Assembly: GCF_000315625.1 (NCBI RefSeq)
Contig: NW_005434653.1
Coordinates: 157,939-221,938 of the forward strand
Length of the DNA stretch: 64,000 nt
Direction of reading: 5' to 3'
Source of the DNA: Guillardia theta CCMP2712
Lineage: Eukaryota > Protista > Cryptophyta
Positions within the stretch are counted from its first letter, which is position 1. Each line of letters opens with the position of its first letter. The translations under genes and the position numbers were made by a program. Positions 1-64,000 of this stretch are shown piece after piece. Under the pieces are notes generated by a model. The model had not been told where the DNA came from. It did no database searches and worked only from the letters and a program-made list of their open reading frames with translations.

Positions 1-541
1 GCCTGAACTGCGCATGTGACCGCACCTGAGCCTCGTTCCTCAGGGCCTCGTCCCCACAGCCTCCGACTCGCCGACGCAATCTTCTGCGCCGTACGGTCCC
101 TCGCCCCAGCCCGACCCGCAGCCTTCCAAGTTCCCGGATGCGTCCATGCCGGACCAGCCATTATCCCGAGCCCAGGACGTGCTGATGGAGGGCCTGGAGG
201 ATGCGGGGCCGGCGGGTTGTGCTCGCCGCGAGTCGGGAGCCCACATTCTGCGCGCCGCGGCACTGGAGTCACGATCATCGGATAGCAGGCAGTCTGAATA
301 AGAAATATTCTGTCAGCGTGAGGGACAAGCAGGCAAGGGAGCCGCTCCGCGGGGGGGGCCGGGGGGGGCTGTTAGGACTCGCGCCATGCCGAGCCTCCGG
401 GAGAAGGGAGGGTGTAGCAACTTTCGCTCCTTTCTCCTGTTGCCATGTTGGGTTTGTCACAGCCTGTGAGGATGAACATCATGGCATCGTAACTGGAAGA
501 GAGCAGCAACAGCCTGGTCCGACTGGCAACAGACAGCACAT
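1..541 (-). pseudogene. Disrupted tandem copy of a SHAQKYF-class MYB gene, cut by the window start
   Basis: Positions 11-250 align nearly base-for-base to 1196-1385 but carry at least 6 short insertions that break the frame. Fragments DQAVAALF, MWAPD, NGWSGM and RNEAQVRSHAQ lie in different frames. Confidence 0.85.
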
Positions 542-1156
542 GAAGAGAGGCATAGTGAGAGTTTCAAGATGCGACAATGGGGAACGAGTTTGTCGGAGAA
601 CTGGGCCCTGGGGCTGATTTCTACTCTCCGATACCTCACCTTTTCAATGGGAAATCATCGGTTTTGACTGGCATCCAACATCGTTTCGGTGGGGGGACAG
701 GATATGCTTCACGACTGCTGACATCTTGTCGGCGAGGCGGGCTTAACAGGACTTCGTAATAAAGACGAGACCAGGCATAATAAAGAACGAGTCATGAAAG
801 AAGTGGGTAATGACTCTACTGTCAGTGTTGTGCAATGTTGACATCGGTTGCGACTTTCATCACCACGAAGCTGTGCATGACTGAAAGACTTGCACAGCTT
901 CAGCATGGGGATTGTAGTGAGATCCTTCAGAGTGTATAATAGGATAAGGAATTTCGTACCGAAAGGGAGAAGTAAAGGGAAGGAAGGCACGCGGATGAAA
1001 GCAATTGTGTTGTGCAAAAGTGGTTTCTTCCTGGCAAGTCTTTTTTTTCATCTTTGATTATTCTTAATGGAATGATTGAAACGTCTACACGAGAATCTAT
1101 GCTCGTATCTTCACAAACTGCATGCAGCTGATAACTTCTGGCATCCTTGTGAGATT

Positions 1157-1597
1157 TTAACCTCCTCGCCTCCAGACCTTCTGGAAATACTTCTGCGCAT
1201 GTGACCGCACCTGAGCCTCGTTCCTCGTCCCCACAGCCTCCGCAATCTTCTGCGCCGTCCCTCGCCCCAGCCCGACCCGCAGCCTTCCCGCCGCATCCTC
1301 CATGCCGGACCAGCCGTTATCCAGGACGTGCTGATGGAGGGCCTGGAGGAAGCGGGTGTGCTCGTCGGGAGCCCACATTCTGCGAGCGATGTGATCCTGG
1401 AGAGGTGAAGGCGACGACGGCAAGGAGAGACAAGGGGATAACGGGGAGGAGACTGAAGAGCTGTCATGCGTGTTGTCTTCGCCGCCTGCCCTCTCTTCGC
1501 TGGAAGAGCAGGGCAGATTGTAACAAGGATGAACATCGAGAGGGAATAGAGCAGCAACAGCCTGATCCACAGAAAGGGAGGAGGACGCAAACGACAT
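1157..1597 (-). CDS. Single-repeat MYB-like transcription factor, SHAQKYF class
   Basis: Intronless ORF from ATG 1597: WAPDEHTRFLQAL...IAEAVGTRNEAQVRSHAQKYF, stop at 1157. Confidence 0.9.
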   Translation of the reverse strand: MSFASSSLSVDQAVAALFPLDVHPCYNLPCSSSEERAGGEDNTHDSSSVSSPLSPCLSLPSSPSPLQDHIARRMWAPDEHTRFLQALHQHVLDNGWSGMEDAAGRLRVGLGRGTAQKIAEAVGTRNEAQVRSHAQKYFQKVWRRGG

Positions 1598-1980
1598 GGT
1601 GGAGAGAATTGCGAGGGCGATCGAATGGAATGAGAAGCAAAGAGACCCTGCGAGGAGCAGTGGAACAAGCGACGGGACTGGGAGCAAATGCTTTAAAAAG
1701 AGGGGCAGGGGGGAGAATCTGCCCCCTGAGAACTCGTTATTTCGATGGGAGACGAGTGGGCTGACAGTGTACGGTTCACGGTTGGCACCCGAGTACGGTC
1801 AACCCACATCGCTTGGACGGGGGAAGGATACAGTTAAAGACTGTTTACGTGACTTGGCTGACACTGAGAGCTTGAGCAGCTTAAAGTGTATCGGCGTCGG
1901 CGTGAGCGTCACCGCCGGTGAGTAGTAGGATTATACTAACTGTACTGATTTTTAACTTTACTAAGACAACTATGTACTAC

Positions 1981-2160
1981 ACCGGGCTGTTCCGCCGCCG
2001 GGCCGGGCGGCCGGCTACGCCGCAGTGAGCCGGGCCGCGCCAGCTCACTGAGCGCCCGGCCCCGCCCACTCAAGGTTGCCGGCCGCCGGGTGCGGTGGGC
2101 CCGGGGCGAGTCAATCCGGCCCGGTCGTCACTGCGGCCCGGCCCGGGAGGCCTTGAGCTG
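1981..2160. repeat. GC-rich palindrome-dense intergenic patch
   Basis: Dense ccgg, gggccc and ggccgg words, plus the ctcactgag hairpin word. No credible coding signal. Confidence 0.7.
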
Positions 2161-2212
2161 ACGAAAGATCCTGGACCGGATGCGTTTGCAAGTCGGATCA
2201 CCTGAGACGTCT

Positions 2213-3570
2213 TCAGTGCGAGGCCGAGAGACCATCCAGCGCTGCCGGCAAGTTTCCTTCAAGGCTTGTTCGCCGAGCGATCCGCCAGCCACCACTGCTC
2301 CCCTCCTTCGAGTCTCCCCCCAATCCCATCACGTCCACCACGCTCTCGTACAGCAAGTCGTACTTGAAGGCTTCCTGGTACTCCTCGAGCGTCCACGAGC
2401 ATACTTTCAGTTCTTTGGCCTTTTCCTCAAGATCTTCCCCAAAATGCTTCATTCTTCGAGAGCTCATCGATGTTGTGATAACAAGTCGCCGATTCTCCCA
2501 GTCACCATGGCGCCATAGCAGACATACACTGTACAAGTCTTCATGTACTTGTGTCCCCTCCACAAACCCATCCAAGGACAGAAAATACTTATGACTCTCC
2601 CCCGCCCATGCTTCAAGAACATTCTCAAGAAAGACGGCTGCCTTTTTAGCATTTGCCTCACACTTTTTCTGTACATCGCCATCAACCTGGTAGATACTGA
2701 CAATCCCCGATTTCCGGATCCGTACGCACATCGTCCGCCATCCTGCCTCCGTGCTCAGTGATTGCATGAAGGACATGGTCGTCATCGTCTTTCCCGTCCC
2801 CGGAGTGCCTAGGATCCATCCCAAACATCCTTCCTTGCACACTTGTTCCTCGAGGAAGCCCCACTGCAAATTGAAGTCTTCCCTGCAGTAGAGCCAACAT
2901 AGCTCTGCTTGCCCAGAGCTGTTTGGTATCAGCAACGACCGATCCAGACAGAATAGTTTGCCCCCCTCCTTATGGCCCAGTCGCCTTCGATCCAATTTTG
3001 TCTCTGTCCAGCGTACGCTTGTCTCCACAGTCCTTTCACGGCCTTCACGCATCTTGTGCGCATTCTGCAATTCCCTGAGGAGTTGTTCCAAACGACGATT
3101 CTCTGCTGCTTGAAGGCTTTGCCACTGTTCGTGCAGGTTCTCCCTCTCCTTGTGCAGGTTCTCCCTCTCCTTGTGCAGGTTCTCCCTCTCCTTGTGCAGG
3201 TTCTCCTGCTTGTTGTGCAGGTTCTCCCTCTCCTTGTGCAGGTTCTCCTGCTTCTTTCCGAGTTTTTCTTTATCTGCTAGTATTTGGTTTTTTCTCTCCT
3301 CCAGATTCATCTGTATGGCCCTCCAGTACTCTCTGTTAGCCCCTTCCTCAACAAGCTTCAGCGCGGCCTCAGCCTTCCTCTGCATAAGTTCCTTAAGCTC
3401 TGTTTGAAGGTTCTCCTCCTGCGTCTCCAGGTTTTCCTCCTGCGTCTGAAGGTTCTCCTCCTGCGTCTGAAGGTTCTCCTCCTGCGTCTGAAGGTTTTCC
3501 TCCTGCGTCTGAACGGTAGGTTTTCCTTCTGCGTCTCAAGGTTTTCTTCATGTCGTCTTCGCTTCGCCAT
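2213..3570 (-). pseudogene. Crinkler (CRN)-like coiled-coil + P-loop NTPase gene, frameshifted and 3'-degraded
   Basis: ATG 3570 gives MAKRRRHEENL. A 5-nt insertion at 3513-3517 shifts the frame inside the 21-nt repeats. The main ORF has LYCREDFNLQWGFLEEQV-GWILGTPGTGKT (Walker A), FLSLDG (Walker B-like), RLVITTS and SWTLEEY, which resemble CRN-type NTPase modules. The 3' end decays near 2300. Confidence 0.7.
3130..3550 (-). repeat. Two coding 21-bp (heptad) tandem arrays, ENLHKER and ENLQTQE
   Basis: Units ttgtgcaggttctccctctcc (about 6 copies, 3130-3250) and ctgcgtctgaaggttctcctc (about 6 copies, 3405-3550). Confidence 0.9.
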
Positions 3571-3579
3571 AGCAGTTTG

Positions 3580-3875
3580 TCGCTGGCCGGGGCCACCTAC
3601 TGGACCCGGCGCCGGGACTCAGGGACTGAGTCATCATGGCAGCAGGTCCGGGCCCGGAGCCGGGCGACCCCCGGCCCCGCCGGGGCGTGACCTGGTGGAC
3701 TCCGTGTGAGTGTGCCACTCGGGCCCTCAGCCGAGCTTTACTCAGGAGCGCTGAGGGCCGGCCAGCGGGGAAACCCTGACATCCGGGCCCCGGCCATCCA
3801 CCATGATGGCCGGGCACTGGGGCCTCATTGCCAGTGACCGGCATCGGCCGCCACTCAGCCTGGCAGTGACTGCTT
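3580..3875. repeat. GC-rich palindrome-dense patch upstream of the CRN-like gene
   Basis: Clustered ccgggcccgg, gggccc and actcag/ctgagt words. Confidence 0.7.
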
Positions 3876-3964
3876 GAAGTCTTCAATGACTTTTACTCAA
3901 CTTGGCAAAGTGAGAACAATTCCATTAGCTCGCTTGGTTTCCGCTTCATGCTGTCGGGTGGGTG

Positions 3965-6900
3965 ATGCGACTCATCGTCATCGCCACCTTGGCGATGGCG
4001 ATCGCGACGCCAAGGGAGCATGGAAACATGCTAAGTTCCTCCCTTCTCCCTCCCTCCTCCCTCTCTTCTCCCTCCTCCTCCTCCTCCTCCTCCTCCTTCT
4101 CCTCCTCCTCCTCTCTTCCTCAGTTCATGGCATCTCGCTCCAGACTTATGCCACCTGGAAGGGCGCTTCTGCATGTTCTGAGGGGAGGACGTGGCGGAGA
4201 TGGCAGGAGTCCTGCTAAGGCGATTCGATGGGATGATGAGGGGATGCTCGAGTTCGATAGGCAACTCAAGGACTGCGGGGCGGATGAGGTGGAGATAACG
4301 GAACCAGACACGCCATATCCTGGGTCAGACCTCTCTCACTCGTTATCTTTGCCCTCCATCTTCCATGTCTCTGCTCTGTCTCTCCTGCTCTCTCCTCTCC
4401 CAGACCCTGACGGCCATTCACGACGTGCAGGTCTCCGCGTTCTTCAAGTGATGTCGGATGTGACGAGCATGACTTGCTCTATGTCCCCAACATGACCTTT
4501 GTGACGGGTATGTGAAGTAACATCCTTGTGCTGGCACTCTGACCTCCTCTTCCTCTTCCTCTTCCTCTTCCTCTTCCTCTTCCTCTTCCTCTTCCTCTTC
4601 CTCTTCCTCTTCCTCTTCCTCTTCCTCTTCCTCTTCCTCTTCCTCTTCCTCTTCCTCTTCTGTGTACTTTCTCTCCCAATTTCCTTCCCTCCCTCCTCCT
4701 TCCCTCTATCCTTTCGTCCTTCGTGCTCTCCTTCTATTGTACCTCCCAACACCTGCACCCCTCCTATCTCTTTGTTTGTCCCTTCTCGTACTTCCCTTTC
4801 CCTCTACCATCAGTTGAGAATGGAGGGAATTCGAATCAATCGAAATCACCAAAACTCATCAAACGGAAACAAAAACCAAAGTGAATGCGCACTTCTGACA
4901 AGATTCCGTCGGTAATGTTTGCAATGACGCGCAGAGACGAATCGAGTTCATCGCATGTTGTGAACAAGTGGAACAGTGATATCCATAAAATGATATCGCA
5001 GATCTGCATCGATCCAGAGCAGGTAGGGGAGGAGGAGGAAAAGGCAGCGGAGGAGTTGAAGGCGGAAGGGGAGGTAGAGGGGGAGGGGGAGGAGAGGAAG
5101 GGGAGGAGAAGAAGGAGAGGGAGAGGAGGAGGGAAAAGGAGCACAAGAAGCATCTGAGTGAGCTCAAACAGTCCCAACGTCATGAGAATCTGGTGGACAC
5201 TTTGCAGAAGTTGGCAAAGAAGTCGTTCGGGAAAGGTTGCCGACAGCAGCTAGTGAGCTGGGCTGAGAGTTTTACAGCTGCAAGGATGAAGATGTTTGGT
5301 TCCGCCGCTGCTGGTGCTGAGGGTGGAGGTTGAGAGCTGGGCAAGAGCTGATGCTGGTGCTGGGCAGGATTGTGTACGGTGGAGAGCGATCTCGATGTTT
5401 GCCTGTCTCTGGGGAGCAGGTGGGAGATGAAGATTAGCGACAAGAAGAGGTAAGGGGTTGAAAGAGCCGCAAGTGCGAAGGTTGTAAGAGCGTGACGTGT
5501 TTGATCAGCACAGAGAAAGGGGAGGATCTGCACAAGGATGTCTGGCGCCAAGAAAAGATCGACATGTAACGGGGATCTGATGGAGACGATGCTGTTTCAT
5601 GTTCATTCGAACCGCAGTCTGCGCGTCTTCGAGCGAAAGATAAGGAGATTCCTGAACTTCAAGACGACTTGTATCTTTGGAGCACGATTCCCCATCGTCA
5701 CTGTCAGAGATGGTGCAAGGAAGCGACTGGTTCTAATCAAGGGTTATGACTTGGAATGTTTCAGATGAGGGCACGTGCGTCGACATCAGCGTGCAATCTC
5801 GACAAAACTTTGGAAGGTTTGACCTGAATGCTTTCTTGTTTCCATCATGTTTGCATTGCCACTGAGACAACCTTCAACAAGGTTGGTCGCCAGACTGTTG
5901 AAACTGTACACAAGAGATGAGAAAGTCAGGAAGATTGTACGAATTAATCTCTTGGCGCCTCCAGCTTGTCACAGCATGGCAGATGTTGTTTGTGAAAGTA
6001 TGGAGCAAGCGGAGATCCATCAACCAGGCTCAAGACAACCCTAGCATGCCATGGCAAAGAGTGATTTTCCGCCAGGCCTTTGAGGGGACTCTAAACTCTT
6101 TCTCCTTGTCGCTCCTTCTCATCTATCATCTAATGAGGATGAAGGTGAGACGGAACTCTTATCTCCCGCGTCTGCTGACTTGTCTTCTTCTCACTAGATG
6201 GTTCCTGATGTCTTCGCAAGAGAAGGAGGTCAGACTTGTCTCAACTACAGTCAGAGTCGCCGCTGAGATGCTCACAGACGACGAGCCTCCACTTGCTGTG
6301 TTGAGATGCGCCGATGGGGTGAGTTGCTGGGGCGCCAGTGGTAGTAGACTAAGAGCTGACCTGACAGATTTTCCGGCCTGTCTGGTTTCAAACGGACGAG
6401 GCGAAACTTGCTAAGGTGCGCGATAGGGGATAAGGAAATCATATGTGATTCATTGCATCGTTTCTACTCCCATCACCGTCCTGATTTATCGCTGCGAGCC
6501 CTGATCACTGCTCTCGTCTGAAGGACCGAGATCCCTTCAAATCTCCTCCTTTCTGTCTGTTTGCATCCTCCCATGATATATCCTCTTCCATTCCTTGCTT
6601 TCTGTAACCTTCCCTCTTGATGAACCTTCAATCATTTGTTTATTTTCTCCTTCTAATTGGTCTTTCCTCATACTCTCTGTGACATGGCAGGATACTCTGC
6701 GACAAAACTTCGACATCGCGGAGATTCTTTGCAAATTCTTCAGATACTTTGCGCTTGTGAGTAGAAAAAGATTTCAAGGAATTCTCAGGTGAAACTTCTG
6801 AGCAGGAGCATGATTGGAGCAAGAGAATCTCAATAAGAGAAGATGTTGTACAGCCAGACAACGAAGTTAGCAAAGATTATGTGAGAGTCCTATCTCATTC

Positions 6901-7486
6901 CCCTTCTGTCCTGTCCTGTCCTGTCCTGTCCTGTCCTGTCCTGTCCTGTCCTGTCCTGTCCTGTCCTGCTGTCTTTCTGTCCTCTGTCCTCTATCCCCTC
7001 GCTCGCTCACTCGTTACCCTCACTCTCCACAGGTGTTGTGGGTTGCGGATCCTCTTGACATTTCAAACAATGCGGCTCGTTGTGTCGACGAGGAAGGTCC
7101 GTTAGTGGAGAAGAGGAAGAGGAGAGAAGAGGGGGAAGACGAGGAGAGGGGGAGGGAGGAGAGGGAGAGGAGGGGAGGAGGGGATGTATGGAGAACGGGA
7201 GTTGGATGAAGTCTGAGGTTGTAGGACAGGTCTTGAAAGAATCCGCTCGGAATTCAAGAGGGCATCCGCAATTTTTGAGAAGTAAGCATGAGGAGGAGGA
7301 GGAGTGGCAATCGTTGACAATTGACTGCAGGAGAGAAGGCCTAGAAGAGATCTGGAAGGTACGTGGAGAGGAGGGAGGTATGGAGCGCTGAACGCTGTGC
7401 AGCCACTTGGGAATAAGGAAAGGAAGAGACTGGCGAGGCGACTGGAAGAGAAGAGGAGGACGAGGAAGAAGAGGAGGAGGTCTTGA
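3965..7486 (+). CDS. Cid1/Trf4-family non-canonical poly(A)/poly(U) polymerase with N-terminal signal peptide, LRGG and inhibitor-2-like motif (multi-exon)
   Basis: Spliced motifs: MFGSAAAG|LCTVESDLDV (GS-x10-DxD), ARFPIV, CVDISV, VKVWSKRRSINQA|FEGTLNSFSLSLLLIYHL, EILCKFFRYFA, LWVADPLDISNNAARCV (PAP-associated) and RIRSEFKRA. Stop at 7484-7486. The link between exon 1 and the catalytic exons is inferred. Confidence 0.8.
4545..4660 (+). repeat. (CTCTTC)n intronic microsatellite
   Basis: About 19 perfect hexamer units. Confidence 0.95.
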
Positions 7487-7497
7487 AAGCAAGCGTA

Positions 7498-10400
7498 TCA
7501 AAATGTCTTCCATAAGTCTGGAACGTCTTGCATGTCCGTCTTGCCGCCCATCAACATCTTGACCACGCCTCCTCTGTGTGAAAACGATCACGAGGAAGGG
7601 AAAGGAAGGGAAGAAAAGGGAGGAGGATGAGTGGGAGTGGGATGGGGGGAGGAGGAACAGAAAGAAAGGAGGGGGAGGGGGAACAGAAAGAAAGGAGGGG
7701 GAGGGGAGGGACAGGGGAACGGGGTGAATGAGACAAGGAGGTTACCTTTCCTTCCCGAACTTTTGCTTCATCTCCTCGTTGACTCTGCGAGCATTTCGAT
7801 TCTGTTCTCTCTTGCTCCACAAGATTTTAGCCTGCTCGCAATCAGAAGACAATGGAGAGACGTTCTCCACAACCTCTCGCAGCAACGACTTCATCTCCTC
7901 CGTCTCCTCCAGGTTGCGGCTCTTTGCTTGCTGTTGGATCATAAAGACTCTGTCGAGATCTTCGTCGCTTCCTCCTTCTCCCCCAGGATCGTCTCCTTTC
8001 TCCCACGCCTCCCTCATCGCCACGAGCATCCATGCGCTGAAAACGTCGGGGTCTGCTCTGAGATTGAAATCAAAGTGAATTGTTCAACACTCGAGGTCCT
8101 CCTGCACCACCACCACCTCCTCCTCCTCCTTCACTGTTATCGCCTCTTCCTCCTCTTCCCTTCCCCGCCCTGCCCCACCCTCCTCATCTTCTTGGACTAC
8201 ATCAATTACAGTAACAGTTCTTACTTCACATCGCTGAAGGCACCGAAGTTATCAATGAGATGCTCTGCTTGCACAGACACGTTCTGCCTCGTGGCCGATG
8301 CCAATTTCAGGGATCCTATGTTCTCTGCCATGCATCGGAGCAGGAGGACAAGACATTTTGAGTTGGGTCGAAGGGAGGACAGCCACTTGTGTCTAGGGGA
8401 GGAGGAAGGGATGGAGAGACGGGGAGAGATAGGCAGCACGACAGATATAGTGCGGGGGGTGGGCGGGGAGAGGAGGGGCAGAGGAAGGGGGAAGGAGCAA
8501 GAGCAGGAGAGCAAGAGAGCAGAAGAGGGAAAGAGAGCATGAGTCAAGGTGGATTGAAGGAGTCAGGAAAGTGAGAGAGAAGAGACGGGAGGAGGAGGAG
8601 TACCAGGAGTCGAGAAGAAAGGATCGAGAAGAGGAAAAGAAACGACCAGAGGCAGAGTCAGCGAGGCAGAGCACACCATGGCAGACTTACGAGGTGAGAA
8701 AGTTCTGTGACGAGGCCTGCAAAGAAGGATGAGAAGCAACTCTATAGAAGGGAGGCAGGCAGGCAGGCAGGCAGAGCGGAGCAGGAAGGAGGGGAGGAGA
8801 ATATGTTGTCTAGTTGTTTTCACCTTCCCGATGGTGCTAGTCGTGTAGACCCTTGAGGAGAACATGGTCAGGCAGCGAAGTTGCGGACAGCAAAGAAGAA
8901 GGAAGGAGAACAGCCGACTACGAGCCATGGTCTCGATCAAAAGCATTACCATCGAAGAAGACAAGAGATGCGATCAACTCAAGAAAGACATCTCATGTTT
9001 GGACAGGCAGGCAGGAAGAAAGGCAAGCTGACTGACATATGGATTGACTGACAGATTGACTGACAGATTGATAGAATAAGAGATTGAAAGTTTGACAGAC
9101 TGACAGAACAGCAGACAGCATGACTGAAACAACACGAAAACAATCATACGATCCAAGAAGCGAGGACAAACATCTCAATCTCCTCAACATCTTCACTCAC
9201 GAATTCTCCATCCTAAACTGCCATGAGTCAACCATGGCCAGGAGGCGCTCGACGTCCCACAAGATCAAGCCGGTTGTCTTGCTAGCTGCCACCATCAAAC
9301 ACTCTCAGAGACAGAGCAGAGCAGCAACCGGCTGCTCTACCAGCGAACGCCGAGAGGCAGATCGCTTCCAAGGTCCCCACGTCCGCCTTAACTTTGTGCT
9401 TAGGAAATTCGTGCACATACCTGGAGGCAAGTCAGCACTCCTCCTCCTCCTCCTCCTCCTCCTCTCCCGAGCAAGCACGGACTTTTCTACGATGGCCGAG
9501 TCCTCTTTGCAATGCCAGAGCGCCTGCGCAGCCGCACCCAACATCAGGGCCGCCTGTCTGTGGGAACAAGGAGAAGGGTTTTCATACGTGGGCTGCTATC
9601 TCCAGCACCAGGTTCAACGACGTCGTCTGCAAGACGTTCAGAGCAGCTATAACAGGGCCTGAGTGCTGGCTACTGACATCCAGCTCTATCGCTGGCCTGC
9701 CTGCTCCAACGGGGGCTGGGGAGGGCGGGTCAGGCTGTGGTTCTTAGGAGGACTCGATGGAGGGGGGAGCAAGGTGCAGAAACAAGGCACGAACAACTCA
9801 CGTGACCATTCCTTGTACGGTATCCTTCCTATCATCGCTTCTGCCTGTGTCAACGCTCACTCTATTTGAATGAATACAATATCACATGGCATTTGTTCTT
9901 GAGCTAACACAAACAACACAAGGATCAAACACATCACAATCATCGGACACAAGTTGTCATTCCTGTCTGTAGGGAGCATCTGCGTTGATAACATGATCCT
10001 TGGTCATCGTAAAATACTCGAGAGTCCGATCCATCTCACTGCATCCGCACATTCCCTGCAACCATTCAAGTCAAACAAGCGGAACGTGCACATCGCCAGC
10101 ACGGCAAACAGAACTTGACACGTACAGCCGTCACAGCAAGTTCTCCTTCTCAGCTACCAACCTGGACAGCACTTGCTCGCATCACACGCAAAAAGCAGTT
10201 GACGGTAGTGACGTCCGGCCAACATCCGAGCTAGCAGCACTTGTTAGGAGCTCCAGCAACCTCGCACCATCCTCACCCTCTCCATGGTGTATATAACGCG
10301 TAGAGCTTTCTTCTGGCAGTCGTCATCTCCTCTCCTGCCGACATCCTCAGCTGCAGGAAACAGCCTCAGGCCCGCACCATGCCACGAGCTCAGCTGCGTT

Positions 10401-11011
10401 CACGAGACAGTTGTAGGCTTTGCGACCGGGCGGCGAACCTTGAGTATAAGGGTGAGGAAGAGGGATGAAGATCAGGTTGAGGAGGAGGGAAGAGGAGGGC
10501 GGAGCTTGTTACACACCCGTCTTCTGTATGCATTGATCGAAGACATCGATGAACTTAAGTTGAGCATAATCGAACGTCTTGTTCTCGTCATCGATCATGT
10601 CCTGCAGGACTTGCTCCATCTCCTCCACCCCTGCCAACAACTTAAAGTCAACCTCCATCCTTCGGACGTCTCATGCGCGCGATACCAACATCTGATGCGA
10701 TCGCTTGCTCTGCAAAGGCATGAGCACTGGCACTCGGCGCTAAGATCGGCTCTATGGTTGCTCGTTTTTCTGCCAAGACCAGCTCAATACCGATGAGTGA
10801 AGAGGATGCGAGTACCGAGGAAGCTGATCTGCGATCCTGCTTCCTGGAAGAACTGTTTCCTGCTTTCCTGGAGCGCTATATCCCATGGCTTCATCTCTTC
10901 CTGCTCCATCATGGCAGATCGAGTAGAGGGTGCGAGACTGTTCTGCGGCAAGCGCGAGGGACTGGCAGCATGGAGCACCAGCGCAAAGACACATATCGTC
11001 GCTGCCTTCAT
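7498..11011 (-). CDS. Multi-exon alpha-helical (possibly PPR-like) protein with signal peptide; function unknown
   Basis: ATG 11011 gives MKAATICVFALVLHAASP. Exons include GVEEMEQVLQDMIDDE, RPNSKCLVLLLRCM and DPDVFSAWMLVAM. The last exon GGVVKMLMGG...LWKTF ends at stop 7498. The PPR label is weak. Confidence 0.55.
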
Positions 11012-11537
11012 GGCGAGAGCTACAGATGGCTTCTTTTTGTTTCCTACTCTCTTCCTCCTGCCTCTAGTCAGCCCCGCTCCCGCTCCCGCTCCCGCCTTGC
11101 CCCATGCTCCCGCCAATTCTGCATCCGGATCTTTGCGGTCGGAAACCACGGCATAAGTTAGGACGAAAATCAATTATCATGGGCAATATTCAATTTATCC
11201 CTAATAATTTAGTGAATAACTCAAAATGGTTTGTGTTCTTTGTTTAATATTTTATGTCTTTGTTGTAAAACCTCAAGTTGGGCAATGAGGGCGCGGGAGA
11301 AGCAGGGCAAGGGAGGAGGAGGGGGAGGAGGAGGAGGAGGAGGAGGAGGAGGGGAGGGGGGGGGGGAGGGGAGGGAACGGAGTACCTCTCACCACTCTAT
11401 GATTCTCTCCACCCTTACTCCTCTCCTGTCCTCGCCCNNNNNNNNNNNNNNNNNNNNNNNNNNNNNNNNNNNNNNNNNNNNNNNNNNNNNNNNNNNNNNN
11501 NNNNNNNNNNNNNNNNNNNNNNNNNNNNNNNNNNNNN

Positions 11538-12558
11538 GGGGAGGGGGAGGAAACAGGGCAGGAAGATATGATTCTGCGAGCATAACTAGTTTTCTGTCCT
11601 CGCCATCACTCTGGCTGGTCATCGTCATCGTGGTAGCCGGTGCCATGTTGCTTCCTGACCTCAGGGGAGCAGAAGAGTTTGAGAGACACCTGAAAGGGAT
11701 TGAGCGCGAGACGAGGATCAGAGTGAGAGATGGTGCGGTAGGGAGCGGGAAGATGGCAGGGGAGGCGGAGGCGGGTGAGCGTTGGTTCGTGTTCGCCTTG
11801 AACAAGAACTTCACAGACCTGCAACGTCTCTTCAGAGTCGCTACGGTCATGTGCGAGGACGCAGACGTGTGCAAGGGATCGCTCGACGAGCGGAGGTTCA
11901 GGGTCCACCCGAGAAGCTTCGTAACAGGCGGTAACGGCACGCTGAAAGAGCTTGAGATCGACTTGCAGGACTTGTTCATGACTGGGCCGAGGAGGTTCTT
12001 CATAGACTCTGCCAGCGACTTAGACACTATGTTTCTCCTCAAGCTCATCAGGAAGAATGGCCCTGGCGACCTGCTGGTCCTGCTGCGCCGCTGCAACGCT
12101 ATGCTCGAGAGCATCTCCGACAACATGGGCATGAAGAAGGTGTTTGGAAGGCAGCTGGAGCAGCTGCTGAGGGGATGGGGGTTCAACTTCGACCACCAGC
12201 AAAGTTGTGTTCTTTCGAACGAGTTTGCGGGTGCCCGAGGTAGACAAGAGGCTCTCCCCTTCAGGCTGCCCCCAGCTCATACCCAGCAGAGCCTCGAGCA
12301 GATCCGGGTCACGTGGAACGAGCTGCAGAGAGGCGGGGCGGGGCACAAGAAGTTGCTTATCTTCGGCCTCGGACATGACTCGGATTGGTGGGCGTCGGTT
12401 AACCCAGGTAACAAACAAGCCTTGTAGGTTCCTCCTCCTCTCCTCTCCCCTTTGCCTCTACCTCCCTCCCTCCCTCCTTTCCCCGCGTTCATTCTTCATC
12501 CTCGCCCTCCTACTCCTCCTCCGCATCGTCATTATCATTGTCATCGTCACCGTCGTCA

Positions 12559-12590
<32 letters not shown>

Positions 12591-12603
12591 ATCATCATCA
12601 TCG

Positions 12604-12667
<64 letters not shown>

Positions 12668-13151
12668 TCTGCATGCAAGCGGCCATCTGACCAGACCTGC
12701 AGGAGGAGAGACAGTCTTTGTGGAGGACAACAAGGACTGGATCAAGCACGTGCTTCAGTCAGCCCCCAACCTCGATGTAGTCCAGGTCACTTACAGCACA
12801 GTCCTCGGGAGGGACCTGAACAAGTTCAGAGATCGCGACAAGTGGGGAGAGCTGGCGATGAATCTTCCTCCTCGCATCCTCCAGCACAAGTGGGACGTCG
12901 TGCTGGTCGATGCTCCCATGGGCTTCGCTCCGGAGAACCCGGGGAGGATGCAGTCGATCTACATGGCGACGAAGCTCGTGAGGAAGGGAGGGCTGGTGGT
13001 GGTGGATGACTGCGAGAGGCCGGCAGAAGAGCTGTACATGCGGCTGATGTTGGGGGAGGGGAACATGTTTCACACGGTGGGGAGGAGGGGGAAAGTGATG
13101 AAGGACGGCACGTTGATAGCGGGGAACAAGCAATGCTACTTCCGGATGTGA
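11538..13151 (+). CDS. DUF579 (GXM/IRX15-like) polysaccharide O-methyltransferase with N-terminal extension; start hidden by N gap
   Basis: KKLLIFGLGHDSDWWASVNPG|GETVFVED, KWDVVLVDAPMGFAPENPGRMQSIY, VVVDDCERPAE. Intron at about 12408-12702 contains (ATC)n. TM-like LWLVIVIVVAGAML near the start. Confidence 0.85.
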
Positions 13152-13479
13152 CATGCGACTGAGAGCTTGAGGGAGAGACTGTAACTGTGACCTGAACAGG
13201 TTGCAAGAGCTTTATTCTTTACTTGTACAGACTGATCGGAATGATAACAAGGATGAGGAGTGCAAGCCTTTTGGTGTCATCATACCGACCAGCACCTTTC
13301 CCCCTCCTCTACTCCTCCTTTCCTCATCCTCCTCCCTTCCTCTTCTCTTCCTCTTCTCTTCCTCCTCTCCTGCTCCTCCTCTTCTCCGCTTTCTCCTCCC
13401 TTTTCCTCCCCGCTTTCTGTCCCCGCATCCTTCCTCGATCTCCCGTTCTTCCTCTTCTTCCGACGATGTCACCATGGCA

Positions 13480-22258
<8,779 letters not shown>

Positions 22259-22928
22259 TTCGAAGAGCAGCAGTCTCTGCAACAGCTCTTGCGTTCCTCT
22301 CATCAGCTCAGCAACCACCTTCACAAGCCCCTGCCTCCTGATCCTGGTTGCATATCCTCCGGACACCTGGACATGAAATAAGCGCGTAATTAAGCTTAGT
22401 GTCTGGATTTCTTTCCCTTCCTTCTAGGCATTTATCACCGCACAGGTGCCAATCTTCCTCCTCTCTCAGATAATCATGCTCGTGCGTGATGATCCATCAC
22501 AACTGGTGGTTGTCATCACTTCTATTCCTCCTCCTCTACTCCTCAACTCCTCGCGTTCTCCCTATCCCCCATCTCCACACTACCTGGCCTAGCACGTTCC
22601 TGTATCCTCCTCCCTCGCTTCCTCCCCTCTCTACCATGACGGTACACATGAATCTTGGAGATAGTCACCAATAGTGTCGCCCTCCTATCCCTCCTCCTCT
22701 CGCCCTCTCCCTTCCGACTCCTCCTGGTATCTCCCTGCCATGCTCAATTCCAGGGTTGTCACCACCCCCATATTAATACTTTAAAGTACCCGTCATCCTT
22801 CCCACCCACCTTCATTCACACTTTTTTAGTAAACGGACTCCAGGGGTTTGGCCCGGTCGAAATCAAAATGCAGCACAAACTTGATTAGGTGCGAAGGGGG
22901 CGGAGCAGGGGGAGAGGATCACGGCGAG

Positions 22929-23198
22929 GAGCAGGAGAGCAGGAGAGCAGGAGAGCAGGAGAGCAGGAGAGCAGGAGAGCAGGAGAGCAGGAGAGCAGGA
23001 GAGCAGGAGAGCAGGAGAGCAGGAGAGCAGGAGAGCAGGAGAGCAGGAGAGCAGGAGAGCAGGAGATCAGGAGATCAGGAGAGCAGGAGAGCAGGAGAGC
23101 AGGAGAGCAGGAGATCAGGAGAGCAGGAGAGCAGGAGAGCAGGAGAGCAGGAGAGCAGGAGAGCAGGAGAGCAGGAGAGCAGGAGAGCAGGAGAGCAG
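22929..23198 (+). repeat. (GAGCAGGA)n 8-bp satellite
   Basis: About 33 units with occasional GATCAGGA variants. Confidence 0.95.
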
Positions 23199-23488
23199 GT
23201 ATGGGGAAACGTTCTTCAGATTGTGGGCAGGGCCTTGATGTTTTGGATGATGTTGGAGTGATGGTCGGCAGGGGTGCGTGAGTGACATCGGACTTGGAGG
23301 ACCAACTTTGAGCTAGTTGCAGATTTCAAGAAGGTAATAATAAAGCAGCGAGCAGCGTTAGGATAGGCGTGCTGAGAAGAATTCGCAATGAAGCACAGAA
23401 ATATGGCTAGGAAATGGAATGAAGGATTGTCCGGCAACGTCAGCCTTTCTGAGATTTCAAACAGTGCTTGTATGCCTCCAGGTCTACA

Positions 23489-24958
23489 TCATTTCAAGTG
23501 CACAATTTTCCACTGCAAGCACAGGATGAGAGAGGAAAGAGAGACAGCGGCAGGAAACCTCAAGCTCTGGTAGATGAGTCTCGAATGTCCAGCATGAATA
23601 CTGTCGGCGAGTGATGAGGAGAGAGCATGAGCAGATGCAGTTGACTCACCGTTAACACAAACTCTCCGGGCTCACCGATGATCCTGCAACAACAACGTCA
23701 CGTCGTATGCTGCGCGAACGCGCGGTCGAAGCAGGATGCACTGCATGCCTATCATGTAGATCTTTGATGCTTGTCTTTTGATCGTATGAAACCTGAGCCA
23801 ACATGTCATGCAAGGTTGGATAGAGGACATAGATGTCAGATCGAGGAAGGGCCCGGGAACAACAACGAAAGCACGTCCGCCAACCGCCCACAATGCCACC
23901 AACGAGTCGACACTGACCTGCACAGAGACTTGGGCGAAGTCTTCTCCTTCCTCATCGGTCAAGAAACTTCGAACAAGTGTCAGATCAACTGCCATGACCA
24001 ATCATCCCTCACCCGACTGAAACGATCTCTGACTCGTATATCTTCGACACTTGTTGTTCCGCTCTCTACCAGGCCGTATCAGTTCTTCATTTTCACACAC
24101 AAAAAAAAAAAGAAGAGAGAGGAAAAAGAGACAGCGGCTCAATTCTTACCAATTCTGTCTCCTTCATCAGTTTTTCTGCTTCTTCAACTGCGGTGAGAAA
24201 TTTCTGCACAACAAATCATCTAAGAATGAGGCATGTTCTACGGTCTCATACCTCTCCAACAAGGCCCCTCAACGAATCGACATCATGGGAAGAAATGCTT
24301 TTCATCGCCGACTAGAAGAAACATTACTGGCTGCATGTGGAGCAAGATCGTGAGAAGCTCGTCATCGGACCTCAATTGCAAAGATTGCTCCATCCAAGAA
24401 CTCAGTCTCGTCGAAATTGTTCTGTCATAACGTCAGACAACTTGGTCAGGAGGAGGAGGGGCGTACCTCGGACAGGAGCTTGAGGGCCCTAATGTTCATA
24501 TCCAAAAAGAATTTTCGAATGAACCCTATGCGGATCTTCTTGTACGGCTACGCACAAATAGAGTCAGCCAACCTTCCGAGCTTCTCTTGTTTTACCTACG
24601 GTATCAAGCGTCAACAAACAAGAAACTTCATGCGATGCAACAGATTTACCCGGTACATGACATGCTTCATTTTCGCATCGATCTGCAACAAAGTACCGAG
24701 TCAACGCGGTGAATCCGATGAATCTAGAATGTCGCCGACCTCCTTGTCCTCATCCTTGCACTTCAACAACCTTGTGCTCCTAAAGGATCTCGTCTGTTGG
24801 AAACTACCAAACTTGACCAATGAGTTTGCCACTGTGCCTTCAATCCCCTTTTTCCACCCGAGTCTCTGGTGGATAGAATGTGAGCAGCACTAGGCCAAGT
24901 TTCAATAGACGACCTGTAAAGGTTGAGTACGTAGAATTCTAGTGAAGAATTGTCGCAT
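23489..24958 (-). CDS. Tim44-like domain mitochondrial protein (MAIP1/MRPL45/Mba1-like), short exons
   Basis: Spliced: MRQFFTRILRTQPLQ|RLGWKK...RSFRSTRLL (transit-like), NNFDETEFLDGAIFAIE|SAMKSISSHDVDSLRGLVGE, DFAQVSVQ, CWTFETH, WKIVHLK*. Confidence 0.7.
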
Positions 24959-25359
24959 TCCAGTTCAATTCGGAATGAAGGGGAATTGATAACAGATTGA
25001 CCCCACTTCCTCGATTATGACGAATACAAATCCTGAGATGTCATCATGTCAGTTGTTAAAACTATGCATGAGCTATCAATCACTATCCTTCAATGACCTC
25101 CCACTCCCTCCCATCCTCTACGCTGGTAAATCTCTTCCCGCACAAAGTGTTGGGAGTACAGCTTGAAGAGGCATAGGGGCTGATAGAGAGGGTCATACAG
25201 CAGCATCTGCTGATCGTGCGCCTACTCTGGTCTAACATCAACACGTTCTTGTCATCCGATCTTCACATATTTGGAGTCAGCAGGCAAGACCGACCATCGC
25301 CCCGCCGGGCTGTTGCCGCATTAAATGAATTGAGCCCACATCCCCGCTCATGACAAACT

Positions 25360-25600
25360 ACTCCGAGTGCCTGCTCCGAGTGCTCCGAGGCAGACTCCGA
25401 GGCCTGCCCGGCCGCAGTGCGCCAGGCTCCGAGCCTGGCAGCTCCGGCGCCGCGATCGGATCGGATCGGACCGCCCGGCGGCCCGGCGGGAGGCCCACCC
25501 AGGCCCGCCCGGCCGGCCCGGGGCCCACCCCAGGCACTGACCCGGCTGGGCCCACACCCTGCTCGCAGGCCGCGCCCCGGCAACAACCAAACAGTCGGTG
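25360..25600. repeat. GC-rich palindrome-dense intergenic patch
   Basis: Repeated ctccgag, (tcgga)3, gcccggc and gggccc. Confidence 0.7.
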
Positions 25601-25642
25601 GCAACGCCAGGTTAGCTTGTTGATTCAATAATGCAAGCTAGA

Positions 25643-28504
25643 TTATGGCACTTCGTACTTGTGCTCGCCCCAAGCAAGGATCGCCTTGTCTAGCAGGAGC
25701 TTCGCCGCATGCAGATCCTTCAGCTCCACTCGTACCGTGTGAAGTCCCGGTGAGAGCCTCCCGACTGAGACCGACATACCGTGAGGGTCCTCAACCAGAG
25801 TACCGGGCAGTAAGAGGAAGAAGAAGCTCCCGTCCTCTTCAACTTCGCCCTCGCCAGCGTGCCTGTACGCCTGCACCGACAACTGGTATCCCGTCGCTCT
25901 GGAGAGCCCGAAGATGTCAAGGTGGACGAGATGCTCGCTGCCCACGAGCTCCAGCGTTGTGCTCTGGACAAGGTGGATGCGACTGATGTCGCACTTGTCG
26001 TCCCTAAACGCTCTGATGAGGCAGGAGCGGATCGGAACATGGGGCTGCACGTCCGTATAGTAGTCTGACAAGAGCCTCTGCAGCAGCTCCCGGCCGTGCG
26101 TGTCCGGGGGGCCCCAGCCAGTGTTAGCCCCCTGCTTGGGGGGCGCGACGATGGCGAGCCTGTCAAACACGAAGTGCTCGACGCTCTCGATCGCCGACGA
26201 CCCATGCATGAGGAAGCTCTTGGGGAGAACCGTGAAGGTGTAGCCCAAGTTGCAAGCCTCCACCCCGAGGGAAACCTTGTCCCATCCCCAATGCACAAAG
26301 CGATCGTCGTACAGCCCGACGCCGTGGCTCCCCCGCCAGGCGCTCCGGTTGACCACCACGTAGGGCTCGTAGCCTAGGATGTACTTGACCTGGTACGTCT
26401 CCTCTGCCTCCATCCACCTGTCGTACTCAGTTCCCGCATGGAACACACCAGCTTCGTGCCATCTGCCAGTCGTTGACCACATGCCCATGTCAAGTCCGGG
26501 GATCCACACCTGACGCCCCTCGAAGTTTAGCCGCAAGGCCTCCATGGAGATCGAGGCGGGCTCGACGCGAATACGCTGCTCCTCAAGGGAGATGCCGGCT
26601 TCCCTGGGCCAGGAACCGGAGGTCTTGAAGGAGGGGATCACCAGCAGCTCCGTCGGCCCGACCTTCCCGTCCTGGTACGCCTGCCGTATGTTGGACGCCA
26701 GTCCATCCGACGCGAGCATGTCTACGTCCGCGTACAAGACCAAGTCCGTGCGAGCTATGGCGCATGAAATTTTTCTGAGCATGTTGATCGGAAACACCAG
26801 GAGACTACCAGGTTTGTCCTTGTCAGGGCAAGACGTCAGGAGGGTAGCTTCCAGCGTCTTGTTTCTCTCGATGAACCATGGCCCTAGTGTCTGCTGCACC
26901 AGCGTCTTGATCTGCTCTTGCTCTGACATGCTGCGGGCGTAGAAAGCGACCGCCACGTGCTCATTCCACTGCGCCGCAGCATTGATGAGCACGACAGCTC
27001 TGTCAAGGGTCGCGACGGTGGACAAGGTCAAGCCCAGCTCATCTTCTCGCAGCCTCCTGGTTGCTCTGACTGACATGGAGAAAGGAGATCGCTGGTACGG
27101 CATCTGACCCTGGAAGAGAGGGTTTCCGGAGGTCCAGAGGTATGAGACCATGCAGGGCTGCAGGGCTTGGACTTTGCGGGACAAGTACGCGAGCAAAGTA
27201 TCGTCGCTCTCATGCTCTGCGAAGTAGTCGTACAAGACCGACACCATCACCACTTGCTCTGACCATGCGGACGGGACATCGAAGTGTACAACTCCTACAG
27301 AGCCCGTCGAGCCGTCGACAACCACGACACCCGCCTGATGAAAAAGGATGACTTGCTTCTCTTTGTGCCTAAAGGTCAAGTGGACCCTGTATCTGCAACC
27401 AGGCACCAGGCCTATTGCTTTGATAGAAGCCTTGAACGGAACTCCAGCCACGAGATGGTCAGTGCCGGGACTCATCACCAGGTTGCAAAGTACTTCCTCC
27501 GGATGTGGACGGTAGCGAAGCTTCACACTGTCGGAACGGACGAAGGAAGCTTCTTTTGCGCTCCTCCTTTCTGCTGGTAGTCGCTGAGAGCGCGAGAAAT
27601 CGTCCTCAAGCACGCAGATCTCGTTGCACCTGGACACCTTGAGGAACTTGCGGACGGTGAGTTTGGCAGCGATAGAGCTGTTGGCTCGGTTCTCGAGCTC
27701 CGAGACAGTCGCTAATATCAGATACTCGCTTCCTCCCGGAGCAGAGACTCGCACGTCCTGCACATGCTCGGAGCTGTTCATATGCAGAACCAGCATCTCT
27801 CTGGACTGCTCCAACGAGTTCACCTCTGTGACAACGAGGACGAGCAGCAGGTTACCCCCAGTCATCCCCCGCAGGCGGATGGAAATCGACATCTCCCTCT
27901 CCTGCAAGGTCGCATGCTCCATGACCATTGCCGGCTCTGACGCGTTCACCACCCGCACACTGTGATCCCCGATGGCGACAACCTCCAGCTCGTCGCCCTC
28001 CATCCGGTGCAGGAGCGCCATGAATGCATACATACCAGGGCTCGCGTCCTCGTATACGAATGAAAGGCATCTCGAGCTGTTAGATAAGAAATGCTCATCC
28101 ATCAGGTACTCCCTCACTGCGAGCACCTCCATCCCTTGACGCAACTGCACTTGCACCACCAACGGCGCCGGAGCAGGAAGAGATGAGAGGTCGATGTCTA
28201 AGGAGAGCTGCTGCACTGCTGGAGAGTTCACATCCATGACTTGCCAGCGCATAGACCAGCCTCCCTCGTCGGGCGCCAGGGCCACTGACAGCGATGCAGA
28301 CTTGCTGCAGGGGCACAGAGTTCCAGGGATCGGCGAAGAGCGAAGGCGGGTTCCATCAAGGGCAGGGGAGACTTTGCACTGTGGAGAAGAGGGAGACTGC
28401 GAGGAGAAGTGCTCGGAATCGGGGAGAGAGGAGGAGGAGGAGGAGGAGGAGGAGAAGCCTGCCATGATAATCAGAATCCTCGCTGTCATCGCCATCCTCG
28501 CCAT
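25643..28504 (-). CDS. GT49-family (LARGE/B4GAT1-like) glycosyltransferase with repeated beta-rich modules; intronless, 953 aa
   Basis: FPINMLRKI, VLYADVDML (DxD), YEPYVV, YDDRFVHWGWDKVS, GYTFTVLPKSFLMH. Hydrophobic N-terminus. Confidence 0.85.
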   Translation of the reverse strand: MARMAMTARILIIMAGFSSSSSSSSSLPDSEHFSSQSPSSPQCKVSPALDGTRLRSSPIPGTLCPCSKSASLSVALAPDEGGWSMRWQVMDVNSPAVQQLSLDIDLSSLPAPAPLVVQVQLRQGMEVLAVREYLMDEHFLSNSSRCLSFVYEDASPGMYAFMALLHRMEGDELEVVAIGDHSVRVVNASEPAMVMEHATLQEREMSISIRLRGMTGGNLLLVLVVTEVNSLEQSREMLVLHMNSSEHVQDVRVSAPGGSEYLILATVSELENRANSSIAAKLTVRKFLKVSRCNEICVLEDDFSRSQRLPAERRSAKEASFVRSDSVKLRYRPHPEEVLCNLVMSPGTDHLVAGVPFKASIKAIGLVPGCRYRVHLTFRHKEKQVILFHQAGVVVVDGSTGSVGVVHFDVPSAWSEQVVMVSVLYDYFAEHESDDTLLAYLSRKVQALQPCMVSYLWTSGNPLFQGQMPYQRSPFSMSVRATRRLREDELGLTLSTVATLDRAVVLINAAAQWNEHVAVAFYARSMSEQEQIKTLVQQTLGPWFIERNKTLEATLLTSCPDKDKPGSLLVFPINMLRKISCAIARTDLVLYADVDMLASDGLASNIRQAYQDGKVGPTELLVIPSFKTSGSWPREAGISLEEQRIRVEPASISMEALRLNFEGRQVWIPGLDMGMWSTTGRWHEAGVFHAGTEYDRWMEAEETYQVKYILGYEPYVVVNRSAWRGSHGVGLYDDRFVHWGWDKVSLGVEACNLGYTFTVLPKSFLMHGSSAIESVEHFVFDRLAIVAPPKQGANTGWGPPDTHGRELLQRLLSDYYTDVQPHVPIRSCLIRAFRDDKCDISRIHLVQSTTLELVGSEHLVHLDIFGLSRATGYQLSVQAYRHAGEGEVEEDGSFFFLLLPGTLVEDPHGMSVSVGRLSPGLHTVRVELKDLHAAKLLLDKAILAWGEHKYEVP

Positions 28505-29139
28505 CTTGTTCCGCGTGGCCGAGTCAAGAGTCGATTGACTGACCGAGGACCCCCTTCAACCCCATTTCGAGGCCATCAGGAGGGGGGTGAGTGGGGGTGG
28601 CTCATTTACTCTGAAAAGAGATCTTTTCAACTTTTAATAATCCCAGCAGCCCCCCGCAGTTATACGGAGTGCCGTACTCGACCCGAGTACCCCTCTTTCT
28701 GACCAAAAAACCGTACTCGACCCAAGCTGACATGGGTCTACGAGTACATCCCTTCGGGAAGGTCCGTGCTTCTGAGAATGACCCTAGTAGAAGGCATGCC
28801 GGCCCGGGTAGGACTCTGTCCCCTACTAGCCTAGTAGACCGAAAGGCTACCGTGGGGGCTACCTTTACTCAAGGGCTGGGACTCAGTCGCACACTACGAA
28901 GTTCGGAAAAATCATGAACAAGAAGGAATTTTTCATTTTTCAGTACTGGATCTGAGTAAAGTTTAGTCACTGAACATGAGTACACCGCAACGGTCTATGA
29001 TCCGCTGCCGCGGCACGGATCTTTTTTTGGCAGCCTTTCCTCGCGTGACTGCGTACTGATCGACTTTAACTTAACTTTGAGTAAAGAAGGGGCCCTAATA
29101 CTTGACTCAGCCTAAAAAGCGCGGCGGAAACTTGCCAGC

Positions 29140-29545
29140 AACTCAGGCTGGCACCGTGCCGGGGCCCGCCCGGCCGCTGGTGAACTTCCACACCTCACCG
29201 AGCCTCGGAGGCTGTGCCCGGCACCGAGCCGGGCTGTGCCGACACCGTTTTGCCTGAGTGAGCAGTGTTACGCCCCGCCGGCCCGGGCCGGCGCCCCCGC
29301 CCCTCGGACTGTCCGGGGCCGTGACCGTACCGGACAACTGCCCGGGCTCTCTTCCAACTCAATTGGCAAGTTCACTCAGTACTGCCAGGGCCGTCCGATC
29401 ACGGCGTACTGATTGAGCGCGCGGCAGTCACTCAGGCGGCCGGGCAGGCCCGCGGCGAGCCCGGCGGCCGCCGCGCGTCGGCGATCATCCCGGGCCGCAG
29501 ATCATTCCCCCGGGCCGGGCCTGATCCGAGTCCGATCCGATGCCA
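29140..29545. repeat. GC-rich palindrome-dense intergenic patch
   Basis: cccgggccgg, actcagtactg, ccgtaccgg and gatccgagtccgatccga. Confidence 0.7.
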
Positions 29546-30676
29546 TGATCATCCCCGGGGCCATATGATCATCCTCCAGATCATCCTCATCCCCAGGCTC
29601 GCGATCATGTTGGTCATCGTGGGGATGGGGTCGAAGTTGAGGCGGCATCTCGATGAAGGGCAGAAATTCCTATTTGCTTTTCCGTGGGTGGGTGGATAAG
29701 GGGGTAGGGTGGTGTGTGGTGTTGGTAGGGTCATGTACCCTACTCGTGAAAATATTCACATTCTTAATGATGGTCTTGACTTGGGGGTGGGGTGATTTTC
29801 TCATGAGTACCCATAGTCTCAATATTGTTTTGGTACGCCTTAACCCTACCTACCCCTTCAACATTATGGAAATGCTCGTTCGTTTGTACCGGTACCTATC
29901 ATGGAGACTACCCTACCCTCAGAAGAGTATACTTCTCAACCCCTACCCCTTATTCACTCCTACCCCACCCCGGACTTCCCTTTGGGTCACTAGGAACGGA
30001 GGAGCGTAACGGCCATGGCGGCGCCGCCGTGTCAGTAGCACACCAGCGTTCCCTCCGTCTTTCTGCCCCCTGCCCCCTGCCCTCATCCTCTCTGGACCCA
30101 CCGCTCATCTGTGACCCTGAGCTCTGCGATCACTGGTTCTGTCCTCTCATTGCCTTCCCTTTTCAACCCTTTGATTGAGAAACTTCGTCTACCGCAATCC
30201 CTGCCGCTGACTCATCGATCCTGTACGTTGGTCGACAGGATCATACACCTGTGCATCCACAGCTTCGTCCCAGGAGGTCCATTTCCAGGAATCTTCCTTC
30301 ATTCGCCCATAGTTCTTTGCGCAGTGAGGGCCTTTGCTGGCTTAGAGCTTTCTTCGGGCATAGCTGGCTAGTGGCGTGAGACTGGAAGTCGTGGGCGTCA
30401 TTTAGTAGCACTGACATCCAGATAGCATCAACAGCCTAAGATATTATGATGAGGACGTCTCTCGAGAGGTTTGCACCCGCACGGGGCTTCTGATCATACT
30501 GTAAGGGGTCAAGAACGAGAGATTATGATGGTTTGGGTATCACGTGCAATCCCTGAAATGCTGATCACCAATTGGTCGGGTCACAGCTCAGACCAAGGAG
30601 ACAGGCAGATGGATTATGACTGAAAGAAACCTTTCTTTCAATACTGCTTCATGGAGGACTTGTTCTGTCTTTCTTG

Positions 30677-33600
30677 ATGGTCAGTTTCAGAAGAATTTGC
30701 GCATGGGAGCTCCTGGTGGTACTATTGACCACATCGTCTGTGTATGCGGGCATTGCAGTCACATCGCAGTGCTCTCTTCAACAATGCATGCCTCTGGTGG
30801 TGGATGTTCACGTGCGCGCCTTCTTTAGACTCAGGGGAGGGCAAGAACCTAGCACGGATCCTGGGAATGTCACCTTGCCAGCGGTAGAGGCTGTTGAGGA
30901 TCCTTTGATTCATGCCTGGGGGGGAGAAGGACATGGCGCATTCGGCGGCAATCAGGACGACGATTTGAAATGGGAGGATGGCTTCAAGAGATTCTTGGAG
31001 TACAAGAAAGCGCTACCCAGCGGTCGGAGGAAGAGGCGGATGAGGCAGTTTCCTTCCAAGGGAACTCCTCTGAGGCAGTGGATTGATCAACAGAGGAGAC
31101 TGTACAAGCATGGAGAGCTGGAGGAAAGTAGGCAGAGGTGAAGTTGATACCTTGTCTGCGGGAGGGAAGTGACTTAACCTGAACAACACTAGGCGACTAA
31201 ATGATGCTGGGTTGGACTTAGCTTCAAAGGTTCCAGAATAGAATATTCTTTCTTTCTTTCTTTTTTTTTTTGACATGCCGCATAACAGGGGAAGCTTAGA
31301 GAAGTGGATTGGGAATCGATGTATCAGCGCCTTCGTGGCATGTATCTGCGACTAGGCCATTGTCGTTTGCCGAGAGATTCTCATGATTTGCTGTTAGCGC
31401 AATGGTCAGATTCACAGAGAACCAAGGTTGAAACAGCACACCTTATCTGGTCATTCGCACGCTCTCTGACTCAATCTCTTTAGTTCATCAAAGGCGTACT
31501 TTCAGCAGAAAAGCAACATCTTCTAGAGAACATAGGTTTTCCTTGGTACTCGGAGTGGTATGAGATGTTTAATCAGGTGGGCACTTGAAAGCACTTTATG
31601 CCACGTCCCTAACTTTTGCATGCAGGCGTGTTTCTTGTACCAGCACAAAGGGGTGATAGACTTATCCGAGCGGACTGTCAGGTTCATAATGCCATTCTGC
31701 ATGTTTCGATTTTGCCAATCCTGAAAATCGTGCAGACCGGATGATAGCCGGGTGGCTTACTGGCTCCGCACACAAGGAAATCTGAAACTTGTGAGGATCC
31801 TACCAGCTGATGGCTGACATCTGACACCAAACAATCGTCAGGAGGGATTTCTAGGGGGCCAGAAAAAGAGGCTTTTCGATTCGTTGCATTTTCAAGATTT
31901 TGCTAGCACCGTTCTTGACAATGACATCACCCGTGATGACTCTGTGTTGATTTGGAATCCAAGGTGTGTTGTGAGTTGCAGCTGAATCGCAAAGTGGTGA
32001 ACTCTTGCCAGGTTTGAACACCTTGTTCTATTCAAACAGATACACGGACATTGCAATGTCACTGGAGTGTTTGGGGAATATCCAGAAATGGAACTAAACA
32101 CGAACTACACAGCCATGAACGCTTCTTCTTCTTCGTCGTCGTCTTCTTTTCCTCCTCCTTTTTCTACTTCTTCTCCTACTTCTTCTGCGTTCACGATGCG
32201 AGGCAAAGAGGCTCTAGTGCAGTGGTTTGTGCAGCAGGTGAAGGATAAAACTCTCTTGTGACGTGCACCGTAAGGAGTTAATGACGGTTCTCCAGATCGA
32301 CAAGGCTCGTCGGAATAAAATCACCCCGCTGCGCAGAACGCGGTTGGAAGAACTTGGGGTCTATCTGGAGACCGACGTGTCTATCGCCAGCCATACGGAA
32401 TGGACTCAGAGGATCGAAGAGCTGCGCAATTTCAGGAAACAACATGGTCATTGCAGGTGACTTGTGCCACGTGTCAAAACGGCGTGAGGAGTGAGCTTGT
32501 GTCTGTGCAGCGTTCCAGTCAACTACGATAGAAATCCGGCTCTAGCTCGGTCCTTCCTGTTGCCGCTCTTTCGCTTGTTTTTGTTGATGTTGAAGGGCAG
32601 GTGGGTACATACACAACGAATGCGAAGAAGGAAAGGCAAAATGAGCGCATCAAGGGCAAAGCAGGCGCGAGCAAAGGATTCGAATGAGGATTGAGTCCTG
32701 ACTGAAAGTTTGTACAACAGCTGGAGAGAATGGGGTTTTCGTTCGAAGGACGTTCACAGTGGGAGAAGAGATATTTGGAGTTGATTGCCTTCAGAGACAG
32801 GTAACATGAAACTTGACATGGAGGCAATCGCGTTGATGGTTGGCTAAGATATGGTCACTGCTCTCCATCTCAACTGGGTCATTTTCGGAAGCTGGGAGTC
32901 TGGGTTGCTGTCCAGGTGAGGCTGCGTGTGTTGTGGATGCAAGTGGTGGAAGGGTGGGGGAGGAGGAGAGGTTGGCACAAGGGATGGGAGGCAGAGGAGT
33001 CCACATTGAAACTCGTCTCATGGTTTTGCAACTCAGAGGGTCAAGAGTCGCAAGGGGCAGCTGCGAGAGTCTCGGAAGCAGAAGCTGGATGCCATTGGTA
33101 GCCGCATGCCTCTCGATGACGAGGGTCCTGACGTTGCGCAAGGGTTTCGCTGGGAGCTCCACACAGACTGGGAGACGAGGGTCTTTCAGCTGAGGACCTT
33201 CCGGGAGAAACACGTGCTCCTCCTCCTCCTCCTCGCGTCTCGATACTGACGGAGCCGTCCAGGGCCACTGTAACGTCCCACAGCAGCTCCGTGACGATAA
33301 CGATTGCGACATGTAGATCGTTAAGCCCTCACGTGCAGTCGATGTGCTTACTTTGTCTGGGCAGTGATCGCTCGTTGGGAACATGGGTCACGATGCAGCG
33401 CATGAAGCGGCGAGCTGGGAAACTCACGCAGGACCAGATCGACGAACTAGATGCTCTTGGCTTTAGGTCAGTCTCGTTGGCTCGCCCTAGCTGGCTCGCT
33501 GCTTCCCCCCCCCCCCCTTTCCCTCCCTGTCCTGGAAGCTGTGCTGGATGGTTGTTGGTGCTTGCGATGACTCTGCATCTGCTCAGATGGGGGATTCACA

Positions 33601-34201
33601 CGGACTGGGAGCTCAGATTTCAGGTGACTTCTCCTCCTGCGGCTTATCTGTCTCTACCAGCATCCCTCCCTCCTTTCCTGTCTCCCTCCCTCCCTCCCTC
33701 CCTCCCTCCCCTCCCCTCCCCTCCCCTCCCTCCCTCCCCTTTGTCCCCGCGTCATGCTAGTCTCACAGTGTCTCCAGGAGCTTCTCAGCTTCCGCCATCA
33801 GCATGGTCACTGCAACGTCCCGCAGAAGTACAAGGACAACCCTTCGCTAGGGGCGTGGGTTGCCCAGCAGCGCCGGCGGTTCATTTTCTCACCTCGTGGC
33901 CTCGTGCTCTCTGACGACCGCTACAGGTTCAAGCACATGACGCTGACGTGGGACAAAGTCAAGAGGATGGAGAAGGCCGGGATAGAGTGGCAGCTGAGAA
34001 GAGGTGCGCGGCGCCGATCCCGGATAGTTCCTGCTGACTGAAGGAGCAGGGAGGCACGCCAATGGAGGGTGGATCGGAGAAGATTCGTCGACCCCGTCGA
34101 ACCTGTCACCAGAGGAGATCGCGGAGAAGAAGCCCACGGAACTGAAGCCAGATGCTGAGCTCAACGTTGAAGAGCCAGCCCAGCACTCGTCTGCTGTGTG
34201 A
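30677..34201 (+). CDS. Protein with 8 tandem helicase-associated (HA) domains behind a signal peptide + LRGG presequence
   Basis: Repeated W-x-x-R-x-x-x-L-x-x-F-R-x-x-HGHC-x-VP...L-x-x-WV-x-x-QR...L-x-x-x-GF-x-W units, e.g. DWELRFQELLSFRHQHGHCNVPQKYKDNPSLGAWVAQQRRR. Introns are mostly short. Stop at 34199-34201. Confidence 0.85.
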
Positions 34202-34808
34202 AAAACATCTGTAATGTATTATTGTGATCAAGTGAAAAGTTCAATGTTAAGAGATTCATAAATTAAAGCTCGCTGCGGTGAAGTGGCCGGTCAGGAAATG
34301 GAGGGAGAGGCAATATATACCTCCATCCCATCCGTATGGATAGATTCTTGTCAGTTTACACTCCCATACGAGTCTCTTCAAGAGAGAAGGATTGAAGAAG
34401 GAAGTGTTCTCATCAGGAATGGAGGAGGGAGGCAGTAAGGCCAGACTCTGAGGAGAGCAGCCGAGGCACAAGATGCAGCTGACCAGAACGAGCAAGTGCC
34501 GGGGTCAGAGGAGAGCAGAGTTCCTCTCCTCTCTGTCTGCGTCACGGTAGCAGGGGAGGGAGAGGAAAGAGGTTCAGGAAGGGGGCGGTCAGGCTGATGA
34601 ACCCCTACCCCTTCTCCCCCATGGTAAATAATTTTCGTACCCCACCCCTACTTTTTGAAAGTCCTTTATCACTACCCCTTATTTAACTGAGAAGTACCCC
34701 TATTTTAACACAGTGCTTCCTCTACACGATATCCAGAGGTCTTTTGAAGTACCCTACCCCCTGGGCCATACGGCCCTGCGCTAGTAGCTTTCGCGCCACC
34801 TTTTCGCC

Positions 34809-36555
34809 ATGGCGGGGAGACTGGTGAAGGAGCGTCTCATAGGGAACGGATCCTTTGGCGTCGTCTTCCAGGTGGGCAGAGAGAGGGAGAGGAGGGAGGA
34901 AGAGGAAGAAGAGCGCGAAGTAGCGTCCTGCAACTTCAATGTTGAAAAAGTCTTGCGCTTGCTACAGTGCTTTGATTTCCGATTCATTCTCGAAATTCTA
35001 ACGCGTGTGAACAAGTCGATTCGTCTGTCCCTCTCACTGTTGAAACACACAACTTCTTTTCTCATCGCAGAAAGCTCACCAAGAATTCCTTGTTAGGCCA
35101 CCGACAAGGAGAGTGGGGACACGGTGGCTGTCAAGAAAGTCCTGCAGGACAGACGATTTAAGAACAGAGAGCTGGAGATCATGCGACTGCTGCGACATGT
35201 GAATGTGGTGGAGCTGAAAGATTGCTTCTACACCAACGGAGAGAGACCGGACGAGGTGATTCCTCTCTTTGCGAAAGTATCTGAGAGCTTCTGACAACGT
35301 GGCGTTGAAGATATATTTGAATCTCATGCTGGAATTCATCCCTGAAACCATCTATAAAGTCATACGACAGTACGGCGCGTCTGCGACCAAAGTCCCTCCT
35401 ATCCTCGCCAAGTTGTACATGTATCAGGTAGCTTGCACTCTGTCACTGTTGGAGTTTGACCCTTTGATTCTTTCAGGTAGCGAGATCTCTGGCTTACATT
35501 CATTCCCTTGGCGTATGCCACAGAGACATCAAACCTCAAAACCTCCTCTTGGATCCAACCACACATGCAGTCAAACTCTGTGATTTTGGAAGCGCAAAGA
35601 TTCTTGTTCAAGGTTGGGAATGTTTTCAAGAGTTGGTACCAACCCACTGCCGCAGGGGAGAATAACATTGCATACATTTGCTCACGGTACTATCGCGCGC
35701 CTGAGCTGATATTTGGTTGTTCCAACTACTCTACGGTGATAGATGTCTGGTACACGATGTTGTTTCCGAGGAGAATGCTGTTTGAGAGGTCGTGCAGGTC
35801 ATACGGGTGTGTGTTTGCAGAGCTGTTCCTGGGGCAGCCTCTCTTTCCTGGAGAGAACAATATCGACCAGGTGGAGCAAAGCTCTAGCTGCTCCTGAAAT
35901 CTGTCTTGATGTGTTTTCTTCTTTGTAGATGGTTGAGATCATTAAGATCTTGGGAACGCCGACAAGAGAAGAAATCTGTAACATGAATCGGAACCTTGGT
36001 AGGCCATCGTCGCTATTGGTGCGGGTTCGGTTACTGACGAGGAGAGCAGCGGAGTTCAAATTTCCTCTTGTCTTGCAGCATTCATGGGTCAAAGGTAAGA
36101 TGTTGACACTTGTTCTTTTATCCGTTGAAACCATTCTCACTTTCTTTTTGCCGTCAGTGTTTCGTGACAAGGCACCTTCTGATTGCGTTGACCTCATGAG
36201 CAAACTCCTGCTGTATGACCCGAGGAAGCGTTACTCGCCCATGCAGGTCGTAGGAGCCTCTGCTCGCATGTTTCTGAGTTCCTCTCCTTGTCATGTTTCT
36301 GACTTCCTCTCCTTGTCAGGCATGCGCTCATGATTGTTTCGACGATCTTCGAGAAGGCTCGTCCCTGCTCCCCGACGGGCGTCCGATCCCTGCCAGGTGA
36401 GACCTCGCGGGCTGCTTGTGCTTCTCATGCTTGCTCGCAGAATTCTCTTCAACTTCACGCCCGAGGAGATTCGAATAGCAGGAGAGCTCTACCCCAAGCT
36501 CTGCCCGCGACAAGCTTCAGAGCAGGAGACAAGGGGGAGGGGCATCGGGCTTTAA
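34809..36555 (+). CDS. GSK3: Glycogen synthase kinase 3 / shaggy-like kinase
   Basis: [73 protein letters not shown]. Confidence 0.95.
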
Positions 36556-36724
36556 CTTGAAACTTTTACTGGACTCTTTCAATATGTACAACAGACACAC
36601 CCAAGAGCCTCTGCAGTCAAAAACTTTCGTTAGCAGGGCTCCTGACTTACAAACTTGACTTCTCTTGGAATTCTCAAACGTTTAAATTGCATCTTCTGTC
36701 TTGCAACGTTCCTCTTCATACCCT

Positions 36725-37345
36725 TCATTTCTTCTTTGCACGCCCCTCCTTCAAGACAGGGTTGGCGTGTGTCTTGGTTGTGTTCAACACAGCGATGGAG
36801 GCATTGCGAGCCAGGGAGGAGGCTGTCTTCTCACGATGATGTTGCTCCTTGGAGCTCTTCAGCACCCGTTCCACTTCCTCCTCCGGCGTCAGCTTGCTGC
36901 GGGGCTTGCGAGCAGGATGGGAGTGCAACCACTTTTCGCTCACCTTGGAGGCTGCCAGAGCTGCCTTGTGGGCCTCCTCCTCCACCTTCGCCTTCCGGTC
37001 CTCCACCTTCTTGTCTAGCTCGATCTCCTCGGCGGTTTCTAGCGCAGCTTCTTTGAGGTACCTCAGCTCTCTCTCCATCTTCTCATGCAGCAGAGCCTTC
37101 AACTCCTTGTCGTAGCCAGGGTTCTTGTTCTTACCCAGCAGAGCAGAGGTTTTCTCCTCAGCCCCACTGTCCCGCAGGGCCAACAGCAGCACCGCTGAGA
37201 CGAGCATCGCTCCCAACAACGTCACGGCGGCCAATCTCGCCATGTTCCATGGCCGCATTCCGTCGCACTTCTTCATGCCGGCAAGGTAAGCTTGATCCAC
37301 CAGCGCGTTGTAAGCTGATCCGTCCTCCATCGCAGACTTGCTCAT
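36725..37345 (-). CDS. Small type II membrane protein with coiled-coil C-terminus; function unknown
   Basis: Open frame with TM segment LAAVTLLGAMLVSAVLLLAL followed by a K/E/A-rich helix. Start is 37345 or 37243. Confidence 0.6.
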   Translation of the reverse strand: MSKSAMEDGSAYNALVDQAYLAGMKKCDGMRPWNMARLAAVTLLGAMLVSAVLLLALRDSGAEEKTSALLGKNKNPGYDKELKALLHEKMERELRYLKEAALETAEEIELDKKVEDRKAKVEEEAHKAALAASKVSEKWLHSHPARKPRSKLTPEEEVERVLKSSKEQHHREKTASSLARNASIAVLNTTKTHANPVLKEGRAKKK

Positions 37346-38561
37346 CTCGCGCAGCTCTCTGCCATTCAAGGAAGGAAACACCCGCGATACCTGAGCCCAC
37401 AAACACGCCTGACATGGTTGAATGTCAGAAAGAGCATTAGAGCACATCGTTCCTTGTATGGATGGTCTTTCATATTCATGCAGCGGCTGGTGATTCATAC
37501 TTCACCCTATGCTCGTCCTCCTGGCCTCACATAGACATTCATACGACAGGGGTCAAACTTTACATGGCGATGTCACACGGGAACGGAACAAAAGTTCTTC
37601 ACAGTTCCATCTACAACGCAGGTGAAGCGCTCGCTATGATACAACACATCAGGACGAGGAGAACGATAAGTCCATCTGAAGCGTGTTGACAAGTAGGAGG
37701 AGGAGCCAGAAGGGCATGTAGTCAATGACAAGCTATACTCCATCCTCCGTCCTGATCCGTCATCCTCACTCGCACCAAATTCCTCTTATACCATCGGCTC
37801 CTTCCCTCTTCCTCTCTGCCTCATTTCCTCCTTCCTTCTTCTATCCCTTCCTTCCTCCCTGTCCTTCCCCCTCTCTCCCTCCTCCCCTCTGCCACTGCCT
37901 CTCCCTCCTTCGCCTTCGTTTGTCCTTCCATACCGGCTTCGTCACAACCACCCCCACCCTGTGCAAATTCTGCCCTCCACCTCTATCACCATGTCAACTT
38001 CCAAAGTACCCGTCCATACATCTATACACAAGAATTTTCTACGAATAATTTGTACCAGATTTTTATCACCTACCCCTATCTTACAGACATCTGCTGTGTA
38101 TACCCCCTCCCAATATACCCCTACCCCCCTTCTTGGAGTGGATATCTATTTCCGATCCTCCATGGCAGCTGGTAAGTTGGGACTCGAAGTTCGTCCCTGC
38201 TGCTCCTCCCTCCTCCTCCTCATCCTCATCCTCCTCCCTCCCTCCTCCCTCCTCCCTCCTCCCTCCTCCCTCCTCCTCCTCCCCTCCTTCCTTCACACAA
38301 CACTTTCTCTTCGTTGACATGCTTCTCGTTCGTTCTCCATGCTCTATATTGGCTCACGCCGCTTGTTGAAACCGCAACAATCTTTACAAAACTACCATGT
38401 CCTCCTGGTGCCTGTTGTTGCATGCGATCCCTCGGCCTCTCGACCCTTGTCACGCTTCATCTTCTCTGCTCTCATTCTCCACCCCAACATTTCGTCTTCA
38501 CATCCTTGTCCCATGACACTGGGTTCCAGGATACGATTTTCTTCCTGCCGAAGAGGGGAGG

Positions 38562-44417
<5,856 letters not shown>

Positions 44418-44499
44418 GAGGGTTGACTTTTCTGTTCTTGTTCGCTTGCTGACTTGCAACGCAGGTTGTGAAGACAGGACCACCGACACGGACTTGCTT

Positions 44500-47162
44500 C
44501 CTGTACATACTCATAGATGCTGGTCCTGCCTGTTTCTGGATCGTTTTCCTAGCATCTCAGTTTTCTTTTCTTTGCCTGTATTGTAAGATTCTCCTCCCTC
44601 TCCTTCTCGATAATTTAGAGCTCATGCCCACGTGCTTGGCTGTATCTTGCAGTCTGTCCCGAATAAACAAGTCAACCCGTCCTGCAGCGTCCCGTCAGTG
44701 ACCGTCCCCTCCCTTGCCGCCTCCGCTGCTCTCGTCTGCCTCTACCCCGCTCTCCTTTCCTCTCTCGTCTGATACCTGACATAGCGGGAGGATTACGCAG
44801 AGGTTGTTCTGCTCCATCGATTCGCTCACAGGGTTATAAATTTTCTCCTGTCCCACACGCTCAGTCACTTCACGTGTCTCCTCCTCCTCCTCCTCTTCCT
44901 TCTCCTCCCCCTTTCCTCCTCCTTCCTCCTCGCCTTCCTTCCACCACCACCCACACCACCACCACCACCTCCTACCTGCACAGGCAACGACGCCACGTAC
45001 TCGAGCGGCGCCTTCACCTCCTTCATCTTTCTCAGCCCCGAGCTCTGCGGCACCACGAGCTGGACCAGCTGCCCTGCCATCGTTCGCTTCATCGTCAGCA
45101 CCAGCTGCTGCATGCTGCTGATCCACGTCGCCCGATCGATCCACGGATGCGCCCCCGTCCCCACGCACTGCGGCATCGAGCAGTATAGCCTCCCGTTCCC
45201 GTCATACGCGCAGAGGCCCGACAGGCCCGGGCCGCAAGGCTGGCTGGGGCGGTTGAGGGCAGGATCACAGAAAGCGTAGAGGGAGACAGGGGTAGTCGAA
45301 GCACAGCCCTCAGAGACCTGCAGTCCCTTCAGCTCCTCCTGCCCGTTCCCCTGGCCCCTCGACTCACCAGCCCTGACCATGAAGAGCCCGCGAAGTCAGG
45401 GAGAGAGATGGTGACGTTCTCTCCTCCTGCAATCGTCCGACGCGGCACAAACGACAAGCTGATCTGAACATTATCCTGCCCCTGCATGATTGTCACGCGG
45501 AGATCAGTGGGCACAATCCTGCACCTTCCCCTGACCTCTCACACCCATGTATCATCGCCTCCCTGACTAGAGCTCTGCCTCCCTCCTCTTCCATGCTTCG
45601 TCTCTCATCCTCACCGTATTGATCTTGTACGAGAGCTGAACGGGGGCCACAAGCTCGGGGTTGGTGAGGTGAATGTCGAGGGGAGTGAGGAGGAAATTGC
45701 GCGAGACCTGACTCATGTCTTCTCCCCATCGGACAGCATAGCTGACTCCCAGGCGTAGCAAATGCCCGGGCGTCAGGCTGGTCGGGCTGTAGCCTGCCAA
45801 GAGCCTCAGCGGAATGGACAGGTGGTGATGGGAGGGGCCACCAGGAAGGTTGGGGTTGGCATGGTACAAGGTCAGCCAGTCCTTCTGGAAGACAGCAGCG
45901 ATCTTCTCCTGTTGAAGCTCGTCAGACAAGGAGGAGAGCGACGGACGACGGTGTTACCAGTGAGTCTCCAGGCTGGACGTAATGACGGCACTTGTCGATC
46001 TGAAGTCATCGAGAGGGTCAGGAGACGGCAGCATGGGAGCACAAGGCTGACCAGGATGCCAACGCATAGCAAGAGGGTCTGACCATTCGAAGCGACCGCA
46101 GTCTTGCTCAGGGAGGCCCTGAAACACATACGGACCGGAGCAGCAGACCTTATTGGTGGGGTCATAATCAAGCAGGCGAGAAACTTTCTAACCTGTCCAA
46201 TGCCGATGGAGTCCAGGAGAATCTCCACACTTGTGGGCGGTCAAGAGGAGAAGAACTTTCAAGGGCCTTGCAGAGACGATCAGAAGAAGAGGAATGAGTA
46301 GGAGTACAAACGCACCCATGAACTGCTCTGAGGTAGACCAGAGCTAACAACCATCCACTTTAGAATTTTTCAAGCTCAAAGTACAGGGTGCATACCTTGT
46401 CATCGGACTGCTCATTCCAGGGACAACAGTCAGCAAAGGAAGTGGTCCTGGTGCGCAATATTGCAAACACTTGCAATCTCCAGTGCAGTTCTCTTGACAA
46501 GCACAGGCCGATCCCTGCTCAATCACCGAGCACTGAGACTGGTTGACAATGTAGTCGCAACTTCGCGTGCCCACGTGTCAGATCAGGAGCAGCCAAGTGC
46601 AAGCAACTCACCCTCCTATCACCGACGTGTTCACCGCAAACCTCAGGTTGATCGCCTGGCCCGCATACGCCGTTGCAACCGAACCATTCGACGGAGTTGG
46701 GTCCACAAGGAGAGGAACGAAGCCTTTGATCTTGACAGTAGCGCATGTCTCGATAGGATTGTACAGGGAGGTGTTGTAGTTCGGGATAGTCGTCTCCGAG
46801 CACACATAGTAAACCTGCCCCGGAACATACTTGCTCCCGTCCATCATCAGCCAGCCGTTGATGAATTGGGAGAACTCAGGCTGGCCTGTCCTTTCTGTGA
46901 TGGCAAACTGAAGGCTGTTAGAGAAGCTGCTGAGGACAAGCACCGAGTACAGGCGGATAATCAGAACACCTCCCTGTGGGAGATCGAACTCATGGTTGTT
47001 CGGATACTGCAGGTCCTGCCCTACAGTGCCAATCACTGGGGCTGCGTATTCGCTGCAGTTCTGGTGCATGTAGTTGTAGATTTCACCAGGACTTGAGCAC
47101 AGCTGAATAGCCGCGCTGTTTGTTATGTACAGTAATGCAAGTATTGATACAAGTAGCTTCAT
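44500..47162 (-). CDS. Secreted/cell-surface cysteine-rich protein of unknown function (multi-exon; 3' end uncertain)
   Basis: Signal peptide MKLLVSILALLYITNSAA. Cys clusters CSVIEQGSACACQENCTGDCKCLQYC and QPCGPGLSGLCAY. Beta-rich segment ISLSFVPRRTIAGGENVTISLPDF. Confidence 0.65.
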
Positions 47163-49209
47163 GCTGCAAGAGCTCTGAGAACGCTCAGGTTAATCTGAAA
47201 CAGTGCTGTTCCGTTACAAAGAGACTCTGATGTGCTAGTATCAGGTTATCAGGGGCCTCGGGCTGTGAGAGGTCTCCTCTTCCCTGTCGTCGGATCTTCT
47301 TCTTCACTCCAACTGCAAGCTGATAGCCTGTCTTTGAAAACTTTGCATTGATATCTCGTGATATCTCTCCTAAACAAAATTCCTGGCGGCGATCCTTTGG
47401 AGTCCAGACACAGACAGTCCTCAAGAGGAAGAGACCTGCCTATGATCCTCTGTCCTTGTTCTTCCCTCCGCACCCTCCTCCTCTCTGTGTCTCTCCCTCT
47501 CCCTCTCTTCTCCCTCCTCCTTCCCTGTTATGGCGCCGTCGTATACGCAGCCATGGCAGCTGCGACTGAAGAGGCGTGAGGGTTGAGCGGGGATGTGGAT
47601 TACCAAAATTGGGTATGAGGGGGATGCAAAATCTGGGAATGTGCGGGGATGTGGACATCACATTGGGCGAAAGGGGCAGAGAGGGGAGTAGGGCAGCACT
47701 GTAGTATGTGGGACATGGGGGATGAGGGGTCCATGAAACAAAACCACCCCACCCCACCTCCTGGATCTGAACCTGATGACCACCCCCCTCATATCCTCCC
47801 ACCCTCTTGGGTGTCAGCACAGAATTTCTTATCACTACGATGCTGACAGTAGTAAACTGGTAAATATGCTTTTTTCTTCAAACAATGTTTTTAAAGATCG
47901 GCGTGCCTAGTGGGAGAAAAGAGTGTAAATAATCATAAGGAGGGGTGGGGTAGATAGATTAAAAACACTCGTGACCCGGGGGTCATTGAAAACATTTTCA
48001 AAGTATATGGTGGGGGTACTTGATCTATGCCGATGGATTTGCTCAATATTTCAGGTACAAACTCATATCCTCTCAAAACTACCCTACCACTGCTGTTCTT
48101 CGAGACCTACCCTACATACCTGAGGTCAGCAATCATATAAGTAATATATAAAATCATCATTGAGTCGAAAACCATGGCGCTTCGCTGATTCATAAAATAA
48201 CTTTTAGTGTTTCGACCATCTTCCCCTTATACCCCACCCCCACACCCCCTCCCCACTGCGCGATTACTGCTCTCCAAATTCCTCCAAGTACCCCTCCAAT
48301 TTGAAGTACCCCACATATTATGTCTCGGCAATACCACAACCCCACCATCTAGACTAGTGATCTCGAGATTCACGTCTAAAAGAGATGACCCCTACCAGTC
48401 GACCCATTCCCCCTATGATACTCTACCTCACCCTACCCAGAGGGCCAATTTTAAACCTCTTACAATACCCTACCCCCTTTGATCCCAATTTCACCCCCAC
48501 CCCCAAGTCAAAATGACCAGTTCCTCTACCCCCGTCACTTTCACATGTACCTGAAAGTAACTGCGAGTACCCCTCGAGGTCCTGGTTATGACCCCCGTTC
48601 CGACAACAAGACAGGGTTCTCGGAGGAGGAACACTTGTACCCTACCCCTTTAGCTTAGTTCACCCTACCCCTCTAGCGGTGTCAATTGCACTTGCAAGGA
48701 CCTTCGATTTAACTGTGCACCCCACCCCCATCACCCTGGTTTTTCTCTTTGACCTCTTTCTACCCTTCAAAGGGGGGTAGTAAGACCCACCCCCACCCCC
48801 AGTATGACCGAAAGAAAGTGAGGCGGACTCACTCAACGTGGCCGCGGAGCCGTCGCATGCTTGCGGTTCAAGGTAGCGCCATAAGGCGGCGTGCCTGTGC
48901 TTCACCCACCACTCTCCTCCTCTCCCTGTCGAATCTTCCGCACTTCCATTATCTTCATCGCGTGTTCATCCCTGATCGCTGCTTTCTCTGTATGATACTC
49001 GCTGGATGGGATGGATGATTTGCTGCCCCCTCCCCCATCCTCATGGATATGTTGCCAGGCAACAATGCTACGTGTTGTGTAGACTTCTCATTCTTGTGCA
49101 TCCTTTCGAGATGATTCTTCTTGATACGAATTGCCAGGAGGTCCGGGCTTGCGAATCGTACCTTGAAAGGGGTTACCGTTCCTTGGTGTCACATTGTTGG
49201 ATCCTTGCC

Positions 49210-51982
49210 ATGGATTATCCTCCCACCTGCCGCCCGAAACAAGTTCATGAGAATGATTTTCTTGCATTGGACTTCTTGCCAGTATGCATCGAGATTGTCT
49301 CGTATGCACCTCCCTTTCCAAAGAATATTTGGGCAAACTCGAAGCACCTGAACCTGATAGGAGCATCGATCGAAGAGTACAAGAGCTATTCGTATGTCAT
49401 GTATGCAGATGATGTGGAGAAATCTCTTTGGGAGCATCGGTATCAGGCAGTGCAGGAGAAGTACAGGCATATCCTGGAGAGAAGCTCTATTGAGCATTAC
49501 AGGGGTGGCAAGAAAACAGCAGTTGAAACTGTGTATACCCCATGCGAAGTAACCATTGGAGGAGGAACTTTCATGTATGTTATGAAAGTGCACTGGCCCA
49601 TCGATACAGTGAATGAGGTTGGAAATAGTTGTTTGTACATTTCTCTTGATCGTATCCTGACTTCTATTTTCCACAGAACGAGGTTAACACTACGTACATG
49701 ACATCGTTGTTGGAGTGTTCCCCATATCCTCTGTGCTTCTTCACGACTGATGGTCACCTCATCACCTGCAATCCTGCTGCTAGACAAGTATTCGGGAAGA
49801 CAATCTGGCTGCAGAGTGATATCTTCGGCATGGGGGAGCGGGAGAGACGGGGGCTCAACGTTGCCGACATGCAATTCTCAGGATCCTTTAGAATCGAACG
49901 CACCGAGCGACGTACGGCATATGAGAACATGATGGATGCTCTGACAGCAGACGGTGCGACCTTTGAAGTGGATCTGCCAATGAAGAAGCAGCAGGATGAT
50001 GGTACCGAGACGGCCTGGTACTGTCGTGTGTTTGCGCAACGCCAGAAAGATCCCGTGACTGGCGAACCAATCATCATGGTCAGCCATCAGGATGTGACGA
50101 ACTTGAGGAAAGTTGAGGGAGAACTTGGTAGAATGCAAATGACTGAACAGACCAACAAGGCATTGATGAATCAGGACAGTGATGTTGCCGGATCTTTGCT
50201 CACTCTCCTCGGGGAGGATTGGAAGTTTCTGGAGAATCAACAGGAAAATATGCAAGATGAGATGGAACTTGAGGAAGCTATGGAGTGGGAATCAAGGACT
50301 GCCAGTGGAGTAACTTTGGGTGCAGACAACTGTATCACTCAGAGCCAGAAGCTGAAGGGATTGAGACTTTGTTTGGACAAGGCGGATGATTGGGACTTCG
50401 ATGTTTTTGAGTTGGAAAAGGAGGCAGACGGCTATCCACTTCAAGTCCTTACTTGGCACGTTTTCCAAAAGCATAACTTGATCGACGAGTTCAATCTGGA
50501 CAGAATAAAGCTCATCAATTTTTTGAGACAGGTAATGGAATTGTCGTACCATCCTGCTTGTCTCCTTATCGTCTGCCTGGCAGGTTGAGGCTGGACATAT
50601 GGAGAATCCCTATCACAATGCAACGCATGTGGCAGATGTCGTCCAATCTATGCACTGTATCTTATCAAAGGTAGGATAGACCGATTACTTGACCTGCAGT
50701 CTCTGACAGTGACATGGCAGGGGGGGCTAAGAAAGTTCGTGAGCCGAATGGAAGTACTTGCTGGACTTCTCGCTGCATGCATTCATGATTTTGAGCATCG
50801 AGGTCAGTCTTGTGAGTCTCGGATCCTTCTGGGCTGAAGGTTGACTGAAGGATTCAACAACGACTTCTTGATCAAAACTCAAGACGATTGGGCTATTGAC
50901 TCGAATGACAAGTACGGCAGTGCTTTTGAGCCGGGAGAAGTATTGACTTCGTTACCCTGCAGGAGTCCGAATGAATCTCATCACCTTGCTTCCGCTTGGA
51001 AGATTTTGCGAAATCCAGAAGCAAACTTCATTCATCGAATGCCGCATGCTCAGCAGGTACTTCCCGCGTCATCGTTCCTGTTTCCCTCTCCACTGACTTC
51101 ACCCACTCAGGTTCAGTTGCGCAAGCTTGTAATCGACATGGTACTAGCAACAGACATGGCCGAGCACATGGCGATTGTTTCTCGTTTAAAGACCGACCTT
51201 CAGAAGGTTCAGCATCAACACTTGGAAAGTTTCGGTGGAGTTGTAACTTGTTTTCGGCAGAGGCTGGAGAACCCAGACGATGGCATTGAGGGTCCACCGC
51301 CGGAGAATCTAAAAACTCTCGTGTTGCAGGTTTTCACTGCCTGCCAATTTTACTTCCAGATCTGATCAGGGGTTTACAGGGTGCGATTAAGATAGCAGAC
51401 ATTGGGCACCTTTACGCGGCTCATCATGTGAAACTTACCCTGGACGAGTGTAAGATCTGAACGGTAGGTGGCAGGTACATGTGAAATGGTCTGAGAGGTT
51501 GGAGGAGGAGATGTGGCTGCAGGTCAGTAGCACTTGTTGGGATGCGAGATGCCTGAGTTTGTCTGACAGGGCGATGTGGAGAAAGCAAGGAACATGAAAG
51601 TATGCCAGCGCATGTTTGGAAGGTTGTGGCTCCCCTCCTGACAAACTGCAGGTTTCCTTCTTGATGGACAGAGACAAACCTGGAGTCACAAAGTCTCAAC
51701 CTGGTCTCGCGATCTCTTGCCTGTCGTAGAGCTACTCACCAGTCGCCAGGCTTCGTTGACTTCGTGGTTCGCCCCCTGTTCGAAGTTTGGACTGCCTGCT
51801 TCCCAGAGGTTCGATGCAGCTTGACTGTTGCGTCTCAGTTGTACTGACGGCCTCCCGAGCAGTATAGAGTCCTGTTGGATAGGATAGAGACCAACTATCA
51901 GTTTTGGAAGTCAAGAGAGACCCGGTCTGGTACGCCCGAGTCAACAAAGTCGCAGGACCAAGCTGAGGCGAACAAGGACTGA
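49210..51982 (+). CDS. Class I cyclic-nucleotide phosphodiesterase with N-terminal PAS-like domain(s)
   Basis: ENPYHNATHVADVVQ, ACIHDFEHRG|FNNDFL, ESHHLA, VLATDMAEH, IKIADIGH, MDRDKPGVTKSQ, GFVDFVVRPLFE, NYQFW. PAS-like LLECSPYPLCFFTTDGHLITCNPAARQVFG. Start tentative. Confidence 0.9.
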
Positions 51983-52289
51983 GGCGGCTCCTGGCAGCCC
52001 CAGCTCCTACTCCATTCAAGAGGAGCCGGGGGGAGCCGCGGAAGTTTTTCGCTGTCTTGGAGGGCTGGGGAAACAGGGCCCCGCGAACGATGTGAATGTG
52101 ATAATAGTCTTGAAATCCTTTGAATGGAACCCCGCAAGTAGAAACTATGAATTGGGCTTTCCGCTGTCAGAACGACTCTGAGAAGTGGAGGGAGGCGAAA
52201 GTCAACTGACGTCCCCTACTCTTCGATCGTCCCCAAGCATACAGCAGTCCGCTTGCCAAGTGTTTCGAGTTGCAGCACGGGTACCGTAG

Positions 52290-52460
52290 TACGGTCGGAC
52301 CGGGAGCTCAGAACTGACTCTGTGAGTTGGAGGGTCACGGTTACGACGGTACTTCACCCGCCGGACGAACGTGCTGAGAGCCGCAGTGCTCAGTACCGTA
52401 CTGAGTACTGAACTGAGTCCGGCCGGCCTGCGAGTCCGGACCGGCCGCCCGGGCCCGGAT
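52290..52460. repeat. Palindrome-dense patch upstream of MUTYH
   Basis: Perfect hairpin CTCAGTAC-C-GTACTGAG at 52389-52405, plus ccggccgg and cccgggcccgg. Confidence 0.75.
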
Positions 52461-52583
52461 CCCACCGTAGTGTCGGAAACCAAAAGTTCATGTCTATTTC
52501 CCAAATGTTCCTGATCCGAGAACATTTCTTTAGGCTCAACAGGAACTTTTGCAGAGCTAGAGCTTCTTGTGGATTTGAGAGCA

Positions 52584-53579
52584 ATGGCGGGAAGTGTGCG
52601 GAAAGGAGGTAAGCATGGGAGGAGGAGGAGGAGGAGCGAGAGATGGAGGAGGGGGAGGAGGAGGTGGTGAGGAGGAGGAGGAGAAGGAAAGAGGTAGGTC
52701 GAATAGAAGAACAGAGAGGAGGGGGAGGAGACAAGCAAGCAGGGAAGGAATCACACGAAGGGCAAGGGGAGGCGGGAAAGGGAAGGAGGAGAAAGATTTC
52801 GTGGGACGGGAGCGCAGCAAGGAAGGTAGTGATGAAGGAACAAGTGCGTGACAAGTTCCAACGTAGACAGGGTCGGGCACTCTAGACTATCCCGCATGTT
52901 GATGACGATCTCATCCAAGGCCGCAGGATTGTCGTAGACAGAGAGTCAGATGTATCCTAGGATGCTGCGGCCATGGATGATGATGACGATTCATGCCGCA
53001 TACATATCGCATACTCCTCCTCGCACCCCATTCCTCTCCCCTCAGCATTGGAAGCAGACACTTGGCCCTATCTCCCTCACCACATGGCCAACGCTCGTGC
53101 TCCATCGAACAGACGGCGCGAGAGCGAACAGAGCTGTTCGTTGTCCTCACGCGTGCGTTGCCCTCTCAGGGAAGCGGTCGCAGCAGGGAGAAGAGGCCAA
53201 GGAGGGGGTGGAGGAGGTGGTGGACATCGAAGACATGGCGGACAGGGAAGGTCGGGACGGGAAGGAGCTTGGGGAGGACAAGGTAGGAGAAGCGGGCATG
53301 GCGTCAGATCGCATGACGGACGGGGAGCAGGCGAAGGAGATCGCGCAGCTGCTGGTTGAGTGGTACCAGGTGAACAGGAGGGACCTGCCCTGGAGGGATC
53401 AGAAGCGCTGGTCACAAGCAGCGTACGCGGTGAGGGGGCGATGGGAGGAAGAAGAGGTCGAGTGCTGACGTGGCGGTGGAGGTGTGGGTGTCGGAGATCA
53501 TGCTGCAGCAGACGCGGGTGCAGACTGTCATCCAGTACTTCCAGCGATGGATGGAGAGGTGCGGGGGAAAACCTCCCTC

Positions 53580-53621
<42 letters not shown>

Positions 53622-53843
53622 CTCCTCCTCCTCCTCCTCCTCCTCTTCCTCCTCCTCCTCCTCCTCTTCCTCCTTCTCCTCCCCCTCCTCCTAGCCGCAA
53701 CCTTCCTGCCTGCCTCCTCTCTCCTTTCACGTGCTCCCGCTCCCGCTCTTGCTCCTGCCCCTGCCCCTGCCCCTGCCCCTGCCCCTGCCCCTGCCCCTGC
53801 CCCTGCCCCTGCCCCTGCCCCTGCCCCTGCCCCTGCCCCTGCC

Positions 53844-53909
<66 letters not shown>

Positions 53910-54278
53910 TCCTTCTTCTCAGTCCTCAGCTCTTCATTCCTTCTTGCTCCTACTGCTCTTCACCCTCCTATTCTCCTGCCTTTGCCTCCGCACTTTCAGC
54001 TTCTGCCTCCTCTGACTTGATGTCTTTCCTCCGGCTCCTCCTTTCAGGTGGCCGACGGTCGAGGATCTAGCATCCGCGACTGAGGAAGAAGTGAACGAAG
54101 TGTGGAGCGGATTGGGATACTACAGGCGCGCGAAATTTCTTCTCTTGGGATCACGAGCAGTGGTGAGGGTTGATGGGGAGAAGGGAGAAGGAGGAGGAGG
54201 ACGAGCAAATGGGAAGGGAAGGCGGAGAGGTTTGGAGGGCCGTGAAGGAGGGAAGAAGGAAAAAACAATGGAAAGAAG

Positions 54279-54362
<84 letters not shown>

Positions 54363-56660
54363 AGGGGGAAGGAAGGGAACAAGAGGAGGGAGAAGGAAGA
54401 GGGAGCGGGATGTAAGGAGAAGGACGAGGAAGACGAGGAGGACGAGGAAAGGATAGCCTTATCATCGTGCAGGTTGAGAAGTACGGTGGTGTCCTGCCGC
54501 AGAAAGCTGAGGAGCTGAAGAAAATCCCGGGGATCGGCGACTACACGGCAGGAGCCATATCCTCCATCGCCTTCGGTCAGCAGGTGAGAGAGGGGGAGGG
54601 AGGGAGGGAGGGAAGGAGGGAGGGAAGGGGAGGGGAAGAGAAGGGAAGGGAGGGAGGAAGGTGAGGGAGGGAGGGAGGGAGGGGAAGGAGTGAATGAGCA
54701 AAGGATATTGGAAGCGAGAGAAACAGGAGGATATGAGGAGGATGCAGAAGAATGTCAAGAGGGAGGAAAGAGGAAGAGGAGGTGAAGGAGGAAGTAGAGG
54801 AGGAGGGGGAGCAGGAGGAAGTAAAGGAGGAGGTGGTGAAGGAGCCTATGAGGAAGAAGTAGAAGAGGAGGTGGTGAAGGAGGAGGAGGAGGAGGAGGAG
54901 GAGGAACAAGATGAAGAGGAGGAGGTGAAGGAGGAGGAAGGAGAGGAGGAGATTAGAGGGAGAGAAATGGCGGAGCGCACGACAAGAAACAAGGAGGAGG
55001 CAACACTATGGAATTTGTGTGTGTGTGTGTGTGTNNNNNNNNNNNNNNNNNNNNNNNNNNNNNNNNNNNNNNNNNNNNNNNNNNNNNNNNNNNNNNNNNN
55101 NNNNNNNNNNNNNNNNNNNNNNNNNNNNNNNNNNCTCCCTCCCTCCCTCCTCCCCCCCCTCCCCTCCCTCCCTCCCCTCCTCCATCCCTCCCTCCACTCC
55201 CTCCCTCCCTCCTCCCTGTGCCTCCTCCTCATTCTCCTCCTCCTCCTCCTCCTCGTCCCCATTCTCCCTTCCTCTTCTCCTGTTCCTCCTCCTCCCTCCT
55301 CCTTATCTGGATGATAATCGCAGGAGATGGGAGCGACTATCTGCACACCCAAGTCTCCCTCCTGCTCCTCCTGTCCCCTCCGAACTCTTTGTAGAGCCTA
55401 CGCAACCCAACAACAAGACCCTTCCCTCCCTGTCACTAGGTCCTCCTGCTCTTCCTGCTCCTGCTCTTCCCGCTCCTCCCGCTTCTCCCGCTCCTCCTGC
55501 TCCCGCTCCCGCTCCTCTGCAGCCCCTCAACATTTTCACCATCACCATCATCATCGCTTTCTCTCCCTCGCCTCGTCGTCTCCTCTCAATCTCTTTCCTC
55601 AGGTTTCCCGCGCAGTCCAAGAAGGCGAAGCCGAGGGAGGAGACGGTGGTCGTCTGCCTGGTGGTCGAGGAGGACAAGGAGCACAAGGCCATCCTTGGCA
55701 AGGAGACGAAGAGAAAGAAGGCAAAGAAGGGAGATGCGAAGGAAGAGCAGGAGGAGGAGGAAGGGGAAGGAGAGGAGGATGGAACTAGCAGCAGGCGTTT
55801 CCTGCTGATTCAACGGCCCAAGTCAGGCCTCCTCGCCTCCCTCTGGGAGTTTCCGACTGTTCCGGTTCAGCAAGAGTGCGAGCGGGAGAAGTGCAAGGAG
55901 GAGATGGCGACTTATCTGAAGGAGGCAGCGAGTCTGCAGGAGGGCAGGAGGGAGGAGAAGAGGAGGAAGCAGGTGAAGCAAGAGGGAGGAGGCGGAGCGG
56001 GAGGAGGAGGCAAGGGGGAGCTGGGACCGGAGGCTCTTGTGGGGAGGATGGAGCATGTGGGGGAGACGGAGTTTCTTTTCTCGCACATCCGGCAGAGGAT
56101 GGTGGTCCTGTCGCTGACGATCTCGTCGAGGAGGAGCGTCGGGATCGACGACACGCAGGTGGTCAGACATGCTCGCGTGCTCGCCTAACTCTGAGCTGCA
56201 GCATGGGGAGCAGGAGGAGGGGGAGGATGTTGTGGTGGTGGAGGATGAAGGGGCGAAATTATCGCAGAGCAAGGGAGGTAGGAAACGGCAGAAGGTCGTC
56301 AAGGGAGGGAAGGAAGGGAAGAAGAACGTCAGAGACAAGGTGGAGGAGGAGGAGGAGGAGGATGAGGAGGAGGAGGAGGAGAAGCGACAGGAAGCGTCTG
56401 CTTCTGCTTCAAGGCTGGTTCGGTCGCCTCCAACGAACGTGAGGTGGGTAGAGGAGGAGGAGCTTGAATCTGCTGCCCTGCCCTCCGTCATGCGGAAAGT
56501 CCTTCAAGTCTTCCTCGATCCTAGCAAGGAGAGAAGGAGGAAGGGGAAGGATGAGGGAGGAGAGAAGAAGAGGAAGGGGAAGGAGGCGAAAGACGATGGA
56601 AAGCAGAGAAGCATCGCACAGTTCTTCTCAAAGAAAGAGAAAAGCGAGAAAGCGCAGTAA
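52584..56660 (+). CDS. MUTYH: A/G-specific adenine DNA glycosylase
   Basis: [47 protein letters not shown] (HhH), [17 protein letters not shown] (4Fe-4S), [15 protein letters not shown] (NUDIX-like) and a C-terminal PIP box QRSIAQFF. Includes the gap at 55035-55134. Confidence 0.93.
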
Positions 56661-56863
56661 GGGGGAGGAGACGCGATTGGGGAGGGGAGTAGAGGAGAAG
56701 ACAGGGGGAAAGCAGACGGAAGACACAGGAGGAGGAGGAGGACGAGTGAAGGAGAAGACAGCAGGAGGGGAGGCAAGCAACGAAGACTTTGTGTTTAGGG
56801 ATATAAAAGAAACAATGAGAAACAATCGTCTATGACATCTCAGTACTGTCTTGTCTGCCCTCG

Positions 56864-59800
56864 TCAAAGTCCGCCATTCTCCGCCTGTGCGATCTTCTTG
56901 TTCGGCCGTCGACCGTTGCTGCCTCTTCCCTCCGATTTCGCTACAGGTCGCTGAAAGGAGGTCAGGAAGGAGAGGAGACGAGAGGACGATGGCGGTGCTG
57001 AAGGAGGGAGCACGGAAGGTGGGAGGGAGGAAACTAGGGGGTGAGGAAAGGGAGAGAGCAGAAGGGGAAAAGCTGAGGAACGTAGAGTAGCAGGAGGAGG
57101 AAGAAGACAGCAGAGGAGAGAGACAGCAGAGGAAGAGGAAGAGAGAGGAAGGGAAAGGAAGAGGGAGAGGAAGAGGGAGAGGGACTTACTTTGTTTCCTG
57201 ACTTTCTGCTGCTCCCAGCCTCTCCAGCCTCCTCGTGCTCTTGAGAGTTCGAGGCTGAAAGGTTTTGATCACTCAGAGAGAAGGGAGAGGGAAGGAGGGA
57301 AGACACATAGCGAGAAAAGAGGAGGAGGAGGAGGAGGAGGAGGAGGAGGAGGAGGAGGTAGGGTAGGGTAGGGTAGGGTAGGGTGGACGAGGAGGAAGGG
57401 GGAGGGGAAGGACGAGGAAGAGAAGGANNNNNNNNNNNNNNNNNNNNNNNNNNNNNNNNNNNNNNNNNNNNNNNNNNNNNNNNNNNNNNNNNNNNNNNNN
57501 NNNNNNNNNNNNNNNNNNNNNNNNNNNNNNNNNNNNNNNNNNNNNNNNNNNNNNNNNNNNNNNNNNNNNNNNNNNNNNNNNNNNNNNNNNNNNNNNNNNN
57601 NNNNNNNNNNNNNNNNNNNNNNNNNNNNNNNNNNNNNNNNNNNNNNNNNNNNNNNNNNNNNNNNNNNNNNNNNNNNNNNNNNNNNNNNNNNNNNNNNNNN
57701 NNNNNNNNNNNNNNNNNNNNNNNNNNNNNNNNNNNNNNNNNNNNNNNNNNNNNNNNNNNNNNNNNNNNNNNNNNNNNNNNNNNNNNNNNNNNNNNNNNNN
57801 NNNNNNNNNNNNNNNNNNNNNNNNNNNNNNNNNNNNNNNNNNNNNNNNNNNNNNNNNNNNNNNNNNNNNNNNNNNNNNNNNNNNNNNNNNNNNNNNNNNN
57901 NNNNNNNNNNNNNNNNNNNNNNNNNNNNNNNNNNNNNNNNNNNNNNNNNNNNNNNNNNNNNNNNNNNNNNNNNNNNNNNNNNNNNNNNNNNNNAAGGAAA
58001 CAGCGGAGGTACAGAAGGAGTGATGCAGCAACGATGATAAAAAGGAGAAAATCACCTTGCTGTGGTTGTTGAACCTCTCGTAATAATGTGTGTATCGTTG
58101 CAATGCCGTTCTAAGGTGAAAATGTCAGAAGGGTCGAAATCTTGTCTTGAGCGATGACGTCATACCTCCCTGACGCCATCTTGGACTCGTCGTCTACGAA
58201 TTTGTTGCAAGTATGCTGGTAGGTCTTGTGCTCAAGGAATATGGAGGAAAGGGAGAGGAGAGGAAGAAACTTGACAGGTGGGCAAGGGAAAGGGAATATG
58301 GAGGAAAGGGAGAGGAGAGGTGGGGACGGAAGGGAGAGGAGAGAGGAGAGAGGAAGGAGAGAGGAGAGAGGAGAGAAGGAATATGCCAGTGAAGGGGGAG
58401 AGGAGAGAGGAGAGGAGATCTCAAGGAAAGGAGAGGGGAGCGGGAAGTAGAGGCGACAGAGAAGGGAGGGGAGATGGGAGGGGAGAGGACGGGGTGGTCG
58501 TACCAAGACACACCCAGCAGAAGTGATGATCGCAGTGCTTGCAGTGCCTAGGAGGAGGAGAAGTCAGAGGGGGTCCACATGAGCTCAACTTCATGTCCCT
58601 CACATGTGATTGCAGCCCCCATCCTTGTTGATCGCAACCTTGCAGTTGGGACAGTCCTTGGTGTACGCCACCAGCCAGTTGCTAGTCGCACTGTCTTCCT
58701 GCAGCGAACGATGCGGGCTCTCAGACCCTTTGCATCCGGCAGCGCTCGACAGACCTGACACTTCTTTCTCCACTCCTTCACGTTGGAGCATTCAGCAGGC
58801 GCGTGTGGTTCCTGCGACCTGATAAGCAAGTGGAAGAGGGTTTGAGAGTTGTTTGTCGCACATCCAGGCAGTTGAAACACCAGACATGCCCATCGCTGCA
58901 TTCTACGCTTGTGTCGAAGCTGCGAGAGGGAAGCAGATTCAGCTCTTCTCAGACTCCGCTTGGCCTCGACATGCTCTGCATGGAAAGCAAGTTTACCTGC
59001 TGGGATCGAAAGAATCCGTGACCCGGATGGCATTAGTACAATCGGTTGCCTGTAAATGCAGAAGGTAAATCATCGCGCACAAATCTTGAAATTCGCACAG
59101 AGGTTCGATTGTTCATCAGAGAAGATGAACTAGGCTCGTACACAACATCACAAGAAATTTTCCTCAGATCTTTCATCGACACCACAGCCAAACCATGCAG
59201 AGCTTGATCACGACAAGAGTTCGGAGATAAGATAAGCTCAAAGGATCACCGGACACCACTTGATCGTTGGATTATTATTCACATAGGAGTCAATCAAACG
59301 CGTCTGATACTTCTTCAGAATCTCTGCAGATCCTGAAAGAATTCGTGTGAGAAATTGTCAAGCAGGACATCTAGACTGAATCATGTCCTGTCATGTGCCG
59401 ACATACTGATCAAAGTACTTTTCCACAACACCTTCTACCTCTTGCAAGAATTTCGACCTCACCTCCTGATCCTCTCAGCAGTTCTTCAACGAAGCATTCA
59501 TCCAAGATTATGTTGCAACGCTAGCAAGCAATCATAGGAGGAACAAGGATGAAGAAAAAGCCTTCTCACTCTTCTCTTCCCCTCAACGAATGTCTCCCCT
59601 GCGCAAGAGATCCTTGCTGCCTACAAAAATGTCAGGGCATCAACGCAAGCACAAGAGCTTCCAGCAGAATCACCTGACCCTCTTTCACTTGTGTTGTGAT
59701 GTGTCTTACCCAGCATGCATTGCAGAAGACATGCCCACAACCAGACGCCGTCTGCAGCAACGCCGATGTCTCACATCACCAGTATACTTCTCTTCATCGC

Positions 59801-60670
59801 AACTTACCGACATCCCCTTCTCGGCCTCCTCCCTCTCAAAGTCTTCCAGGCAGACCTGCGGTGCACACAGTTCCTACCGGCGAACTAGACACCATCAACT
59901 GTCTTACTTGGCACGTTATGGTCTGCTGATCTAACACAAAGCTCCCCGAAGACCCTCGTACAGCCACAGCATCGATAGCCTGAAGACAGCAATCAACCGA
60001 CCCTTGGCCCCCTCCATCCCTTCGCTACCTCTCCATTGACTGAGATCCCCGCCTTTGCAAACAATTTATCTTGATCGTCATAATACAACACTGCAACGTT
60101 CTCGAAGCTCCACTTCATCTCCTGCCGACCAGGGTGAGGGATCTAGAGCAGGTTCAGCCACATCAGTACCTGCAGCAGCTGCCTTGCAGTATGCCCAGGG
60201 AGCTTAGTTAACTCCACCACATTCTACGAGGCTGAAGCGTCAAGAACGGGCAAACAGGTACATCCCTACAAACACCTGGATCAGTTTCCTCTGCTCCTTG
60301 ACTATGTCATCCGCTGTCAACTTCACGTAGCATGACTCCGGCATGTTCTACACCACGGTAAGCGCGTGACACCATAGACCGGACACGCACCGATGGTCCG
60401 GAATGGTGCGAGTCTTTCGTGCAAACCTCCATCTGAGGACCATGAGGGTGAGTTTGACGACAGAAACATTCGCAATCATGTCCATAGAACAAAGTTCTCA
60501 CTGAGCAGTCGTCGTCGTCATCGTCGAAAATCTCATCCGAGTCATCGACATTACAGCTCATTCTATCACTGCCATCCTATGCCAAGTTTGAACTCAGGGA
60601 ATACCTGCACTACACAAGAGCTCAAAGACAAAGTTCTTCTTACCTCCTCCACATCTTCGCAGTCGGACAT
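56864..60670 (-). CDS. Ariadne-type RBR E3 ubiquitin ligase
   Basis: Acidic N-terminus, RING1 [23 protein letters not shown]2 [39 protein letters not shown], and [14 protein letters not shown]. Part of the gene lies in the gap at 57428-57993. Confidence 0.88.
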
Positions 60671-61759
60671 GTTTCCAAGGTTGCTGTGACGTAGAGGCTG
60701 ACGGCTGTCCGGTGCTCGTTCGAATCAAACGGCAGGCATCGCCTACCTGCAAAAGGCTGTCAAGTTCTACCAACCTCGTGACATTCTTTCAGTGGGCCGT
60801 TGCCATAGCAAGTCTTCATGAAATCAATCCTCCATTTACAATCCCATGTACCCTCGGTCAATACTGTAACGAGATAGCTGCTTTGTCTCGCGATGATCCT
60901 GCCTGCCCCTGGTATTATGTCGAAAAACTCTCTATCATGATGAATGTCTTCATCCTCATCCTACTCTCTGCCATCAGGGCTCCCCCTCATGCATAACATG
61001 TTCACCGAGTTTCATCAACCCCTCACGGCCCATCTCGTGACCCAATGGCACATTCATCAACCATGAACAAAGCACCACTCCACTATCCGTCTCCGCGTTA
61101 CAACCTGGCAGTCCTCCCCTCCCCTCTGCTTCTCTTCGTCTCTACTCTCTGCTCTTCTCGCCTCCCCCGCATCGGCCTTACTCCATCCTCTCATTGTACC
61201 GCCCCATTCCCGACCCCCCACTTTCCCACCCTTTCCAATAAAATCACCCCTACCCCCATTTCCCCTTCTTTCACCCCACCATATCCCCGTATGTACCCCT
61301 CTAGCTCTAGTAGTATACCCACCCATGACGCCAGTTTCTAATGTATGAAAAGATATCTTAAGTATTCAAATTATAATGTGTAATTTCAATCAAAATTATA
61401 GAAGACTCAAAAATGGTGTTGGCCACAGAGTACTGTCGGTCACAGGACACAGAGACAACCCCACCCCACCTGTCGTACCAATGACCCTCTTGTCAACACC
61501 CGTACTTTCCACATACTACCCCCTTCTTTCCTCTCTTTCTGTGTAGATGAGATGGTGGGTATGTACCCCAGGACACAGAATGACCACCCCCTCTGTTTTT
61601 CTGCGGGTCAAAACTTGGGTGTATGGGAGGGGGTTGTATTGCGATATGGGGGCCTAGCACTGGTGGGGGCTAGGGGGGTGGGGTTCAAGGGGTAGTGAGG
61701 GTAGGGGAGGGTACGAGCCGGGACATGTACATGATGGGGGGTCCGGTGCTGGGTCCGGT

Positions 61760-62075
61760 GGCCGTACAAAGGTCCTGAGGCAGGCTCGACTGCCAGGCTG
61801 TCTCGGGACGAGTCCGATCCGAAGTTCAACGGTTCCGAGTTCCGCCCGGCCCGGCGGGCCGAGTTCGGGAGTTCCGACATTGAGTCACGTTTTGAAAGTC
61901 CCACTTGAAGTTCCGGCAGGCGACTCAGTCACGGAGGCTGTCACTGCACTGCAGTTCATCGGGAAGTATCCGGCGGGCCCGGCCGTGAGGATGAGTTGCC
62001 GCAGCACGGGCCGGGCCGGGCCGCGGCCCTATGGCAGTCAAGCACGGGCCGGCCCGCGGACAGGGACTGAGCGGT
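61760..62075. repeat. GC-rich palindrome-dense patch upstream of the TIR gene
   Basis: gagtccgatccgaagttc, cccggcccgg, gactcagtc and gggccgggccgggcc. Confidence 0.7.
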
Positions 62076-62439
62076 CTCAATTTCAGTTTACTCCGCCTCA
62101 GCGACCTGAACCAAGATGGGAGCGAGCAGAAGGGAGGGAGGGAGGGAAGAGGACGAGGAGGAGGACGAGGACGAGGACGAGGAAGGGGACGAGGAAGGGG
62201 ATGGGGATGGGGATGGGGATGGGGAGAGGGAGAGGGAGGAAAATATATCAGGGAGAGGATAAACGAGGTAGGGTAGGGTGAAGGTGGGAGGGAGAGAAGA
62301 GATGGGAGATGGTGTGAACAAGAACAGATTTTTTCATTGGATACTCATAGAATCAGTTGTGGTTTTGCTCGTGTTACTCGGTCTCTTCCTGCAAACTCAT
62401 TCTTGTATGCAGCAAGTTGCGACAAGCCTCCTGTGAAGC

Positions 62440-63839
62440 ATGGAGGAGGCGGGGGATCCTGAAAGCGATCAGAAGGGGAAGGTCGGAGATGAGGAGAAGA
62501 CGGAGAAGAGCGGAGAGGAGGACAAGACGGGCTCGTCCTTTGCTCCTGCCGAGGATGTGGGGGCGGCACCGGGCAGCGTTGACTTCTACATCTCGTACCG
62601 CGAGAAGGATCCCTACGGGTACTCTGACTGGGATGTTGCCTCGAAGATCGCAAGCGTGCTGCAGAAGGAGAAGAGGAGCGAGGACGAGAGCGTCTCCGTC
62701 TTCCTCCCCGACGGCCACACGTGGCAGCAGCGGGTCCAGCTCGGGCTGGGGCCCGCGAAGAACGTGCTGCTGGTCGTGTCGGAGGACGGGCTGAGGAGGA
62801 TTTACGATGCGCACAGGAGCGAGGACGTGATGCTGCTGGAGTACGAGTACGCGCTTGCAGAGAAGCTCAAGGGGCTGAAGCGAGTCCTCCTGATCCTCCT
62901 GCAGGACAAGACAGGCTCCAAGTTCTCCTCCTTCGGGCTGGACAACTTCGCACATGGGGAGGTCGCCAAGGTCGGGCAGCCGCCATGTCACAAGAGCACC
63001 AATAGCGCGAGGCTGTGGGACAACGGGGAGAAAGGGGACCTGCTCTTCAAGGAGAGGAAGGCAGGAGAGCACTCGGTGCGAGAGACCATGGCGGCGCTGT
63101 TCCGGCTAACCGGGCGGCACACGAGCAGCAAACCGTCGGAGTTGAAGACGCTGGTGCCGGAGATGATGGCGATGCTTATGCTGAAGATGCCGCAAGTGCC
63201 GACGGAGCGATCCCTGCTGTCTAAGAATGTGAAGCTGGAGCAGGAGGGAGAGGGCCTGAGGAAGATGTTCGAGGGGCTGGGGGAGGAGACGGCTGCTGTG
63301 CTGCCTCTGCTCAAGATGAAGTTTGGGATCGGATCGATCCATGACCTGTCGAGCCTGTCAGAGAAGCAGCTGGAGGAGGAGCTGGAGGTTGACAGCGGGA
63401 AGATCGTGCTGTTCGACAAGAGCTGGCAGGTGCTGTTTATTGAGAACACCGTCTCCTCCATCGACGACGCGACTCTCGCTCGAACCGTGAGCAAGCTTAA
63501 GCTGCTGGGGCTGGAGGCGGCGGTACCCGACGCTGAGCAGCAGGAGCAGCTGTCGGAGAAGATGTGTGTCACTGCCCTCTTCTCAACCTCGGGGGCGAAC
63601 ATAATCGGGAAGAGGATGGAGGTCGGAGGAGAGGAGAGGATGATACTGTCTGCTACCGACGCACTCGTTCTTCGCAACGTCGCCCTCACATGCTGTGTGG
63701 CGGCTGCTGGGCTGACCTGCTGGTCAGGTAGATGAAGTTGAAGGAACTTCAACGTTCGTTGAGGTTACTGATGACCTCCTTGCCAAGCTCAAAGTAAGAC
63801 GAAATTCCCTCCCCCTCCTCCTCCTCCTCCTCCTCATCC

Positions 63840-63888
<49 letters not shown>

Positions 63889-64000
63889 TCTCCTCCTCAT
63901 CCTCATCTTCATCCTCCTCCTTCTCCCCGATGTCTTGCGTGTTCGTCCTTCCTCTTTTGTCTGGACCGGTCAACTCTCCCGCCCCCGTCTCTCCCCTCCG
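62440..64000 (+). CDS. TIR-domain protein with a SAM-like segment; continues beyond the window
   Basis: VDFYISYR, SVFL, VLLVVSEDGL, VMLLEYEYAL and RVLLILL fit the TIR beta/alpha pattern. FGIGSIHDLSSLSEKQLEEEL is SAM-like. A further exon, VDEVEGTS...AKLK, lies at about 63728-63793. Confidence 0.72.

Follow-up and report, generated by a model that had tools for sequence, protein, structure and literature searches.

Clusters of short insertions were found restricted to certain non-coding loci of this genome, and they reflect neither a genome-wide neutral bias nor a RIP-like process. One of these clusters lies at the start of the DNA that was analysed, a stretch of 64 kb (C21:157939-221938, hereafter the window; G+C about 53%, 866 N) in an 87.1-Mb assembly of 669 contigs. 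Its carrier, copy A, is a partial tandem duplicate, no longer functional, of the SHAQKYF Myb gene next to it (copy B), from which it differs by seven inserted blocks and very few substitutions (Table 1).

A dead Myb duplicate and its inserted blocks

The alignment of A (8-255) with B (1193-1387) was the same in MAFFT, BLAST and a global affine alignment, and it bears out an earlier note on this DNA, in which positions 11-250 had been described as a gapped duplicate of an intact MYB gene at 1196-1385. The two copies share identical runs of 20-36 nt that are split by blocks extra in A. In a six-frame search copy B matched its own locus at 100% and was open, with a Myb domain (PF00249, 27.3 bits, cut-off 24.4) and a translation that contains SHAQKYF, and the match over copy A (C21:157946-158158, window 8-220) contained a TAA stop. 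Presumably selection keeps copy B intact and A is free to change.

Identity between A and B is about 98% both in 8-255 and in a second homologous stretch, where 12/12 and 24/26 positions agree on the two sides of a 5-to-14-nt replacement. The 213 nt of A between these parts had no significant similarity to the corresponding stretch of B (chain score 66 versus 49.6±8.5) and no further match elsewhere in the genome, and a G8CCG8 run is present inside them. Given this unalignable part between homologous parts, A is a mosaic, and the 213 nt need a different or larger event than the blocks described below.

Copy B belongs to a large expansion of single-exon SHAQKYF Myb genes, with at least 99 six-frame matches in the genome, mainly in tandem arrays (C21:111170-115376, C46:380464-384137, C74, C61, C365) and all open except two. 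No transcript of A or B was found in the 6% of RNA run X9 that was read. The only pile of RNA reads, about 44 in number, matches just 34 bases (window 1184-1217, L001 2684-2717), with a T>C difference and unrelated loose ends, and these reads derive from an expressed paralogue with the same SHAQKYF-coding stretch and not from copy B.

Table 1. Coordinates in the window of copies A and B, the seven blocks in A and the dispersed repeat copy
Feature	Start	End	Strand	Description
Copy A	8	255	-	Frameshifted, dead duplicate of the neighbouring gene's Myb-domain part
Insertion 1	38	45		8 nt, CCTCAGGG (left-normalised; equivalent to AGGGCCTC at 42-49)
Insertion 2	64	74		11 nt, CGACTCGCCGA (equivalent to ACTCGCCGACG at 66-76)
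Insertion 3	91	95		5 nt, GTACG (equivalent to ACGGT at 93-97), yields ccgtacgg
Complex event 4	128	142		15 nt in place of 10 nt of B, net +5
Insertion 5	165	171		7 nt, CCCGAGC
Insertion 6	208	217		10 nt, GCCGGCGGGT
Insertion 7	225	231		7 nt, GCCGCGA, yields ctcgc-c-gcgag
Unalignable stretch of A	256	468		213 nt versus 138 nt in B (1388-1525)
Second homologous stretch of A	469	520	-	N-terminal part of the gene, versus B 1526-1568
Copy B	1157	1600	-	Open 147-aa frame, SHAQKYF-type Myb domain; template-like counterpart of A at 1193-1387
134-nt dispersed repeat copy	2146	2295	+	Three private insertions

The seven blocks (8, 11, 5, net 5, 7, 10 and 7 nt) add 53 nt in total and none of them is a multiple of three in length. 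The positions given for them in the earlier note were correct up to alignment-equivalent shifts; the insertion that it had placed near 208-216 is present, but its size is 10 nt (208-217) and not 9. No base of B is absent from A outside the replacement in event 4. Substitutions amount to 3-4 over about 190 aligned bases, which is few, as had been claimed, but more than the approximately two counted at that time; the three clear ones are one G/A transition and two transversions.

The relation of the blocks to their flanks differs from one to another. For insertion 1, cctgag at 25-30 recurs as its reverse complement, ctcagg, at 40-45, the quasi-palindrome grows from 3 bp to 6 bp with a best inverted repeat of 6-nt arms and an 8-nt loop, and cctc (4 nt) is re-copied. 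Event 4 includes the 7-nt in-place inversion that had been reported for it, with GGATGCG at 136-142 in A being the reverse complement of CGCATCC at the counterpart in B (P = 0.0045 for the 7-nt inverted match, shuffle test). Insertion 6 re-copies gcgggt and its cggcg pairs with the cgccg of insertion 7 (5-nt arms, 9-nt loop). Insertion 2 can be written as a chain, cga-c-tcg-c-cga, which its flanks explain weakly, and for insertion 5 a convincing local template was not found.

Raw 38-nt Illumina reads of ChIP DNA from a 2026 study covered window 1-260 (L001 1501-1760) at about 9-14x, similar to the flanks, and among these reads no row with an indel or another letter was seen over this interval; the insertions are thus supported by raw reads. 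A 454 paired-end contig from 2011, whose loose ends contain loxP linkers, shows the identical sequence over window -119 to 211 and may be source data of the assembly. The direction of the changes was deduced from three outgroup paralogues (L005, L008 and L009), which carry none of the seven blocks. This indicated that the short state is ancestral and that the blocks are insertions in A, and it ruled out the possibility, recognised at the outset, that the longer state is the ancestral one. Two further candidates were considered and not retained. Tiny introns or other removal at the RNA level are not favoured by blocks of 5-11 nt without shared ends and by the lack of RNA over A and B in the sampled 6% of run X9. 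An old paralogue converted in patches would not, by itself, explain the zero-length counterparts in B.

A contig from a 2023 runoff metagenome (run X6), which represents an environmental relative of the source organism, differs from window 291-549 at three points: a single substitution, a 2-nt indel at window 343, within the G8CCG8 run, and a 6-nt indel at window 393.

Insertion clusters compared with other DNA of the genome

Three families of LTR retroelements (4-8 copies each, 20 loci, L028-L047) were sampled and their changes were polarised by majority. The copies are 98-99.7% alike with ordinary gap counts, and their private changes comprised 211 substitutions and 12 small insertions, mostly of 1-2 nt; private deletions were at least as many as the insertions, some of these 'deletions' being truncation artefacts. 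The 7 insertions among 11 events in A differ strongly from this spectrum (binomial estimate, P ~1e-7), and the number of indels per substitution in A is about 40-fold above that in the LTR elements, in agreement with the original impression that the pattern is unlike ordinary decay. The normal spectrum in all three LTR families rules out a genome-wide neutral insertion bias. Similarly, functional Myb paralogues differ mainly by substitutions, dozens of intact Myb paralogues are without such blocks, copy B is clean, and a 2-kb tandem Myb array with 99.2% identity had 13 mismatches and 3 gap openings over about 3 kb.

Other repeated DNA was observed in and outside the window. A 953-aa ORF with a Glyco_transf_49 domain (window 25643-28504, minus strand) has a 2.8-kb, 87% identical duplicate (C45:257851-260655) with almost no change in length. 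Two abundant repeat families of about 250-300 nt (window 41958-42207 and 22902-23199) are partly tandem elsewhere, and copies of the former cluster at 251 nt, with a tail of 254-276 nt, shorter ones being few. Reverse-transcriptase elements that are nearly identical to one another, with open frames of about 2,000-2,500 aa, are found within a few kb of many contig ends (among them C7:13941, C17:8363, C63:2134, C64:6280 and C15:1041992) and may be subtelomeric.

Further cases were screened for in 357 kb of this genome, using as the criterion a pair with gap openings at least as many as mismatches, and a few more were obtained. These included the 134-nt repeat (window 2146-2295 versus L014: 3 substitutions and 4 private insert blocks), an LTR-flanking repeat (L031 versus L044: 3 substitutions and 3 blocks of 5-8 nt, unpolarised), the edge of a tandem array in L011 and a dispersed element of about 60 nt in L023 and L025. 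In a dead PEX11 duplicate (L021 1953-2122 versus 2566-2777) identical blocks are split by extra GC-rich sequence. Short palindromes were not clearly enriched across the 64-kb window (arms of at least 6: 19 versus 13.6±4.0; 25 versus 17.0±4.5), and Rfam gave no match for the window and seven loci. A literature search for this phenomenon in algal or protist nuclear genomes returned nothing specific.

The 60-nt element is present at L021 2877-2911 and as a diverged copy at window 1941-1975 (minus strand); its 35-nt core, for which there was no Rfam match, occurs at at least 40 places in the genome with 97-100% identity and is usually flanked by GC-rich islands of the CCGGGCC/GGCCCGG type. One GC-rich island in the window (1981-2150), with CCGG/GGCC/GGGCCC-type motifs and inverted repeats at 1995-2018 and 2075-2098, sits between the 60-nt element and the 134-nt repeat.

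The 134-nt family yielded 133 candidates, 40 of which were scored, and 27 copies were measured by anchored pattern search. Eighteen had the standard 122-nt spacing with no net change, seven were longer (+2, +7, +11, +17, +18, +20 and +21 nt) and two were shorter (-1 and -24 nt). The longer copies had several events each, with substitution counts no higher than in the unchanged copies, and the events were concentrated, with at least three each in C8, C132 and the window copy. Compared with the commonest sequence of the family, the window copy is essentially free of substitutions, and its insertions are TCAG (2213-2216), GGCAA (2247-2251) and CTTCAAGG (2257-2264), the last making cctt-c-aagg. 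The 8-nt palindrome agacgtct of the repeat is extended to ctgagacgtctcag (from 8 to 14 nt) in the C8 copy and nearly so in the window copy. Two copies of the family carry ACGGT after GACGT, and CAG(T), two bases farther along, is likewise present in two. Since all four combinations of these insertions exist, either they had more than one origin or recombination has reassorted them. An ACGGT flanked by CGT and C is seen in insertion 3 of A, in two 134-nt copies (C8:18033 and C17:527720) and, on the opposite strand (ACCGT), in the LTR-element copy L046.

The 3' part of the window copy overlaps the end of a 390-aa minus-strand ORF (2213-3385), for which Pfam gave no hit and of which there are about 10 paralogues, 69% identical. 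A tandem array of a 21-nt (7-aa) repeat at window 3083-3525 covers the 5' end of this ORF and the sequence just upstream.

Anatomy and origin of the events

Many of the events have the form X-n-X'-n-X, in which an inverted copy of 3-5 flank bases is followed by 1-4 bases re-copied. In L031, for example, tctggctggggaaa has become tctggctgg + cccag + tggggaaa, where cccag reverse-complements ctggg, the next five template bases. Base-for-base fits with two switches were obtained for L031, for the C8 copy of the 134-nt repeat and for insertion 1 of A. Extension of a palindrome is plain for insertion 1 and for agacgtct and is not plain for insertions 2 and 5.

The templating was examined for a pooled set of 16 events from five loci, which were picked by eye and not blindly and of which those of L031/L044 are unpolarised, with shuffled inserts and random genomic k-mers as nulls. 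The sum of hairpin arms spanning the junction was 50 versus 38.5±5.2 for shuffled inserts (P = 0.017 for shuffled inserts and 0.009 for k-mers), that of the longest inverted match to the ±15-nt flank 62 versus 52.5±3.0 (P = 0.002 and 0.003), that of the longest direct match to the same flank 60 versus 53.1 (P = 0.02 and 0.01) and that of slide microhomology 29 versus 12.5±3.8 (P<0.0004). For the seven events of copy A alone, the hairpin sum of 29 was compared with 24.3±3.4 for shuffled inserts (P = 0.11) and 22.1±4.1 for k-mers (P = 0.05). The expectation that inverted templating exceeds controls therefore holds for the pooled events, but for copy A by itself the fold-back excess is suggestive only.

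The best reading of these data, which in our judgement stands at about an even chance of being right, is that the clusters consist of template-switch insertions made at small quasi-palindromes during DNA synthesis and confined to particular loci. The growing DNA strand would quit its template at a short palindrome or quasi-palindrome, use the opposite strand, or its own folded-back sequence, as template for a few bases and rejoin the original template 0-4 nt behind the place where it had left. What results would be X-n-X'-n-X, that is, an inverted copy together with a small direct re-copy, appearing as a pure insertion of 5-11 nt or as an in-place inversion; each event would create or lengthen a hairpin, with templates lying within about 30 nt. 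The reading is favoured by the in-place 7-nt inversion, which is a hallmark of short template switches, and by the presence of the same anatomy at other non-coding loci and not in LTR elements or live genes. It is weakened by the slight hairpin excess in copy A alone, by insertions 2 and 5, which lack a convincing local template, by the ease with which arms of 3-4 nt are found by eye, by the non-blind choice of the pooled events and by the absence of a clear palindrome excess across the window, which gives no confirmation of a pervasive process that writes palindromes. The enzyme, the setting (a replication fork, or synthesis during repair) and the cause of the locus restriction are matters that we infer and do not observe.

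Known template-switch mutations (Ripley's model; the four-point model of Loytynoja and Goldman, 2017) share with these events the inverted copying of adjacent sequence, in-place inversions, the creation and, for some events, the lengthening of hairpins and the repeated appearance of the same product at a given site. Short template-switch mutations are also the subject of later work (PMC13100816; 10.1101/2023.04.19.537475). The known cases are rare beside substitutions, whereas at particular loci here the events outnumber substitutions by about 2:1 and are almost purely insertional. The proposed mechanism is thus of a known kind and it is the locus-restricted, insertion-only intensity that is unusual. 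We know of no citable precedent for template switching at such density.

The same anatomy would be produced, with a different timing, if all blocks came from one tract of error-prone repair synthesis templated by copy B, in which the polymerase repeatedly dissociated, folded back and re-annealed during gene conversion, synthesis-dependent annealing or break-induced replication. Such a burst is unlikely, yet far from negligible. It would account for the identity of about 98% on both sides of the unalignable 213 nt, which resembles a mosaic product, for the mutual complementarity of inserts 6 and 7, and for the crowding of the 134-nt events in few copies (18 having none) with similar substitution counts. 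As Hicks, Kim and Haber are said to have found in 2010, mitotic gene conversion in yeast raises quasi-palindrome template switches. Against a single burst stand the identical insertion at the same site in different 134-nt copies, in all four combinations, and the two indels and one substitution by which the environmental relative differs in window 291-549. Both observations suggest ongoing, repeated events and favour serial events at unstable loci, which is one possible timing of the template switches.

Repeated double-strand breaks joined by end joining of the polymerase-theta or filler-DNA type are a distinctly improbable source. The signature of polymerase theta is templated inserts of 3-30 nt, taken from flanks within tens of bases in direct and inverted orientation, with microhomology. 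Short inserts from nearby flanks in both orientations are common to both, and the pooled excess of slide microhomology fits; however, 6/7 events in A lose no flanking base and show no accompanying deletion, whereas such repair usually deletes, and seven separate breaks within 240 nt of one copy would be needed. The retention of flanking bases makes end joining with templated filler the less likely explanation. The earlier note had proposed a recurrent local process of cutting and repair, and the similar events at other loci agree with its recurrence and locality, but cutting and rejoining fits pure insertions less well than template switching does.

Insertion and excision footprints of cut-and-paste transposons, in which hairpin opening gives palindromic nucleotides beside remnants of the target duplication, are very unlikely. 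Many inserts can be written as a direct duplication of 1-4 nt that encloses a filler in part palindromic with its flank, and short flank-derived palindromes at the junction and small direct duplications are likewise features of hAT/Transib/RAG-type excision. Here, however, the length of the duplication ranges between 0 and 4 nt, no two fillers are the same and they share no constant terminal sequence, and many of the palindromes are odd-centred, which hairpin opening does not produce; the clustering would also require seven visits to 240 nt, and no such element was seen at the sites.

There is slightly less still to be said for a dedicated RIP-like defence that recognises duplicated DNA and disables it by written insertions, a notion that the earlier note had raised as an analogy and that we do not retain. 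Dead duplicates (Myb A, PEX11) and some repeats are affected, and in fungal RIP too a duplicated gene copy is ruined with few ordinary changes. Fungal RIP acts through C-to-T transitions, however, and not through insertions; such transitions do not prevail among the three clear substitutions of A, and here one copy is affected and other repeats are spared: copy B is untouched, the LTR families of 4-8 near-identical copies are normal, the tandem Myb array at 99.2% identity is normal with its paralogues open, and most 134-nt copies are unchanged. An assembly or sequencing artefact, for which one might point to a reference from the 454/Sanger era and to the N in the window, is practically negligible as the cause of the blocks in A and was rejected on the independent 2026 Illumina reads, which cover the stretch at normal depth with no differences.

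The short inserts may also be set beside the mobile GC clusters of yeast mitochondria and other small palindromic elements (PMC4478555), which are GC-rich, hairpin-forming short insertions in non-coding DNA, as here. Those are 30-60-nt elements with family sequences, whereas the inserts described here are of 4-11 nt and their sequence is specific to the site.

Consequences for this genome

A more far-reaching possibility, which we hold to be improbable, is that this genome possesses a locus-targeted insertional mutator, such as a hairpin-processing nuclease or a switch-prone polymerase, acting at particular chromatin or sequence seeds. If this were true, palindrome-building insertions would enter non-coding DNA much faster than substitutions do, and the mutator would kill stray gene copies and seed GC-rich palindromic islands beside small dispersed repeats.

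To our knowledge, neutral small-indel spectra are deletion-biased or balanced in nearly all organisms studied, with indels several-fold rarer than substitutions. At certain loci of this genome there are more short templated insertions than substitutions and hardly any deletions, while its other neutral DNA is normal. For annotation this carries a warning, in that 'genes' with frameshifts may here be dead copies riddled with insertions. If general, the phenomenon would offer a natural system for high-rate template-switch mutagenesis, and it would be a route to hairpins, inverted-repeat binding sites and GC-rich palindromic islands as well as a cause of local genome growth.
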